Shown piece by piece: positions 1-64,000 of a DNA stretch of 64,000 nt. Both the position numbers and the translations under genes were made by a program. A model generated the notes under the pieces. The model was not told the origin of the DNA. It worked only from the letters and a program-made list of their open reading frames with translations, and ran no database searches. Numbering within the stretch: position 1 is the stretch's first letter; every line of letters begins with the position of its first letter. The DNA is from Oscillospiraceae bacterium (GTDB lineage: Bacteria > Bacillota > Clostridia > Oscillospirales > CAG-272), in NCBI GenBank assembly GCA_015064205.1, contig SVSR01000001.1, positions 55,840-119,839 of the forward strand, read 5' to 3'.

Positions 1-5
1 CTATA

Positions 6-560
6 ATGGCATTTATTGATGAATACTACGATCAGAGCGGCGAAGCCAAGTGGTACGTTGCTCACACATATTCCGGCTACGAAAACAAGGTTAAGACTAA
101 CCTTGAAAAGATAGTGGAAAATCGCGGCATCGGCGACAAGATCGTCGACGTACGTGTTCCTGTTGAAGTTGTAACCGAAATAGACGGCGGCAAGGAAAAG
201 CAGGTTGAAAACAAGATTTTCCCGAGTTACGTGCTGATAAAGATGATAATGTCGGATGAAACGTGGCATGTAGTCAGAAATATCAGCGGTGTTACCGGAT
301 TTGTAGGGCCCGGATCCAAGCCGATCCCGCTTACCGACGCAGAGGTTGAGGCTCTAGGTGTTGAAGAAAACACGCCGAAGGTTTCTGTAAGCTTCAAGGT
401 AGGAGACGCGGTTGTTATTATCGACGGACCGCTTGAGGGAAGCCGCGGAACAGTTCAGGAAATATCACCTGATCTTGAAAAGGTAACGGTTCTTGCAAAT
501 ATGTTCGGACGCGAAACACCGTTCGAGCTTGAAACAAAGAGCATAAAACTCGCAGACTGA
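6..560 (+). CDS. nusG: Transcription termination/antitermination factor NusG
   Basis: 184 aa. NGN-like N-terminus (KWYVAHTYSGYENKV) and C-terminal KOW motif (FKVGDAVVIIDGPLEGSRGTVQEI). Sits directly upstream of rplK-rplA, the classic synteny. Confidence 0.95.
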   Translation: MAFIDEYYDQSGEAKWYVAHTYSGYENKVKTNLEKIVENRGIGDKIVDVRVPVEVVTEIDGGKEKQVENKIFPSYVLIKMIMSDETWHVVRNISGVTGFVGPGSKPIPLTDAEVEALGVEENTPKVSVSFKVGDAVVIIDGPLEGSRGTVQEISPDLEKVTVLANMFGRETPFELETKSIKLAD

Positions 561-659
561 TAAAAGTCTTTAAACATTGTGCCTGAAAACAGGCAAAGGT
601 GGGAGGGAGTAAAATTTTTGAGTACTCCCGATTAAGTTACCACATGGAGGTGTATTAAA
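561..659 (+). promoter_or_regulatory. rplK-rplA 5' leader with candidate L1-binding stem
   Basis: Hairpin TGCCTG-AAAA-CAGGCA (581-596) with no U-tract. It is followed by GGGAGGGAGTA...TACTCCCGATTAAG, a stem closed by GGAGTA/TACTCC, just upstream of the rplK SD GGAGG. The regulatory role is inferred from known L1 autoregulation. Confidence 0.3.
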
Positions 660-1085
660 ATGGCAAAGAAAATAATGGGCTACATCAAGCTTCAGCTGCC
701 CGCAGGTAAGGCAACACCCGCTCCCCCGGTAGGTCCGGCTCTCGGTGCATACGGCGTTGCTATCCCTAACTTCACAAAGGAATTCAACGAAAGAACAAAG
801 AATGATATGGGTCTCATTATCCCTGTTGTTATCACAGTATATGCAGACCGTTCGTTCACATTTATCACAAAGACTCCTCCGGCGCCCGTTCTTATAAAGA
901 AGGCGTGCGGAATCGAAACTGCATCCGCAACACCCAATAAGACAAAGGTTGCAAAGATCACTCGTGAACAGCTCAAGGCTATCGCAACAACAAAGATGGT
1001 TGACCTCAATGCGGCAAACATTGATACAGCTATCAGCATGATTGCAGGTACAGCACGCAGCATGGGTATCGAAGTTGTAGACTAA
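660..1085 (+). CDS. rplK: 50S ribosomal protein L11
   Basis: 141 aa. Canonical L11 N-terminus ([20 protein letters not shown]). SD GGAGG lies upstream. Confidence 0.97.
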
Positions 1086-1102
1086 GAGAGGAGTAGAGAA
1101 TA

Positions 1103-1789
1103 ATGGGAAAGAAATATCAGGACAGCGTTAAGCTTTTAGAAAAGTCAAAGCTTTATGATCCGGCAGAAGCTCTCGCTCTTGTTTGCCAGACTTCAAAAGC
1201 AAAGTTTGATGAAACAATAGAAATTCACGTAAGACTCGGCGTTGACTCCCGTCACGCAGACCAGCAGGTTAGAGGCGCAGTTGTGCTTCCCAACGGTACA
1301 GGTAAGACTGTAAGAACACTCGTATTTGCAAAGGGCGACCTTGCAAAGGCGGCTGAAGAAGCAGGCGCAGACTACGTTGGTGCTGAAGAGTACGTACAGA
1401 AGATCCAGACAGAAAACTGGTTTGATTTTGATATAATCATTGCAACACCCGACATGATGGGCGTTATCGGACGTCTCGGTAAGGTGCTCGGTCCTAAGGG
1501 ACTTATGCCTAACCCGAAGGCTGGTACAGTAACGATGGACGTTGCAAAGGCAGTTGTTGAAGCTAAGGCAGGTAAGATCGAATACCGTCTTGACAAGACA
1601 AACATCATCCACTGCCCGATCGGCAAGGCATCTTTCGGCGCTGAAAAGCTTGCTGAAAACTTTGACGCACTCGTTGGTGCGATCATCAAGGCTAAGCCTG
1701 CTGCAGCAAAGGGTCAGTACATTAAGAGCTGCGTTATCGCATCTACAATGGGTCCCGGCATCAAGATCAACTACGCAAAGCTTGGTTAA
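1103..1789 (+). CDS. rplA: 50S ribosomal protein L1
   Basis: 228 aa. L1 signature stretches ([35 protein letters not shown]). Immediately follows rplK. Confidence 0.97.
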
Positions 1790-1800
1790 TTAAGATGACA

Positions 1801-1835
1801 AAAAACGGAAAGCGAAAAGCTTTCCGTTTTTATTT
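1801..1835. terminator. Bidirectional rho-independent terminator between rplA and comM
   Basis: AAAAA-CGGAAAGC-GAAAA-GCTTTCCG-TTTTTATTTT. The A-run and T-run flank an 8-bp GC-rich stem, and it lies between convergent genes. Confidence 0.8.
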
Positions 1836-1976
1836 TAATCCCAATTACCTTTTGTGTTCCTACACAGAAGCCTGAAACAGCCGAAATTGCGCGAAACGGC
1901 GGGAGCAAGCCCCCGCCCTACGGCAAATTTGCATGTGCACAGACAGTGGGAACACATTGTCGAATTGGGACTTATT

Positions 1977-3536
1977 TTACCAATATTTTTTATCAAGTGT
2001 GCGATATCGTATAGCTTCCGCAACGTGAGAGTCGCTTATCGTCTCAGAGCCGTCAAGGTCGGCGATTGTTCTCGATACGCGGATAAGCCTGTCGTAACCG
2101 CGAGCCGAAAGGCTTAACTTTTCGTATGCCGCCGAAAGCAGTTTTGATGCGCTCTCGTCAAGATTGCAGAAACGGCGGATATGGCGCTGACCCATCTCTG
2201 AATTTTTGTATATCATCGGTATGTCAGAGGCGGCCTCTTCGCTTGCCTTTCTGTATCGTTCAACTGCAAATTCGCGTGCTTTACATACACGTTTTCGTAT
2301 ACTCTCGGATGATTCCGACGGTATGTTTTTAGACATGTCCTCAAATGAAACCGAAGGAACCTCTATCTGTATGTCGATACGGTCGAGAAGCGGCCCGCTT
2401 ATCTGCGAAAGATACCTGCGGATATCGGCTGGCTTACAGTTGCATTCGTGAGTAGGATGACCAAAGTAGCCGCATTTGCAGGGGTTCATGGCGCATACGA
2501 GCATAAAGGACGATGGGTATGTAAATCTGCCTGCCGTTCTTGTAACGGTAACTTTGCCGTCCTCAAGAGGCTGGCGCAGAGAATCGGTTATTGCTTTTGG
2601 AAATTCTGGCAGCTCGTCGAGAAAAAGTATGCCGTTATGCGCAAGCGAGATCTCGCCGGGCATTGGTATAGAACCGCCGCCGACAAGGCTTGTTGCAGAC
2701 ATTGTGTGGTGCGGTGATCTGAAAGGACGGGTACATACAAGCGAGTGTCCCGGCGTAAGCAGGCCTGAAACAGAGTGAATTTTAGTGGTTTCTATCGCTT
2801 CTTCAAAGCTAAGCTCGGGCAAAATTGTCGGAAGTCTTTTTGCAAGCATGGATTTACCCGTGCCGGGCGGGCCGATAAGCAGCACGTTGTGTCCGCCTGC
2901 GGCGGCTATTTCAAGCGCACGCTTTACCTTTGCCTGACCCTTTACGTCTGAAAAATCAAGCGAGCTTTTTGAAAACTCTGCTTTGAATTTATCTTTATTA
3001 AATGACTGCTTTTCTATAAATTCATGCCCCGTAAGGTGCATAACAAGCCCTCTTGCGTTGCTGACTCCGTACACGTTTATGCCGTCAACAACGGCGGCCT
3101 CGGCGGCATTCGCTTCGGGTACGAAAACGTGCTTAAATCCCGCTTGTTTTGCCGCAAGGCACAGGCAGAGAACACCGTTTACAGGCCTTGTTTCGCCCGA
3201 TAATGAAAGCTCACCTATAAAAACACAGTCGGAAACGTCAATTTCGCGCGGGATCATGCCTGTAACGCTCATTATACCGGCAAGCATGGCCATGTCGTAA
3301 TACGAGCCCTCTTTCTTGCGTGATGCAGGAGCAAGATTTATCATCAGATCAAGCTCGGGGAATATAAATCCGCTGTTTTCGATAGCGGTACGTACGCGCT
3401 GTTTTGCTTCTTTAACTGAGGCATCGGGCAGTCCGACGATCTCAAAATTCGGCAGGCGCTGTGTTGAGTTACATTCGACTGTTACGATAAATCCGTCTAT
3501 TCCTGCAATTCCGGCTGAGTATACGCTTTTAAACAT
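1977..3536 (-). CDS. comM: YifB/ComM family Mg-chelatase-like AAA+ ATPase
   Basis: 519 aa. N-terminal Lon-like domain, Walker A LLIGPPGTGKSML, ChlI-type middle region (GILFLDELPEF) and C-terminal Mg_chelatase_C-like tail. Confidence 0.9.
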   Translation of the reverse strand: MFKSVYSAGIAGIDGFIVTVECNSTQRLPNFEIVGLPDASVKEAKQRVRTAIENSGFIFPELDLMINLAPASRKKEGSYYDMAMLAGIMSVTGMIPREIDVSDCVFIGELSLSGETRPVNGVLCLCLAAKQAGFKHVFVPEANAAEAAVVDGINVYGVSNARGLVMHLTGHEFIEKQSFNKDKFKAEFSKSSLDFSDVKGQAKVKRALEIAAAGGHNVLLIGPPGTGKSMLAKRLPTILPELSFEEAIETTKIHSVSGLLTPGHSLVCTRPFRSPHHTMSATSLVGGGSIPMPGEISLAHNGILFLDELPEFPKAITDSLRQPLEDGKVTVTRTAGRFTYPSSFMLVCAMNPCKCGYFGHPTHECNCKPADIRRYLSQISGPLLDRIDIQIEVPSVSFEDMSKNIPSESSESIRKRVCKAREFAVERYRKASEEAASDIPMIYKNSEMGQRHIRRFCNLDESASKLLSAAYEKLSLSARGYDRLIRVSRTIADLDGSETISDSHVAEAIRYRTLDKKYW

Positions 3537-3640
3537 TGAAGCTTCACCTTTCGGTCAAAATGGTAAAATTTAATTTTATTTCAATAATAATTCTATCATA
3601 GTCAAGAAAATATTACAATAGTTTTGGCAAAAGACCGCTA

Positions 3641-3669
3641 TTGATTTTTGCTGTTGACAATGTTATAAT
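3641..3669 (+). promoter_or_regulatory. Sigma-A-type promoter driving the tandem leader and pyruvyltransferase cassette
   Basis: -35 TTGATT (3641-3646), 17-nt spacer, extended -10 TGtTATAAT (TATAAT at 3664-3669). The predicted TSS of about 3676 coincides with the start of repeat copy 1. Confidence 0.6.
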
Positions 3670-3673
3670 TAGC

Positions 3674-3758
3674 ATATACGGATTTTTGCTATACAAAAAT
3701 CCTGTGAGTTTGCAACTCACCGCGGCCGTGCCTTCCGCGTATGCTAATTGACGGCGTC
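3674..3758 (+). repeat. 85-nt hairpin-rich leader element, copy 1 (candidate cis-regulatory RNA)
   Basis: Direct repeat of 3808-3892 with 79/85 identity. Three consecutive hairpins: GGATTTTTG-CTATA-CAAAAATCC, GTGAGTT-TGC-AACTCAC and CGCGG-N9-CCGCG. Confidence 0.9.
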
Positions 3759-3790
3759 GTAAAAATGCCCTTGCGAGCAAGCATTTTTAC
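3759..3790 (+). other. Inter-repeat stem-loop (10-bp stem GTAAAAATGC/GCATTTTTAC)
   Basis: Perfect 10-bp stem with a 12-nt loop between the two repeat copies. There is no trailing U-tract, so it is not a canonical terminator. Confidence 0.4.
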
Positions 3791-3807
3791 TTCCTGGTAG
3801 AGTTGAT

Positions 3808-3892
3808 ATATACGGATTTTTGCTATACAAAAATCCTGTGAGTTTGCAACTCACCGCGGATGTGTCTGCCGTGTATGCTAATTGACGGTGTC
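3808..3892 (+). repeat. 85-nt hairpin-rich leader element, copy 2
   Basis: The first 52 nt are identical to copy 1. Of the differences, 4 fall in the loop of the third hairpin, 1 converts G:C to G:U in its stem, and 1 is in the tail. It ends about 45 nt before the pyruvyltransferase start. Confidence 0.9.
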
Positions 3893-3942
3893 CTTATTTT
3901 ACTTGAGCTTAAACGTTAAATTTCAATAGGGAGAAAATGACA

Positions 3943-5061
3943 ATGAAAAAGGTCGGCATTTTAACTTTTTCTTATTCAAGCAATCCAGGCTCGGTGTTGC
4001 AGGCATTTTCACTGCAACAGAATATTTCAAAAATGGATAGTGTTGAGGCACAAATAATAAATTATCAAAAGACCAAAGCGGGAAAACCTGTGATAGGCAA
4101 AACAGTTTTTGAGCCGCCTTGTTCAAAGTGGAAACTCAAACAAGTAATTGAATGGACTGCAAGAATTATTGCGCATCCCATACGTATGCATAAGTATGAG
4201 AAATTCTTTAATAAATATTATAAAGGGTATCCTCAGAGACCAATTACAAGAGATGAATTAATCGATATAGAAAAAAATTATGATTGTTTTGTTGTCGGAA
4301 GCGATCAGGTTTGGAACTACGGAAGCTACAATGTGGATGACACTCATTTCCTTGATTTTGTAAAGGATGATAAGAAAAAGATTTCGTACGCGGCAAGCTT
4401 CGGACGAAACGGTGTGCCGGAAAATAAAATTGAAGATGCAAAGAGATTTATATCTGATTTTTCATATATTTCTGTCAGAGAAAAATGCGGCGTTGATATA
4501 GTTTCTGAGCTTACCGGGAAAAATGCAGAATTAGTTTTAGATCCATCCTTGTTAACTGATAAAAGAGAGTATCGTGAGTTTGAAAAGATCCCATTTGCAA
4601 AGAAGTATGTTTTTTTGTATTTGAGAGAAGATTCAAAAGAGCTTACAAAATATGCCGATAAGCTTGCTAAGCTTAAAGGGTTGAAGGTTATAAAGGTTGT
4701 TAAGCACTGGATGTATGGATTAAACGGCAGACCTATATATGCTGTTGGTCCTCAAGAGTGGCTTGGGTACATGGATAATGCTTCATATGTTATAACTAAC
4801 AGTTTTCACGGAATCTGTTTTTCTGTTATATTTGAAAAGGAATTCTTTGTAGGCTTACTCAAAAATGTAAGTGTTGAAACAAATCCGAGAATTTCCGAAA
4901 TCCTTGAGTTGTTTGAAATAAAAGACAGATACATAGATGAAAATTATGATTTTACTGAAATAAAGCCGCTTGATTATTGCCGTATTAATGAAAATAAAGA
5001 GTTGATGAAAAAACAGTCTCTTGATTATCTTTATAATGCAGTAAAACGGAGTGTGAATTAA
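3943..5061 (+). CDS. Polysaccharide pyruvyl transferase family protein
   Basis: The ORF opens at 3937, but the ATG at 3943 is better spaced from the SD GGGAG. Family-like motifs: GILTFSYSSNPGSVLQAFSLQ and FVVGSDQVWN. Confidence 0.85.
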   Translation: MKKVGILTFSYSSNPGSVLQAFSLQQNISKMDSVEAQIINYQKTKAGKPVIGKTVFEPPCSKWKLKQVIEWTARIIAHPIRMHKYEKFFNKYYKGYPQRPITRDELIDIEKNYDCFVVGSDQVWNYGSYNVDDTHFLDFVKDDKKKISYAASFGRNGVPENKIEDAKRFISDFSYISVREKCGVDIVSELTGKNAELVLDPSLLTDKREYREFEKIPFAKKYVFLYLREDSKELTKYADKLAKLKGLKVIKVVKHWMYGLNGRPIYAVGPQEWLGYMDNASYVITNSFHGICFSVIFEKEFFVGLLKNVSVETNPRISEILELFEIKDRYIDENYDFTEIKPLDYCRINENKELMKKQSLDYLYNAVKRSVN

Positions 5062-5062
5062 A

Positions 5063-6238
5063 ATGATCCAGATCTGCAATGATCCTGAAAAATGTACGGG
5101 CTGCGGGGCGTGTGTCAATATTTGCCCCGTAGATGCAGTGAAATTAGAGGAAAATGAATACGGTTTTGTTTATCCTGTAATTTCTGAAGAAAAGTGCATT
5201 GAGTGTAATTTGTGTTCAAAAACCTGCGAAAAAATTTTTGATACAAAACTTTTGGAGCCGTCAAAGGCATACGCGTGTACGATAAAAGATAAGGATATAC
5301 TCATGAAGAGCAGTTCCGGAGGGGTGTTTTCTGCTTTGGCAGAACACGTACTCTCAAATAACGGGGCGGTTTGCGGATGTATATATGATAACACTTTAAA
5401 GCCTGTGCATATTTGCTCAGAAAAGAAAGATGATTATTTATTAATGCGCAAATCCAAGTATGTTCAAAGCGATACGGGACTTGTATACCGCGGTATTAAA
5501 AAAAGGCTCGAAAGGGGACAAGAGGTGTTGTTTACAGCCACTCCGTGTCAGGTTGCTGCTCTTAAGGGATATCTTGGGAAGGATTATGAAAATTTAATAA
5601 GCATTGATTTGATTTGCCACGGCGTTCCTTCCTATGGGATGTTCAGAGAGTTTGTGAAATATCTTGAGAAAAAATACATAACTAAAATAGTGGATTTTGA
5701 TTTTCGCAGTAAAAAGTATACATGGCAACGCTATACCATGGAATTTACCGATTATACAGGCAGAATTAAAAATATCGGTAAAAACGACGAGTTTTATATG
5801 TATGGTTTTTCAATGGGAAATCTCATGAGACCGAGCTGCTTTAAGTGCAGATATGCAACAGAGAAGCGATGCGGAGATGTAACAATTGGGGATTTCTGGG
5901 GACATGACGATTTGAAACTGCCGTGTGATAAGGTTAACGGAATTTCTGTGTGTATGCTGAATACCGAAAAGGCAACAAAATTATCGTGCGTTTTAAAAGG
6001 CAGCATGATAATGGAAGAAGTTGACTATAATGCAGTTGTAAACGGTAATACGTGTTTGCGCCATCCGACGAATAAAGGAATAAAATGGGATAAATATATG
6101 GAGGCGTACAAAAACGGTGGTATCAGCACTCTTGCAAAACAATACAGAAAAAACAATTTTAAAAGCAGGCTGAGAGGAAATATAAAATTACATATGCCTT
6201 TAAAGCTATTTAAATATATAAAAAAAGCATATTTTTAG
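5063..6238 (+). CDS. FrhB/FdhB-like (coenzyme F420 hydrogenase/dehydrogenase beta subunit family) protein with N-terminal 2x[4Fe-4S] ferredoxin domain
   Basis: 391 aa. Two Cys clusters (CTGCGACVNICP and CIECNLCSKTC). The remainder resembles FrhB N- and C-domains. The start lies 1 nt after the upstream stop, suggesting translational coupling. Confidence 0.8.
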   Translation: MIQICNDPEKCTGCGACVNICPVDAVKLEENEYGFVYPVISEEKCIECNLCSKTCEKIFDTKLLEPSKAYACTIKDKDILMKSSSGGVFSALAEHVLSNNGAVCGCIYDNTLKPVHICSEKKDDYLLMRKSKYVQSDTGLVYRGIKKRLERGQEVLFTATPCQVAALKGYLGKDYENLISIDLICHGVPSYGMFREFVKYLEKKYITKIVDFDFRSKKYTWQRYTMEFTDYTGRIKNIGKNDEFYMYGFSMGNLMRPSCFKCRYATEKRCGDVTIGDFWGHDDLKLPCDKVNGISVCMLNTEKATKLSCVLKGSMIMEEVDYNAVVNGNTCLRHPTNKGIKWDKYMEAYKNGGISTLAKQYRKNNFKSRLRGNIKLHMPLKLFKYIKKAYF

Positions 6239-6322
6239 GTTGTATTTATAAAACCGGCTTTTTGCCCCGGCTTGAGACAAGCTTATAATATGCTTATTAG
6301 ATTATTTTAGCAGAGGACAGTT

Positions 6323-6775
6323 ATGAAAACGACAATAAGAATGGTTGTAGTTGTTGCAGCACTGCTTTTAATAACGTTTGTAATGATTTTCGTTATTTCG
6401 TGTGACCAACGAGAAAAGCAGGCAGAGGAAAACCGTTGGCTTACTGTGAGTGAGCAGCTTGAGTTGTACCACATGTCAAATGAAGAATCGATGCGTGACG
6501 ACGAGATTGTAAGTTCTTCTGACAGTAAAGCGGCAATTGGGGCTGAAGCTGTTGCAACGGCTCCTGCAACTGAAGACAAAACAAAAGAAGCGCTTGTTTC
6601 GCAAGTGTCAGGAAAAGAAATTACATACGTGCTCAATACCAACAGCGAAAAATTCCACAAGCCCGACTGTTCAAGCGTGTCTACCATGAAGAATGAAAAC
6701 AGACGTGATTTTTACGGTACACGTGAAGAGGTAATGGCGATGAATTATGATCCGTGCGGCAGATGCAAGCCGTAA
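6323..6775 (+). CDS. Small membrane-anchored or lipoprotein with C-terminal Ada-type Zn-binding motif
   Basis: 150 aa. Signal/TM segment ending FVISC. The C-terminus KFHKPDCSSV...DPCGRCKP matches the Ada_Zn_binding pattern FH-P-C...PC-RC-P. Confidence 0.6.
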   Translation: MKTTIRMVVVVAALLLITFVMIFVISCDQREKQAEENRWLTVSEQLELYHMSNEESMRDDEIVSSSDSKAAIGAEAVATAPATEDKTKEALVSQVSGKEITYVLNTNSEKFHKPDCSSVSTMKNENRRDFYGTREEVMAMNYDPCGRCKP

Positions 6776-6793
6776 TTATATAAGGAGAGAGAC

Positions 6794-7015
6794 ATGAAAA
6801 ATCAAAGGACGATAACAGTAAGAATAAGTGAAGATCTTCTTGCAAAGCTTGCATACGTGAGCGAGAGCGAGGGGCGTACTCTTAATAATCAGTTTTTACT
6901 TTTGGCACGTAACAGCGTTGCTTATTTTGAAAAGAATAAGGGACGTATAGACAACACAAAAGCAAATAGCGCACTTGAAAAGCTTGACTGTATTGTTGAC
7001 ACATCTGAAGAGTAA
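6794..7015 (+). CDS. Ribbon-helix-helix (Arc/CopG-like) DNA-binding protein
   Basis: 73 aa. ITVRISEDLLAKLAYVSESEGRTLNNQFLLLARN fits the RHH strand-helix-helix pattern. SD GGAGAG lies upstream. Confidence 0.6.
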   Translation: MKNQRTITVRISEDLLAKLAYVSESEGRTLNNQFLLLARNSVAYFEKNKGRIDNTKANSALEKLDCIVDTSEE

Positions 7016-7205
7016 AATTTTTAAAAATACAGAAAAAGGACGATTTCAGGAGAAAATATGTAATTTTTTCGTAAATTTGTTTCAAATGTTTGCAAATACA
7101 TCTTTACTTTTTACTTAAAAAATGTTATTATATATTGGAATGTGCTCACAGAGCCGTTTTATATTGTTTAATTAAATTATCTTAATATACAGGAGGAAAC
7201 AAAAC

Positions 7206-10200
7206 ATGGCAAGAAGAAAAATCTCCATGGACGGTAACACCGCTGCCGCGCACGTAAGCTACGCGTTTACGGAAGTTGCCGGAATCTATCCTATCACTCC
7301 CTCCAGCCCTATGGCGGAAGTGACAGACACATGGTCGGCTAACGACAAGAATATCTTCGGCGAGCCTGCAAGAAACATCTTCGGCGAAAGAGTCAAGATG
7401 ATCGAAATGCAGTCCGAAGCAGGTGCGGCTGGTACCGTACACGGAAGCCTTGCAGCCGGCGCTCTTACTACTACATACACTGCATCTCAGGGTCTGCTTC
7501 TCATGATCCCGAACATGTATAAGATCGCAGGTGAGCTTCTCCCTTGCGTAATTCATGTATCTGCTCGTTGCGTAGCATCTCACGCCCTCAACATTTTCGG
7601 CGATCACTCTGACGTATATGCATGCCGTCAGACCGGTTTTGCTATGCTTGCTGAGTCCAATCCTCAGGAAGTAATGGACCTTGGCGCTGTTGCTCACCTT
7701 GCAACAATCAAGGGCCGTGTACCTTTCCTCAACTTCTTTGACGGTTTCCGTACATCTCACGAGATCCAGAAGATCGAAGCATGGGAAACAGAAGACCTCA
7801 AGGAAATGGTTGATATGGACGCTATCGCACAGTTCCGTGCACGTGCAATCAACCCTGAACACCCCGTTCTCCGCGGTTCTGCAGAAAACGGCGACATCTT
7901 CTTCCAGCACAGAGAAGCATGCAACAGATACTATGATGCACTTCCCGCAATCGTTGAAGAATACATGGATAAGGTAAACGCTAAGATCGGTACCGACTAT
8001 AAGCTCTTCAACTACTACGGCGCAAAGGATGCAGACAGAGTTATTATCGCTATGGGCTCTATCTGTGACGTTGCTGAAGAAGTTATCGACTACATGCTCG
8101 CAAACGGCGAAAAGGTTGGTCTTATCAAGGTTAGACTTTACAGACCTTTCGCAGCTGATAAGCTTATCGAAGCTATCCCTGCAACTGCAACAAAGATCGC
8201 AGTTCTTGACAGAACAAAGGAACCTGGCTCACTCGGCGAGCCTCTCTACCTCGACGTTGTTACAGCTCTTGCAACACACGGTGTAAAGAAGACGGTAGTC
8301 GGCGGACGTTACGGACTCGGTTCTAAGGATACAACTCCTGCATCTGTATTTGCAGTATTCAATAACCTCGCAAAAGACGAACCCAAGAACAACTTCACAA
8401 TCGGTATCGTGGATGACGTAACAGGTCTTTCTCTTGAAGAAACAGTTGCTCCCGATACAGCTCCTGCAGGCACAATTGCTTGTAAGTTCTGGGGTCTCGG
8501 CGGCGACGGTACTGTTGGTGCAAACAAGAACTCCATCAAGATTCTTGGTGACCACACAGACAAGTACGTTCAGGCATACTTCCAGTACGACTCCAAGAAG
8601 ACCGGCGGTGTAACAATTTCTCACCTCCGTTTCGGCGACCAGCCCATCAAGAGCCCGTACTACATCACAAAGGCAAACTTCGTTGCCTGCCATAACCCTG
8701 CATACATCTTAAGCGGTTATAAGATCGTAAACGACGTTAAGCCGGGCGGAACATTCCTTCTCGACTGCCAGTGGGACGCAGCACAGCTTGAAGAAAAGCT
8801 TCCTGCATCCGTAAAGAGCTACATCGCAAACAACGACGTTCAGTTCTACACGATCGACGCTACTTCAATAGCTATCAAGGAAGTTGGTAACGCAAAGGTT
8901 AAGAATACAATACTTCAGGCAGCGTTCTTTGCTCTTGCAAAGGTTATGCCTATCGACGAAGCTGTTGAATACATGAAGAAGGCAGCTACAAAGTCATACT
9001 CCAAGTTCGGTGACGCAGTTGTTGCTCAGAACCACAAGGCTATCGAAATGGGCGCAGGTGCACTTGTTAAGGTTGACGTTCCTGCAGCTTGGAAGAATGC
9101 CGGCGAAAGCGCTCCCGAAGCACCTGCAACAGGCACACGTCCCGAGCTCGTTGACTTCGTTAACAAGATCGTTAAGCCCGTATCCAAGATGGACGGTGAT
9201 TCACTCCCCGTTTCCGCATTTGCTGATATGGCTGACGGTACATTCCCGCAGGGCTCATCCGCTTACGAAAAGCGCGGCGTTGCAGTAAGCGTTCCTGTAT
9301 GGCATGCTGAAAACTGCATCCAGTGTAACAACTGTGCGTTTGTATGTCCTCACGCAGCTATCCGTCCCTTCGCTATGAGCGAAGAAGAAGCTGCTAATGC
9401 TCCTGCAAGCACAAAGTTCACAGAAAAGCCTGCTATGCAGACAAATTATAAGTTCACAATGGCAATAAGCCCGCTTGACTGTATGGGTTGTACGCTTTGC
9501 GTAAAGGCATGCCCCGTAACAGCAAAGGCTATCAAGGACGGCACAGACAAGAAGGCTATCGAAATGGTATCCAAGGATTCTCAGCTCGAACAGCAGGCAG
9601 CATTTGACTATGCAGTTGCAAACGTTGCTGAAAAAGAACTTCCTTACAAGCCCGATTCAGTTAAGGGCAGCCAGTTCAAGCAGCCGCTTCTCGAATTCTC
9701 CGGCTCTTGCGCAGGATGTGCTGAAACATCTTATGCACGTCTTATCACACAGCTCTTCGGTGAAAGAATGTACATCTCAAACGCAACAGGTTGTTCTTCA
9801 ATCTGGGGCGGCTCGGCACCTGCTACACCTTACACCGTAAACCGTGAAAGCGGACGCGGTCCCGCATGGGCAAACTCACTCTTCGAAGATAACGCAGAAC
9901 ATGGTCTCGGTATGGCTCTCGGTCAGGGCGCTATCCGCGAAAAGCTTATCTCTAAGGTTGAAGAAATGGCTAAGTCCGACAAGGCAAGCGATACATTCAA
10001 GGCAGCTGCTGAAGAATATCTTGCTACAAAGGACGACGGTAAGGCTAACGAAAAGGCTACAAAGGTACTCGTTGCAGAGCTTGAAAAGGCAGCTGCAGCA
10101 GGATGCCCCACAGCTCCCGCTATCCTTGCTGAAAAGGATTACCTCTCCAAGAAGTCCGTATGGATCTTCGGTGGTGACGGTTGGGCATACGATATCGGTT

Positions 10201-10799
10201 TCGGTGGTCTTGACCACGTACTCGCTTCGGGTGAAGACGTAAACATCATGGTATTCGATACAGAAGTTTACTCCAACACAGGCGGTCAGGCTTCCAAGGC
10301 TTCCAACCTCGGTCAGGTTGCACAGTTCGCTGCTGCAGGTAAGGCTATTGGCAAGAAGAATCTTGCTGAAATTGCAATGTCCTACGGCTACGTATACGTT
10401 GCACAGGTTGCTATGGGCGCTGATATGAATCAGCTCCTCAAGGCGCTCACAGAAGCTGAAGCATACCACGGTCCTTCGATCATCATCGGCTATGCTCCTT
10501 GCGAAATGCACGGTATAGCTAAGGGCGGTATGCAGAACTGCCAGGCTGAAATGAAGAAGGCAGTTGACGCAGGATACTGGAACCTCTTCCGTTACAATCC
10601 TACACTCGAAAGTGGCAAGCTCATAATCGATTCCAAGGATCCTACAGCTGATTACAAGGAATTCATTTCTAACGAAGCACGTTACTCACGTCTCGCTAAG
10701 TCCTTCCCTGAAAGAGCAGAAGAGCTCTTTGCAAAGGCTGAAGAAGCAGCAAAGGCAAGACATGAAAGACTCGTTAAGATGGGCGAGCTTTACAAATAA
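7206..10799 (+). CDS. nifJ: Pyruvate:ferredoxin (flavodoxin) oxidoreductase, single-polypeptide type
   Basis: 1197 aa. N-terminus MDGNTAAAHVSYAFTEVAGIYPITPSSPMAE, two 4Fe-4S motifs (CIQCNNCAFVCP, CMGCTLCVKACP) and a TPP domain (GGDGWAYDIGFGGLDHV). Confidence 0.97.
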   Translation: MARRKISMDGNTAAAHVSYAFTEVAGIYPITPSSPMAEVTDTWSANDKNIFGEPARNIFGERVKMIEMQSEAGAAGTVHGSLAAGALTTTYTASQGLLLMIPNMYKIAGELLPCVIHVSARCVASHALNIFGDHSDVYACRQTGFAMLAESNPQEVMDLGAVAHLATIKGRVPFLNFFDGFRTSHEIQKIEAWETEDLKEMVDMDAIAQFRARAINPEHPVLRGSAENGDIFFQHREACNRYYDALPAIVEEYMDKVNAKIGTDYKLFNYYGAKDADRVIIAMGSICDVAEEVIDYMLANGEKVGLIKVRLYRPFAADKLIEAIPATATKIAVLDRTKEPGSLGEPLYLDVVTALATHGVKKTVVGGRYGLGSKDTTPASVFAVFNNLAKDEPKNNFTIGIVDDVTGLSLEETVAPDTAPAGTIACKFWGLGGDGTVGANKNSIKILGDHTDKYVQAYFQYDSKKTGGVTISHLRFGDQPIKSPYYITKANFVACHNPAYILSGYKIVNDVKPGGTFLLDCQWDAAQLEEKLPASVKSYIANNDVQFYTIDATSIAIKEVGNAKVKNTILQAAFFALAKVMPIDEAVEYMKKAATKSYSKFGDAVVAQNHKAIEMGAGALVKVDVPAAWKNAGESAPEAPATGTRPELVDFVNKIVKPVSKMDGDSLPVSAFADMADGTFPQGSSAYEKRGVAVSVPVWHAENCIQCNNCAFVCPHAAIRPFAMSEEEAANAPASTKFTEKPAMQTNYKFTMAISPLDCMGCTLCVKACPVTAKAIKDGTDKKAIEMVSKDSQLEQQAAFDYAVANVAEKELPYKPDSVKGSQFKQPLLEFSGSCAGCAETSYARLITQLFGERMYISNATGCSSIWGGSAPATPYTVNRESGRGPAWANSLFEDNAEHGLGMALGQGAIREKLISKVEEMAKSDKASDTFKAAAEEYLATKDDGKANEKATKVLVAELEKAAAAGCPTAPAILAEKDYLSKKSVWIFGGDGWAYDIGFGGLDHVLASGEDVNIMVFDTEVYSNTGGQASKASNLGQVAQFAAAGKAIGKKNLAEIAMSYGYVYVAQVAMGADMNQLLKALTEAEAYHGPSIIIGYAPCEMHGIAKGGMQNCQAEMKKAVDAGYWNLFRYNPTLESGKLIIDSKDPTADYKEFISNEARYSRLAKSFPERAEELFAKAEEAAKARHERLVKMGELYK

Positions 10800-10875
10800 G
10801 ATAAAACGGGAAAAATCTCCCCGTTTGCTATAAGTTTTCATCTTTACTGATGAAAAAATCGCGCATACTTAAAAC

Positions 10876-10909
10876 AGAGCCTCCGCAAAAGCGGAGGCTC
10901 TTAATTTTT
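10876..10909 (+). terminator. Rho-independent terminator after nifJ
   Basis: AGAGCCTCCGC-AAAA-GCGGAGGCTCT followed by TAATTTTT. The stem is 11 bp and perfect. Confidence 0.85.
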
Positions 10910-10924
10910 GGGAGAGGTTTTTAT

Positions 10925-11254
10925 ATGCGTGAGATAGTATTGTCGGTGCTTATATTAGCGCTTGCGGCAACAATGGCATCAGGAATATGCACAAAGGCTG
11001 ATATAATCGGAGTATGGGAGTCGCAAGGCGATATACTTGAGTTATGCCCGGCAGGCAAATGTCGTATAGATCAAAAAAAGGCGCATTACAGGCTTCATAG
11101 AGGCGATAAGGTCACGATATACCAAAACGGTAACAGATATGATTTTTCTTATATGATATCTTTTGATAATAAAACCATGCAGTTTGGAAACAGAAGCTAT
11201 AACAGAATAAATCAGTCGGGTGCGGAAAGGTCGATAATGGAGCTCTTTGAATAA
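10925..11254 (+). CDS. Small secreted hypothetical protein
   Basis: The track ORF starts at 10850 but spans the nifJ terminator. The in-frame ATG at 10925 has SD GGAGAGG and gives a signal-peptide-like N-terminus (MREIVLSVLILALAATMASG). The 3' end overlaps the convergent M23 gene by 43 nt. Confidence 0.45.
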   Translation: MREIVLSVLILALAATMASGICTKADIIGVWESQGDILELCPAGKCRIDQKKAHYRLHRGDKVTIYQNGNRYDFSYMISFDNKTMQFGNRSYNRINQSGAERSIMELFE

Positions 11255-12240
11255 TGCTCGTTTGATTCTTTGTCATAGGCAACTTCTGCTTTGTTTTTGG
11301 AGAGAAAATTTGTAAACTCGTACATATCCAGCCAGATCTGATTCCAACCCTCTTTCTGAGATTTATCAAATATTATCTGCATTCCGAAATGAAGGTGTGG
11401 CACGTTTATATTGTTCGTATCCTCTTTTGAACTGTATCCCGTCATTCCGAGGTAACCGATAACGTCGCCTGCGTTTACGATTTTTCCCTCATACATGTCA
11501 GCGGCATATGGATGACCTTTTCTCAAGTGCGCGTAGTAATAATACCGCTTTGAGTCAAACGAGCGAATACCTATTCTCCAACCGCCGAAACGGTTCCAGC
11601 CCAGAGCTTCAACGATGCCGGATTCAACGGCTACAATAGGTGTGCCCACCGAGCCCATCATATCGTGACCGAGATGCACACGCTTGTAGCCAAAGCTGCG
11701 TGCGGCGCCAAAATCGTCGTAATGATTATAGTAGTACCCTGCGGCTATCGGCGAAAATAGCTTGAGTCCGTATCTTTTTTCATAGTAAAGACCGCTTTCT
11801 TCGTAATCGCATGGGACTGCATACTCGCCAACAAGTCCTCCGAGTACTGCACCGTATGCTTCTTTGTAATAGTTGTAGGTTTTAAGATTCGGAGCGATGT
11901 CTTCAGGCTTCTCGCCAGATCTCAGCTTCTCGCATATTTTATCCATGTCGGCTTTTTTGTAGCTTTTAAAGCTTCCGCCGTATTTTGTTGCAAGTAGGGA
12001 GAGCAGGGTGACAGCATCGGTGTGGACCTCGCTGTTTTTGCTTTCTACGTCATATTTTACAGCGTCTGTAAGTGCTTGTGAACTTATATCGAAGTCTATC
12101 CATTTTATGTATTTTGTGCCGTCTGACGACGTTTGCGTGCTTTTCAGGTGCGCATTATAAGCGATCTGTTGTATGAGCAAAAGAAGCGAGAGCGCACATA
12201 AATATATAGACTGAAGTGCGCGGCGGCGAAACAGATTCAT
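11212..12240 (-). CDS. M23 family metallopeptidase (LytM-type)
   Basis: M23 motifs HLGHDMMG...GTPIVAVESG and PHLHFG. The start was moved to the ATG at 12240 (SD GGAGGT, signal-like MNLFRRRALQSIYLCALSLLLL) rather than the track start at 12300. Confidence 0.85.
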   Translation of the reverse strand: MNLFRRRALQSIYLCALSLLLLIQQIAYNAHLKSTQTSSDGTKYIKWIDFDISSQALTDAVKYDVESKNSEVHTDAVTLLSLLATKYGGSFKSYKKADMDKICEKLRSGEKPEDIAPNLKTYNYYKEAYGAVLGGLVGEYAVPCDYEESGLYYEKRYGLKLFSPIAAGYYYNHYDDFGAARSFGYKRVHLGHDMMGSVGTPIVAVESGIVEALGWNRFGGWRIGIRSFDSKRYYYYAHLRKGHPYAADMYEGKIVNAGDVIGYLGMTGYSSKEDTNNINVPHLHFGMQIIFDKSQKEGWNQIWLDMYEFTNFLSKNKAEVAYDKESNEHYSKSSIIDLSAPD

Positions 12241-12414
12241 GCTTACCTCCAAGTGTGTTATATAATAGTTATGTATGCTAGTGCCTGTGCTAAAAGACAA
12301 GGCGAACGAGTTTCAAATGAAAACAATTTGTAAATTTTCGTTTTGCACAAAAATTTTTATACATCTTTTCACGCATATTATGCAGTTATTTGCCTGTAAT
12401 ATCAAATATAACCC

Positions 12415-12442
12415 TTGCATTTATATAAATTTATGATATAAT
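12415..12442 (+). promoter_or_regulatory. Candidate sigma-A promoter of the nusB cluster
   Basis: TTGCAT (12415-12420), 16-nt spacer, TGaTATAAT (TATAAT at 12437-12442). Confidence 0.45.
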
Positions 12443-12512
12443 ATTATTATCATATAATGGGTAAGTGTAACAATAAACGGATAAAGCACAAAACGAAAGG
12501 CTGGCAAACATT

Positions 12513-12929
12513 ATGAACAGACACGAAGCAAGAGAAGCAGCACTGGGAATTGTTTTTGAAAAATCATTTCAGACAGCGGAAGATGCAGGCAAGCTTTACG
12601 ATACTGCGATAGTTGAAAGAGAGCTTGAAGAGGACGATTACGTGCGCCGCGTAATTAACGGCGTATTTGATAACCTTGAAGAAATAGACAAACTCATAGA
12701 GGGCGCGGCAAAGGGCTGGAAGATAGCGCGTATGCCGGGCGTGTCACTTGCGCTTATGCGAATTTGCACATATGAGATGCTATATGAAAAGGATATACCT
12801 GTAAACGTATCTCTCAACGAGGCGGTTGAGCTTGCCAAGAAGTTTGATTCTGACGATGCTCCTGCATTTATTAACGGAGTGCTTAATAAAATTTCAAAGA
12901 GCATTGACGTGAAAAAAGACGCAGAATAA
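12513..12929 (+). CDS. nusB: Transcription antitermination factor NusB
   Basis: 138 aa. Begins RHEAREAALGIVFE and ends AFINGVLNKI, matching the NusB pattern. Confidence 0.93.
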   Translation: MNRHEAREAALGIVFEKSFQTAEDAGKLYDTAIVERELEEDDYVRRVINGVFDNLEEIDKLIEGAAKGWKIARMPGVSLALMRICTYEMLYEKDIPVNVSLNEAVELAKKFDSDDAPAFINGVLNKISKSIDVKKDAE

Positions 12930-12955
12930 GAAAGCTTTAAGAGGACTTAAAAACG

Positions 12956-13924
12956 ATGAAAGAAGTTAAGCGTGTGTCAATTGGCTTTGATACAAGCAAC
13001 TATACGACCTCGGCAGCTGTATTTGATATTGACAGATCAGAGATTATAGCTAACTTAAAGCTACCCCTGCCCGTTGCAAGCGGCGCGAGAGGGCTCAGGC
13101 AAAGCGATGCGCTTTTTTCGCACATAAAGAATCTGCCTGAGATATGTGAGAAGCTAAAAGAGTATTATAGCTACGGTGAGCTTTGCGCAGTCGGGTACTC
13201 GGCTTATCCGAGGGATATAGAGGGCTCATACATGCCCTGCTTTCTTGCAGGGGTGAGCGCGGCATCTGCTCTTGCATCTGGAGGTGCGCCCGAATATGCG
13301 TTTTCGCATCAGGCGGGGCATATCATGGCGGCTCTCTGGCATAGCGGCAGACGTGAGCTTATTAAAAATGATTTCCTCGCATTCCACGTTTCGGGCGGAA
13401 CAACAGAGGTCTTATACGTAAAGCCCGATAAAGACGGGTTTGACATAAAGCTTATAGGCGAGAGCGAGGATATAAATGCAGGTCAGCTTGTAGACAGAGT
13501 CGGTGTTATGCTCGGGCTTGATTTTCCTTGCGGACGCGAGCTTGAGAAGCTGGCCGCAGGGTTTGATAATAAAAACAAAAAATGCTCTATATTGCAAAAG
13601 GTCACGGTGCGTGGAATATCATGTAATATGTCGGGTGCTGAAAACAAGGCGTCTGCGGCGCTTGCGGGGGGAACCTCAAAGAGCGAGATCGCTTTTTTCA
13701 TACTTGATTTTATAGCAAGGGTTCTTGATAAAATGACACTCTCGGCAAAAGAAAAATACGGAAAGCTTCCCGTTTTATATGCCGGCGGAGTTATGAGTAA
13801 TAATTATATAAAAGCGTATCTGGCAAAAAGACACGATGCGGCGTTTGCGCCGAGTGAATATTCATCGGATAATGCATGCGGCACGGCGATACTTGCCGCA
13901 ATGAAATATATTTCTGATAATTAA
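12956..13924 (+). CDS. Kae1/TsaD-like (peptidase M22 / ASKHA fold) protein
   Basis: 322 aa. GFDTSNYTTSAAVFD at the N-terminus, HxxGH-like HQAGHIMAA, and a GGVMSNNYI segment, all resembling the glycoprotease family. Confidence 0.7.
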   Translation: MKEVKRVSIGFDTSNYTTSAAVFDIDRSEIIANLKLPLPVASGARGLRQSDALFSHIKNLPEICEKLKEYYSYGELCAVGYSAYPRDIEGSYMPCFLAGVSAASALASGGAPEYAFSHQAGHIMAALWHSGRRELIKNDFLAFHVSGGTTEVLYVKPDKDGFDIKLIGESEDINAGQLVDRVGVMLGLDFPCGRELEKLAAGFDNKNKKCSILQKVTVRGISCNMSGAENKASAALAGGTSKSEIAFFILDFIARVLDKMTLSAKEKYGKLPVLYAGGVMSNNYIKAYLAKRHDAAFAPSEYSSDNACGTAILAAMKYISDN

Positions 13925-13942
13925 CAAAAAGGAGGCAGGTTT

Positions 13943-15178
13943 ATGGAGAGAGAAAAGAATATACTCACGGTAACACAGCTTAACGAATACGTGAAAATGC
14001 TTCTTGATAAAAATCAGATGCTTGCCTCGGTATATATCAAAGGCGAGATATCAAACTTTGTAAATCACAGAACGGGGCATTTCTATTTCACGCTCAAGGA
14101 CGAGGGAGGAACGCTCAGAGCCGTGATGTTCAAGGGCGCAAACTCAAAGCTTAAATTTCTGCCCGAAAATGGCATGAAGGTTATAGTCCACGGGCGCGTT
14201 TCAGGCTTTGTTAAAAGCGGCGACTATCAGCTTTATGCTGACGATATGGAGCCTGACGGCATCGGCAGCTTGTATATACAGTACGAGCAGCTTAAAAAGA
14301 AGCTTGAAGCAGAGGGGCTTTTCGATATATCGAGAAAGAAAAGGCTACCCAAGATTCCTTCAAGAGTTGGTATAATAACCTCGCCAACGGGCGCGGCTGT
14401 GCGCGATATGATAAACGTTACGGGAAGAAGATTCCCATTTGCAAAAATAATACTTTATCCCTCGCTCGTTCAGGGAGAGGGAGCGCCTGCTCAGCTTATA
14501 CGGGCGCTTGAATATTTCAATTTGACAAACGGAGCTGACGTTATAATAATAGGACGCGGCGGAGGCTCGATCGAAGACTTGTGGGCTTTTAACGACGAAG
14601 CTCTTGCGCGTGCGGTTGCCGCAAGTAAGATCCCCGTTATTTCTGCGGTAGGTCATGAGACCGATTTCACGATATGCGATTTTGCAGCAGATATGAGAGC
14701 GCCGACACCCTCGGCGGCGGCAGAGATCGCAGTGCCCGATACAACAGAGCTTAAAAGAAAGTTTACAAACGTTATTTCAAGAATGGAGCTTTCGCTTACA
14801 AAAAAGCTTGAAGCATCAAGGCGCAGGCTCGAAGGCGCGGCAAAAAGCAGGGTATTGTCAAACCCGAAATACCTGGTTGAAGATAAACGAATGATGTTAC
14901 TTAATACTTCCGGGCGGCTTGACAATTCATTTTTTATAAGTTTTGAAAAGAAAAAGCAGGAGTTTGCGCTGAAAACGGCAAGGCTTGAAGCGCTGAATCC
15001 GATGTCGGTAATATCGAGAGGATATTCGGCGGTATTTCTTGGAGACGGAACGCTTGTTAAGAGCGTGGATCAGGTCAAGTGCGGAGACACGTTTGCGTTT
15101 AAAACGGCAGACGGTGAGGTAGACGCGCTTGTAACGGGTGTTAACAAAATTGAAAAGACGAAAGGGAAAAAGATATGA
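13943..15178 (+). CDS. xseA: Exodeoxyribonuclease VII large subunit
   Basis: 411 aa. OB-fold N-terminus (VYIKGEISNFVNHRTGHFYFTLKD) and catalytic core (IIIGRGGGSIEDLWAFNDE, SAVGHETDFTICDFAAD). Confidence 0.95.
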   Translation: MEREKNILTVTQLNEYVKMLLDKNQMLASVYIKGEISNFVNHRTGHFYFTLKDEGGTLRAVMFKGANSKLKFLPENGMKVIVHGRVSGFVKSGDYQLYADDMEPDGIGSLYIQYEQLKKKLEAEGLFDISRKKRLPKIPSRVGIITSPTGAAVRDMINVTGRRFPFAKIILYPSLVQGEGAPAQLIRALEYFNLTNGADVIIIGRGGGSIEDLWAFNDEALARAVAASKIPVISAVGHETDFTICDFAADMRAPTPSAAAEIAVPDTTELKRKFTNVISRMELSLTKKLEASRRRLEGAAKSRVLSNPKYLVEDKRMMLLNTSGRLDNSFFISFEKKKQEFALKTARLEALNPMSVISRGYSAVFLGDGTLVKSVDQVKCGDTFAFKTADGEVDALVTGVNKIEKTKGKKI

Positions 15179-15411
15179 GCGAAAAGAAATTAACCTTTGA
15201 AGCGGCACTTTTAAGACTTGAAGAAATAGTAGGACTTTTAGACAGCGCAGATGCGCCGCTTGATAAGTCGCTTGAGCTTTTTGAAGAGGGCGCAGGTCTT
15301 GTGAAGCTTTGCTCATCGATGCTTGATAACGTAGAGCAGAGAGTAAAGGTCCTCACTCAAGACGAGGACGGTATTATGGAGGAAAAGGACCTGGGTCCTA
15401 TCAGAGAATGA
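15175..15411 (+). CDS. xseB: Exodeoxyribonuclease VII small subunit
   Basis: 78 aa. FEAALLRLEEIV...LDKSLELFEEG matches the XseB pattern. A 4-nt overlap with xseA indicates coupling. Confidence 0.9.
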   Translation: MSEKKLTFEAALLRLEEIVGLLDSADAPLDKSLELFEEGAGLVKLCSSMLDNVEQRVKVLTQDEDGIMEEKDLGPIRE

Positions 15412-16295
15412 TGTCGCTTAGTATAGAAGACCGCCTAAAGAAAAGTGCGGCTGAGTTTGAAGAGTACTTTGAAAAGTACTTCAGTTACTGTGATGAAGAT
15501 TTAAAAAGGGTAACGGATGCGATGCGATACAGTGCGATGAGCGGCGGAAAAAGAATACGCCCGTTTATTGTACTTGAAATTTGCGAGATGCTTGGTGGAA
15601 AGTCTGAGGCGGCGATGCCTCTTGCGTGTGCGCTTGAGTGTGTGCATACCTACTCGCTGATACACGACGATCTGCCCTGTATGGACAACGACGATTTCAG
15701 GCGCGGCAGACCGACCTGCCATAAGGTATACGGCGAGGAGTTCGCGCTTCTTGCGGGAGACGCGCTTCTGACGTATGCTTTTGAAATAATAGCCGATGCA
15801 AAGATGCTTGATGAGAGGGCAAAGCTTGAAGCCGTAAAGCTTCTTGCGGCTAGTGCAGGCATTTTGGGAATGGTTGGCGGACAGACGATAGATCTTGAAA
15901 GCGAGGGCAATCAAATAAGCCTTGAAAAGCTTTTAAAGCTACACTCGCTTAAAACGGGCGCGCTCATAAGATGCGCGGCAGGGCTTGGCGCGCTTGCGGC
16001 AGGTGCTGATGACGTGGCACGCAGAGACGTCGATAAGTATGCAGAAAAAACAGGTCTTGCTTTCCAGATAGCCGACGATATACTCGACGTTACGGCAGAT
16101 GAGAAGGAGCTTGGAAAGCCTGTTGGAAGCGATGCTCAGAACAAGAAGGTAACTTTTATGACGTTCATGAGCCTTGAAGAAGCGAAAGAATATGCCGCCT
16201 CTCTTGCAGATGAAGCTAAGAAGTATATAGGCAAATACGATAAAGACGAAATAATGTGCTCTCTTGCAGATTATATTGTAAGCAGAAGAAAATAA
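15408..16295 (+). CDS. ispA: Polyprenyl (farnesyl/geranyl) diphosphate synthase
   Basis: 295 aa. First and second Asp-rich motifs LIHDDLPCMDNDDFRRG and QIADDILD. Confidence 0.9.
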   Translation: MMSLSIEDRLKKSAAEFEEYFEKYFSYCDEDLKRVTDAMRYSAMSGGKRIRPFIVLEICEMLGGKSEAAMPLACALECVHTYSLIHDDLPCMDNDDFRRGRPTCHKVYGEEFALLAGDALLTYAFEIIADAKMLDERAKLEAVKLLAASAGILGMVGGQTIDLESEGNQISLEKLLKLHSLKTGALIRCAAGLGALAAGADDVARRDVDKYAEKTGLAFQIADDILDVTADEKELGKPVGSDAQNKKVTFMTFMSLEEAKEYAASLADEAKKYIGKYDKDEIMCSLADYIVSRRK

Positions 16296-16320
16296 CAGAA
16301 CCTTATAAAAGGAAAATTTA

Positions 16321-16770
16321 ATGGAATATATAAAAGAGTTAGTCAGTAACAAAGCGCTTATTGCCGCGCTTGCGGCGTGGTTTACAGCGCAGTTTATAAA
16401 AATAATTATAAATCTTATACAGGAAAAAAAACTTGATTTCGGGCTTATAATGTCATCGGGCGGTATGCCGAGCTCTCACTCGGCAACGGTTTGCGCGCTG
16501 TGCGTTGCCGTGGCAAGAATATACTCTCTTTCATCTGAGCTTTTCGCCATAGCCGTTGTATTTGCGTTTATTGTAATGTACGATGCGGCAGGAGTCAGAC
16601 GTGCGGCAGGAGAGCAGGCGAAGGTGCTCAACAGGATAGTCGAGGACCTTGCCAAGGGAAACACCGAGTATATGGAGAAAAATCTCAAGGAGCTTATAGG
16701 ACACACCCCGTTTCAGGTAATTATCGGGGCGATACTCGGTGTGTTTATAGGCTTTATTCTTCCGGTTTAA
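16321..16770 (+). CDS. Divergent PAP2 / DUF212 (YuiD-like) membrane protein
   Basis: 149 aa. Contains SGGMPSSHSATV and MYDAAGVRR, hallmarks I recall for DUF212. Confidence 0.85.
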   Translation: MEYIKELVSNKALIAALAAWFTAQFIKIIINLIQEKKLDFGLIMSSGGMPSSHSATVCALCVAVARIYSLSSELFAIAVVFAFIVMYDAAGVRRAAGEQAKVLNRIVEDLAKGNTEYMEKNLKELIGHTPFQVIIGAILGVFIGFILPV

Positions 16771-16787
16771 GACAAGGAGAAATATTT

Positions 16788-17576
16788 ATGAGGCTTGATA
16801 TCTATCTTGCCGAAAACGGCTTTGTGTCAAGCCGTACGAGAGCACTTGATCTGATAAAAAAGGGTAGTGTTCTGGTAAACAATAAAATTGTAACAAAGTC
16901 CTCGCATAGTGTCGATGAGACCGACGTGGTCACTCTTGCAGCACAAGAGGATAAATACGTAAGCCGCGCGGCGCATAAGCTTTTATTTGCAAAAGAGGCT
17001 TTCGGGATAAGCTTTGAGGGGCTTGTTGCGGCAGATCTCGGTGCATCTACGGGCGGTTTCTGCCAGGTGATGCTTGAATCGGGTATAGACGAGGTATTTG
17101 CCGTTGATATTGGTCACGGTCAGCTTCATGAAAGTATCAGGGCAGATAAGCGAGTGCATCTTTTAGAGGGAGTAAACGCGCGCTATATAGACGTTGATAC
17201 GATCGGCAAAAAGGTTGACATTGTAACGGCAGACCTTTCATTTATTTCACAAACGCTCGTGCTTGAAGCACTAACGCGGATACTTAAAGAGGGCGGCATA
17301 TATATCGGGCTTATAAAGCCGCAGTTTGAAGCAGGCAGGGCAAATATCGGGAAAAACGGCGTTGTAAAGGATAAGCGCGTGCATGCAGACGTTATAGAAA
17401 AGGTTATTCTTTGTGCAAATTCCCTTGGTATTGTATGCCGTAAAATAGACGTGTCTCCGATTGCTGGGGGAGATGGAAACCGCGAGTTTTTAGCGTATTA
17501 TACATTTGAAAATAAACCCGGAATAATTCCTTCAAGAGAAGAGATCGAGATCATTGCAGGGAGGGTAGCCAAATGA
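16788..17576 (+). CDS. tlyA: TlyA family rRNA 2'-O-methyltransferase (hemolysin A-like)
   Basis: 262 aa. S4 domain (MRLDIYLAENGFVSSRTRALDLIKKGSVLVN) and FtsJ-type SAM motif (DLGASTGGF). Confidence 0.9.
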   Translation: MRLDIYLAENGFVSSRTRALDLIKKGSVLVNNKIVTKSSHSVDETDVVTLAAQEDKYVSRAAHKLLFAKEAFGISFEGLVAADLGASTGGFCQVMLESGIDEVFAVDIGHGQLHESIRADKRVHLLEGVNARYIDVDTIGKKVDIVTADLSFISQTLVLEALTRILKEGGIYIGLIKPQFEAGRANIGKNGVVKDKRVHADVIEKVILCANSLGIVCRKIDVSPIAGGDGNREFLAYYTFENKPGIIPSREEIEIIAGRVAK

Positions 17577-18439
17577 TGGATAATATTATCGTAATCCCAA
17601 ACGAATATAAGGACGAGGGGCTTAAATATACAAGAGAGATCGTAAAGATCGTGCTTTTAAACTCAAAAAAGGTATTTCTGCCCGAAGAGTACAGAGAATA
17701 CTTTTGCGATATAGACGGCGTGACTCTCAAGTCTGAGTCAGAGCTTTTTGAAGAAGGCGATATTGCGCTGGTTGCGGGCGGAGACGGCTCGATAATACAT
17801 ACCGCGAGAAAAGCGGCGCTTGTCGGCATACCGATCATAGGAATAAATCTTGGCAGACTCGGTTATCTTGCAGAGCTTGAGCTTGAAGATATACACATGC
17901 TCTCAGACGTATTCGAGGGAAAATTCAAGCTTGAAAAGCGTATGATGCTTTCATATGAGATATACAAAAACGACTCAAGAGTTCTTGTGGGAAAACCGGC
18001 GCTTAACGATATAGTACTGACAAGCATTGGAAACACAAACAGAGTTGTTGATATAGAACTGCACGTTGGTAAAGAAGAAGCTTTTGCAGGCCTTTTCAAG
18101 GGAAACGGAATTATAGCATCAACGCCAACCGGATCAACGGCATATGCGCTTGCAGCAGGAGGGCCGATAGTAGACCCGCTTCTTGAATGCATAAATATAG
18201 TTCCGCTTTGCACTCATTCGCTGACGGCAAGGCCGATGATCTTTGGCGCAGACAGCGCACTTAAGCTCGTTAACGCAGGCAGGGTCGATATAAACGTCTC
18301 GGCTGACGGAAGTGACGAGTATACGATAGAGCCTGGTGAACACGTCGTTGTGAAAAAGTCGGTGTATGCGGCAGAGCTTGTGCGGTTAAATCAAAGCTCC
18401 TTTTATGAGGTGCTAAAGCATAAAATGGCAGACAAATAA
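17573..18439 (+). CDS. nadK: NAD kinase
   Basis: 288 aa. GGDGSIIH and STPTGSTAYALAAGGPIV motifs. Overlaps the tlyA stop by 4 nt. Confidence 0.93.
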   Translation: MMDNIIVIPNEYKDEGLKYTREIVKIVLLNSKKVFLPEEYREYFCDIDGVTLKSESELFEEGDIALVAGGDGSIIHTARKAALVGIPIIGINLGRLGYLAELELEDIHMLSDVFEGKFKLEKRMMLSYEIYKNDSRVLVGKPALNDIVLTSIGNTNRVVDIELHVGKEEAFAGLFKGNGIIASTPTGSTAYALAAGGPIVDPLLECINIVPLCTHSLTARPMIFGADSALKLVNAGRVDINVSADGSDEYTIEPGEHVVVKKSVYAAELVRLNQSSFYEVLKHKMADK

Positions 18440-18461
18440 ATTTTTGGAAAAGAGAGAAGAT

Positions 18462-18908
18462 ATGAAAAACGCCAGACAGGATAAGATAGTAGAGCTTATA
18501 AGCGAAAACGTTGTTGAAACCCAAGAGGAATTATCTGAGCTTTTAAAGAAAAGCGGCTTCAGAGTTACTCAGGCAACAGTATCGCGCGACATACGCGAAT
18601 TAAAGCTTGTAAAAACACCGACGCACGGTTCAAAGAGCCGTTACAGTATCGGTCGTGAAAAGAGCGATGCAAATGCGCATATACAGAGAAATCTTCTTGT
18701 AACAACTGTAACCAAGGTGGATTTTGCATCTAATATCACAGTTGTAAAAACGATACCCGGTATGGCGCAGGGCGCTGCGGCGGCAATTGATGCTATGCAT
18801 TTTGACGGCATAGTGGGATGCGTTGCGGGAGACGATACTATAATAATAGTTATGAGAAGCGAACAATCGGCAGAAAGTCTCAAGGAAGATATTGAAAATC
18901 TTAAATGA
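18462..18908 (+). CDS. argR: Arginine repressor
   Basis: The track ORF opens at TTG 18444. ATG 18462 gives the typical MKNARQDKIVELI start. Winged-helix segment VTQATVSRDIRELKL and C-terminal GCVAGDDTIIIV. Confidence 0.9.
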   Translation: MKNARQDKIVELISENVVETQEELSELLKKSGFRVTQATVSRDIRELKLVKTPTHGSKSRYSIGREKSDANAHIQRNLLVTTVTKVDFASNITVVKTIPGMAQGAAAAIDAMHFDGIVGCVAGDDTIIIVMRSEQSAESLKEDIENLK

Positions 18909-18951
18909 TCTTTAAGGCAGAGCACTCATACGAAAGGAGCGGTTTAACAGT

Positions 18952-20655
18952 ATGCTTTCATTTCTGCATATAGAAAACATTGCTGTAATCAAAAAAATAG
19001 ACATAGATTTTTCCGAGGGGTTTACTGCGCTCACAGGTGAAACGGGTGCCGGAAAATCAATTATCATAGACAGTATATGTCTGCTGATGGGTGCAAGAGG
19101 TTCAAAGGAGATTATCAGGGGCGGCGAGGATTTTGCGAAGGTAAGCGCGCTTTTTGAAAAGCTTGACGGCGAGACACTTTCGCAATTAAAAGCGCTTGAT
19201 ATAGAGCCTGATGAGGAGGGTGTTATATCAATCTCGAGAACACTGTATGCAGACGGGCGCACACAGGCTAAGATAAATTCGCAGTCTGTGCAAGTATCCC
19301 TGCTTCGTGAGGCATCAAAGTATCTTATCAACATACAGTCTCAGCATGAAAACCGCACGCTTCTTGACAGCTCAAATCATATCAAATATCTTGACGGTTA
19401 TGCCGCGTGCTCTTTGGATATACAAGCGGCAAAAAGCGAGTATACAGATAGATATGAAGAATACAGAAAAAGCAAAAACAGACTTGACGAGCTTCTCGCC
19501 GATTCGGGCGAGAGCGAAAGGATGCGCGATCTTTTAGAATATCAGATAAAGGATATAGAAGCGCTGTCATTAAAGGCAGGCGAGGACGAAGAGCTCGAAG
19601 CGCGCAGAATTAAGCTTCAGAATGCAGAAAAGCTTGTTAAAGGCTCGGATTTTGTATACAGAGCGCTTGCAAGAAATCCCGGCGGACTCTCTGCAGGCGA
19701 GCTTATTGCAAAATCGGCAACTGCGCTGGCAAAGCTTTCAGAGTACGTGCCCGAGGCGGAAGAGTTTGCACGCAGACTTAATGAATATAAATACGAGATA
19801 GAGGATATCGGAGAGAGGGTTCGCGATTTTGTACCCGACGATATCTCAAACGCAACATACGAGCTTGATAAGATAGAAGCAAGACTTGACAATATATCGA
19901 AGCTAAAGAGAAAATACGGAAACAGTGTTGATGAAATACTTGCTTTCAGAGACCGCGCAAAATCAAGGCTTGACGAGCTTGAAAATAACGAGGAGCTTGT
20001 TATAAAAGAAAAAGAAAAGCTCAAAAATCTTACGTCTTTACTTAAGGTCGCGGCAGAAAAGCTAAGTAACATCAGAAAAGAAGCGGCGCGTGATTTTGAA
20101 GAGAAGATCGGCAAAGAGCTTGAGTATCTTGATATGAAGGGTGCGCGCTTTAAGATAAAAGTTGATATTATAAGCGACGTGGAAAAATACACAAAAGAGT
20201 CGGCTGATGAGGTCCTATTCCTTATAGCGGCAAATCCGGGCGAGGAATTAAAGGCTATGTCCAAAACCGCGTCGGGCGGTGAGCTTTCGCGTGTTATGCT
20301 TGCCTTAAAGAGCTCTCTTGCAGGCAAAGACGGAACGGATACGCTCATTTTTGACGAAATAGACACGGGAGTATCAGGCAAGACCTGCGAAAAGATCGGC
20401 CTTCGAATCAAAGCCATATCAAAAAATTCTCAGGTTTTCTGTATAACACATTCCGCGCAGGTGGCCTCTCTTGCACATACTCACATGCGCATATCCAAAG
20501 CAGAGCGCGACGGAAGAAATGAAACAGAGATCAGAATTCTTGATTTTGACGAGCGTGTTCTCGAGTGCGCACGCATAACCTCGGGCGTATCAATAAGCGA
20601 AAAACAGCTTGAAGCGGCGCGTGAAATGGTACTTGCCGGAAGTATAAAGGACTAA
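18952..20655 (+). CDS. recN: DNA repair protein RecN
   Basis: 567 aa. Walker A GETGAGKSII, long coiled coil, signature SGGELSRVMLALK and Walker B LIFDEIDTG. Confidence 0.95.
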   Translation: MLSFLHIENIAVIKKIDIDFSEGFTALTGETGAGKSIIIDSICLLMGARGSKEIIRGGEDFAKVSALFEKLDGETLSQLKALDIEPDEEGVISISRTLYADGRTQAKINSQSVQVSLLREASKYLINIQSQHENRTLLDSSNHIKYLDGYAACSLDIQAAKSEYTDRYEEYRKSKNRLDELLADSGESERMRDLLEYQIKDIEALSLKAGEDEELEARRIKLQNAEKLVKGSDFVYRALARNPGGLSAGELIAKSATALAKLSEYVPEAEEFARRLNEYKYEIEDIGERVRDFVPDDISNATYELDKIEARLDNISKLKRKYGNSVDEILAFRDRAKSRLDELENNEELVIKEKEKLKNLTSLLKVAAEKLSNIRKEAARDFEEKIGKELEYLDMKGARFKIKVDIISDVEKYTKESADEVLFLIAANPGEELKAMSKTASGGELSRVMLALKSSLAGKDGTDTLIFDEIDTGVSGKTCEKIGLRIKAISKNSQVFCITHSAQVASLAHTHMRISKAERDGRNETEIRILDFDERVLECARITSGVSISEKQLEAAREMVLAGSIKD

Positions 20656-20687
20656 ACTTACCGATAGATACTTACGGAGGCATTTTT

Positions 20688-21596
20688 GTGATAGAAAGAA
20701 TACTTGAAGACTTTAGTGCAAAGGGGCTTTGCACGTATATAATGGATTGCGACATGAAGCCGTATACAACCTTTAAAATAGGCGGCAAGGCCGATTATGC
20801 GGTATTTGTAAATGATCCGCAGGCGCTGGCAGAGCTTTGCGCGGCGCTTGATGAGGCGCGTGTGCGCTACACTGTTGTTGGCAACGGCTCAAATCTCCTT
20901 TTCCCCGACGAGGGCTTTCGCGGAGTGGTCATACTGACCGTGCAGATGAAAAAAATATCGGTTTCGGGAAACAGCGTTTTTGCCGAAAGCGGAGCATCGC
21001 TTATAAAGGTATCGTGCACGGCAAGCGAAGCATCGCTTTCAGGTCTTGAATTTGCATACGGAATACCTGCAAGCGTTGGCGGCGCGATCTATATGAACGC
21101 GGGAGCGTACGGCTCGGAGATCTCCGAGGTGTTAAAGAGCGTCAGATGCTACGACAGAGAAAAAAGGGAAATCGTAAAGTTTGATAATAAAGACTGTGAT
21201 TTTTCATACAGGAACAGTATTTTTGAAAAAAGCGAAAACAGGTATGTCATTCTTGACTGTGAGTTTGAATTATTAAGCGGTGAAAAGAGTGAGATCAGAG
21301 CGCTTATGGAAGATTATATGTCGCGCCGCCGCGAAAAGCAGCCGCTTGAGTTCCCAAGCGCCGGAAGCGCGTTCAAACGTGCACCGGGTTATTTTACGGC
21401 AAAGCTTATTGATGAAGCGGGGCTTAAGGGCTACAGTATCGGCGGAGCGCAGGTGAGCGAAAAGCACGCAGGATTTATTATAAACACGGGCTGTGCAACG
21501 GCAGATGACGTAAAGGCGCTTTTGGAGCACGTGAGAAAAACAGTTTTTGAAAAATTTGGTGTTGATATAGAGCCCGAGATACGTATAGTTGAATAA
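20688..21596 (+). CDS. murB: UDP-N-acetylenolpyruvoylglucosamine reductase
   Basis: 302 aa with a GTG start. TTFKIGGKADY, VVGNGSNLLF and GSAFKRAP motifs. Confidence 0.93.
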   Translation: MIERILEDFSAKGLCTYIMDCDMKPYTTFKIGGKADYAVFVNDPQALAELCAALDEARVRYTVVGNGSNLLFPDEGFRGVVILTVQMKKISVSGNSVFAESGASLIKVSCTASEASLSGLEFAYGIPASVGGAIYMNAGAYGSEISEVLKSVRCYDREKREIVKFDNKDCDFSYRNSIFEKSENRYVILDCEFELLSGEKSEIRALMEDYMSRRREKQPLEFPSAGSAFKRAPGYFTAKLIDEAGLKGYSIGGAQVSEKHAGFIINTGCATADDVKALLEHVRKTVFEKFGVDIEPEIRIVE

Positions 21597-21634
21597 AGTT
21601 TAAAACAACCACCTTGTTTATGGGGGAAAGTTGA

Positions 21635-22492
21635 GTGGAATTTACAATTATTACCGGAATGAGCGGTGCCGGCAAATCACAGGCGGCGAATATTCTTGAA
21701 GACGCCGGATATTATTGCATAGACAATATGCCGGCAAAGCTGATGCCCGAATTTGCAACGCTTTACAGTTCGGCAGGCAAAGAGAGCGCGGTTGCTTTTA
21801 TAATCGATGCAAGAGGTGAAAATGATTTCAATAACCTTTTTGCAAGCATGAAGGACCTTGAAGACAGGGGGCATAGCTTCAAAACGGTATTTATCGAGTG
21901 CTCTGACGAAGTGCTTGTAAACCGCTATAAGGAAACGCGGCGCGTTCACCCGTTATCAAGAGAAAATAATATGAATATCAGAGAGGCAATAGAGAGGGAG
22001 CGAGATATCCTTTCTGTTGTTAAGGAGCACTCTGATATAGTAATTGATACAACGAAAACAAATCTTGCCCAGCTTCGTGAGATGATATATTCGGCTATAA
22101 AGGAAAAAGACTCGTCTAAGATCTACGTCAGCTGTTCATCATTTGGTTTTAAGTATGGGTTGGCAAGCGAAGCTGATCTTGTTTTTGACGTAAGATGCTT
22201 CCCGAACCCCTTTTATATTCCCTCGCTTAAGCATAAAACGGGGCTTGATGATGAGGTGCGCGAGTTTGTTTTCGAAAGCGAAGAAACTAAAAGCTTTCTT
22301 AAAAAGCTTTGCGAGATGATAGACTTTCTTCTTCCGCTTTACATAAAAGAGGGAAAGAGGCATCTTAGCGTTGCCATTGGATGCACGGGCGGTAAGCACC
22401 GCTCGGTAGCAATAGCCGAGGCGCTGGCCGCTCACGTTTCAGAGAGCGGATACACGTCAGACGCATTTCACAGGGATATAAACAAAGAATAA
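21635..22492 (+). CDS. rapZ: RNase adapter / nucleotide-binding protein RapZ (YvcJ)
   Basis: 285 aa with a GTG start after SD GGGGGA. IITGMSGAGKSQAANILED and GCTGGKHRSVAIAE. Confidence 0.93.
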   Translation: MEFTIITGMSGAGKSQAANILEDAGYYCIDNMPAKLMPEFATLYSSAGKESAVAFIIDARGENDFNNLFASMKDLEDRGHSFKTVFIECSDEVLVNRYKETRRVHPLSRENNMNIREAIERERDILSVVKEHSDIVIDTTKTNLAQLREMIYSAIKEKDSSKIYVSCSSFGFKYGLASEADLVFDVRCFPNPFYIPSLKHKTGLDDEVREFVFESEETKSFLKKLCEMIDFLLPLYIKEGKRHLSVAIGCTGGKHRSVAIAEALAAHVSESGYTSDAFHRDINKE

Positions 22493-22514
22493 AAAATGAA
22501 AGGAGAGATGACGG

Positions 22515-23429
22515 ATGTCTTTTGCAATACAGGCAAAGCAAAGCCTTTGCCTGATGAACGTGAAAAAAGACTGTTGCCGCCGGGCTCTCTTATACGGCAT
22601 ATTACTTTTTGCCGTAAACTTTGATGAAAACAGAATAAGGCTTATAACCGAAAGCGAAAAAACGGCAGAGCTGACACTAAAATTGCTTTTTGACCTTTAT
22701 AAGATAGAAGGAAATCTTTACGTAACAAGAAAAAAACAGTCGGACAAAGATGAGGACTCTTTTAAAAGCAGTAAAATAACTGTTTCTTCAAGAGAGGATG
22801 TAAAAAAGCTTTTATCAAAGTTTCTTTATATACAGGGTTCAGATGAGGACATAAATACCGATCTTTTCACATGCGAAAACTGTAAGCCGTCGTTTTTAAG
22901 GGGAGTATTTTTATCTGCCGGGCTTCTTACAAATCCTGAGCATTCATATCATCTGGAAATACCCGTAAGAAGCGAAAAGCTTGCAAGAAAGCTTCTTGAG
23001 ATCCTTGAGGGCGCTGATATACACGCAAAATACGGTGTGCGTAAAAATCAGGGCATGGTATATATCAAATCGAGTGAGCAGATAGAGAATTTTCTTGCAT
23101 ATATAGGCGCGTCAAACGCTTTGTTTGAGATAATGAACAGCCGTATACTAAAGGGCGCAAAGAATGACGCCAACAGGCAGAGAAACTGCGATACAGCCAA
23201 TCTTTCCAAGGTGGTATCTGCATCAAAGGCACAGATCGAGGCGATAGAAAAGCTTTTGTCAAGCGGAAGACTTGAGCTTTTAAGCTCTGAACTCAAGGAA
23301 ACGGCGCTTAAAAGACTTGAATTTCCCGAACTTTCAATAAAGGATTTCGGGCTTACTTTTACCCCGGCGATATCAAAATCGGGCATAAATAACAGGCTTA
23401 AAAAGATAATGGAATTTGCAAATAAATAA
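22515..23429 (+). CDS. whiA: DNA-binding protein WhiA
   Basis: 304 aa. LAGLIDADG-derived middle (FLRGVFLSAG) and C-terminal HTH (SKSGINNRLKKI). Confidence 0.93.
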   Translation: MSFAIQAKQSLCLMNVKKDCCRRALLYGILLFAVNFDENRIRLITESEKTAELTLKLLFDLYKIEGNLYVTRKKQSDKDEDSFKSSKITVSSREDVKKLLSKFLYIQGSDEDINTDLFTCENCKPSFLRGVFLSAGLLTNPEHSYHLEIPVRSEKLARKLLEILEGADIHAKYGVRKNQGMVYIKSSEQIENFLAYIGASNALFEIMNSRILKGAKNDANRQRNCDTANLSKVVSASKAQIEAIEKLLSSGRLELLSSELKETALKRLEFPELSIKDFGLTFTPAISKSGINNRLKKIMEFANK

Positions 23430-23441
23430 GTATAGAAGGGA

Positions 23442-26400
23442 GTGTTGACCGTGTCAAGTTTCGTGCATCTGCATCTGCACAGCGAATACAGCCTGCTTGA
23501 CGGCGCGTGCCGTGTGGGCGATATAGCAAAGGCCGCAAAGCGCCATGGTCACACTGCTGTTGCCATAACCGATCACGGTGTTATGTACGGTGCTGTTGAT
23601 TTTTATAACGCCTGCAAAAAAGAAGGCATAAAGCCAATCATCGGTTGCGAGGTGTACGTTGCTCCGGGATCAAGATTTGAGAAAAACCGCGTTAACAACA
23701 CCGTCGGCTATCACCTTGTGCTATTAGTTAAAAATGAAACGGGATATAAAAATCTTATTTATCTTGTAACCAAGGCTCATACCGAGGGCTTTTACTCGAA
23801 GCCGAGAATAGATATTGATCTGTTAAAAGAGCATAGCGACGGGTTAGTTGCGCTTTCAGGCTGTATTGCAGGATATGTCCCTCGCCTGATCCTTGAGGGT
23901 GATATTGAAGGTGCGATGAGGCACGCGCTTGAAATGAAGGAGCTTTTTGGAGAAGACTACTATCTTGAAGTTCAGGATCACGGTATGCCTGAGGAAACAA
24001 GAGTTCTTGCAGGACTGAGGCGTATACACGGAGAAACTGGTATCCCGTACGCTGCAACGGGTGACGTGCACTATATAAACAAGAGCGACGCCGAAATACA
24101 GGCGATACTTATGTGCATACAAACGGGAAGCGTTATAAGCGACGGCAGACCGATAGGCTTTGAAAAGGACGAGTATTATTATAAATCCACAAGCGAGATG
24201 GAAGAGCTTTTCGGTAGTTATGAGGGCGCTGTTGAAAACACTGCAAAAATTGCCGAGAAATGTAATTTTGATTTTGATTTTGACTCGCGCTATCTTCCAA
24301 CGTTTAAACCTGAAGACAACAGCACACCCGACGAGTATCTTAAACGCCTGACCTACGAAGGACTCAGAAAGCGTGAAGAAGCGGGTCAGATAGTTTACGA
24401 CAAATACGATAAAAAGGTATATACAGACAGAATAGAATACGAGCTTGGCGTTATCGCATCTATGGGCTTTTGTGAGTATTATCTCGTTGTGCGCGATTTC
24501 GTCGGCTTTGCCAAAAGCAAGAATATACCCGTCGGTCCGGGGCGTGGCTCGGGTGCGGGAAGCCTTGTTGCATATCTTAATTATATAACCGACGTGGACA
24601 GCGTTAAGTATAACCTTCTCTTCGAGCGTTTTCTCAATCCGCAGAGAGTAAGCATGCCCGACTTTGATATAGACTTCTGCTATAACAGACGCGACGAGGT
24701 CATCGGGTATGTAAAAGAGCGCTACGGCGAAGAGCGCGTTTCGCAGATAATAGCCTTTGCAACTCTTGGAGCGCGTGCGGCGATAAGAGACGTCGGACGT
24801 GCGCTTGGAATGTCATATTCGGCAGTTGATGCGGTTGCATCACTTATACCGAGAGATCCGGGTGCTACGGTAAGAGGGCTCTTGGACGGCAGTGTAAGCC
24901 TTAAAAAAGATAAGCAGGCAGGCGAGTATATACGTAGATTCAGAGAGGCGTATGAGTCTGACTTTGAAACAAAAAGACTTATTGACATAACGGCGGCGCT
25001 TGAGGGCATGGCAAGGCATACTCAGGTGCATGCGGCCGGAGTTGTTATTACGGACAAGCCCGTTTCAAACTATGTTCCTCAGGCGCTGAGCAAGGGCGCC
25101 GTGGTAACTCAGTATGATATGGATAAGATATCGGCTCTGGGTCTTGTGAAATTTGACTTCCTTGCGTTGAGATATCTGACGATAATTGCCGATGCCGAGG
25201 CACTCGTTAAAAAGAAACACCCTGATTTTGACATAGAGAAGATAGAGCTTGACGATAAAAAAACGTATGAGTTTATATCATCAGGCAGTACCGACGGGCT
25301 CTTTCAGCTTGAGTCTCCCGGCATGAAGAAGCTTCTTATTGAGCTTGCGCCGAAAAATATTGAAGATATAACGGCGGCGATCTCGCTTTACAGGCCCGGG
25401 CCTATGGACAGCATCGGTGAATATCTTAAAAACCGTGCTGCTCCCGATAAAATTGAATATAAGATACCTGCATTGAAGGATATTCTTGACGTAACCTGCG
25501 GTTGCGTTATATACCAGGAGCAGGTTATGAGCATATGCTGCGAGGTTGCCGGATACAGCCTCGGCAGGGCGGACATAGTTCGCCGTATGATGGCTAAAAA
25601 GAAAAATGCCGAAATGGAAAAAGAACGCGAAGCCTTTATAAAGGGCGCTTTAGAGAGAGGCACGGACGAGGCTGTGGCGAACGAGCTCTTTGATAAGCTT
25701 GTTGCTTTTGCAAGCTATGCCTTTAATAAGAGCCATGCCGTAGCCTATTCGCTAATTGCATACAGAAGCGCGTATCTCAAATGCAGATATACTGGCGAAT
25801 ATATGGCGGCGCTTTTGACATCGGTTCTCGGCAATATTGCCAAAAGCGCAGAGTATATAGCGGAGTCGCAAAAGCTTGGTGTTAAAATACTTGCGCCCGA
25901 CATAAACGAAAGCTATACCGATTTTACTGTATCCGACAAGGGTATCCGCTTCGGCCTTGCGGCGATAAAGAACGTCGGTCCTGCTTTTATTGATTCGATA
26001 ATAGAGGAAAGGCATAGCGGCAGGTTCGTTTCGTTTGAGGATTTTGCCGCGCGCATGTCTAAAAGGGATATAAACAAGCGTCAGGTGGAGTCACTTATCA
26101 AATGCGGTGCGTTTGACTCTCTCGGTGTATACAGAAGCAGACTTCTTCTTGCTTATGAAACTATAATAGAAGAGTTCCAAAATGAAGTGCGCACGAATAC
26201 TCAGGGTCAGCTTGATATGTTTTCAGATATCGCGCTTTCGGGAGTCAAGGGGCTTGAAATAGAGTATCCTGACATACCCGAGCTTGAGCTTCGCGATATG
26301 CTGCGCTTTGAAAAGGAGTGCGCAGGTCTTTATTTCTCAGGACATATACTCGACGGTTTTTCAGAGCATATAGCCGCGCTTTCTTCGGTGCCTCTTGCTC

Positions 26401-27008
26401 AGATCGTATCACAGTCACAGTCGGACGAGGATGCCGTTGATGAGATAACTCCTTATTATGAGAATGCAAGCGAGGTTGTTGTAAGCGGAATAATAAGCTC
26501 GCGCAGTGTAAAGTATACGAGAAACAAGGAAAAGATGATGTTTTTAAATCTTGAGGATTCAAGCGCAGAAATCGAGCTTATCGCTTTTCCCGGGATCCTT
26601 GAAAATTATGCCCATCTTCTTGTTGTAGACAAGCCCATAGCAGTTAAAGGCAAGCTTTCAATAAGAGAAGGAGAAGCCTCAAAGGTTATAATTGATAAGA
26701 TCATGCCTCTTTTAACAAACAAAACAAAGGACCTTGAGAGTTTTGGCGCAAGCAATCCGGAAAACAAAAAAACAACCGCCACGCATAAGGTAAAGCGGCT
26801 GTTTTTAAGGGTAGACTCAGAGGACTGCGGTAAATACAGAAAAGCGGTTGCGCTTAGTTCGATATTTACGGGAAACACACCAGTTATATTCTATAACAGC
26901 TCAGAGGGGAAATACTTGTCGGATAAAATGCTTTCCGTTGAGATAAGCGATTTTCTCATAAGAGAATACAAAGACCTTCTCGGAGAAGAAAACGTAGTTT
27001 ACAAATAA
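23442..27008 (+). CDS. dnaE: DNA polymerase III alpha subunit (DnaE type)
   Basis: 1188 aa with a GTG start. PHP domain FVHLHLHSEYSLLDGA, palm (GRGSGAGSLVAY, MPDFDIDF) and C-terminal OB region. Confidence 0.95.
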   Translation: MLTVSSFVHLHLHSEYSLLDGACRVGDIAKAAKRHGHTAVAITDHGVMYGAVDFYNACKKEGIKPIIGCEVYVAPGSRFEKNRVNNTVGYHLVLLVKNETGYKNLIYLVTKAHTEGFYSKPRIDIDLLKEHSDGLVALSGCIAGYVPRLILEGDIEGAMRHALEMKELFGEDYYLEVQDHGMPEETRVLAGLRRIHGETGIPYAATGDVHYINKSDAEIQAILMCIQTGSVISDGRPIGFEKDEYYYKSTSEMEELFGSYEGAVENTAKIAEKCNFDFDFDSRYLPTFKPEDNSTPDEYLKRLTYEGLRKREEAGQIVYDKYDKKVYTDRIEYELGVIASMGFCEYYLVVRDFVGFAKSKNIPVGPGRGSGAGSLVAYLNYITDVDSVKYNLLFERFLNPQRVSMPDFDIDFCYNRRDEVIGYVKERYGEERVSQIIAFATLGARAAIRDVGRALGMSYSAVDAVASLIPRDPGATVRGLLDGSVSLKKDKQAGEYIRRFREAYESDFETKRLIDITAALEGMARHTQVHAAGVVITDKPVSNYVPQALSKGAVVTQYDMDKISALGLVKFDFLALRYLTIIADAEALVKKKHPDFDIEKIELDDKKTYEFISSGSTDGLFQLESPGMKKLLIELAPKNIEDITAAISLYRPGPMDSIGEYLKNRAAPDKIEYKIPALKDILDVTCGCVIYQEQVMSICCEVAGYSLGRADIVRRMMAKKKNAEMEKEREAFIKGALERGTDEAVANELFDKLVAFASYAFNKSHAVAYSLIAYRSAYLKCRYTGEYMAALLTSVLGNIAKSAEYIAESQKLGVKILAPDINESYTDFTVSDKGIRFGLAAIKNVGPAFIDSIIEERHSGRFVSFEDFAARMSKRDINKRQVESLIKCGAFDSLGVYRSRLLLAYETIIEEFQNEVRTNTQGQLDMFSDIALSGVKGLEIEYPDIPELELRDMLRFEKECAGLYFSGHILDGFSEHIAALSSVPLAQIVSQSQSDEDAVDEITPYYENASEVVVSGIISSRSVKYTRNKEKMMFLNLEDSSAEIELIAFPGILENYAHLLVVDKPIAVKGKLSIREGEASKVIIDKIMPLLTNKTKDLESFGASNPENKKTTATHKVKRLFLRVDSEDCGKYRKAVALSSIFTGNTPVIFYNSSEGKYLSDKMLSVEISDFLIREYKDLLGEENVVYK

Positions 27009-27383
27009 TCAGTTTGTATACTCTTTTACAGTGGATATAAGTTCAGACAGCGATGCAACGTATACGCCGCTTTCGAGTGATTGCTGTGTATCGTTTGAAA
27101 GATCGCTAACGCAGATGTCAAGCACTTCAATGAGGCTCAGATCGGAATAATCGCAAACGGCAATGTAACCGTTTGAATTTGTGAGAATATAGGCCGATAC
27201 GGGTGCTGACGCGTATACGTATTCGGGGGAGTATGTTTTATCGGAATCATTATAAAGCTTGCTTTTGGAGTAAAACAGAACGCTGAGGGTACAGAGCAGA
27301 GAGAATGCGCAGACCATTATAAGAGAGGCGAAAAACGTTTTTCTTGAAACGTATTTATACATGTCGTTATACGGCTGATTCAT
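27009..27383 (-). CDS. Membrane-anchored protein with BofC_C-like domain
   Basis: 124 aa with one N-terminal TM segment. NGYIAVCDYSDLSLIEVLDICVSDLSNDTQQSLESGVYVASLSEL resembles, from memory, the clostridial BofC C-terminal-domain pattern. Confidence 0.5.
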   Translation of the reverse strand: MNQPYNDMYKYVSRKTFFASLIMVCAFSLLCTLSVLFYSKSKLYNDSDKTYSPEYVYASAPVSAYILTNSNGYIAVCDYSDLSLIEVLDICVSDLSNDTQQSLESGVYVASLSELISTVKEYTN

Positions 27384-27475
27384 TTTAATAACTCACCTTT
27401 CGCGGTTTATATTTATCGGGGGACACTTGTGTGGAAACTATAAAAAGTATAACTATATTCATAACAGAGTCGTCA

Positions 27476-28156
27476 ATGCTCGGAGTATTCGTCAATTTTA
27501 TCGCGGTGCTCCTTGGAGCTTCTGTGGGGCTTTTGCTTAAACGGGGAATACCCGACAGAATAGGAGATACGATAATGAAGGGCCTTTCGCTATGCGTTCT
27601 CGTTATCGGAGTTCAGGGAGTTATGAAAGGGCAGAATTCTCTGATAACTATTCTTTCGGTTGCAATAGGCGGACTTTTGGGAGAGCTTTTACGTCTTGAT
27701 GACTTCATGATATGGCTTGGGAACGCTGTTGAAAAAAGGCTTAAGAGTAAAAACCAAGAAGGCTCTGTTGCACGCGGCTTTGTTAGCTCAAGCTTGTTGT
27801 TTATAGTCGGTGCCATGGCGGTTGTAGGCTCGCTTCAGAGCGGTCTTGCGCACGATCACAGCACAGTGTTTGCTAAAAGCACTATCGACTCCATATCGGC
27901 CGTAATATTTGCTTCTTCAATGGGAATAGGGGTGCTGTTTTCGGCTTTTGCCGTACTTATATATCAAGGTGCGCTTACCTTGTTTGCGGGCTTTCTTGCT
28001 CCGATACTAAACGACGTAGTTATATCCGAAATGACCGCTGCAGGCTCTGTACTTATCATCGGTCTTTCATTTAATATGCTCGGGCTTACTAAAATAAAGG
28101 TGGTAAATTACCTGCCCGCGATATTTCTGCCTATACTTTTTTGCATGTTCATGTAA
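27476..28156 (+). CDS. DUF554 family membrane protein
   Basis: The track ORF opens at GTG 27431. ATG 27476 gives MLGVFVNFIAVLLGASVGLLLKRGIPDRIGDTIMKG, a typical DUF554 N-terminus. The start choice is uncertain. Confidence 0.8.
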   Translation: MLGVFVNFIAVLLGASVGLLLKRGIPDRIGDTIMKGLSLCVLVIGVQGVMKGQNSLITILSVAIGGLLGELLRLDDFMIWLGNAVEKRLKSKNQEGSVARGFVSSSLLFIVGAMAVVGSLQSGLAHDHSTVFAKSTIDSISAVIFASSMGIGVLFSAFAVLIYQGALTLFAGFLAPILNDVVISEMTAAGSVLIIGLSFNMLGLTKIKVVNYLPAIFLPILFCMFM

Positions 28157-28313
28157 TGTTTACGGGAGTTTGCGATACCGTAATTTTATTATCGCCAAAT
28201 ATTCACAAAGTATTCAAAAAGAACAGTTATACTTTAACTTGAGTGGTTTGTGACATAAACAGGAATTTAATGAAAATAATAAGTAATAAATCTGAAAGGA
28301 AACGTGTTAAGAA

Positions 28314-31040
28314 ATGAGCAAGCTGCCTATGAAATCCAAAAGCTCAAAGCAAACGTCTGCAACAGCAAAAAAAGTGTTTACCTATATACTAAACACTTTG
28401 TTGACACTTATACTGATACTTTTTATAACGGGTATCATAGTCGGATGTGCGTTTGCCGTATATATCAATACTTATCTTGACCCTGAAATAGACGAGTCGC
28501 TGTTAAACGTTGGGCAGAGCCTCACTTCAAAGATATATTACTATGATTATGAGGACCGCGAATACAGAATAGGCGAAGCGATAGAGATAGAGGACCAGCG
28601 CCTTTACGGCGCACAGAATAACATCTGGGTAAGCTACACCGATATCCCTGAAGACCTCGTTGACGCTTTTGTGTCAATAGAGGATCACCGTTTCTGGGAG
28701 CACAGCGGAGTAGACTGGTACAGAACTGCCGGAGCCGTTGTTAATTTTGCAACTTCATATACAAGCCGCTACGGCGGATCAACGATAACTCAGCAGCTTA
28801 TAAAGAATCTTACAAAGGACGACGACGTTACCATACAGCGTAAGGTTCAGGAGATACTCCGGGCTCTCAATCTTGAAAAGAAAAAAGAAAAGACTGAGAT
28901 AATGGAGATGTACTTAAATACTATATTTCTTTCGCAGAACTGTAACGGTGTTCAGGCGGCGGCATATACGTATTTCGGTAAAGATGTCTCTGAACTGACG
29001 CTTATAGAGTGCGCCGCAATAGCGAGCATTACAAATGCGCCAACTAAATACGATCCTGTTTTAAATCCCGATAATAATGCTCAAAGACGTAATACCGTTC
29101 TTGATATGATGCTCAAACACGAAAAAATAACCAAGGAAGAGTATGACTCGGCTTACGGCAAAGAGCTTGAGCTCAATTATAAGGGACGCGCTGTAACAAC
29201 GGCAAGCACGTCAAACAGCTGGTACACCGATGCGGTTATCGAAGACGTTATAGACGCGCTTGTGGAAGAATACGGATTTACAAGCGAATATGCGTCCAAC
29301 CTTGTTTGGTCGGGGGGACTTCAGATATACACGCTTATGGATCCTGATATTCAGAAGGTCCTTGAAGAGGTATATGAGAACGAAAACAGCTTCCCCAAAG
29401 CAAATAACGCGGTACAGCCTGAATCGGCTATGACGATAATCGATCCCAAGACCGGCGACGTGCTCGCTCTTGTGGGCGGCAGAGGCGAGAAGGTAAGCAA
29501 CAGAATACTTAACCGTGCAACGCAGACAACGCGTTCGCCCGGTTCTTCGATAAAGCCTTTGTCTGTATACGGCCCGGCGCTTGAATACGGGCTTATCACC
29601 TACGGCAGCGTATTTGACGACGTACCTGTAACCTTTAATTCCAAGGAATATTCCGAAAAAGCACTTGAAGCTCTCCCTAAGGATGAGAACGGCGAGACGG
29701 TATTCCCCGATCCGACACCTTATCCGAAAAATCTTCCTTACGTTTATAACGGACTTACAACTGTTCACGATGCGCTTCGCCGCTCGGTAAACACCATTTC
29801 TGTAAGAATACTCGACAGGCTTGGTATCGAGGAGTCTTTTGACTTTGTTAAAAATAAGCTTCATATGGATAGCTTTATTGAATACACCGATGTTAACGGA
29901 AGAATACTTTCTGATAAGACTGTATCTGCTCTTGCGATGGGAGGTATGACGTATGGCGTTAACGTTCTTGAAATGACGGCAGGATATCAGATATTTGCCA
30001 ATAACGGTGTATACAACAAGCCTAGAATGTGGGATAAGGTTGTAGACAGTAAGGGCAACGTTATACTTGAAAATAAGCCTGAAAGCGAAGTTATTATGAG
30101 CGAGCAGAATGCGTCTATAATGGTTAAAATGCTTCAGGACGTAGTAACCAGCGGTACTGCCGCAGATATCACACTTAAAAATAAGGTAAATACGGCAGGC
30201 AAGACGGGTACTACCAATGACGACTATGACCGTTGGTTCATAGGATTTACTCCTTATTATGTTGCCGGAATATGGTTTGGCTATGATATACCCCAGTCGC
30301 TTGACAGTCTTTCGTTCAGCCCCACAACAGTACCGTGGGATAACGTGATGACAAAGCTGCACGAGGATATAATAGCCGAAGCGGCGGCAGGCGGAGAACC
30401 GATCAAAAAATTCAAGATCGCCGACGGCGTTACGACTGCAGAATACTGCCGTGATTCAGGAAAGCTTTTGACTGAAGCGTGCAGAAACGACCCTAGAGGA
30501 AACCGCAAGGAAACAGGTTATTTTACAAGCTCAACGGTGCCTACCGAATACTGTGACTGCCATGTTCTCGTTGAGTACGATTCTGTTACGGGCGGAGTTG
30601 TAGTAGGCGACTGTCCCGAAGAGAATATTGTCAAGGTTGGTATGATACAGGTTGAGAGAAACTTCCCGATAGAGATAACGGTAACAGACGCTCAGTACGT
30701 ATATAAACCGCTTAGTAAAGGTCTTGAACCCGGACTTTGGTGGGGTGTTCCGTTCTTTGAAAACGCGATACCCGAAAAAACTTACGTTGGAATTACAAAC
30801 TTAAACGGCGGAAGACAGTTCAACTCAGCATGCTATGAGCATTATGACGAGACAAACTCCTCTGACTTTGAAGATGAGTCTGATTCTGAGGAAGTAACAG
30901 ACGAGCTTATAGAGCCTGACCCTGATAATGAAAAATTCGAGGATGAAGACGGAAGCAACGAAACCGAAGATAGTACAGACGAAAGAGAAACGGAAACGCA
31001 AGACTCGGATAAAACAATGCCGCCGTGGCTCGGAGTATGA
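28314..31040 (+). CDS. Class A (PBP1A-type) bifunctional penicillin-binding protein
   Basis: 908 aa. TM anchor, GT51 motifs (SIEDHRFWEHSGVD, GGSTITQQL), transpeptidase motifs (SPGSSIKP, KTGTT) and an acidic low-complexity C-terminal tail. Confidence 0.93.
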   Translation: MSKLPMKSKSSKQTSATAKKVFTYILNTLLTLILILFITGIIVGCAFAVYINTYLDPEIDESLLNVGQSLTSKIYYYDYEDREYRIGEAIEIEDQRLYGAQNNIWVSYTDIPEDLVDAFVSIEDHRFWEHSGVDWYRTAGAVVNFATSYTSRYGGSTITQQLIKNLTKDDDVTIQRKVQEILRALNLEKKKEKTEIMEMYLNTIFLSQNCNGVQAAAYTYFGKDVSELTLIECAAIASITNAPTKYDPVLNPDNNAQRRNTVLDMMLKHEKITKEEYDSAYGKELELNYKGRAVTTASTSNSWYTDAVIEDVIDALVEEYGFTSEYASNLVWSGGLQIYTLMDPDIQKVLEEVYENENSFPKANNAVQPESAMTIIDPKTGDVLALVGGRGEKVSNRILNRATQTTRSPGSSIKPLSVYGPALEYGLITYGSVFDDVPVTFNSKEYSEKALEALPKDENGETVFPDPTPYPKNLPYVYNGLTTVHDALRRSVNTISVRILDRLGIEESFDFVKNKLHMDSFIEYTDVNGRILSDKTVSALAMGGMTYGVNVLEMTAGYQIFANNGVYNKPRMWDKVVDSKGNVILENKPESEVIMSEQNASIMVKMLQDVVTSGTAADITLKNKVNTAGKTGTTNDDYDRWFIGFTPYYVAGIWFGYDIPQSLDSLSFSPTTVPWDNVMTKLHEDIIAEAAAGGEPIKKFKIADGVTTAEYCRDSGKLLTEACRNDPRGNRKETGYFTSSTVPTEYCDCHVLVEYDSVTGGVVVGDCPEENIVKVGMIQVERNFPIEITVTDAQYVYKPLSKGLEPGLWWGVPFFENAIPEKTYVGITNLNGGRQFNSACYEHYDETNSSDFEDESDSEEVTDELIEPDPDNEKFEDEDGSNETEDSTDERETETQDSDKTMPPWLGV

Positions 31041-31053
31041 ACCGAATAAAAAT

Positions 31054-31090
31054 AAAAATCACCTCATACGATATTATGAGGTGATTTTTT
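31054..31090 (+). terminator. Rho-independent terminator after the PBP gene
   Basis: AAAAATCACCTCATA-CGATAT-TATGAGGTGATTTTT followed by T. The stem is 15 bp and perfect. Its 3' arm contains GAGGTGA, the only SD-like sequence for the tspO ATG at 31091. Confidence 0.8.
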
Positions 31091-31609
31091 ATGAAAAAAT
31101 GCTCGCTTAAAAATAAACTGCTCTGCGAGATGAGCTCTTTTAATCTGAAAACGGTTGTTTTATGTGCGATCTTATGTCTTGTTCTCGGAATAATCTCAGG
31201 CTTTGTGTCCGGAGGATTTGATCTATACAGCAATCTATGTCTGCCACAAGCTGCACCGCCTGCTTTTGTATTTCCTATAATATGGAGCATATTGTACGTT
31301 CTTATAGGCGCTGCTACGGGAATTATAATATCAAACAGGGACAAATGCTTTAAGGTTTCAAAATCCAGAGGGCTTTTGTATTTTGGTGTAATGTTCTTGC
31401 TTAATCTTTTGTGGTCGCCCATATTTTTTGGAGCAGAACTTTTTTTTGTTGCCCTTGTTGTGCTTGTAGCGATGATAGTGCTTACCTTTTTCGTTGTTCT
31501 TTGTTACAGTAATATAAGCTTTATAAGCGCTCTTATAATGTTTATATACTGGCTCTGGCTCTTTTTTGCGGCGTATCTTAATCTCGCTATTATATTTCTC
31601 AATTCTTAA
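31091..31609 (+). CDS. tspO: TspO/MBR family tryptophan-rich sensory protein
   Basis: 172 aa with five predicted TM segments. PPAFVFPIIWSILYVLIGAA and NLLWSPIFFG match the family. An alternative start exists at 31133. Confidence 0.8.
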   Translation: MKKCSLKNKLLCEMSSFNLKTVVLCAILCLVLGIISGFVSGGFDLYSNLCLPQAAPPAFVFPIIWSILYVLIGAATGIIISNRDKCFKVSKSRGLLYFGVMFLLNLLWSPIFFGAELFFVALVVLVAMIVLTFFVVLCYSNISFISALIMFIYWLWLFFAAYLNLAIIFLNS

Positions 31610-31624
31610 AAAGTATTAAATATA

Positions 31625-31653
31625 TTGACAAAAGTCAAAAAAAATAGTATAAT
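31625..31653 (+). promoter_or_regulatory. Consensus sigma-A promoter of the DUF4430 lipoprotein gene
   Basis: TTGACA (31625-31630), 17-nt spacer, TATAAT (31648-31653). Confidence 0.65.
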
Positions 31654-31739
31654 TTTAAAAGGAAGTAAAAGGGCGGAGCGGTTGCTCTTTCAAACTAAGA
31701 ATGATGAAAACAAAACCGCTATGCAAAACGGAGGTCTGT

Positions 31740-32483
31740 ATGAAAAAAATTAGAATACTCGCTCTTGTATTAGTTATCGTGCTTGCAGCATGTTCTCTTT
31801 ATTCCTGCGGCAAGGACGACACTGTAAAAGAGGGCGATATGAATGTAAACATTATAATCAGCTCTGATGAATACGGCGTGCTTGCGGAGGGCGTTGTCGG
31901 TGTTGGCGAGGGCGCTACTGTAATCGACGCTATGGTTACATATTGCGATAGGGAGGGCATTGAGTATAAACTCAATGCCGAGATGGATACTATTGAGTCT
32001 CTCGGTTCATACAAAGAAGTTGTACGTAACAAGCTCGGATATTACTGGCAGTATAAGCTTGACGGCAAGGAACCCAAAGGCCGTGCCGGAGAAAACACAG
32101 TAACCGAAGGAAGCGAAGTTGTGTATAACTATACGTTCATTCCAACAGGCGATTATGTAAATGTAAGATTTGAGGCTGAGGGCGAAGTTATCGTTGAAAA
32201 TACAGTGGTTGTGTTTGATGCGGGCGATACACTTCTCGATGCTGCATTTGATGCACTCAAGAGAGCAGAGTTTGATTACGATAAAACCGCCGACGGTTTG
32301 AACCTTGACTATGTTGACGATTATACAACAAAGGTAACTCCCGTTTACGATGAAATGTGGAAGGTTACCGTAAACGGCAAGGCGGTTGATGGAAATCACG
32401 ACGACATTGCAGTTGCAAGCAACGATGATATAGTGTTTACCTTTACAAGAGTTGAAAAGGAAGCAGCAGATATACAGGCATAA
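31740..32483 (+). CDS. Lipoprotein with two DUF4430-like domains
   Basis: The start was moved to ATG 31740 (SD GGAGG). Lipobox LAACSLYSC. Two repeats end ...EVVYNYTF and ...DIVFTFT, resembling DUF4430. Confidence 0.7.
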   Translation: MKKIRILALVLVIVLAACSLYSCGKDDTVKEGDMNVNIIISSDEYGVLAEGVVGVGEGATVIDAMVTYCDREGIEYKLNAEMDTIESLGSYKEVVRNKLGYYWQYKLDGKEPKGRAGENTVTEGSEVVYNYTFIPTGDYVNVRFEAEGEVIVENTVVVFDAGDTLLDAAFDALKRAEFDYDKTADGLNLDYVDDYTTKVTPVYDEMWKVTVNGKAVDGNHDDIAVASNDDIVFTFTRVEKEAADIQA

Positions 32484-32489
32484 TTATAT

Positions 32490-32526
32490 TCTCCGCCCAT
32501 ATTCCGGGCGGAGAAATTTTATTTTA
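32490..32526 (+). terminator. Rho-independent terminator
   Basis: TCTCCGCCC-ATATTCC-GGGCGGAGA followed by AATTTTATTTT. Confidence 0.8.
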
Positions 32527-32543
32527 TAATATCTATTATAAAC

Positions 32544-32572
32544 TTGACAAATATGGGAAAAATCTGTATAAT
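32544..32572 (+). promoter_or_regulatory. Consensus sigma-A promoter of fba
   Basis: TTGACA (32544-32549), 17-nt spacer, TATAAT (32567-32572). Confidence 0.7.
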
Positions 32573-32652
32573 ATTCTTTGGAGTAAAATGTAAAGATTAT
32601 ATACAAGTTCAAAACCAAATAAACTTGTAAAAAAGAAAGGGACGGTATAAAA

Positions 32653-33516
32653 ATGTTAGTATCTGCAAGAGAAATGTTATTAAAGGCTAAAGAAGGTAAG
32701 TATGCTGTCGGTCAGTTCAATATCAACAACCTTGAATGGACCAAGGCTATACTCCAGACAGCACAGGAATTAAATTCCCCTGTAATTCTCGGTGTATCCG
32801 AGGGCGCAGGCAAATATATGTGCGGATATAACACCATCGTTGGTATGGTAAAGGGTATGATCGATACACTCGGTATCACAGTACCCGTTGCGCTTCACCT
32901 TGACCACGGCAGCTATGAGCATGCATACAAGGTAATGGAAGCCGGTTTTTCCTCTGTAATGTTCGACGGTTCGCACTATGCAATAGATGAGAATATTGAA
33001 AAGACAAAGGAAATCATCAGAGTAGCTCACGAAAAGGGCATATCTGTTGAAGCTGAGGTTGGCTCTATCGGCGGCGAAGAAGACGGCGTTATCGGCGGCG
33101 GCGAGGTTGCAGACGTTAACGAATGCAAGATGATCGCAGATCTCGGCGTTGATATGCTTGCTGCAGGTATCGGTAACATTCACGGTAAGTACCCTGAAAA
33201 CTGGGCAGGACTTCGTTTTGACGTTCTTGAAGAAATTTCAAAGGCAACATCACCCATGCCTCTCGTTCTTCACGGCGGTACAGGTATTCCCGAGGATATG
33301 ATAAAGAAGGCTATCTCTCTTGGCGTATCCAAGATCAATGTTAACACAGAATGCCAGCTTGCTTTTGCAAAGGCAACAAGAGAATATGTTGAAGCAGGCA
33401 AGGACCTTCAGGGTAAGGGCTTTGACCCCAGAAAGCTTCTTGCAGACGGCGTTGAAGCTATAAAGGCAACAGTTAAGGAAAAGATGGAACTCTTCGGTTC
33501 TGTTAACAAGGCTTAA
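32653..33516 (+). CDS. fba: Class II fructose-1,6-bisphosphate aldolase
   Basis: 287 aa. YAVGQFNINNLEW, LHLDHG, MFDGS and NIHGKY motifs. Confidence 0.95.
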   Translation: MLVSAREMLLKAKEGKYAVGQFNINNLEWTKAILQTAQELNSPVILGVSEGAGKYMCGYNTIVGMVKGMIDTLGITVPVALHLDHGSYEHAYKVMEAGFSSVMFDGSHYAIDENIEKTKEIIRVAHEKGISVEAEVGSIGGEEDGVIGGGEVADVNECKMIADLGVDMLAAGIGNIHGKYPENWAGLRFDVLEEISKATSPMPLVLHGGTGIPEDMIKKAISLGVSKINVNTECQLAFAKATREYVEAGKDLQGKGFDPRKLLADGVEAIKATVKEKMELFGSVNKA

Positions 33517-33531
33517 TTCAGTTAATACAAT

Positions 33532-33567
33532 AAAAACGGTGCGGAAAACTCCGCACCGTTTTTATTA
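33532..33567 (+). terminator. Rho-independent terminator after fba
   Basis: AACGGTGCGG-AAAACT-CCGCACCGTT followed by TTTATT. Confidence 0.85.
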
Positions 33568-33597
33568 CATAGGAAATTTTGTTAGCAATTGCTTGTA

Positions 33598-33660
33598 ACA
33601 AAAAAGTCTACCTTAAAAATGTGAGCGCAGCGAACATTAGTTTCCAAAGGAGACTTTTTT
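33598..33660 (-). terminator. Composite hairpin plus U-run downstream of the minus-strand pyk-murD block
   Basis: On the minus strand: AAAAAAGTCTCC...GGTAGACTTTTTT, enclosing an inner AATGT/ACATT hairpin and followed by a T-run. Confidence 0.45.
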
Positions 33661-34024
33661 ATATTGCTTCAATTGTTGTTTTATAATATTTTTCCTGAAA
33701 TAACACAAGCTTTGTTATCTCATTACTTGTAAAGCGCATGCCGTCGGGCGCGCCGATAAGCTTATCCTCAACGTCGTTTTCTCTGTGAGCGATGCCGATT
33801 ATACGAACACGGCATTTCTCAACAGGCTTTTCTATTCCGAGCACGTACACGTCAAGCTCTTCGCCGTCACCGCCGATAACGTCGGGGATAAAACCGTAGT
33901 TAATAGGATAGTGAAGATCATAATCCTTTTTGTGATGAACATATCCAATAGGTCGGTCTATCTCAACATCAACAAGCTTGCCAAGATAGCTTTTAACCTG
34001 TGCTTTTCTTTCTTCAAACGTCAT
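33659..34024 (-). CDS. Small inorganic pyrophosphatase-family protein
   Basis: 121 aa. YPINYGFIP...GGDGEELDVYVLG resembles the family I PPase core, but the protein is shorter than a canonical Ppa. Confidence 0.65.
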   Translation of the reverse strand: MTFEERKAQVKSYLGKLVDVEIDRPIGYVHHKKDYDLHYPINYGFIPDVIGGDGEELDVYVLGIEKPVEKCRVRIIGIAHRENDVEDKLIGAPDGMRFTSNEITKLVLFQEKYYKTTIEAI

Positions 34025-34037
34025 ATATGCCCCTCTG

Positions 34038-35480
34038 TCAAAATTTGTTGACTATATCCTTGAAGAAGTTGCCACGCACCTCAAAGTTTTTGAATTTATC
34101 AAAGCTTGCCGAGGCAGGTGTAAGTATAACCGCTTCTCCCTCTTTTGCTATTTCACGCGCCTTGTTTACAGCTTTTTCAAAATTATCAATTACATAAATA
34201 TCGGGCAGAGCGCTCTTTGCTTCTTTGCTGTTTTCTATTGCAGACTTGATTTTCTCAGCCGTTGCTCCCGTAAGTACTACCGCACGAGTATGAGTGCAAA
34301 CGCAGTCGCCCATAACATCATAGGGGATATTCTTGTCATAACCGCCCATAATCGCTATGACTTTCTTATCAAAGGAGTTTAAAGCCGCCATTGTACGAGA
34401 GGGACTTGAATCTATTGAACTGTTGTAATACTTTACGCCGTCAAGCTCACGAACAAATTCAATTCTGTGCTCAACACCGCCAAAACTTGTGGCAATTTTC
34501 CCAAACACCGTGTTGTCAACTCTGCCGTAAAGCAGAGCTATTGCTGTCATGTAGTTTTCAATATTATGCTTGCCGGGAACGACTATGTCCGACTCGTTCA
34601 TTATAAACACACTTTCGCCGAGTTTTGCATCACGCACAAATATTTTGCCGTCTTTTTTGTAAACGGCAGTATATTTTTCGGGAATTTCTTCAATATTTCC
34701 CGACGTAAAGAAGCGCACTTCCACATCTGCAGAGGCGTCGTCAGCAAGTGTTCTTGTTATATCATTTATATAGTTAAGTACAATAATGCCACTCTCCATA
34801 AAGGAAAATATGCGGCGCTTTGAGTCGATATATTCATTATAGTCTGTATGCCAGTCAAGGTGATTGGGCGAAATATTAGTTATAACCGCCGCGTCAGGTG
34901 CGATCTCCATAGCGTGAAGCTGAAAGCTTGACAGTTCCAGAACGGCTATGTCGCTATCCTTGATTTCTTCAACCTGGGAGAGCAGAGGCTTACCTATGTT
35001 ACCGCCAACGTATACTGTGCGCCCGGTATCCTTATAATGCTCGCACATCATAAGATATGTTAGTGTTGTCGTGGTGGTCTTTCCGTCGCTTCCCGTTATG
35101 GCAAGCTTTTCACAGCCGGAAATTTTAAAGAAAAGCTCCATTTCGGAAGTAAGCACAGCACCTCTTTCAACTGCGAGAGGAAGCGCGCCTGCATCGCGTC
35201 TGATACCCGGCGCTTTGATTATAATATCCTCGTCAAAATTATTGAGATAATCCTTGCCTAAAAAGAGTTTGATATTCTTATCCTTCAAAGAGCTTATAAA
35301 ATCAGAGTCAAACTCGGCTTCTGTTTTCTTATCGTGTGCCGAAACGAGAGCACCGCCACGCAACAGAAAATCAATAAGTGGAGTGTTTGATATTCCAAGC
35401 CCCACGAGAGCCACTTTCTTGTTCTTTATAAAGCTTACGAATTGATCAAACTTTTTCAAGATGTCCTCTTTTCCGGCCAA
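34038..35480 (-). CDS. murD: UDP-N-acetylmuramoyl-L-alanine--D-glutamate ligase
   Basis: 480 aa. Rossmann VALVGLGISN, P-loop ITGSDGKTTTTT and GGYDKN in the C-domain. The ORF opens with TTG and has no clear SD, so the exact start is uncertain. Confidence 0.85.
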   Translation of the reverse strand: MAGKEDILKKFDQFVSFIKNKKVALVGLGISNTPLIDFLLRGGALVSAHDKKTEAEFDSDFISSLKDKNIKLFLGKDYLNNFDEDIIIKAPGIRRDAGALPLAVERGAVLTSEMELFFKISGCEKLAITGSDGKTTTTTLTYLMMCEHYKDTGRTVYVGGNIGKPLLSQVEEIKDSDIAVLELSSFQLHAMEIAPDAAVITNISPNHLDWHTDYNEYIDSKRRIFSFMESGIIVLNYINDITRTLADDASADVEVRFFTSGNIEEIPEKYTAVYKKDGKIFVRDAKLGESVFIMNESDIVVPGKHNIENYMTAIALLYGRVDNTVFGKIATSFGGVEHRIEFVRELDGVKYYNSSIDSSPSRTMAALNSFDKKVIAIMGGYDKNIPYDVMGDCVCTHTRAVVLTGATAEKIKSAIENSKEAKSALPDIYVIDNFEKAVNKAREIAKEGEAVILTPASASFDKFKNFEVRGNFFKDIVNKF

Positions 35481-35521
35481 AGGCCACAGATTCTTTTAAT
35501 AAAAGGATATGCAGTAGGAGA

Positions 35522-37273
35522 TTATTTGTAAATATCGCCGTTGAATACGATTCCCTTTTTGCAGTCGATCGTAACGGCAGTCTTGCTCTTTAAGATCTTG
35601 GTAGCACCTGCAGCACCCACAATTACGGGTATGTTAAGCGCTCTGCCGATAATAGCCGCGTGAGAATCAGCGCCGCCCTGCTCGCATATTATTCCTGCGG
35701 CATTTCTTATAACGTCAATGATTTTATTCGTTGTAAAGGGAATAACCAGAATAGTTCCGCTCTTGTAGTTTTTAAGCGCGTCATCGTCACTTGGACATAC
35801 GCAAAGCTCGCCGCAGACAATACCGTCTCCGATACCCATGCCCGTTGCAAGTGTGTCGCCGATTATAGCAACCTTTATCATATTGGTCGTGCCCGATATG
35901 CCAAGCGGAGTTCCTGCGGTAAGCACGGCAAGGTCGCCAAGCGAAACGAGCCCCTGCTCAATAGAGCGTGCAATTGCATGGTCGAAAAGATCGTCGGTGC
36001 TTTCTCGCTCTTCCATAACAAGAGGAGTAACACCCCAGGAAAGCATAAGCTGACGGCATGTTTTTTCAACGGGAGTGCAACCGATTATCATGGTTTTCGG
36101 TCTGAAACGACTTATCATTCTAAGCGTTTTACCGGATTTTGAAACGGCTATTATAGCCTTCGCGTCAAGGTCAAGCGAGGTTGTGCATGCCGCGTGCGAT
36201 ACGGCAGTTGTAACTCCTAAGAAGCCATGCGGTGCGAAACGCGAAAATCTGCTTGAATAGTCAATATCGCTTTCTGTTCGCTCGGCGATTTTTACCATGG
36301 TACGAACAACCTCAACCGGATGCTTACCGATGGCAGTTTCACCTGAAGTCATAATAGCGCTTGAACCGTCGTAAATTGCATTTGCAACGTCGGTTATTTC
36401 TGCACGCGTGGGGCGCGGATTGTACGTCATGCTTTCAAGCATCTGAGTTGCCGTTATAACAGGCTTTCCGGCCGTGTATGCCTTGGATATAATACTTTTT
36501 TGAATAACGGGTATCTCCTCAAGCGGAATCTCAACGCCAAGGTCGCCGCGGGCTACCATGATACCGTCGGCAACGCCGAGTATCTCGTCAATATTTTCAA
36601 CTCCGGCTCCGTTTTCTATCTTTGCTATTATCAGTATATCGTGGCAGTTATGCGCCTCAAGAAAATGACGTATCTTCAGAATATCGTCTGCGCATTGCGT
36701 AAATGACGCCGCTATAAAATCAAAATCTTCTTTTATACCGAATTCAATATCGGATTTGTCGCGATCAGAGAGAAAATCAAGCGAGAGATGTACTCCCGGA
36801 ACGTTTACGCTCTTGTTGTTTGAAACCTTGCCGCCGTTGATAACACGGCAGATTATCTCGCGAGAGTTTTTATCTTCAACCCTCATTTCGATAAGGCCGT
36901 CGTCAATAAGTATACGGCTGCCGACGTTTATATCTTTGTAAAGTCCTGTATGTGTAACCGAAACTTTACTTTCATCACCCTCGGTGTCGTACATACATAA
37001 TGTGAATGTTTGTCCCGCTTCAAGCGTAACGGGAGGATTTATAAAGGATTTCGTTCTGATCTCAGGGCCCTTTGTATCAAGAAGCAGAGGAGTGTGAGTT
37101 CCAAGCTTTTCTCTGAGAGCCTTGAATCTGTCTATCGTGATCTTGTGTTGCTCATGTGTTCCGTGCGAGAAATTAACTCTTGCCACGTCCATGCCTGCAA
37201 GCATCATTTCTTCAATTACTTTGTCTGATTCGCAAGCGGGGCCCAGCGTACATACTATTTTTGTTTTTTTCAT
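35522..37273 (-). CDS. pyk: Pyruvate kinase with C-terminal PEP-utilizer mobile domain
   Basis: 583 aa. KIVCTLGPA, MVARGDLGVEIP, and a C-terminal swivelling-domain-like GGADSHAAIIGRALNIPV. Confidence 0.96.
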   Translation of the reverse strand: MKKTKIVCTLGPACESDKVIEEMMLAGMDVARVNFSHGTHEQHKITIDRFKALREKLGTHTPLLLDTKGPEIRTKSFINPPVTLEAGQTFTLCMYDTEGDESKVSVTHTGLYKDINVGSRILIDDGLIEMRVEDKNSREIICRVINGGKVSNNKSVNVPGVHLSLDFLSDRDKSDIEFGIKEDFDFIAASFTQCADDILKIRHFLEAHNCHDILIIAKIENGAGVENIDEILGVADGIMVARGDLGVEIPLEEIPVIQKSIISKAYTAGKPVITATQMLESMTYNPRPTRAEITDVANAIYDGSSAIMTSGETAIGKHPVEVVRTMVKIAERTESDIDYSSRFSRFAPHGFLGVTTAVSHAACTTSLDLDAKAIIAVSKSGKTLRMISRFRPKTMIIGCTPVEKTCRQLMLSWGVTPLVMEERESTDDLFDHAIARSIEQGLVSLGDLAVLTAGTPLGISGTTNMIKVAIIGDTLATGMGIGDGIVCGELCVCPSDDDALKNYKSGTILVIPFTTNKIIDVIRNAAGIICEQGGADSHAAIIGRALNIPVIVGAAGATKILKSKTAVTIDCKKGIVFNGDIYK

Positions 37274-37340
37274 ATTAAAACCTGTCCTGTCATAGGTATA
37301 TATATAATTATTGTCTTTTTTTTATAAGTTAAACTTGTAA

Positions 37341-38678
37341 TCAGTCGGCTTTAAGGGCTTTCAAGGCAAAATAAACGCCAACGTTTGCCTGAGCATCACT
37401 TGATGCACGATGAGCCTCTTTTTGCTTTATACCGAAAAGCTCGCTTAAATATTCAAGCTTTATCTTTTGCCAACCGTATTTATCCTTGAGCCTTGCCGCA
37501 TAGTCGCAGGTATCAAAAAACTCGTTTTTGAATTCAAGCCCCGCCTTTGCCGCAACCTTGCATATATAGGGAAGATCGCTTGCCTTTATACTGTGGCCGA
37601 CAAGTATGCTTTCACCGGCAAATTCAATGAATTTTTTGACGACTTCGTCAACAGGGGGCTTGTTTGCCACCATTTCGTCTGTTATGTGAGTCAGTTTTAC
37701 AACGTGAGGAGTGATGCTCCTGCCCGGATTTGCGAGCATTGAAAATGTATCGGTAACAACTCCGTTTACAACCTTAACGGCACCGATCTCAGTTATCTCT
37801 GCAGGCTTGTCTCCGCTTGCAGCCCCATACGAGCCCGTAGTTTCTATATCAAGGGCAACAAATGAATCGAAATAAGGTTCTTTTATCTCGTGCAAAACGG
37901 TTGGATACGTGCAGGATTTAACGTGAAAATCTACGTTCATAAGCTTTAACTGATCAAGCGTTCGAAGAAATGTGTCTTCAGAACAGTTAAGGACGATCTC
38001 TCCCTGCCCGCCTCCCTCGTCTGCGGTTCTGACAATACCCCCGAGTCTTCCGTTCGCAGCCTTGACGATTGCTTCTCTGAAGCTTATAACGTCGCTTATT
38101 GAAAGCGTTTCAAAATATTTAGCAAGCAAGACAGGCGCAAGGCTGTGCGTTGTGGTTTCGATAGAAGAAATATCTTTTGCCGCGAGATTTATCTTTTCAA
38201 TGATAGCGTGCTTAGTGCTCATTGTGAGCGCCTTTGCTTCCAGCCACTTATCTTCAATAAAAGCAGGACTTTCAATAATGCTTTCGGCGTATTCTCCAAG
38301 AGGCGCGCAGTTTGCTTCAAAAAATGCGCGTATTGAAGAATTGAGCTTCTTTTTGCTTTTGATGCTGTTGCTTTTTGTGTATTCGTCTATTGCCGCAATG
38401 GGAGTATCAATAATTGCAGAAAGCTGCATGATTAAAAACCTGACTTCTTCAAGCGGTGTATTGTATACGCTTACAGCTTCTTTCATGCCTGCTTCAAGCT
38501 CCCCTTTGAGCTTTACTAACATCTTTCTGTTATAAGCCGCTTTAGATGTGTTTTCGCCGTTTTTGCCGATAGTGTACGGCTTAACGGCCTCGGTTATATA
38601 CTCCTTCAACTCATCAAAATTATCTATATTTATCTTTCCCGGTTTGCGTGAAATGAGCATTTTTACTTTTTTCATCAA
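37341..38678 (-). CDS. Fusion protein: DUF1351-like N-terminal region plus DEDDh (DnaQ/epsilon-like) 3'-5' exonuclease domain
   Basis: 445 aa. The C-terminal roughly 170 aa carry ExoI FVALDIETTG, ExoII LVGHSIKASDL and ExoIII HRASSDAQA. The N-terminal roughly 270 aa (INIDNFDELKEYITEAVKPY...NRKMLVKLKGELE...WLEAKA) resemble phage-associated DUF1351 from memory. Confidence 0.8.
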   Translation of the reverse strand: MMKKVKMLISRKPGKINIDNFDELKEYITEAVKPYTIGKNGENTSKAAYNRKMLVKLKGELEAGMKEAVSVYNTPLEEVRFLIMQLSAIIDTPIAAIDEYTKSNSIKSKKKLNSSIRAFFEANCAPLGEYAESIIESPAFIEDKWLEAKALTMSTKHAIIEKINLAAKDISSIETTTHSLAPVLLAKYFETLSISDVISFREAIVKAANGRLGGIVRTADEGGGQGEIVLNCSEDTFLRTLDQLKLMNVDFHVKSCTYPTVLHEIKEPYFDSFVALDIETTGSYGAASGDKPAEITEIGAVKVVNGVVTDTFSMLANPGRSITPHVVKLTHITDEMVANKPPVDEVVKKFIEFAGESILVGHSIKASDLPYICKVAAKAGLEFKNEFFDTCDYAARLKDKYGWQKIKLEYLSELFGIKQKEAHRASSDAQANVGVYFALKALKAD

Positions 38679-38819
38679 AAGGGCGCTCCTTTAAAGTTAC
38701 AAATCTAGATAAGTATACCACATTATACCACTTTTTGCAATAGAATAAGGCTTTTTTATGCATAAATTGCAGTGCGGGGTCAAAGATAAAATATCATATG
38801 CTAATTTATAGGGGGATCT

Positions 38820-39236
38820 ATGAAAAAAGCTGTTGAAAATATCAGTATATTACTCGCAGGCGGTGTTATGTATGCGGGCATTGAGCTTTTGTGGAGAGGG
38901 TATACTCATCCGAGCATGGTGCTAACCGGCGGCGTCTGCTTTTTGATAATTTACAGGATAGCACCGTTTGACTCTCCGCTTTTGCTTCGTGTTCTTGCTT
39001 GTGCTGCGGCGATAACCGCAATAGAATTTGCCGTTGGAGTATGCGTGAATATCATATTCGAATTAAATGTGTGGGATTATTCAGACAGGCCGTTTAATCT
39101 TCTTGGCCAGATCTGTCCGCTTTACAGTTTCTTCTGGTTTATATTGTCCTTTGCGGCAATACCGCTTTGTAATTATATTTATAAATGGTACAGAAGGCTT
39201 CAGAAAAGTCAGTCTGAAAAAGAAGTTATTTCGTGA
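38820..39236 (+). CDS. Small polytopic membrane protein (putative ABC-transporter type IV / CmpB-like, PF06541-like)
   Basis: 138 aa. GIELLWRGYTHP and NVWDYSDRPFNLLGQICPLYSFFW resemble the family pattern. The 3' end overlaps convergent comEC by 28 nt. Confidence 0.6.
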   Translation: MKKAVENISILLAGGVMYAGIELLWRGYTHPSMVLTGGVCFLIIYRIAPFDSPLLLRVLACAAAITAIEFAVGVCVNIIFELNVWDYSDRPFNLLGQICPLYSFFWFILSFAAIPLCNYIYKWYRRLQKSQSEKEVIS

Positions 39237-41503
39237 TAACCGTAAGGTAAAATCGTTTGCCGCAGTAAAACTTTTGACTCTTCTAGCGCATTTGGATAAA
39301 CGATAAGCTTGCAGTAAGCAGAAGTAAGCGCGGATAAGATTAAAGTATCATTTGTTTTCGGCCCGTGATTACCTTTGAGAACAAAGTCTGCCTTTCTGAG
39401 TACATCTGAATAGAGCTTAAAGCTTTCGCATTTTTCGTTATATCCTGCAGAGTAAACAAATACTTCTCCCGCTTCTTCTATACTGAGAGCAATTCTGACG
39501 TGTGAAGAGCCCGATACTCTGTCAGGATTATACGCAGTTACACAGACGCCGTTTACGTTGAGCGGCGTGTCTGCTTCATAATACTCGTAATCAATTCCGA
39601 GCGCTTTGGCGGTCTCTTCAAGATCTGCGGCGTATATTTTATCGGTATCGTTTGAAGGCACGGGCAAAATCAATTTTCGTATTACCAAACGGCCGTTTAT
39701 CTTTCTCAGAGCCGAGATGTGGTCGAAGTGATAATGAGTCAGCATATAAACGTCTATATCCGTACCTCTGTAACCGGTGACGGCAGAAGCAACCGACGCA
39801 GACGAAGCAGACGATCCACCCGATATATCAATATACACATTGTTTTGCGAGTTTGAAATAACTATACCGTCATCTTTTTCACTTGAAATAACACAAAGGT
39901 GAGTTTCGGATAAGTCTTTTGCGATACATAAAGCGATGCAGAGTACGCATATCAACGAAAACAAGAGCGAGAACGTGGCAAAATGTTTTACCTGCGCGTC
40001 TTTTATTACAAAATAAAGAAAAACAAGAATGAAAATAATTGCAAGCGGTTTTACAACAGTATATCCCGTTGAAATGCAAACAAAATCCTTATCTGAAAAA
40101 TAAGAGGAAAAATTGCTTATCCATTCGCAGAGCAGTTCTGATAATGACAGGAAAACCTGTGATAGGGTCGGCAGAAAGCCAAGCAACAGCGTCATCGCAG
40201 AGCTTATCATAAAAGCAACGATGAGCGGTGTCAAAACAAGCGTTGATATTGCACTGACAAGCGATACACAGTCGAATATAAAAACAGCTGCGAGTGTAAC
40301 GAAAACACCGGCAAAGAAAGAGATACAAAGAGATTCAAAACAATATCGCAAGAGCTTTACGGGAATGTTTGAGTCAAAGGGATTGCCGAAAAGCTTTAGC
40401 GATGTGCCTCTCAGAATATCTGAAAAGAGAGCAATGCCAAAGGTTGCCGCAAAGGAAAGAGTAAGGCCCGCGTCGAGAATCTTTAAAGGATCTGATAATA
40501 CGATTAGAGTTGTAACGGCAAAAAGCGCCGTCATCAAATCAGACCGACGGCGCAGAAGATAACCGGCCTGACAGTAGATCAGCATAAGACCGGCTCGCAT
40601 TATAGATGGAGAAGCGCCCGTTATGAGCATGGTAAAGAGGGCTATGAGAGCAACACATATAAAACGAAGCTTGTCGCTTCTTATTAAAAATTTGAGAAAA
40701 TACATAATGAAGCCGACAATGAGCACAAGATGTGTACCGCTCAGCGCAAGGATATGCGATATACCGATCCTGCGGAAGTTGCGTTCGGTTATATCCGAAA
40801 GCTCATATCGGTCACCAAGCAAAAGCGCCTTGGCAAGAGAGGCTGTACTGCGTGAAAACGTGCGGTCAAATTTGTATCCAAGCTCGTCGCCCGTTTGGCC
40901 GAAGTATGTAAGTAAGGTTTTATGCTTGCCTGTAATTTCAAAATTTTCTGCAGAAGCAATATCGGCGGTGAAAATTATATTTTGCCGCTTGAGCATGTTC
41001 TCATTGTAATAAAGCGACGTTTCTGCAGGCTCTAAAAGCGCATCGCAAACAAAAATATCGCCCTCGGATATCTGAGGGGAAAAGCTTGTAAAGACGGATA
41101 TGCAGAAGTCGACGGCCTTACCGTCTGCTTTTGTAACCTGTGCAATAAAGGAAGCATATTCGCTTTGCTCGGAGTGAAGCTTTGTGACATAAGCGGTGAT
41201 ACGCGCGTTTTTCATCTCGAATTCTTGTAAAGTCCTATATTTGAAACTGAACATGAAAATAGTTTTCAGAACAGCTATAGATGATATTATTATGCAGAAT
41301 ATAATAAGGATAAGGCTTTTTGAAAACGGTAGCCGGCGGATAAACTTGTATGACAATACGCCTACAATGCAAAAAGTTGCAAAAATCAAGTATAAAGAGA
41401 CAAGAAAAGGGCGCTTCCCGTCTGCGATATAGGAAAACACAGCGAGAGGCGCCAGATAGGCAAGACAAAGACAGAGAAGGGGACGCATGCGGAAAATGTT
41501 CAA
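39209..41503 (-). CDS. comEC: DNA internalization competence protein ComEC/Rec2
   Basis: 764 aa. N-terminal DUF4131-like TM/OB region, competence domain (GISHILALSGTHL) and C-terminal metallo-beta-lactamase domain (LTHYHFDHI). Confidence 0.92.
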   Translation of the reverse strand: MNIFRMRPLLCLCLAYLAPLAVFSYIADGKRPFLVSLYLIFATFCIVGVLSYKFIRRLPFSKSLILIIFCIIISSIAVLKTIFMFSFKYRTLQEFEMKNARITAYVTKLHSEQSEYASFIAQVTKADGKAVDFCISVFTSFSPQISEGDIFVCDALLEPAETSLYYNENMLKRQNIIFTADIASAENFEITGKHKTLLTYFGQTGDELGYKFDRTFSRSTASLAKALLLGDRYELSDITERNFRRIGISHILALSGTHLVLIVGFIMYFLKFLIRSDKLRFICVALIALFTMLITGASPSIMRAGLMLIYCQAGYLLRRRSDLMTALFAVTTLIVLSDPLKILDAGLTLSFAATFGIALFSDILRGTSLKLFGNPFDSNIPVKLLRYCFESLCISFFAGVFVTLAAVFIFDCVSLVSAISTLVLTPLIVAFMISSAMTLLLGFLPTLSQVFLSLSELLCEWISNFSSYFSDKDFVCISTGYTVVKPLAIIFILVFLYFVIKDAQVKHFATFSLLFSLICVLCIALCIAKDLSETHLCVISSEKDDGIVISNSQNNVYIDISGGSSASSASVASAVTGYRGTDIDVYMLTHYHFDHISALRKINGRLVIRKLILPVPSNDTDKIYAADLEETAKALGIDYEYYEADTPLNVNGVCVTAYNPDRVSGSSHVRIALSIEEAGEVFVYSAGYNEKCESFKLYSDVLRKADFVLKGNHGPKTNDTLILSALTSAYCKLIVYPNALEESKVLLRQTILPYGYHEITSFSD

Positions 41504-41595
41504 TTAAAGCACCCCTTTTCTTGACTGTTAATTAAGCTATCAAATAAATTATAACATATTTTTCCTCAAAAATAAATAAAGCAGATCAAAAATAC

Positions 41596-41624
41596 TTGAC
41601 AAAAGATGTAGCTTGTGATATAAT
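41596..41624 (+). promoter_or_regulatory. Consensus sigma-A promoter of tRNA-Trp
   Basis: TTGACA (41596-41601), 17-nt spacer, TGaTATAAT (TATAAT at 41619-41624). The tRNA begins 20 nt downstream. Confidence 0.75.
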
Positions 41625-41643
41625 ATCGTCCGTAGCGAAATAA

Positions 41644-41719
41644 AGGGGTATAGCTCAGTTGGTAGAGCAGCGGTCTCCAAAACCGCGTGTCCAGAGTTCG
41701 AGTCTTTGTGCCCCTGCCA
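41644..41719 (+). tRNA. trnW: tRNA-Trp (anticodon CCA)
   Basis: Hand-folded cloverleaf. Acceptor AGGGGTA/TGCCCCT, D arm GCTC/GAGC, anticodon stem GCGGT/ACCGC with loop CTCCAAA, T arm CAGAG-TTCGAGT-CTTTG, and an encoded CCA. Confidence 0.93.
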
Positions 41720-41720
41720 G

Positions 41721-41756
41721 AAATCCGTACACATAAATGTGCGGATTTTTTATTTT
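41721..41756 (+). terminator. Rho-independent terminator after tRNA-Trp
   Basis: AATCCGTACA...TGTGCGGATT (one mismatch) followed by TTTTTATTTT. Confidence 0.8.
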
Positions 41757-41769
41757 ATAATATCCTGGT

Positions 41770-42087
41770 TTATTTAACAGAATCGTTTTTCATGGCTTTT
41801 ATAGTTTGCAAAACAGCTTGCTTTTGCTTCGTATTTAAATACAGCCAATTGTCAAGAAGCTCTTTTATCTCCGGTGTGACCTCAATCAGTTCATTTTCTG
41901 AGAAAAATTGAGAGAGCGTTATTCCCAGCGTATTACATATAATTTCAAGCGTGGAAATCGTTGGACAATTACCTCTTGTGAATATGTTTGTTAAGGTGGA
42001 TTCGGGAATGTTTCCTGATTTTGACAGTTTATAGCGCGTCCACCCCTTGGCTTTCAGCGCTTTTTCAAGTAAGCTTTGTATATCCAT
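41770..42087 (-). CDS. XRE family helix-turn-helix transcriptional regulator
   Basis: 105 aa. KGWTRYKLSKSGNIPESTLTNIF...TLEIICNTLGITLSQFF is a typical HTH_3/HTH_26 pattern. Confidence 0.85.
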   Translation of the reverse strand: MDIQSLLEKALKAKGWTRYKLSKSGNIPESTLTNIFTRGNCPTISTLEIICNTLGITLSQFFSENELIEVTPEIKELLDNWLYLNTKQKQAVLQTIKAMKNDSVK

Positions 42088-42253
42088 AACACCCCTCCTT
42101 ATGTAATTATTTTACAGTTAAAATGAGATGTGTTGTAGACTGCCAAATGAAACAATTATACAGCTTATTATAACCGTATAACTATGGTTTAACTAAATAA
42201 AGGATGATTTTACAATCAAATAAATGACCTTGCGAAAAAATCATGTCGGGTGA

Positions 42254-42282
42254 TTGACAAAAAAGACAGGATAGAGTATAAT
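42254..42282 (+). promoter_or_regulatory. Consensus sigma-A promoter of the zinc-ribbon gene
   Basis: TTGACA (42254-42259), 17-nt spacer, TATAAT (42277-42282). Confidence 0.65.
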
Positions 42283-42335
42283 TATTAAAGAATACTAAAT
42301 ACGATGTAAATCTTAAAATATAAAGGAGAACAGTT

Positions 42336-42761
42336 ATGGGATTTTTTGACGATTTGAAGGAAAAGTTCAGACCTGTTGGAGAAAAGCTGTCTGAATCGGG
42401 CAAAAAAGCAGTTGATAAAACTAAGGAGCTTGCCCAGATCGCTAAGCTTTCGCTTTCTGTTAACGAGGAAGAAAAGAAGATTACTGAAATGTTTGCAAAT
42501 ATCGGCCGCGAATACGTAGAGCGCTTTGCAAATGATGAAGACCGTATTCTTCCCGAGGTGATCGCTGAGATATTTGAGGCGAAGAAGAGAGTTGAAAAGT
42601 TAAACGAGCGTATCAGAGAGCTCAAAGGTGAAACTCTTTGCTCATCCTGCAAGGCAAAAATGGACGACGGGGCTAAGTTCTGCCCCGAATGCGGTGCTGC
42701 TGCAGATAATAAGGATGAAGAGTGCGAAGAAGCTCCGGCGCAGATCGAAAGCGCTGAGTAA
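42336..42761 (+). CDS. Coiled-coil protein with C-terminal zinc ribbon
   Basis: 141 aa. CSSCKAKMDDGAKFCPECGA forms a CxxC...CxxC ribbon. SD AAGGAGA lies upstream. Confidence 0.65.
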   Translation: MGFFDDLKEKFRPVGEKLSESGKKAVDKTKELAQIAKLSLSVNEEEKKITEMFANIGREYVERFANDEDRILPEVIAEIFEAKKRVEKLNERIRELKGETLCSSCKAKMDDGAKFCPECGAAADNKDEECEEAPAQIESAE

Positions 42762-42776
42762 TTATCAAACGAACCG

Positions 42777-42817
42777 ACAAGCCGAAAGACAGATTGTCTT
42801 TTCGGCTTGTTTTTTAT
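42777..42817 (+). terminator. Rho-independent terminator
   Basis: ACAAGCCGAAAGACA-GAT-TGTCTTTTCGGCTTGT (one bulge) followed by TTTTTTATTT. Confidence 0.8.
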
Positions 42818-42878
42818 TTAAATTTGTCTCTATTGCACCATATTAACAAATAATTCACACAAAAACAATAGAATGTCA

Positions 42879-42907
42879 TTGAATTTGAGTCAGAATAATG
42901 TTAAATT
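42879..42907 (+). promoter_or_regulatory. Candidate sigma-A promoter of the hrcA operon
   Basis: TTGAAT (42879-42884), 17-nt spacer, extended -10 TGtTAAATT (42899-42907). CIRCE starts 4 nt downstream. Confidence 0.55.
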
Positions 42908-42910
42908 ATA

Positions 42911-42937
42911 TTAGCACTCGAAAGTATAGAGTGCTAA
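42911..42937 (+). promoter_or_regulatory. CIRCE operator (HrcA binding site)
   Basis: TTAGCACTC-GAAAGTATA-GAGTGCTAA is an exact match to the consensus TTAGCACTC-N9-GAGTGCTAA. It lies 35 nt upstream of hrcA. Confidence 0.95.
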
Positions 42938-42971
42938 AAATATAGAAAAACTATTATAGAGAGGTGATGGG

Positions 42972-44051
42972 ATGTCTGAAGAGAAAACAGAGCTCAGCGA
43001 GCGAAAAAAGCTTATTTTAAAGGCAATTGTAGACTCCCATATCCAAAACGGAGAGCCTGTTGGCTCAAAGTACCTTTCGGAGAATAAGCAGATATCGTGC
43101 TCGTCTGCTACCATACGTAATGAAATGGCAGAGCTTGAAGAGGCCGGATATCTTGAACAGCCGCACTCGTCTGCGGGAAGAGTACCCTCAGAAAAGGGAT
43201 ACAGATTTTACGTTGATTCGCTGATGCAGCAGTATAGTATGACTTCAAGCGAAATCGCACAGCTTAATAAGATACTTGGTATGAAGCATTCCGAGGCAGA
43301 CGGAATACTTGAAAGCGCAACGAAGGTTATGTCTTTAATGACAAACTACACCGGGCTTACTGTAAGGCCCAAGCCTGCAGGGGTTGTTATAACCCGATTT
43401 GATACTATGTACGTTGACGAGAAGTGCTTTGCACTTATAGCTCTTACGAGCACGGGCGAGATAAAAACGAAAAAGATAAGATCAGGATTTATTCTTGGCC
43501 CAGGCGACATAAAGCTTATAGCCGATGCGATGAACGCAACGCTTGCAGGGCTTGATCCCGAAAACATCAATGTTCCGGTTATACTTGAGCTTGAAAAACG
43601 GCTTGACCGTTTTGAGATACTTGCCAATCCGTTGGTAAAGATAGTATACGATATCATTCGTCAGGGCGACGGCTCGGAGCTCAAATATGAGGGCGTTAAC
43701 AGGCTTTTGGAGTATCCTGAATTTTCAGATACCGAAAAGCTTAAGCATATGCTTGAAGCATTTGATAATAAAAGCGGCCTCCTCGACGTGGTCTCAAAGG
43801 ATCTCGGAGACGATACGAATATTATTATCGGCTCGGAAAATCCTCTTGGAGAAATGAACGACTCTTCCTTAATATATAAGAGTATAAAGATCGGCGGTAA
43901 GACGGTTGGAGCGATAGGAATCGTCGGGCCCAGGAGAATGGACTATGCGAGAGTTTGCGCGATGGTCAAGTATATTGCCGATTCTCTTGAAAAAACTATG
44001 GATTCGGGTATGCTTTTGCCGCCTGAGGCAAATGATGTGACTGACATATAG
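42972..44051 (+). CDS. hrcA: Heat-inducible transcription repressor HrcA
   Basis: 359 aa. LSERKKLILKAIVDSHIQNGEPVGSK and SSATIRNEMAELEEAGYLEQPHSSAGRVP. Confidence 0.95.
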   Translation: MSEEKTELSERKKLILKAIVDSHIQNGEPVGSKYLSENKQISCSSATIRNEMAELEEAGYLEQPHSSAGRVPSEKGYRFYVDSLMQQYSMTSSEIAQLNKILGMKHSEADGILESATKVMSLMTNYTGLTVRPKPAGVVITRFDTMYVDEKCFALIALTSTGEIKTKKIRSGFILGPGDIKLIADAMNATLAGLDPENINVPVILELEKRLDRFEILANPLVKIVYDIIRQGDGSELKYEGVNRLLEYPEFSDTEKLKHMLEAFDNKSGLLDVVSKDLGDDTNIIIGSENPLGEMNDSSLIYKSIKIGGKTVGAIGIVGPRRMDYARVCAMVKYIADSLEKTMDSGMLLPPEANDVTDI

Positions 44052-44072
44052 AAAGCTTGAAAGGAAATAAAA

Positions 44073-44633
44073 ATGGCAGAAGAACTAAAGAAGAGTGCCA
44101 AGAGCACAGAAGAGGAAAGCAAGGACAAAAAGAAAACATCTGAAAAGAAAGTGTCGGGCGAGGACAAAAAGCTCAAGGGCGAGCTTGAAAAGTTGAAAAA
44201 AGAACTTGAAGCCAAAACGCATGAGCTTGAAGAACAAAACGACAGATACATGAGAATGATCGCCGAATACGATAATTACCGTAAGCGTACGGCAAAAGAA
44301 AAAGAGGGCATATACACAGACGCTTATTTCGATGCGCTTGCGCAGATGTTACCGATCATCGATAACATTGAAAGAGCATCGGCGTATGATGACGGCGAAA
44401 AGGTGCTTGAGGGATTAAAGCTTATATTAAAGAGCGTAAGCGATATGCTTGAAAAAATGTCTGTTTGCGCATACGGTGCTACGGGCGATGAGTTCGACCC
44501 GAATATCCACGATGCTATGCTTCACGTTGAAAGAGAGGATCTTGGAGAAAACGTTATAGCCGACGTATTTGAAAAAGGCTACAAAAAAGGCGACCGCGTT
44601 CTGAGGCACGCAAAGGTCACCGTTGCTAACTGA
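44073..44633 (+). CDS. grpE: Nucleotide exchange factor GrpE
   Basis: 186 aa. Charged N-terminus, then RMIAEYDNYRKRTAKE and RVLRHAKVTV. Confidence 0.95.
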   Translation: MAEELKKSAKSTEEESKDKKKTSEKKVSGEDKKLKGELEKLKKELEAKTHELEEQNDRYMRMIAEYDNYRKRTAKEKEGIYTDAYFDALAQMLPIIDNIERASAYDDGEKVLEGLKLILKSVSDMLEKMSVCAYGATGDEFDPNIHDAMLHVEREDLGENVIADVFEKGYKKGDRVLRHAKVTVAN

Positions 44634-44660
44634 TCGAAATAAAAAATATATAACATTTAA

Positions 44661-46517
<1,857 letters not shown>

Positions 46518-46547
46518 TATCAGAGAAAAGAACTGTTAAATAAAACG

Positions 46548-46595
46548 GTACAGCATCGCTTTCACAAAGGTGGGGCGATGTTGTACTTCTTTGTT
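46548..46595 (+). terminator. Hairpin/attenuator between dnaK and dnaJ
   Basis: GTACAGCATCGC-N15-GCGATGTTGTAC (12 bp including one G:U) followed by TTCTTTGTT. The U-tract is interrupted. Confidence 0.5.
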
Positions 46596-46696
46596 AAACA
46601 AGCTTGAAAGTTTACAAAATACTGTATAAATGAAAAAGCTAAATCAAGTATAATTATACAGTTAATGCTTACACTCAGAAAGGCAGAGTCATTAAG

Positions 46697-47839
46697 ATGG
46701 CAGAAAAACGGGATTATTATGAGGTGCTCGGGCTTCAAAAGGGAGCAGACGACGCGGCTATAAAAAAAGCATATAAGACGCTTGCAAAAAAATATCATCC
46801 CGATCTTAATCCGAACAATCCCGAGGCGGAGGAAAAGTTCAAGGAGATCAACGAAGCTTACGGCGTGCTTTCGGATAACGATAAAAAAGCGCAGTACGAC
46901 AGATACGGTCACGCGGCGTTTGATCCGGGTTCCGGCTTTGGCGGCTCAGGCTTCGGCGGTTTCGGAGGCTTTGGGGGATTTGGCGACGATATTGATCTGT
47001 CTGATATATTCTCGAGCTTTTTCGGAGGCGGCGGACAGTCGGGTGCACGCAGACGCGGACCTGTAAGAGGCGACGATATACTTCAGAGAGTTATCGTTTC
47101 CTTTGAAGAAGCGGCTTTCGGATGCAAAAAGGAAATAGAATTTAACCGTATAGAAGAATGCCCTGACTGCTCTGCAACGGGCGCTCAGAAGGGAACTTCG
47201 CCCGAAACGTGTACTGTCTGCTCGGGTACGGGTCAGGTAAGACGCACGCAGAGAACACCTCTCGGTATGATGCAGACAACGGGGCAGTGCGATGCGTGTC
47301 GGGGACGCGGTAAGATAATCAAGAACCCGTGTAACAATTGCCGCGGTACGGGCTATATAAGAATAAAGAAGAAACTTGAGGTATCGATCCCTGCCGGAAT
47401 TGACGACGGACAGAGAGTTGCTATACGTGCTCAGGGTGACGTTGGACGTCAGGGCGGACAGACGGGAGATCTTATAATAACTGTATCTGTCAGACCTCAC
47501 CATATATTTGAGCGCGACGGTTACAATATATACTGTAATATACCGATCACGTTCTCGCAGGCGGCGCTCGGAGCAGAGATAAACGTACCGACTCTTGACG
47601 GAGGAACTACTTATAAGATACCCGAAGCAACGCAGACGGGAACGCAGTTTTCTATAAAGGGCAAGGGTATAAACAAGCTTGAATACAAGGGTACGGGTGA
47701 TCTTTATTTCACCGTTACAGTACAAACTCCGAAAAATCTCAGCGCAGAGCAAAAGGAGCTTTTGAAAAAGCTTGAACAGACCCTTGAAGCAGAAGGCTCC
47801 AAGGACGGATTTTTCAAAAAATTCAAGGGCAAAAAATAA
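46697..47839 (+). CDS. dnaJ: Molecular chaperone DnaJ
   Basis: 380 aa. J-domain (DYYEVLGL...KYHPDLNP), G/F-rich linker and four CxxCxGxG zinc motifs. Confidence 0.97.
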
Positions 47840-47862
47840 AAGGGCATAACGGAGAGTTATTT

Positions 47863-48792
47863 ATGGAATGGACACAGCTGAAGGTAACTGTCAATATAGA
47901 AAAGCTGGACGAAACCGCGGCAGTTATGGGTATGCTTGACAACGGTCTTATGATCGAGGATTACAGCGATATAGAAACAAATCTTAAAACTGTGTATGGG
48001 GATCTTATAGACGAATCTATACTCAATGCGGACAAAAGTCTTGCATCGGTATCAATATACGTGCCCGAAGAAAAGAACTACAACGATTACATTGCATTTT
48101 TGAAGGAAAGATTTGAAGCGCTTTCGATAGACGCAAAGATTGAGCTTATAGGTCTTGACGAGGAAGAATGGTCAACGGCGTGGAAAAAGTATTATAAGCC
48201 GATAAACGTTAGTGACAGGCTTGTTATCGTTCCAATGTGGGAGGATTATGAGGCGAAAAACGGCGAAGTGATCGTAAAGATGGATCCCGGAATGGCATTT
48301 GGAACGGGAACACACGAAACGACAAGACTTGTTGCAGGGCTTATAGAAAAGTACATGAAGGTTGGCGACTGTGTTCTTGACGTTGGTACGGGAAGCGGAA
48401 TTTTGTCGATATGCGCGGCAAAGCTGGGAGCTTCACGATGCGCGGCCTATGATATAGATCCTGTGGCTGTCAGAGTTGCTTGTGAAAACTGCGAAAAGAA
48501 TGGCTGCAGTGATATAATCAAGTGCGGGGTGTCCGATCTCCTTAAAGACGTTGAAGTACCTGTGGGCGGATTTGATTTTGCTGTTGCAAATATCGTTGCC
48601 GACATAATTATAAGGCTTTCTCCCGATATAGGTGCATGCCTTAAGGACGGAGCATTTTATATAACTTCGGGCATAATAGAAGAGCGTGAACAAGACGTGC
48701 TCGATGCTATGAAGAATGAAGGATTTGCGCCTGTAGAAACCGTGCGTGAAAACGGATGGTGCGCTATCGTCTTTCAAAAAAAGAATAAATAA
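47863..48792 (+). CDS. prmA: Ribosomal protein L11 methyltransferase
   Basis: 309 aa. DPGMAFGTGTHETT and LDVGTGSGILS. Confidence 0.93.
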   Translation: MEWTQLKVTVNIEKLDETAAVMGMLDNGLMIEDYSDIETNLKTVYGDLIDESILNADKSLASVSIYVPEEKNYNDYIAFLKERFEALSIDAKIELIGLDEEEWSTAWKKYYKPINVSDRLVIVPMWEDYEAKNGEVIVKMDPGMAFGTGTHETTRLVAGLIEKYMKVGDCVLDVGTGSGILSICAAKLGASRCAAYDIDPVAVRVACENCEKNGCSDIIKCGVSDLLKDVEVPVGGFDFAVANIVADIIIRLSPDIGACLKDGAFYITSGIIEEREQDVLDAMKNEGFAPVETVRENGWCAIVFQKKNK

Positions 48793-48800
48793 TGAATAAA

Positions 48801-48848
48801 ATTACCGCCGTTTTGGTTAAAATACTCGAACGACGGCAATTTTTTTTA
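48801..48848 (+). terminator. Imperfect rho-independent terminator after prmA
   Basis: ATTACCGCCGTT...AACGACGGCAAT (two mismatches) followed by T8. Confidence 0.6.
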
Positions 48849-48867
48849 TGAAATTTGTCGAAATTAT

Positions 48868-48896
48868 TTGACAAATTGACGATAATATAGTATAAT
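48868..48896 (+). promoter_or_regulatory. Consensus sigma-A promoter of rsmE
   Basis: TTGACA (48868-48873), 17-nt spacer, TATAAT (48891-48896). Confidence 0.65.
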
Positions 48897-48937
48897 GTCA
48901 AAGTGAGGCAGAGTGCCGCAGAAAAGAGGTAGTTTGA

Positions 48938-49684
48938 TTGCCGCGTTTTTTTGTACCCGGTGAAAATATAGATAATACTCATATTCGTATCACCGGAAGC
49001 GACGCTTCTCATATTATGCGCTCCCTTCGTATGAAAAAGGGAGAGGGCATTACCGTTTGCGACATGCATTCTCTGGAATACGAGTGTGTTATTAAAGATT
49101 TTGAAAACGATACTGTTATTTTGGAAATAGTATCCGCAAATAAGGGAAATACTGAGCCGCCGTACATGCTGACTCTTTATCAGGCCCTGCCAAAAAACGA
49201 CAAAATGGAGTTTATAATCCAGAAGTCGGTTGAAGCGGGCGCATGCAGGATAGTTCCGTTTATAAGCGAGCGGTGTATATCCCGCCCCGATAAGAAGAGT
49301 GCACGATCAAAGGCTGAGAGATGGAATAAGATCGCTCTTGAAGCGGCGAAGCAGAGCGGGCGCGGAATCATCCCCGTTGTTGAAGACGTGTGCACGCTAA
49401 ACGAAGCTTTGAATGAGGCTGTAAAGGCAGATATCCCGATACTCTTTTATGAGGGAGATAATACACTCCCCTTAAAGGACGTTCTCGATAAATATACAGA
49501 TTTTGATAAAGAAGATATGAGCATATCCGTTATCATCGGATCAGAGGGCGGCTTCTCGCAGGGTGAGGTTGAGCTTGCCGGAAAATCCGGTATGATCATA
49601 GCAGGGCTTGGTCCGCGCATACTCAGATGCGAAACGGCTCCCATTGTGGCGCTTGGAGCAATATCGTATGCTCTTGAACTTTAA
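48938..49684 (+). CDS. rsmE: 16S rRNA (uracil1498-N3)-methyltransferase
   Basis: 248 aa with a TTG start. MPRFFV N-terminus and GSEGGFSQGEV near the C-terminus. Follows prmA as in the Bacillus dnaK locus. Confidence 0.9.
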   Translation: MPRFFVPGENIDNTHIRITGSDASHIMRSLRMKKGEGITVCDMHSLEYECVIKDFENDTVILEIVSANKGNTEPPYMLTLYQALPKNDKMEFIIQKSVEAGACRIVPFISERCISRPDKKSARSKAERWNKIALEAAKQSGRGIIPVVEDVCTLNEALNEAVKADIPILFYEGDNTLPLKDVLDKYTDFDKEDMSISVIIGSEGGFSQGEVELAGKSGMIIAGLGPRILRCETAPIVALGAISYALEL

Positions 49685-49711
49685 TAAAACAAAAATGATG
49701 CTTAGAAAGGT

Positions 49712-50473
49712 ATGGGCATAAAAGTGAAAAAGGCAAAGAAAGTGGTATCCCTAAAGGAAAGAGAATTAAGACGCAAGAGCGCGCAGGCAAGAGAAACCCT
49801 GCTTATGTATAAATTTGTGTTTGCCGCGATTGCAATGATCGTCGGAATAATGGCGGTTATGACTATAAGAAAGAACGGCGCGATCACGGTAGGCTTTCTT
49901 TTGAACGTACAGCTTCCGCTAACTATCGTGCTTGGGGTGCTCACCGTAGCAGCTATTGTATATTATATAATCAAAAGAAACAGCGATGAAAGCATGCGTG
50001 TGGTAACGAGCACGTCGCTTTTGGCGGTGTCGTTTGCGGCTTTCTGCCTGTCGGCATCGTACGGTTACATAGACGTTCTTTACGATACGTGGCGCATAGT
50101 TGCGATCGTAGTTCTTGCAGCGCTTTATTTTATCTACCATATATATGATACAGTATTTTTTGTAGTCAGCCTTCAGTGCTCTGTCGGCTTGCTTGCCGTA
50201 AATATTTTATCCAAGTCGTCATCTGGCGATGTATTTAGGATATTAGTTGGAATACTTACAATAGCCGTTTGCGTTATAGGCGCATACCTTGTGCTCAGAG
50301 CTATGAACAACACGTCGCTTATAAAGGATTATAAGCTTGTTATAATGAGTGCTATAATAATAGCAGGCGTGCTTCTTTCGCTCCTTATACCTATGATAAC
50401 GTCGTATGCAATTTTTGCTCTCCTTGCAGTTTACGTTATAATTGCCGTCATTTCTACCATAGAATTGATGTAA
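49712..50473 (+). CDS. Polytopic membrane protein, function unknown
   Basis: 253 aa. Basic N-terminus followed by about 7 hydrophobic segments. I recognise no family. Confidence 0.6.
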   Translation: MGIKVKKAKKVVSLKERELRRKSAQARETLLMYKFVFAAIAMIVGIMAVMTIRKNGAITVGFLLNVQLPLTIVLGVLTVAAIVYYIIKRNSDESMRVVTSTSLLAVSFAAFCLSASYGYIDVLYDTWRIVAIVVLAALYFIYHIYDTVFFVVSLQCSVGLLAVNILSKSSSGDVFRILVGILTIAVCVIGAYLVLRAMNNTSLIKDYKLVIMSAIIIAGVLLSLLIPMITSYAIFALLAVYVIIAVISTIELM

Positions 50474-50500
50474 AATTTATAAAAAAAATCAAAAAAACTA

Positions 50501-50529
50501 TTGAAAAATCACAAAAATTGTTGTAAAAT
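50501..50529 (+). promoter_or_regulatory. Candidate sigma-A promoter of the PucR-type regulator gene
   Basis: TTGAAA (50501-50506), 17-nt spacer, TAAAAT (50524-50529). Confidence 0.4.
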
Positions 50530-50573
50530 ATATTTAAAATAACAAATTTTTATGAATTGAAAGGAGGCGCCGT

Positions 50574-51659
50574 ATGTCGAACAGAATGTTTCAGGGAGTC
50601 ATTCATCAGATGAAAGAAGCTGTTGACCGTATCATCGGCGTTATCGACGAGAACGGAATAATCATTTCCTGCTCTGAGCTTGTGAAGATTGGAGAACCTC
50701 GTCAGGGAATACGTGATGAACTGAGCTACACGACAGACGCCATTGTATCGGGAGGATATACGTATCGTCCTATCGGAACGTCAGCTAAGGCGGAATATGT
50801 AGTTTTTGTTGAGGGAGAAGACAAGTTAGCCGATAAGATCTCAATGATCTTATCAATTTCTCTTTCAAATATAAAGAGCCTTTATGATGAAAAGTATGAT
50901 AAGAGTTCGTTTATAAAGAACATTATTCTTGATAACATACTTCCCAGCGATATATACATAAAGAGCAAAGAGCTTCATTTCAATTCAGACGTTGCCAGAG
51001 TTGTTTACCTTGTAAAATTCTACGGAAAGAGCGAGGTAAATCCTTTTGACATGGTTCAGAACATGTTCCCCGACAAGAACAAAGATTATGTTATAAGCGT
51101 TGGAGAGCATGATATCGTGCTTGTTAAGGAAATCAAGCAGAATTGTGATATTAAGGAAATAGAAAAGATCGCAAAGACAATATCGGATACGCTCAGCACG
51201 GAATTTTACACAAAGGTTTCGGTTGGTATAGGTACGGCAGTTGACAGTATAAAGGATCTTGCCCGCTCGTTCAAGGAAGCGCAGGTTGCACTTGAAGTCG
51301 GCAAGGTATTTGATACGGAAAAGAATATAATAAGCTATGAAAATCTCGGAATAGGAAGACTTATCTATCAGCTTCCCACAACGCTTTGCGAAATGTTTTT
51401 AGCTGAAGTGTTTAAGAAGGGTTCCCTTGAGTCTCTCGACCGCGAAACACTGACAACGATACAGTGTTTCTTTGAAAACAATCTTAACGTGTCGGAAACA
51501 TCAAGAAAGCTTTTCGTACACAGAAATACCCTTGTATACAGACTTGAAAAGATCAGAAAGCTCACCGGACTTGATCTGAGAGAATTCGAGCATGCGATAA
51601 CCTTCAAGGTTGCGCTTATGGTCAAGAAGTATCTCTCAAGTAAGCCGATAAAGTTTTGA
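50574..51659 (+). CDS. PucR/CdaR-family transcriptional regulator
   Basis: 361 aa. The C-terminal HTH LNVSETSRKLFVHRNTLVYRLEKIRKLTGLDLRE is typical of the PucR C-terminal HTH. Confidence 0.8.
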   Translation: MSNRMFQGVIHQMKEAVDRIIGVIDENGIIISCSELVKIGEPRQGIRDELSYTTDAIVSGGYTYRPIGTSAKAEYVVFVEGEDKLADKISMILSISLSNIKSLYDEKYDKSSFIKNIILDNILPSDIYIKSKELHFNSDVARVVYLVKFYGKSEVNPFDMVQNMFPDKNKDYVISVGEHDIVLVKEIKQNCDIKEIEKIAKTISDTLSTEFYTKVSVGIGTAVDSIKDLARSFKEAQVALEVGKVFDTEKNIISYENLGIGRLIYQLPTTLCEMFLAEVFKKGSLESLDRETLTTIQCFFENNLNVSETSRKLFVHRNTLVYRLEKIRKLTGLDLREFEHAITFKVALMVKKYLSSKPIKF

Positions 51660-51751
51660 CGGGTTTTCAACAATTTATAAAGAACAACGCCGGAGATAAG
51701 CTATTTTGCCATCCTTCGGCGATTCTTGTTCGATAACACGGAGATTTTAAA

Positions 51752-52429
51752 ATGATAGAATTCAGAAACGTCAAAAAGGTATATCCGAACGGGACGGTTG
51801 CGCTCGACGGTATCGATCTTAAAATAGATGATGGCGAGTTCGTTTTCATAGTTGGAGGAAACGGCTCGGGAAAAACTACTCTTACAAGACTTCTTATTAA
51901 GGAAGAAGAGATAACAAGCGGAGAGATAGTTGTAAACGGGCAGTCCCTATCTAAGCTAAGAAGCGGTCAGGTGCCTTATTACCGCCGCGGACTCGGAATG
52001 GTGTTCCAGGATTTCAAGCTTTTGGAGCAGAAGACTGTTTATGAAAACGTTGCTTTTGCAATGGACGTTATAGGAAAGTCGCCAAAAACTAAAAAGCTTA
52101 ATGTGAAAACAGCGCTTGAGCTTGTAAAGCTTGTTGATAAATGGCAGTGTATGCCTCACGAAATATCGGGCGGCGAGCAACAGAGGCTTGCGATTGCAAG
52201 AGCGTTCGTTAATGAGCCCAGTCTTATAATCGCCGATGAGCCCACGGGTAATATCGACCCTGAGATGAGCCGCGGCATAATGGAACTGCTTATCAAGATA
52301 AATCAGCAGTTTGACCGTACGATTATCGTTATAACGCATGAGGAAAAGTTTGTTAACTACTTCAAAAAGCGCGTTATCAGGATAGACGACGGAAAAATAA
52401 TAAGCGATAAAGTAGGAGGTATGATGTGA
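51752..52429 (+). CDS. ftsE: Cell division ATP-binding protein FtsE
   Basis: 225 aa. Walker A GGNGSGKTT, signature SGGEQQR and Walker B LIIADEPTG. Confidence 0.93.
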   Translation: MIEFRNVKKVYPNGTVALDGIDLKIDDGEFVFIVGGNGSGKTTLTRLLIKEEEITSGEIVVNGQSLSKLRSGQVPYYRRGLGMVFQDFKLLEQKTVYENVAFAMDVIGKSPKTKKLNVKTALELVKLVDKWQCMPHEISGGEQQRLAIARAFVNEPSLIIADEPTGNIDPEMSRGIMELLIKINQQFDRTIIVITHEEKFVNYFKKRVIRIDDGKIISDKVGGMM

Positions 52430-53313
52430 TGAGACCGGGATACTTTATCAAGGAAGCCTTCAAGGGCTTATGGCGCAACAAGCGATACAGTGTCGCAACG
52501 GTGCTGGTGCTTGTGGGTTGCCTTATAATGATAGGAAGCTCCTACATAATCTATGCAAACGTTGATTATAACATGGAAAAGCTTGGCCTTGCCAAGGAGA
52601 TCGTTATATTTATCGATTCAGAGAAGAGTGATGCTGAAGTAGCGGCTATTGGAGAGAGAATAGCGGCTCTTGACAACGTTGATGCGGATAATATTGAATT
52701 TATATCAAAAGAAGAAGCACTCAAAGAAGAGGCTAATAAGTACGCGCAGTACGGAAACCTTTTTGAGGTGCTTGAGGGAGACAACCCCCTGAGGGATTCT
52801 TATGTTATTCCGTATTTTACAAATGAGGGTGTTTCAACGCTTGTTTATCAGCTTAATCAGATAGACGGTGTTGTTAAAATAAACAACCGTCTTGACCTTG
52901 CGGACAATATAGAAAATCTTAAAAACGGTATACTCTTCGTACTTATAGTTTTCATGATAATTCTCGTAGTAGTTTGCGTATTTGTTATAGTAAATACTAT
53001 AGGACTTGCGGTTATGGCGCGCGCTGATGAAATAGTTATCATGAGATATATCGGAGCTACGGGGCGGTTTATAGCCATGCCTTTCATAATAGAGGGTATA
53101 ATTATAGGAGCGCTTTCAAGTATTATTGCATATTTCGCGCAGGCATTCATGTATAATTATATCATCGTTACGATAGGCGACAGTTTTTCTATAATAAATA
53201 CCTGCCCGTATTCATATGTACAGGGAACAATACTCACAGGCTTTATTGCAGCAGGACTTTTCTGCGGAATTGTAGGAAGTATCCTTTCCATGAGAAAATA
53301 TCTTAAAGCTTAA
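52426..53313 (+). CDS. ftsX: Cell division permease FtsX
   Basis: 295 aa. FIKEAFKGLWRNKRYS N-terminus, extracellular domain and a 3-TM FtsX domain. Overlaps ftsE by 4 nt. Confidence 0.9.
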   Translation: MMRPGYFIKEAFKGLWRNKRYSVATVLVLVGCLIMIGSSYIIYANVDYNMEKLGLAKEIVIFIDSEKSDAEVAAIGERIAALDNVDADNIEFISKEEALKEEANKYAQYGNLFEVLEGDNPLRDSYVIPYFTNEGVSTLVYQLNQIDGVVKINNRLDLADNIENLKNGILFVLIVFMIILVVVCVFVIVNTIGLAVMARADEIVIMRYIGATGRFIAMPFIIEGIIIGALSSIIAYFAQAFMYNYIIVTIGDSFSIINTCPYSYVQGTILTGFIAAGLFCGIVGSILSMRKYLKA

Positions 53314-53336
53314 CTTGAGCACGGAAGGAAATAAAA

Positions 53337-54542
53337 GTGAAAAACAGAAATACACAAAATGCGCATGCTCTAAGAAGACTTCAGTGTATTATCAGTATAT
53401 TTCTTGTAGTTGTTATGCTTATTACAGTAGCTGCTTCGCTTAAAGTTGAGGGGGCAAACTATTCGGATGCCAACGTGCAAAAGCTTGAAAACAGGCTTGC
53501 AGGTATCAAGAAAGAGATAAACTCGCTTAAAACTCAGATAAATTCAAACAAAAGCAGCCAGAGCGCAGCACTTGAAAATAAAAAATCGCTCGATCAGCAG
53601 ATAAAGCTCGCGCAGGATCAGATTGAGGTTACAGAGCAGCTTATCGAAACGCTTACGGTAAACATTTCCGTTAAGGAGATAGAGATTGCCGAAAAAAAGT
53701 CGGCATATGAGAAAAAGCTTGAAAATTTCAAAAAAAGACTCCGTATAAACTATGAGGAGGGCGAGATCAGTTATCTTGATATGATACTGGGTTCCAGCGG
53801 TCTTTCTGAATTTTTTGTTCAGATGGACCGTATCGGAAGCATGATAGAATACGATAATAAGATAATGACCACGATCGCCGATGATAAAGCGCTTCTTGAA
53901 AAAGAAAAGGCTGACTTTGAAACGACGCTTGCGTATCAGGTTTCATTAAAAGAAGAGCTTAAAGAAACAGAGGAAACACTTGCGCAACAGGCTGACGAAG
54001 CGGCAAATTATATTAACAGGCTGCTTGCAAGCGAAAGCGATTTCAAAAAGCAGCTTGCGGCAAAGGAAGCTGAGCGAGATGCGCTTGATAAAGAGATAGC
54101 CGATTACGTAAAACAGCTTCAGGCTCAGAATACAAAATACGTTGGGGGAGAGTTTATGTGGCCGGTGCCCACAACTCATACGTATGTGTCTTCGGAATGC
54201 GTGTGGAGAACCAGTCCTATTTCGGGAAGAAAAGAATTCCATAACGGTATAGACATTCCTGTTCCGTTTGGAACGGATATATACGCTTCAAACTCGGGTA
54301 CGGTTGTAAAAAGCCAGTGGCACAACAGTTACGGTTATTATGTAATGATCGATCATGGCGGCGGATATGCAACGCTTTATGCCCATAACAGTAAATTGCT
54401 CGTATCTGTAGGAGACGCGGTCAGCCGCGGTCAGGTTATTGCAAAGGCAGGTTCAACGGGCGATTCAACGGGTAACCACTGCCACTTCTCTATGTATGAA
54501 AACGGAGCTATAATAAATCCGAGAAAATATTTCCCGGCATAA
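53337..54542 (+). CDS. Coiled-coil M23 peptidase-domain protein (EnvC/PcsB-type FtsEX partner candidate)
   Basis: 401 aa with a GTG start. Signal/TM segment, about 230 aa of heptad-rich coiled coil, and a C-terminal M23 domain (HNGIDIPVPFGTDIYA, GNHCHF). Confidence 0.88.
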   Translation: MKNRNTQNAHALRRLQCIISIFLVVVMLITVAASLKVEGANYSDANVQKLENRLAGIKKEINSLKTQINSNKSSQSAALENKKSLDQQIKLAQDQIEVTEQLIETLTVNISVKEIEIAEKKSAYEKKLENFKKRLRINYEEGEISYLDMILGSSGLSEFFVQMDRIGSMIEYDNKIMTTIADDKALLEKEKADFETTLAYQVSLKEELKETEETLAQQADEAANYINRLLASESDFKKQLAAKEAERDALDKEIADYVKQLQAQNTKYVGGEFMWPVPTTHTYVSSECVWRTSPISGRKEFHNGIDIPVPFGTDIYASNSGTVVKSQWHNSYGYYVMIDHGGGYATLYAHNSKLLVSVGDAVSRGQVIAKAGSTGDSTGNHCHFSMYENGAIINPRKYFPA

Positions 54543-54567
54543 ATATCACAAAGGAAGAAAAAAACTT

Positions 54568-55764
54568 TTGAATAAGAAAATATCTATATCAACGATGCTT
54601 GTGGTTGTCGCGCTTGCGGTGCTTATCACGTTTCAGCTGACTTATATTACAGTAAATAATAAGTATGAAAAAGCATTAAACGAGATCAAGGACACCCAAT
54701 TGCTTTACGACAAGCTTGCATCGGTGGATTCCGCGTACAGAACCAATTACGTTGGAGAGATTGATGAAAATATGCTTGTTGACTCGGTGCTCAGGGGATA
54801 CGTTGCCGGCACGGGTGACAAATACGGAGCATATTTTAATAAAGATGAATTTGCAGAGATCGTAACCGATGCGAATGCCGAGTTTGTTGGAATCGGAATA
54901 AACGCGCTTTACGATTCGGATCATTCGGCAATTTATGTTGTAAACGCTATACCCGACTCTCCTGCTCTTGAAGCAGGGCTTAAATCAGGAGATCTGATAA
55001 CACACGTTGAGGGACTTTCGGTTGAGGACCTTGGATATTCAGCTGCTTTGTCCAAGATCAAGGGTGAAGAGAAAACCTATGCGGAATTTACCGTTCTTCG
55101 CGATGCAAGTTATATTGACTTTAAGATAGAGCGCAGAAAGGTTACTGATTATACCGTATACTCAAAACTATATTCAAATGATAAGAGTATAGGTATAGTG
55201 CAGATCCTTGAGTTTGACAACGGTACCCCGCAGCAGTTCAAGGCGGCTGTTAAAGAGCTTATGGGCAAAGGCGTAAGTAAGCTTGTATTTGATGTAAGAA
55301 ACAATCCCGGCGGAAATCTTGAGGCCATTGAAGAGGTTCTTGATTATCTCTTGCCTGAGGGAACTATAATACGTATATACGATGCGGCAGGTAATGAAGA
55401 AACGCTCGCATCCGATGCAGAATGTATAGACCTTCCCATGATGGTACTGGTGAACTCGAACACAGCAAGTGCGGCAGAGCTTTTCTCAAGCGCTCTTCGT
55501 GATTACGGCAAGGCAAAGCTTATAGGTGAAACTACTTACGGCAAAGGAACGATGCAGACGATACTTCCTCTGTACGACGGCTCGGCAATAAGCGTATCGC
55601 AGAGCATGTATGCGCCCCCCGTATCAGATAATTACGAGGGTGTGGGACTAAAGCCCGATATAATAGTCAAGCTTGCCGATGAGGTTAAAGATAAATCACT
55701 ATTCTTGCTTGGTGAGCAGGAAGATGCACAGCTTTTAGCAGCAATCAAAGAATTTTCAAAATAA
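54568..55764 (+). CDS. S41 family C-terminal processing peptidase
   Basis: 398 aa with a TTG start. PDZ domain (PDSPALEAGLKSGDLITHVEG) and catalytic region (NSNTASAAELFSSAL...TYGKG). Confidence 0.9.
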   Translation: MNKKISISTMLVVVALAVLITFQLTYITVNNKYEKALNEIKDTQLLYDKLASVDSAYRTNYVGEIDENMLVDSVLRGYVAGTGDKYGAYFNKDEFAEIVTDANAEFVGIGINALYDSDHSAIYVVNAIPDSPALEAGLKSGDLITHVEGLSVEDLGYSAALSKIKGEEKTYAEFTVLRDASYIDFKIERRKVTDYTVYSKLYSNDKSIGIVQILEFDNGTPQQFKAAVKELMGKGVSKLVFDVRNNPGGNLEAIEEVLDYLLPEGTIIRIYDAAGNEETLASDAECIDLPMMVLVNSNTASAAELFSSALRDYGKAKLIGETTYGKGTMQTILPLYDGSAISVSQSMYAPPVSDNYEGVGLKPDIIVKLADEVKDKSLFLLGEQEDAQLLAAIKEFSK

Positions 55765-55791
55765 TAACAAACCAAAAGGAGATAAATAAAA

Positions 55792-56271
55792 ATGGCGAAC
55801 ATGATGACAGTTACAACAGACGGATTTAAAAAGCTTGAGGCTGAGCTTTCATTCCTTGTAAACACAAAGCGTGAGGAAGTAAAGGAAGCAATAGCCGTTG
55901 CAAGATCGTTTGGTGACCTTTCGGAAAACAGTGAATACGATGAAGCAAAGAACGAGCAGGCAAAGGTTGAGGCAAGAATTGCCGAGCTTGAAGAAATACT
56001 CAAGAACGTTACGGTTATTGACGAAAGCTCTATAAGCACCGACGTTGTTGGACTTGGAACAAAGGTGAAAATACGCGACGTTGAATACGGCGATGAAGAG
56101 GATCTTTCCATTGTAGGCTCAAATGAGGCAGAATCCCTTGCCGGTAAGATATCAGACCTGTCACCTTTAGGCGTTGCCCTTATAGGCAAGAAGATCGGCG
56201 ATGTTGTAACGGTTGAAGCTCCCTCGGGTTCTTACGAAGTAGAAATACTTGATATTTCGCTCGATAAATAA
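55792..56271 (+). CDS. greA: Transcription elongation factor GreA
   Basis: 159 aa. FGDLSENSEYDEAK and SPLGVALIGKKIGD. Confidence 0.95.
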   Translation: MANMMTVTTDGFKKLEAELSFLVNTKREEVKEAIAVARSFGDLSENSEYDEAKNEQAKVEARIAELEEILKNVTVIDESSISTDVVGLGTKVKIRDVEYGDEEDLSIVGSNEAESLAGKISDLSPLGVALIGKKIGDVVTVEAPSGSYEVEILDISLDK

Positions 56272-56283
56272 ATTATATAAAAT

Positions 56284-56314
56284 AAAAAGGCGTCGTGTGA
56301 CGCCTTTTTATTTT
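56284..56314. terminator. Bidirectional terminator between greA and the SGNH gene
   Basis: AAAAAGGCGTC-GTGT-GACGCCTTTTT flanked by A- and T-runs. Confidence 0.85.
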
Positions 56315-58196
56315 ACCATACAAGCAGTGCCGTAATTATATAAGGAGCATTTATGTTGTTTATGCTAACGTTCATTGTCAGCGTATGTTCTCCTGGCTCT
56401 TGTGAAATGTCCGTTGCAAGTAACAGCGGATGATAACCGCGCTGATTCTGAATCCGCTCGTGATCTGAGTCTATCTTATATATAAGTCTGTTTTCCGATC
56501 CGTATTCCGCAAAGAGAGCAACATTGTTTCCTGTAAACTTTAATTTTATCTGATTGTTTTCAGATGTGGGATAGATATATCCGCTATAAGGATTTGCCGT
56601 TTTCCAATAAGACTCATTTGAGAAAGCAAAATTTTTGTTTTCGATAATATCAAGCTCGTTTGCATAGTATATTTTTGGAGCAAATTCAACTGTTGTAAGC
56701 TTTGGAGGCAGCTCCTGTATGTTCGGCTGCGTTGTGAAAGATGCGCCGTATACAAGCTGTGTTTCAAAGAATTCTTTTATTATATCAAAATAAAGAGCGT
56801 ACCCCGAGTCTGTAGGATGTACTATGTCTATAAAGTATTTCGCCCATTCGCTGTCATTGGTATAGTCAAAAGCTTCGGCAATTGAGCCTGCGAGATTTAT
56901 TGAGGGGATCTTGTAATATGCGGCGATCTCTTCTGCGGCAAGTGCCTGATCGTACAAGGCGGTTGCATTTTCGCGTATATGCGTCTGATCGGTAGGGTAG
57001 AGCATTACTATCTCGCAGTCGGGTGAACTTTCCTTTATCTGCCTTATAATGCTTTCGTAATAAACTTTGGCATTATCGTAGGTTGTAGAAGAATATACGT
57101 CGTTTATGGAAAACTCAATAAAAACGAGGTCGGGATCAAGTGCACATACGTCGTGTACGCACCTGAAAGCACCAAGCATAGAACCGCCTGCGCTTATTGT
57201 GCTGTTAAAATGGGTAATATCAGCGTTTGGAAAGGTATCGTCAAGCCATTTGGACATTAGTGCGCGCATTGATGATTCTTCGCTGTTTTTTGAACCGTAT
57301 CCGGAACTTACAGAAGAGCCGAAATATACGACGGTTAATTTGTTTTCTTTAGTTAGTTTATAGTAAGAATTGTAAAGAGGGGTTCTGTTATTTAGATATT
57401 CAGAATAGCTAAGCGGCAGAGCTTTAAGCTTGCCCGAAAATTCATCTCCGTCGTTAAGGGTTGTTTTTGTTGTAAGAAGTGTGCCCGTAAACGTGTCTAT
57501 TGCTTCTTTTATCGTGTATGCGTTAGCACCGCTAAGAGTAATATCACCTGCTTTTACTTTTATAAGATAAGAGGCCGGCGCAAGAGAAGAGTCGCATCTG
57601 AGCATAACGTTAAGCGCACCGGCTTCTTCGCGCAGGCTGTACCCGGTAAGACTTGTAAAGCTTTCTGTAAAATAATCTTTGAGGTGATCGAAGGACTCGT
57701 CTGTTGCAGTTGATATTACGTTGAAGCTTCGGATATTTGTTCCTGACACCTTAAGACTTTTTATTTTGTAATCGTGCTTATAATTATAATTCTTTAAATT
57801 TGAGAGTTTATCGCTTTTAAAACAGTCTATTACATAATTTACGGCATTTGCGGTCGCTTGAGGGCTGCCGCCGCAAATTATTACCTTCTCATTTTCATAT
57901 TTCACCGTATAATCAAGGCTTAACAAAGAACTTCCGGCTATCTGAGACTCTGTTCTGCCGGTATTTCCTATAAGTATTTCCTTTTTTGTTACATCCGGTG
58001 CCAACATGTCTGATGCCAGAACTATATCAGGCACATATGAATGTAATTTTTCAGCTGCTTTTGAAACGATTTCTCCGTCTTTTTCAGCATATATGATTTT
58101 ATATTCGGAAATATCAATTTTCTGCGAATTACACGAGCATAAGACTAGAGATAGAAATATAAGCAGTAAAACTGCAGTTAATAGTTTTTTGTTCAT
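56313..58196 (-). CDS. SGNH/GDSL-type hydrolase lipoprotein with large N-terminal extension
   Basis: 627 aa. Lipobox LVLCSC. Block I-like VVYFGSSVSSGYG, block III FIEFSINDV and block V DIVHPTDSGY. The roughly 270-aa N-terminal region is not recognised. Confidence 0.75.
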   Translation of the reverse strand: MNKKLLTAVLLLIFLSLVLCSCNSQKIDISEYKIIYAEKDGEIVSKAAEKLHSYVPDIVLASDMLAPDVTKKEILIGNTGRTESQIAGSSLLSLDYTVKYENEKVIICGGSPQATANAVNYVIDCFKSDKLSNLKNYNYKHDYKIKSLKVSGTNIRSFNVISTATDESFDHLKDYFTESFTSLTGYSLREEAGALNVMLRCDSSLAPASYLIKVKAGDITLSGANAYTIKEAIDTFTGTLLTTKTTLNDGDEFSGKLKALPLSYSEYLNNRTPLYNSYYKLTKENKLTVVYFGSSVSSGYGSKNSEESSMRALMSKWLDDTFPNADITHFNSTISAGGSMLGAFRCVHDVCALDPDLVFIEFSINDVYSSTTYDNAKVYYESIIRQIKESSPDCEIVMLYPTDQTHIRENATALYDQALAAEEIAAYYKIPSINLAGSIAEAFDYTNDSEWAKYFIDIVHPTDSGYALYFDIIKEFFETQLVYGASFTTQPNIQELPPKLTTVEFAPKIYYANELDIIENKNFAFSNESYWKTANPYSGYIYPTSENNQIKLKFTGNNVALFAEYGSENRLIYKIDSDHERIQNQRGYHPLLLATDISQEPGEHTLTMNVSINNINAPYIITALLVW

Positions 58197-58272
58197 GCTT
58201 TTCTCCGTTTTAAGGTTTTTACCACGAACATTTTAACATAATAGCAAAAAAAAGTCAAGTTTTGTCACTAAA

Positions 58273-58306
58273 GAGAAAACAGGCCCGTTGCCGAGCCTGT
58301 TTTTTA
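58273..58306 (-). terminator. Terminator downstream of SBP gene 1
   Basis: ACAGGC-N10-GCCTGT flanked by an A-run and T-run, so it is readable on both strands. Confidence 0.65.
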
Positions 58307-58315
58307 TTGTACCTA

Positions 58316-59731
58316 TTATGCTGCGTAATAATCAGCAATATCCTTAACAACGCCTTCGAAGTATTCCTCTCTTGAAGCAAACCATGAAGTAAAGGTATTA
58401 GTTTTTGATGCTACTATCTTGTTCATGTCGTAAGGTGTAAGCATTGTTTCATTCTGATAAACAGCGCTTGCAAGCACGATATCAACCATGTCGCGTGTTT
58501 CGGGATCAGATGTGGACTTAAGGTCAAGTGTTATATCGTAGTATACGGGACGGATTCTGTTGTAACCCTCGATAGCCATAGCTTCGAGTATGATACCTGT
58601 GGATTCAAGGCTCTCATTTGTAACGGGAACGTAAATACAGGAAGAGAATGAAGGACCTGAACGGCTGTAGTACTTTCCCTGATCTTCATCAAGCATAGGA
58701 TATGGAACTATGCTTGCTTCAAACTCAAGTCCGCGGTTCATTTCAAGCCAGTAGAGCATCGTATCTCTCATGAGAAGTCTGCCGTCGTCAAAAGCTTTAT
58801 TATGAGTTCCGTAATTGGTACCGTAAGACCATGCATTCTGACCGTCGAATAGCTCGATCATCTTATCAAGTATCTTTACAGTTCTTTCTGTTCCAATGTT
58901 AAGAACAGGCATGTTATCTTCATCAGTTATAATAGTCTGTCCGCCCATTCCAAAGTAAAGAGCGGGATACATTTCCCAATACCAACCGGCATATCCCGTG
59001 CGGTCTTCTTCTCTTTCAAACTGGGTGCTTCCGTTGAGGTCATTGTAACCCTGCTTGGAGATTTCTATAAGCTTATCGATCGTCCATGTGTAATCATAAA
59101 CGTCCTGCCAGGGATATTCAATGCCAAGGTCATTGAAAAGATCTTTGTTGAACATTATAACGTTTGTTGAATTATATGTAGAAAGGCTATAGTCGCCGGC
59201 CATATAATAAACTTTTCCGCAGAAATTCATTGTTTCGGAAAGCGCTGTATTCCAATAGGGCTTTGTGTAGTCAACGTATTCAAGATCGCCCCATTCAACG
59301 AAATAGCCGTCAAGTATCATTTCGGTCATCGTTTGATCCTGTTTGCCGTGGAAAACGTCATACGTCTTGTCATCAGAAAGAATAAATCTCTTGATTTCTC
59401 CTGCAGGATTGTCGAGTGTTGAATTGTCTCTTACTATTTGTACGTTATATTTTTCTTCTATGGCAACCTTACGCTGATAGTTGGCGTCGTTCATAAGATC
59501 GCCTGTTTCATAGTCATAGTAGGTAGTACCTGAACTGTTTTTAGCTCCATATGAGCGGAATTCTTCCTTATTCATATCAAGTTCAGGAAGGCTGTCGATA
59601 GAAAATTCTGTTTCGGATACTTCCTGCTTTTTTGTTTCGCTTTCTACACTTACTTTATCCGTTTTGTCGCATGATGCGAAAATCGGAGTAAGCATAAGGA
59701 TGATCGCAAGAATAAGAGCAATTTTTTTCAT
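58316..59731 (-). CDS. Extracellular solute-binding lipoprotein (family-1 / LplA-like), paralog 1
   Basis: 471 aa. Lipobox IFASC. Size and overall pattern resemble large sugar-type SBPs. It shares long identical blocks with the next gene (DVYDYTWTIDKLIEISKQGYNDLNG). Confidence 0.65.
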   Translation of the reverse strand: MKKIALILAIILMLTPIFASCDKTDKVSVESETKKQEVSETEFSIDSLPELDMNKEEFRSYGAKNSSGTTYYDYETGDLMNDANYQRKVAIEEKYNVQIVRDNSTLDNPAGEIKRFILSDDKTYDVFHGKQDQTMTEMILDGYFVEWGDLEYVDYTKPYWNTALSETMNFCGKVYYMAGDYSLSTYNSTNVIMFNKDLFNDLGIEYPWQDVYDYTWTIDKLIEISKQGYNDLNGSTQFEREEDRTGYAGWYWEMYPALYFGMGGQTIITDEDNMPVLNIGTERTVKILDKMIELFDGQNAWSYGTNYGTHNKAFDDGRLLMRDTMLYWLEMNRGLEFEASIVPYPMLDEDQGKYYSRSGPSFSSCIYVPVTNESLESTGIILEAMAIEGYNRIRPVYYDITLDLKSTSDPETRDMVDIVLASAVYQNETMLTPYDMNKIVASKTNTFTSWFASREEYFEGVVKDIADYYAA

Positions 59732-59810
59732 TGTTTTCTCCTTATTGATAAAATATGGTTCTTATCATTATTATTTATTTTAACATATAAAGCTGTAAAA
59801 ATCAATAGAA

Positions 59811-59845
59811 AAAAGAAAAAAGCAGGCCCCGTTTATAGGCCTGCT
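59811..59845 (-). terminator. Terminator downstream of SBP gene 2
   Basis: Minus strand: AGCAGGCC-TATAAACGG-GGCCTGCT followed by TTTTTTCTTTT. Confidence 0.75.
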
Positions 59846-59859
59846 TGTAAATTGTTAAA

Positions 59860-61287
59860 TTATGCTCCGTAGAAAGCAGTCATTTCCTTCATCTGACGTC
59901 TGAAGGGACGCTCGTTGTTAGCATACCATGATGCAAACGAGTTGAACTGATTGCTTATAAACGTTGAGAAAGAGCTGGAATTGATGAAGTTTTCATTAAT
60001 ATATTCAGCAGAATCAAAGATTATGTCAACCATGTCGATAGTTTCTTCATCGGGAGCTGACTTAAGGTCAAGGTGTACGTCGTAGTAAATAGGTCTGAGT
60101 TTGTTGTAACCCTCAATTGCAAGTGCTTCAAGGATAACACCTGTTGCAGCGAGATCATTGTTTGTTGTGGGAACCCAATATGCTCCGCAGCAGTTTGCAG
60201 CACTGCGACAGATATATTCGCCCTGATCCTCGTCAAGCATCGGATAGGGGAGTATGCCTGCGTCGAATTCAAGCTCACGGTTAGTTTCAAGCCAGAATAA
60301 GAATGTGTCTCTCATAAGAAGTCTGCCTTCATTGAATGCAGTGTTATGAACACCGTATGTAGACATTTCTGTGTGTGCATTTTTCTTATCGAAGAGTTCG
60401 ATCATCTTATCAATAATCTTAACTGTTCTTGTATTATTTATGTCGAGTGCGGGCATCTGGTCTTCGTCGTTAACGATAGAGTTGCCGCCCATACCCATGT
60501 AGAGAGCAAGGTTCATTTCCCAACCCCAGCCCATAAAGCCGAAGCGGTCGCTGTCTATATCCCATTCGGTGTTACCGTTAAGGTCGTTATAACCCTGCTT
60601 GGAGATCTCAATGAGCTTGTCGATAGTCCAAGTATAGTCGTAAACGTCCTGATAAGGATAATCAATGCCAAGGTCGTCAAAAAGCTTCTTGTTGAACTGA
60701 ATGCAGTTGGTATAATTGTATGTACCAAGGCTGATATCTCCTGCCATGCAGTATACCTTGCCGCCGTAGTTTAAGTTTTCTGCAACACTTTTGTTCCAAT
60801 AAGGCTTTGAGGGGTCAAAGTGTTCGAATTCGTACCAGTCTGTAAAGTAGCCGTCGTAAACCAACTGGAATGCCGGATCAGACGTGATCATGCTCATAAC
60901 GTGGTATGTCTTATCGTCGGCGAGAATAAGATTGCGTACTGAAGCTATGTGGTTGGCACTCTCTTGTGCGGAGCTGCCGCGTAATATGCTTAGATTGTAT
61001 CTGTCTTCGATCAGCACCTGACGCTGGAAGACTGCATCTTCGAAGATGTCTCCTGTTTCAGCATCAATAAATCCAAAGCTTCTGCCCGAAGTATTTTTGC
61101 CGCCGTAAAATCCAAATTTCTTTTTTTCAAAATCGATTGTGGGAAGATCGTCAAGCGAATACTCGTATTCGGAATTATCCGAGCTCTGTGCAGATGTGTT
61201 ATTTTCTGCTCCATTGTCACCGTTACAAGCAACAAGCACAGGTGTCAGCACAAAGATGAGCGCAAGAATAAGTGCTATTTTTTTCAT
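59860..61287 (-). CDS. Extracellular solute-binding lipoprotein, paralog 2
   Basis: 475 aa. Lipobox VLVAC. Collinear with 58316-59731 over its full length. Confidence 0.65.
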   Translation of the reverse strand: MKKIALILALIFVLTPVLVACNGDNGAENNTSAQSSDNSEYEYSLDDLPTIDFEKKKFGFYGGKNTSGRSFGFIDAETGDIFEDAVFQRQVLIEDRYNLSILRGSSAQESANHIASVRNLILADDKTYHVMSMITSDPAFQLVYDGYFTDWYEFEHFDPSKPYWNKSVAENLNYGGKVYCMAGDISLGTYNYTNCIQFNKKLFDDLGIDYPYQDVYDYTWTIDKLIEISKQGYNDLNGNTEWDIDSDRFGFMGWGWEMNLALYMGMGGNSIVNDEDQMPALDINNTRTVKIIDKMIELFDKKNAHTEMSTYGVHNTAFNEGRLLMRDTFLFWLETNRELEFDAGILPYPMLDEDQGEYICRSAANCCGAYWVPTTNNDLAATGVILEALAIEGYNKLRPIYYDVHLDLKSAPDEETIDMVDIIFDSAEYINENFINSSSFSTFISNQFNSFASWYANNERPFRRQMKEMTAFYGA

Positions 61288-61380
61288 TGTTTTCTCCTTT
61301 CACGCGGTAACACTTAGAGTTACCGATAACAATTATACATAATTATACCATATAATATAATAAAAATCAAGCATAAAAGT

Positions 61381-61408
61381 AAAAAAACGGCAGTTATTTA
61401 CTGCCGTT
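61381..61408 (-). terminator. Terminator downstream of the Dabb gene
   Basis: Minus strand: AACGGCAG-TAAATAA-CTGCCGTT followed by T7. Confidence 0.75.
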
Positions 61409-61428
61409 GTCACTGAATTTGATACGAA

Positions 61429-61725
61429 TTATATTTTGTAATCAAATGAGAGCCTTTGTTCCATAAAAGGACGCACAAATGTATTAGCTGCTGACTGATG
61501 AAGCGGATGCCTTTGATAATTATCAAGCGCCTTTGCATCTGTAAAAGAAGAGTCCATCATAATATCGCCTGTTGATGTATCAAAGCTCTCTGTCAGGATA
61601 TGCATTTCGACAAGACCGTCAATCTTGCCGACAAGGCCTTCAAGCGCGATTTTTATATCAAGTGCCGCTTGCTTTTTGTCAGAAACATCGTCCTTGAATT
61701 TCCATATTATCATATGCTTTACCAT
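61429..61725 (-). CDS. Dabb (stress-responsive alpha/beta-barrel) domain protein
   Basis: 98 aa. VKHMIIWKFKD...HPLHQ matches the Dabb pattern. Confidence 0.85.
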   Translation of the reverse strand: MVKHMIIWKFKDDVSDKKQAALDIKIALEGLVGKIDGLVEMHILTESFDTSTGDIMMDSSFTDAKALDNYQRHPLHQSAANTFVRPFMEQRLSFDYKI

Positions 61726-61801
61726 GTGTATACCCTCCGGATTGTGTTAATAAAATAATGAAATAAAATTTACATTTCAATGCTGCATGCAAATTTCATC
61801 T

Positions 61802-61832
61802 AAAAAAAGCACTTCGTTAGAAGTGCTTTTTT
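61802..61832 (-). terminator. Terminator of the tRNA-Met/tRNA-Glu operon
   Basis: GCACTTC-GTTA-GAAGTGC flanked by A7 on the plus-strand 5' side, which reads as T7 after the stem on the minus strand. Confidence 0.8.
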
Positions 61833-61833
61833 C

Positions 61834-61908
61834 TGGTGACCCGTACGGGAATCGAACCCATGTTACAGCCGTGAAAGGGCCGTGTCTTAACCGCTTGACC
61901 AACGGGCC
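61834..61908 (-). tRNA. trnE: tRNA-Glu (anticodon UUC)
   Basis: Reverse complement reads GGCCCGT-TG-GTCAAGCGGTTAAGAC-A-CGGCC-CTTTCAC-GGCTG-TAAC-ATGGG-TTCGATT-CCCGT-ACGGGTC-A-CCA. It forms a 75-nt cloverleaf. Confidence 0.92.
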
Positions 61909-61940
61909 ATATTGCATTCCAACTTATGGTTGGAATGCGC

Positions 61941-62017
61941 TGGTAGCGGAAATAGGATTTGAACCTATGACCTGCCGGGTATGAACCGGATGCTCTGGCC
62001 AGCTGAGCTATTCCGCC
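61941..62017 (-). tRNA. trnM: tRNA-Met, elongator type (anticodon CAU)
   Basis: Reverse complement reads GGCGGAA-TA-GCTCAGCTGGCCAGAGC-A-TCCGG-TTCATAC-CCGGC-AGGTC-ATAGG-TTCAAAT-CCTAT-TTCCGCT-A-CCA. G1:U72 and the GGCGG...CGGTTCATACCCG pattern resemble the Bacillus elongator tRNA-Met. Ile2 (lysidine) cannot be excluded. Confidence 0.88.
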
Positions 62018-62056
62018 ATCTATTGGAATATGGGCGCTTCTCATCAGCGCTTGTCT

Positions 62057-62085
62057 ATTATATCATAAAGAAATTGTCTTGTCAA
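62057..62085 (-). promoter_or_regulatory. Consensus sigma-A promoter of the tRNA-Met/Glu operon
   Basis: Minus strand: TTGACA (62085-62080), 17-nt spacer, TGaTATAAT (TATAAT at 62062-62057). Confidence 0.75.
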
Positions 62086-62334
62086 CACTTTTTTGAAAAA
62101 AATTTCAGCTCTTTTTTATCTTTGTTTTTATCCGAAGGATTTATAGTCAAAATATGATTAAACAAACAAAAGTGTACCGCCTGCAAGAATAAGTATTTGT
62201 ACTCATTTTGCATTTATGCATTTTGGCCGGCACACTTTTAAAACCATATATTGTATGTATTTTAATAACTGCAAGGGAAATAATATTACTGCGGTAATAA
62301 TCCGCAAAATCTCACTTGAGTGAGGAGCTTTATT

Positions 62335-62766
62335 ATGAATACAAACGAGGAGATGCTGCAGTTTTTATATAAAAGCGCTTCTATGAGCGTTGATACAACT
62401 GCACGCGTTATTGCAAAGACACATGATGCTCGTCTCAGACGCGAGCTCAACGAACAGAAGGACGGATACAGGCGTTTTGCAGACGATGCCGTAAAGGGAC
62501 TAAAAAGTCACGGGCTCACACCTCAGGACAACCCTCTGATGACAAAGCTTATGACGAACGTTGGTATTTCTGTTAATACTATGATAGATTCAACACCCTC
62601 GCATATAGCAGAGATAATGATAAACGGAACCAATATGGGTGTGCTTAAAATGAATAAGCACTTAAACAGAAATAAGGATATATCAGAAGAAACAAACAAG
62701 CTTTGCAGAGAGCTTATCGATTTTCAAAAAAACAGTGCGACTAAACTTGAGGCTTATCTTGCCTGA
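62335..62766 (+). CDS. Hypothetical helical protein
   Basis: The track ORF opens at GTG 62320. ATG 62335 follows SD GAGGAG and gives 143 aa. I recognise no family with confidence. Confidence 0.55.
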   Translation: MNTNEEMLQFLYKSASMSVDTTARVIAKTHDARLRRELNEQKDGYRRFADDAVKGLKSHGLTPQDNPLMTKLMTNVGISVNTMIDSTPSHIAEIMINGTNMGVLKMNKHLNRNKDISEETNKLCRELIDFQKNSATKLEAYLA

Positions 62767-62843
62767 TTTTTGCCCGGGATATTAAAAATTTTCTTCAGTA
62801 TTCCAGAAAGAAATTTCGGAGATCTCATAACCACTATCTTCAT
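62754..62843 (-). CDS. spoVM: Stage V sporulation protein M-like small protein (29 aa)
   Basis: Not in the supplied track because it is under 60 aa. Hand translation gives MKIVVMRSPKFLSGILKKIFNIPGKNQAR. SD GGAGG lies 7 nt upstream. Compare B. subtilis SpoVM MKFYTIKLPKFLGGIVRAMLGSFRKD (shared MK....PKFL.GI core). It lies downstream of prkC-rsgA, as in Bacillus. Confidence 0.65.
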   Translation of the reverse strand: MKIVVMRSPKFLSGILKKIFNIPGKNQAR

Positions 62844-62893
62844 TTTAATTCCTCCTATGAATGATATTTGGTGACATTATTATAATATGACAA

Positions 62894-62940
62894 AGGCTTT
62901 CTGTATGTTAATATGCATTTAATTAACATACAGAAAGCCT
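62894..62940. terminator. 19-bp perfect hairpin between rsgA and spoVM / the convergent hypothetical gene
   Basis: AGGCTTTCTGTATGTTAAT-ATGCATTTA-ATTAACATACAGAAAGCCT, followed on the plus strand by CTCTTTTATTTTTT. Confidence 0.75.
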
Positions 62941-62943
62941 CTT

Positions 62944-63891
62944 TTATTTTTTATCCCAGTCGTGCTTATTTTTGAGAACATTCCTGATTTCTACAAAGCT
63001 TTCGTGGCGCTCTTTTGGTATATCGCCTCGATTAACAGCTTCTATGATACTGCAGCCATCTTCCTTGGTATGCGAGCATTTAGTGTACCTGCATTTGCCT
63101 ATATGCTCAGCAAATTCGCGGTATGTATACACAAGCTCGTCATTTGTGAAAAAATCAAATCTTTCGAAATCAAGCAACCCAAATCCGGGAGTATCTGCTA
63201 TAAATCCGTGGCCGATTGTACCCTGAGTCTTTACGCTATACAGAGAAACGCACCGTGTTGTATGCTTACCTCGTGCGATCTTGCGGCTTATTTCCCCTGT
63301 TTCAAGCATAAGATCCGGGAAAATGCGGTTTAACAGCGTCGATTTTCCTATTCCAGATGCTCCGGCAAATGCGGCAACTTTATTATCAAGATTTTTACAT
63401 ATATAATCGTATAGCTCATTACAGCCATAGCCTTCGCCCTGAATCATAACAGTAAAGCCGCTTTTTTTGTAAATTGCGGCAAGCTTTTCTGCTTTTTCGG
63501 GATCAAGGTCTGCTTTGGTTATAATTATAACAGGCTCTATCTTTTTGTTTTCGGCTATGGATATAAGCTTGTCTACCGTCATAAGTGACGGCTCAGGCTT
63601 TTTGACGGCAAACATCACGAAAAGCACATCAAGATTTGCCATTGGCGGACGTATAAGCGAATTTTTGCGATCATATATATCGCTTATCATCACGTTTTCT
63701 GCTGTATCAAGCCTCAGCTTTATTCTGTCTCCGACAAGAGGAGTTTCGCCGTCATGTCTGAACAAGCCGCGCGCACGGCAGGAAAGAGTATCGGTAAGCC
63801 CGCCGTTTTCGTTTTCTATAGGTGAGTCGAGCAGAATATCGTAGTTTCCGCCAACTCCCCTGATAATTCTTCCGCTAAGATATTTTTCCAT
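62944..63891 (-). CDS. rsgA: Ribosome small-subunit-dependent GTPase A
   Basis: 315 aa. OB N-terminus, circularly permuted GTPase (IIITKADL...GASGIGKSTLLN) and C-terminal zinc knuckle (CRYTKCSHTKEDGC). Confidence 0.93.
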   Translation of the reverse strand: MEKYLSGRIIRGVGGNYDILLDSPIENENGGLTDTLSCRARGLFRHDGETPLVGDRIKLRLDTAENVMISDIYDRKNSLIRPPMANLDVLFVMFAVKKPEPSLMTVDKLISIAENKKIEPVIIITKADLDPEKAEKLAAIYKKSGFTVMIQGEGYGCNELYDYICKNLDNKVAAFAGASGIGKSTLLNRIFPDLMLETGEISRKIARGKHTTRCVSLYSVKTQGTIGHGFIADTPGFGLLDFERFDFFTNDELVYTYREFAEHIGKCRYTKCSHTKEDGCSIIEAVNRGDIPKERHESFVEIRNVLKNKHDWDKK

Positions 63892-64000
63892 TTAGTACAA
63901 CCAACCGTAATCTTCGTCATCGGGTTCTGGTTCAATATTTTCTTCTTGCCCCTTGCTAACCGTGAAGTTTATGCTTGTATTTCTGGGAACGCTTGACATT
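63892..64000 (-). CDS. prkC: 3' end of a PASTA-domain Ser/Thr kinase gene (PrkC-like), truncated by the window edge
   Basis: Hand translation of the minus strand gives ...SSVPRNTSINFTVSKGQEENIEPEPDDEDYGWLY*. The INFTVSKG ending is PASTA-like. The stop abuts the rsgA start, matching prkC-rsgA synteny in Firmicutes. Only 36 codons are visible. Confidence 0.5.
   Translation of the reverse strand, partial: MSSVPRNTSINFTVSKGQEENIEPEPDDEDYGWLY

Follow-up and report, generated by a model that had tools for sequence, protein, structure and literature searches.

The window, the 64,000-nt stretch of DNA that was analyzed, derives from an uncultured Ruminococcaceae/Oscillospiraceae MAG and opens with a gene for NusG (positions 6-560) directly upstream of the genes for ribosomal proteins L11 and L1, the order in the related genome L011 being SecE-NusG-L11-L1. 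A YifB/ComM-type Mg-chelatase-like AAA ATPase, used here as the synteny anchor, is encoded on the minus strand at 1977-3536, and the two genes of interest diverge from it on the plus strand. The first (3943-5061) encodes a polysaccharide pyruvyl transferase (PF04230, E = 6e-35) that is 100% identical to the 372-amino-acid (aa) protein P0001, and the second (5063-6238) encodes an FrhB/FdhB-like 4Fe-4S protein, a constant partner of the pyruvyltransferase gene; this pair is also found in L005/L006. Two small hypothetical genes and a PFOR gene lie downstream. A previous sequence-only reading had announced an exopolysaccharide-modification cassette, with the correction here that the cassette consists of two genes only. 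The pyruvyltransferase reading frame opens at ATG 3937, but ATG 3943 is the likelier start, since it is spaced 9 nt rather than 3 nt from the Shine-Dalgarno (SD) sequence. There is no regulator gene inside or beside the cassette. Nor does a specialized NusG paralogue occur in or beside these two genes, which speaks against the LoaP- or RfaH-style leader that had been entertained for this locus.

A sigma-70-type promoter-like site precedes the cassette on the plus strand at 3641-3669, with TTGATT as its -35 element (3641-3646), a 17-nt spacer, and the extended -10 element TGtTATAAT (3661-3669). It agrees with the consensus at 10 of 12 positions, plus the upstream TG, so that the near-consensus promoter sequence described previously is upheld. 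From the position of this site, transcription is expected to start at about 3675-3678. The -35 region and the sequence upstream of it are conserved in four related genomes (L009, L010, L011, and L025). Between the promoter-like site and the genes lies a tandem repeat, as had been reported for the whole 5' leader of the cassette, although the leader is better taken to end before 3943 than before 3937.

A repeat search of the window returns a direct repeat of 98 nt (3661-3758 and 3795-3892) with 88% identity and a spacing of 134 nt. Within it are the two 85-nt copies that had been recognized by eye, copy 1 at 3674-3758 and copy 2 at 3808-3892 on the plus strand, and both the repeat search and alignment confirm their extent and their period of 134 nt. 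The copies score 118.8 and 112.7 bits, respectively, against a covariance model built from the pair, and a 31-nt core of the repeat has no chance matches in 100 shuffles. Similarity between the two copies does not extend significantly into the upstream and flanking sequences (local alignment, shuffle P = 0.55 and 0.40), placing the limits of the repeated unit at about 3672-3758. A degenerate extended -10-like sequence, TGGTAGAGT (3795-3803, plus strand), stands at the same offset to copy 2 as TGTTATAAT does to copy 1.

The copies differ at 6 of the 85 positions, and the differences are distributed as first described: four are in the third hairpin's 9-nt loop (3726, 3727, 3731, and 3734), one converts a G:C pair of its stem to G:U (3738), and one is in the tail (3755). 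Five of the six fall within 14 nt (3725-3738), and there are no mismatches in the 53-nt block that contains the first two hairpins (3672-3724) or in a 16-nt segment of the tail (3739-3754). A second strain (L028/L030, 99.4% nucleotide identity) also has the tandem repeat, and the sole single-nucleotide polymorphism (SNP) in its leader, in copy 2 of L028 at position 3860, is again in the loop of the third hairpin. The L028/L030 contigs break inside the repeat, which is attributable to the tandem pair itself.

Folding confirms the three hairpins that had been proposed for each copy, all with perfect stems (of 9, 7, and 5 bp) and all recurring at +134. In copy 1, P2 pairs GGATTTTTG with CAAAAATCC (3680-3688/3694-3702) around a 5-nt loop, P3 pairs GTGAGTT with AACTCAC (3704-3710/3714-3720) around a 3-nt loop, P4 pairs CGCGG with CCGCG (3721-3725/3735-3739), and a tail follows at 3740-3758. 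The corresponding helices of copy 2 are P2 at 3814-3822/3828-3836, P3 at 3838-3844/3848-3854, and P4 at 3855-3859/3869-3873, preceded by a closing helix, P1, at 3801-3813/3871-3883 (G-U pairs included). P2 and P3 are perfect dyads devoid of G-U pairs, and their loops (L2 and L3), like the tail segment, have the same sequence in both copies. The predicted folds are more stable than those of shuffled sequences, with z-scores of -3.4 for copy 1, -2.5 for copy 2, and -5.3 for the whole leader; P2 alone (-9.3 kcal/mol) has a z-score of -5.85. On the minus strand, P3 together with a run of U scores as terminator-like.

The tail of copy 1 had been thought to pair partly with the 5' end of the unit. 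Such pairing exists but is not partial: the full 10 bp form between AATTAGCATA (3667-3676) and TATGCTAATT (3740-3749), so that each unit can close as a four-way junction, and this is the minimum free energy structure of copy 1 (-32.2 kcal/mol). In copy 1, the 5' arm of P1 shares 3 nt with the -10 box and reaches no farther than the expected start of transcription (about 3676), and the arm should therefore be absent from the RNA. In copy 2, P1 still pairs although its 5' arm differs at 4 of 10 positions. The linkers of the junction are 3, 1, 0, and 0 nt long; with so few unpaired nucleotides and helices that are all perfect, it would be ill suited to form a pocket for a metabolite.

Comparison of the two copies and of a single, incomplete variant from another strain yields no double-sided compensatory changes, four one-sided changes to G-U, and one broken pair, and thus the compensatory substitutions sought as support for the structure are lacking in this set. 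Nevertheless, 4 of the 5 stem positions that changed between copies retain pairing as G-U, which is possible only in the plus-strand RNA, with the reservation that a 4:1 bias is not significant (binomial test, P ~ 0.19).

The leader offers two putative expression platforms. The first is a hairpin between the copies (3759-3790, GTAAAAATGC..GCATTTTTAC) with a 10-bp stem and flanking A and T tracts that give it the shape of a weak bidirectional terminator; the stem that had been noted here is present, though weak, and was flagged as terminator-like on the minus strand. Its folding energy of -10.3 kcal/mol (z = -1.6) falls to -2.1 kcal/mol (z = +0.2) when the A/U tracts are removed. The second is a possible SD-occluding helix (3891-3933, plus strand), in which UCCUUAUU (3891-3898) pairs with AAUAGGGA (3925-3932). 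In the fold prediction the SD sequence, AGGGAG at 3928-3933, has an unpaired probability of only 0.01 to 0.06, but the energy of the helix (-8.3 kcal/mol, z = -0.44) is at chance level. Both putative platforms thus appear to be no better than shuffled sequence. The leader contains no small open reading frame (ORF) with an SD sequence or a hydrophobic product, and a reading as a leader peptide or type I toxin was rejected on these grounds.

Both copies of the repeat and both genes of the cassette reside in a strain-specific insertion of low G+C content, 2,672 nt in length (3650-6321), which also includes the -10 box. A contig from the same species (L025, ComM 99% identical) aligns with the window at 97.7% over 1972-3649 and at 95.1% over 6322-7375, and in place of 3650-6321 it has 49 nt; its identity with the window ends at 3649, and it represents the empty site. 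The G+C content is 0.33 to 0.39 inside the insertion, as opposed to 0.46 to 0.51 on its flanks. The empty site and the low G+C content together indicate that the tandem element belongs to a strain-specific foreign insertion. Judged by this alignment, the left breakpoint (3649/3650) is inside the spacer of the conserved promoter: the -35 element is resident, the -10 element came with the insert, and the spacing between them is 17 nt. The repeat begins within about 25 nt of this breakpoint. Derivation of the first 25 nt or so of copy 1 from the native leader and start region of L025 was considered but dismissed as too weak (P = 0.008, uncorrected for six tests).

On the far side of the cassette, a diverged second copy of the promoter region is present at 6250-6304 on the plus strand (TTATAAT at 6282-6288; aligned to 3631-3685, shuffle P = 0.009), where it precedes the native 150-aa gene at 6323. 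Such a copy would be expected if the cassette had entered by recombination through a promoter-like segment. Sister species (ComM 85 to 87% identical) keep the order L1 gene (rplA), ComM, promoter, small genes, and PFOR, with neither the cassette nor the repeat at the syntenic locus; in two of these species an aldose epimerase occupies the cassette position. Recurrence upstream of pyruvyltransferase genes, which had been suggested as a check, did not hold: the element is absent upstream of the three closest homologues (74%, 77%, and 70% aa identity; n = 3), all of which have short, ordinary leaders. The 74% homologue is from an Oscillospiraceae MAG in which a small HTH_26 gene immediately precedes this gene pair.

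Searches for relatives were uniformly negative. At gathering thresholds, Rfam 15 identifies only three tRNAs in the whole window and nothing at the repeat, with no match to riboswitch or leader families (including purine, c-di-GMP, glycine, ZTP, guanidine, preQ1, T-box, and epsC/EAR), in keeping with the earlier failure to match the sequence to a known riboswitch or leader. Relaxing the threshold to E <= 10 over 3500-4000 and 3795-3895 returned noise only, with two such matches in 3500-4000. One candidate, Clostridiales-1 (RF01699), was rejected: it matches copy 1 only, on the minus strand, at 15.7 bits against a gathering threshold of 48 (E = 0.71), and the 101-nt search of copy 2 gave no match at E <= 10. 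This alignment deletes 50 and 40 of the 166 model positions, as well as the GGGAG/CGgAg internal loop. The reverse complement of the element scores 15.5 bits on the element's own two-copy model, indicating that scores of about 15 bits follow from the palindromic topology alone. A tRNA-like reading was likewise set aside, ARAGORN finding nothing in 3500-4000.

The two-copy covariance model (R1, Infernal), run with filters off on the window and related loci and with default filters on pattern matches, detected the two known copies, a partial copy in L028, and nothing else; with filters off, the 64 kb yields no third copy. Exact-pattern scans returned one unrelated GC-rich hairpin in IMG/VR (three scans), one chance match inside a GC-rich ORF in JGI metagenomes, and ten chance matches in high-GC Actinobacteria and Proteobacteria among 185,579 GTDB species genomes; these scans accept exact matches only, such that diverged relatives would escape them, and they did not return the source species itself, which is evidently absent from the genome and metagenome sets covered. 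Searches of plasmids and phages (blastn, word size 11) gave nothing relevant, six-frame peptides of the element had no matches among 5.8 billion proteins, and the open minus-strand frame matched only three unrelated repeat proteins among 1.84 billion representatives (phmmer). Sites resembling P2 or P3 do not exceed chance in the 64 kb. Sub-terminal inverted repeats (ATATACGG..CCGYGTAT) coincide with P1, with no clear target-site duplication. Homologues scattered through genomes had been named as an outcome that would count against a regulatory role; none were found, nor were homologues of any kind, in the collections searched. On these sequence comparisons, the element is an undescribed orphan known from one strain lineage and is not a member of any conserved RNA family. 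Its restriction to one lineage and to a recently acquired insert means that there is no evidence for a conserved class of regulatory RNA.

The best explanation, though a tentative one that falls short of probable, is that the copies constitute a young, lineage-restricted, cis-acting leader RNA of the plus strand that affects stability or expression level and does not represent a ligand-sensing riboswitch family. A horizontally acquired two-gene cassette would have entered by recombination just downstream of the -35 element in a promoter that is conserved on the chromosome, and transcription from TTGATT/TGtTATAAT would begin at about 3676, in effect where the repeated unit starts. The RNA would then open with the 9-bp P2 hairpin, 3 to 4 nt from its 5' end, and hairpins so placed are known to protect Firmicute mRNAs against 5'-end-dependent decay. 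Copy 1 would supply P3, P4, and a free tail, followed by the weak A/U-flanked hairpin, and copy 2, being fully transcribed, could close a complete four-way junction. We infer that the module determines the stability of the transcript and its level of expression, and a protein or RNA acting in trans may bind to its repeated units. Mutually exclusive pairings could involve the 16-nt tails, which are identical, and the arm that precedes copy 2.

Several observations are consistent with such a leader RNA. The promoter-like site fires into the repeat, whose core starts at the predicted +1; the hairpins are highly nonrandom; differences in the core are clustered, with the strain SNP again in the P4 loop; 4 of the 5 changed stem positions pair as G-U in plus-strand RNA only; P1 of copy 2 pairs despite 4 differences in its 10-nt arm; and the tandem arrangement recurs in the second strain at 99.4% identity. 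Against it, there is no homologue in anything searched and hence no covariation, homologous pyruvyltransferase genes do without the element, and the G-U bias is not significant. Perfect palindromes would suit roles at the DNA level equally well, the P1 arm of copy 1 falls in the promoter, the intercopy hairpin and SD helix are at shuffle level, and the minus strand of P3 with its U-run resembles a terminator. With regard to the proposal of a cis-regulatory RNA, a lineage-specific leader is plausible from its position, promoter, and G-U substitutions, whereas a conserved riboswitch or antitermination family is unsupported, and the evidence leans against it. The element is probably not a metabolite-binding aptamer.

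Perfect palindromes at the edge of an insertion also admit a reading in which the repeat has little or no function, having arisen by local duplication at the junction of cassette and promoter, with donor-derived hairpins (former terminators or operators, for example) being tolerated in the leader. This is somewhat unlikely. In its favor, the repeat lies within about 25 nt of the breakpoint, a diverged duplicate of the promoter region stands beyond the cassette (P = 0.009), the inserted DNA is strain specific and foreign in composition, every close homologue lacks the element, the minus strand scores as terminator-like, and the expression platforms are at chance level. However, adjacent perfect stems of 9, 7, and 5 bp would be very improbable without past selection or a specific mechanism, neutral decay would scatter the differences between copies rather than confine most of them to one loop, and both copies are retained in two strains. 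The dyads could alternatively act in DNA, with P2 (GGATTTTTG-N5-CAAAAATCC) and P3 (GTGAGTT-N3-AACTCAC) binding a dimeric factor at about +4 to +45, duplicated for cooperative repression, and with the regulator encoded elsewhere. Their perfection, without a G-U pair in P2 or P3, their position immediately 3' of the start specified by the promoter-like site, and the HTH_26 gene directly upstream of the gene pair in the 74% homologue would all fit operators, yet this reading is unlikely: the cassette has no regulator gene in or beside it, the three dyads differ from one another rather than repeating one operator, the 64 kb holds no additional P2- or P3-like sites beyond chance, and the changes in P1 and P4 preserve pairing in RNA but not in DNA. 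Most improbable of all is a small mobile element or dispersed repeat (MITE, PATE, or REP-like) that landed here twice. Such an origin would account for the compactness of a palindromic unit of about 87 nt, for its sub-terminal inverted repeats and its location where an insertion borders the chromosome, and for metagenome contigs that break within the element, but the tandem pair explains those breaks, no transposase or clear target-site duplication accompanies the unit, and no other copy appears in the 64 kb, in related loci, or in the scans of genomes, metagenomes, viral sequences, plasmids, phages, and protein-space ORFs.

Of the readings that, like a leader RNA, invoke a transcript, one is the tandem riboswitch or antitermination leader proposed at first, a new riboregulator responsive to a ligand or a protein; copy 1 would govern a terminator at 3759-3790 and copy 2 would govern access to the SD sequence. 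A hairpin and U-tract do accompany one copy and an SD-pairing segment the other, L2, L3, and the tail are invariant, and no Rfam family matches. This reading is nonetheless distinctly unlikely, as conservation of the element is seen neither with the gene nor between species, linkers of 3, 1, 0, and 0 nt between perfect stems leave little room for a pocket, the terminator core (-2.1 kcal/mol, z = +0.2) and SD helix (z = -0.44) are unexceptional, use of the predicted promoter would deprive copy 1 of P1, and no specialized NusG paralogue is nearby, the NusG gene at 6-560 adjoining those for L11 and L1. Quite improbable, too, is a newborn four-way-junction riboregulator, arisen or captured at the junction of cassette and promoter, then tandemly duplicated, and the founding member of an undescribed class; the binding of a ligand, protein, or RNA would in that event switch the competing tail and arm pairings and so control the glycan-pyruvylation cassette. 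A stand-alone small RNA (sRNA) of about 115 nt, consisting of copy 1 with its own promoter and the 3759-3790 terminator, would make copy 2 a decayed duplicate; a variant places a distantly Clostridiales-1-like RNA on the minus strand. The promoter, the structured core, and the intercopy hairpin with its T-run do make a compact unit, the 5' half of this hairpin is missing from copy 2, and the weak RF01699 match shares the four-way topology. Still, an sRNA is very unlikely: its terminator is weak, the downstream genes would be left without a good promoter, and the minus-strand version must contend with 15.7 bits against 48 (E = 0.71), an unmatched copy 2, and a reverse complement that reaches 15.5 bits by topology alone.

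If the young leader RNA that we favor is functional, it would show how an acquired cassette gains control of its expression behind a resident promoter, and it would provide a compact four-way-junction module for tests of RNA stability or factor binding. As it stands, the element is a single-lineage curiosity of an uncultured rumen or gut Oscillospiraceae MAG that opens no general question, and since it has no known relatives, comparative analysis cannot develop it further.

Among known systems, Clostridiales-1 (RF01699; Weinberg et al. 2010, PMC2864571) likewise has a closing helix around three hairpins and a GGAUU...AAUCCGU pair of segments beside the closing stem, and its taxonomic range (Clostridiales, gut) fits, but the resemblance is on the opposite strand, reaches 15.7 bits rather than 48, deletes about 90 of 166 positions, and leaves copy 2 unmatched. 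Tandem riboswitches (glycine, tandem c-di-GMP, and TPP) also place two near-identical units in series, each with a potential expression element. Unlike them, the present element matches no aptamer family or Rfam entry, has perfect helices and a nearly linker-free junction, is absent from homologous genes, and has expression platforms at chance. Its length (about 85 to 100 nt), abundance of hairpins, and intergenic position at an insert border recall BOX, RUP, ERIC, REP, MITE, and PATE elements, from which it differs in having two adjacent copies only, with no dispersed copies in our searches. Structured leaders with stabilizing 5'-proximal stem-loops occur in Firmicutes, as in the leaders of aprE and ermC. 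Although it has no sequence relationship to these, is tandem, may form a four-way junction, and has a stabilizing effect that is predicted, the leader described here resembles them in its stable P2, positioned 3 to 4 nt from the predicted 5' end, and in the additional hairpins that precede its SD sequence.

The low-G+C segment at 3650-6321 (33-39% versus 46-51%), which comprises the pyruvyltransferase/FrhB-like gene pair and its leader, is a strain-specific insertion. A conspecific contig without the cassette (L025) has just 49 nt in its place, and the sister species carry either an aldose-1-epimerase gene or nothing at this site. Because its contents vary in this way, the interval between the divergent ComM-type ATPase gene and the downstream PFOR gene is a small variable hotspot.

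The promoter region occurs twice, in diverged form, on either side of the cassette (3631-3685 and 6250-6304; shuffle P of about 0.009), with an upstream AAGACCG, a T-run, GACAA, and TTATAAT common to both copies. This duplication suggests that the cassette entered by a Campbell-type event via a promoter-like segment. Owing to the copy at 6250-6304, the native 150-aa gene keeps its own -10 box. The gene for the small hypothetical protein adjoining the cassette (6323-6775) is ~95% identical overall to its counterpart in L025 (601-1056), but the N terminus of the product differs between strains (MKTTIRM... in the window versus MQTTMKR... in L025), placing the right recombination breakpoint at the start codon.

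Two starts have been assigned to the pyruvyltransferase: 3943 in the JGI gene call (372 aa) and 3937 in NCBI record MBE6605463.1 (374 aa). The Shine-Dalgarno sequence AGGGAG (in the region 3928-3945) lies 3 nt ahead of the ATG at 3937 and 9 nt ahead of that at 3943. At the locus of the closest homologous cassette (L005, 74% amino acid identity), a 67-aa HTH_26 (XRE-type) gene at 1740-1943 immediately precedes the pyruvyltransferase gene, which hints that the pair may be under protein regulation elsewhere.

Within the leader, CTGGTAGAGTTG (3795-3806) directly precedes copy 2 of the repeat. It contains a degenerate extended -10 (TGGTAGAGT) and is also loosely ops-like (GGTAGnnTG, with one additional T); the sequence may act as a sigma-dependent pause site, or the resemblance may be mere chance.

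Five short-read metagenome contigs of this species (L002, L003, L004, L028, and L030) repeatedly end within a 52-nt stretch that is identical in both copies. The tandem repeat thus fragments assemblies, and copy-number variation would therefore go undetected. Two other short tandem repeats, both intergenic and A-rich, lie at 47815-47846 and 50484-50529 (periods of 15 and 20).

The only gathering-level Rfam matches in the whole window are three tRNA genes (41644-41716, 61837-61908, and 61944-62017). A weak Rfam match to Clostridiales-1 RNA (15.7 bits, E = 0.71) overlaps copy 1 on the minus strand (3670-3746) and is not reproduced in copy 2. Clostridiales-1 RNA and the minus strand of copy 1 have a four-way topology in common and share GGAUU/AAUCCGU adjoining the closing stem.
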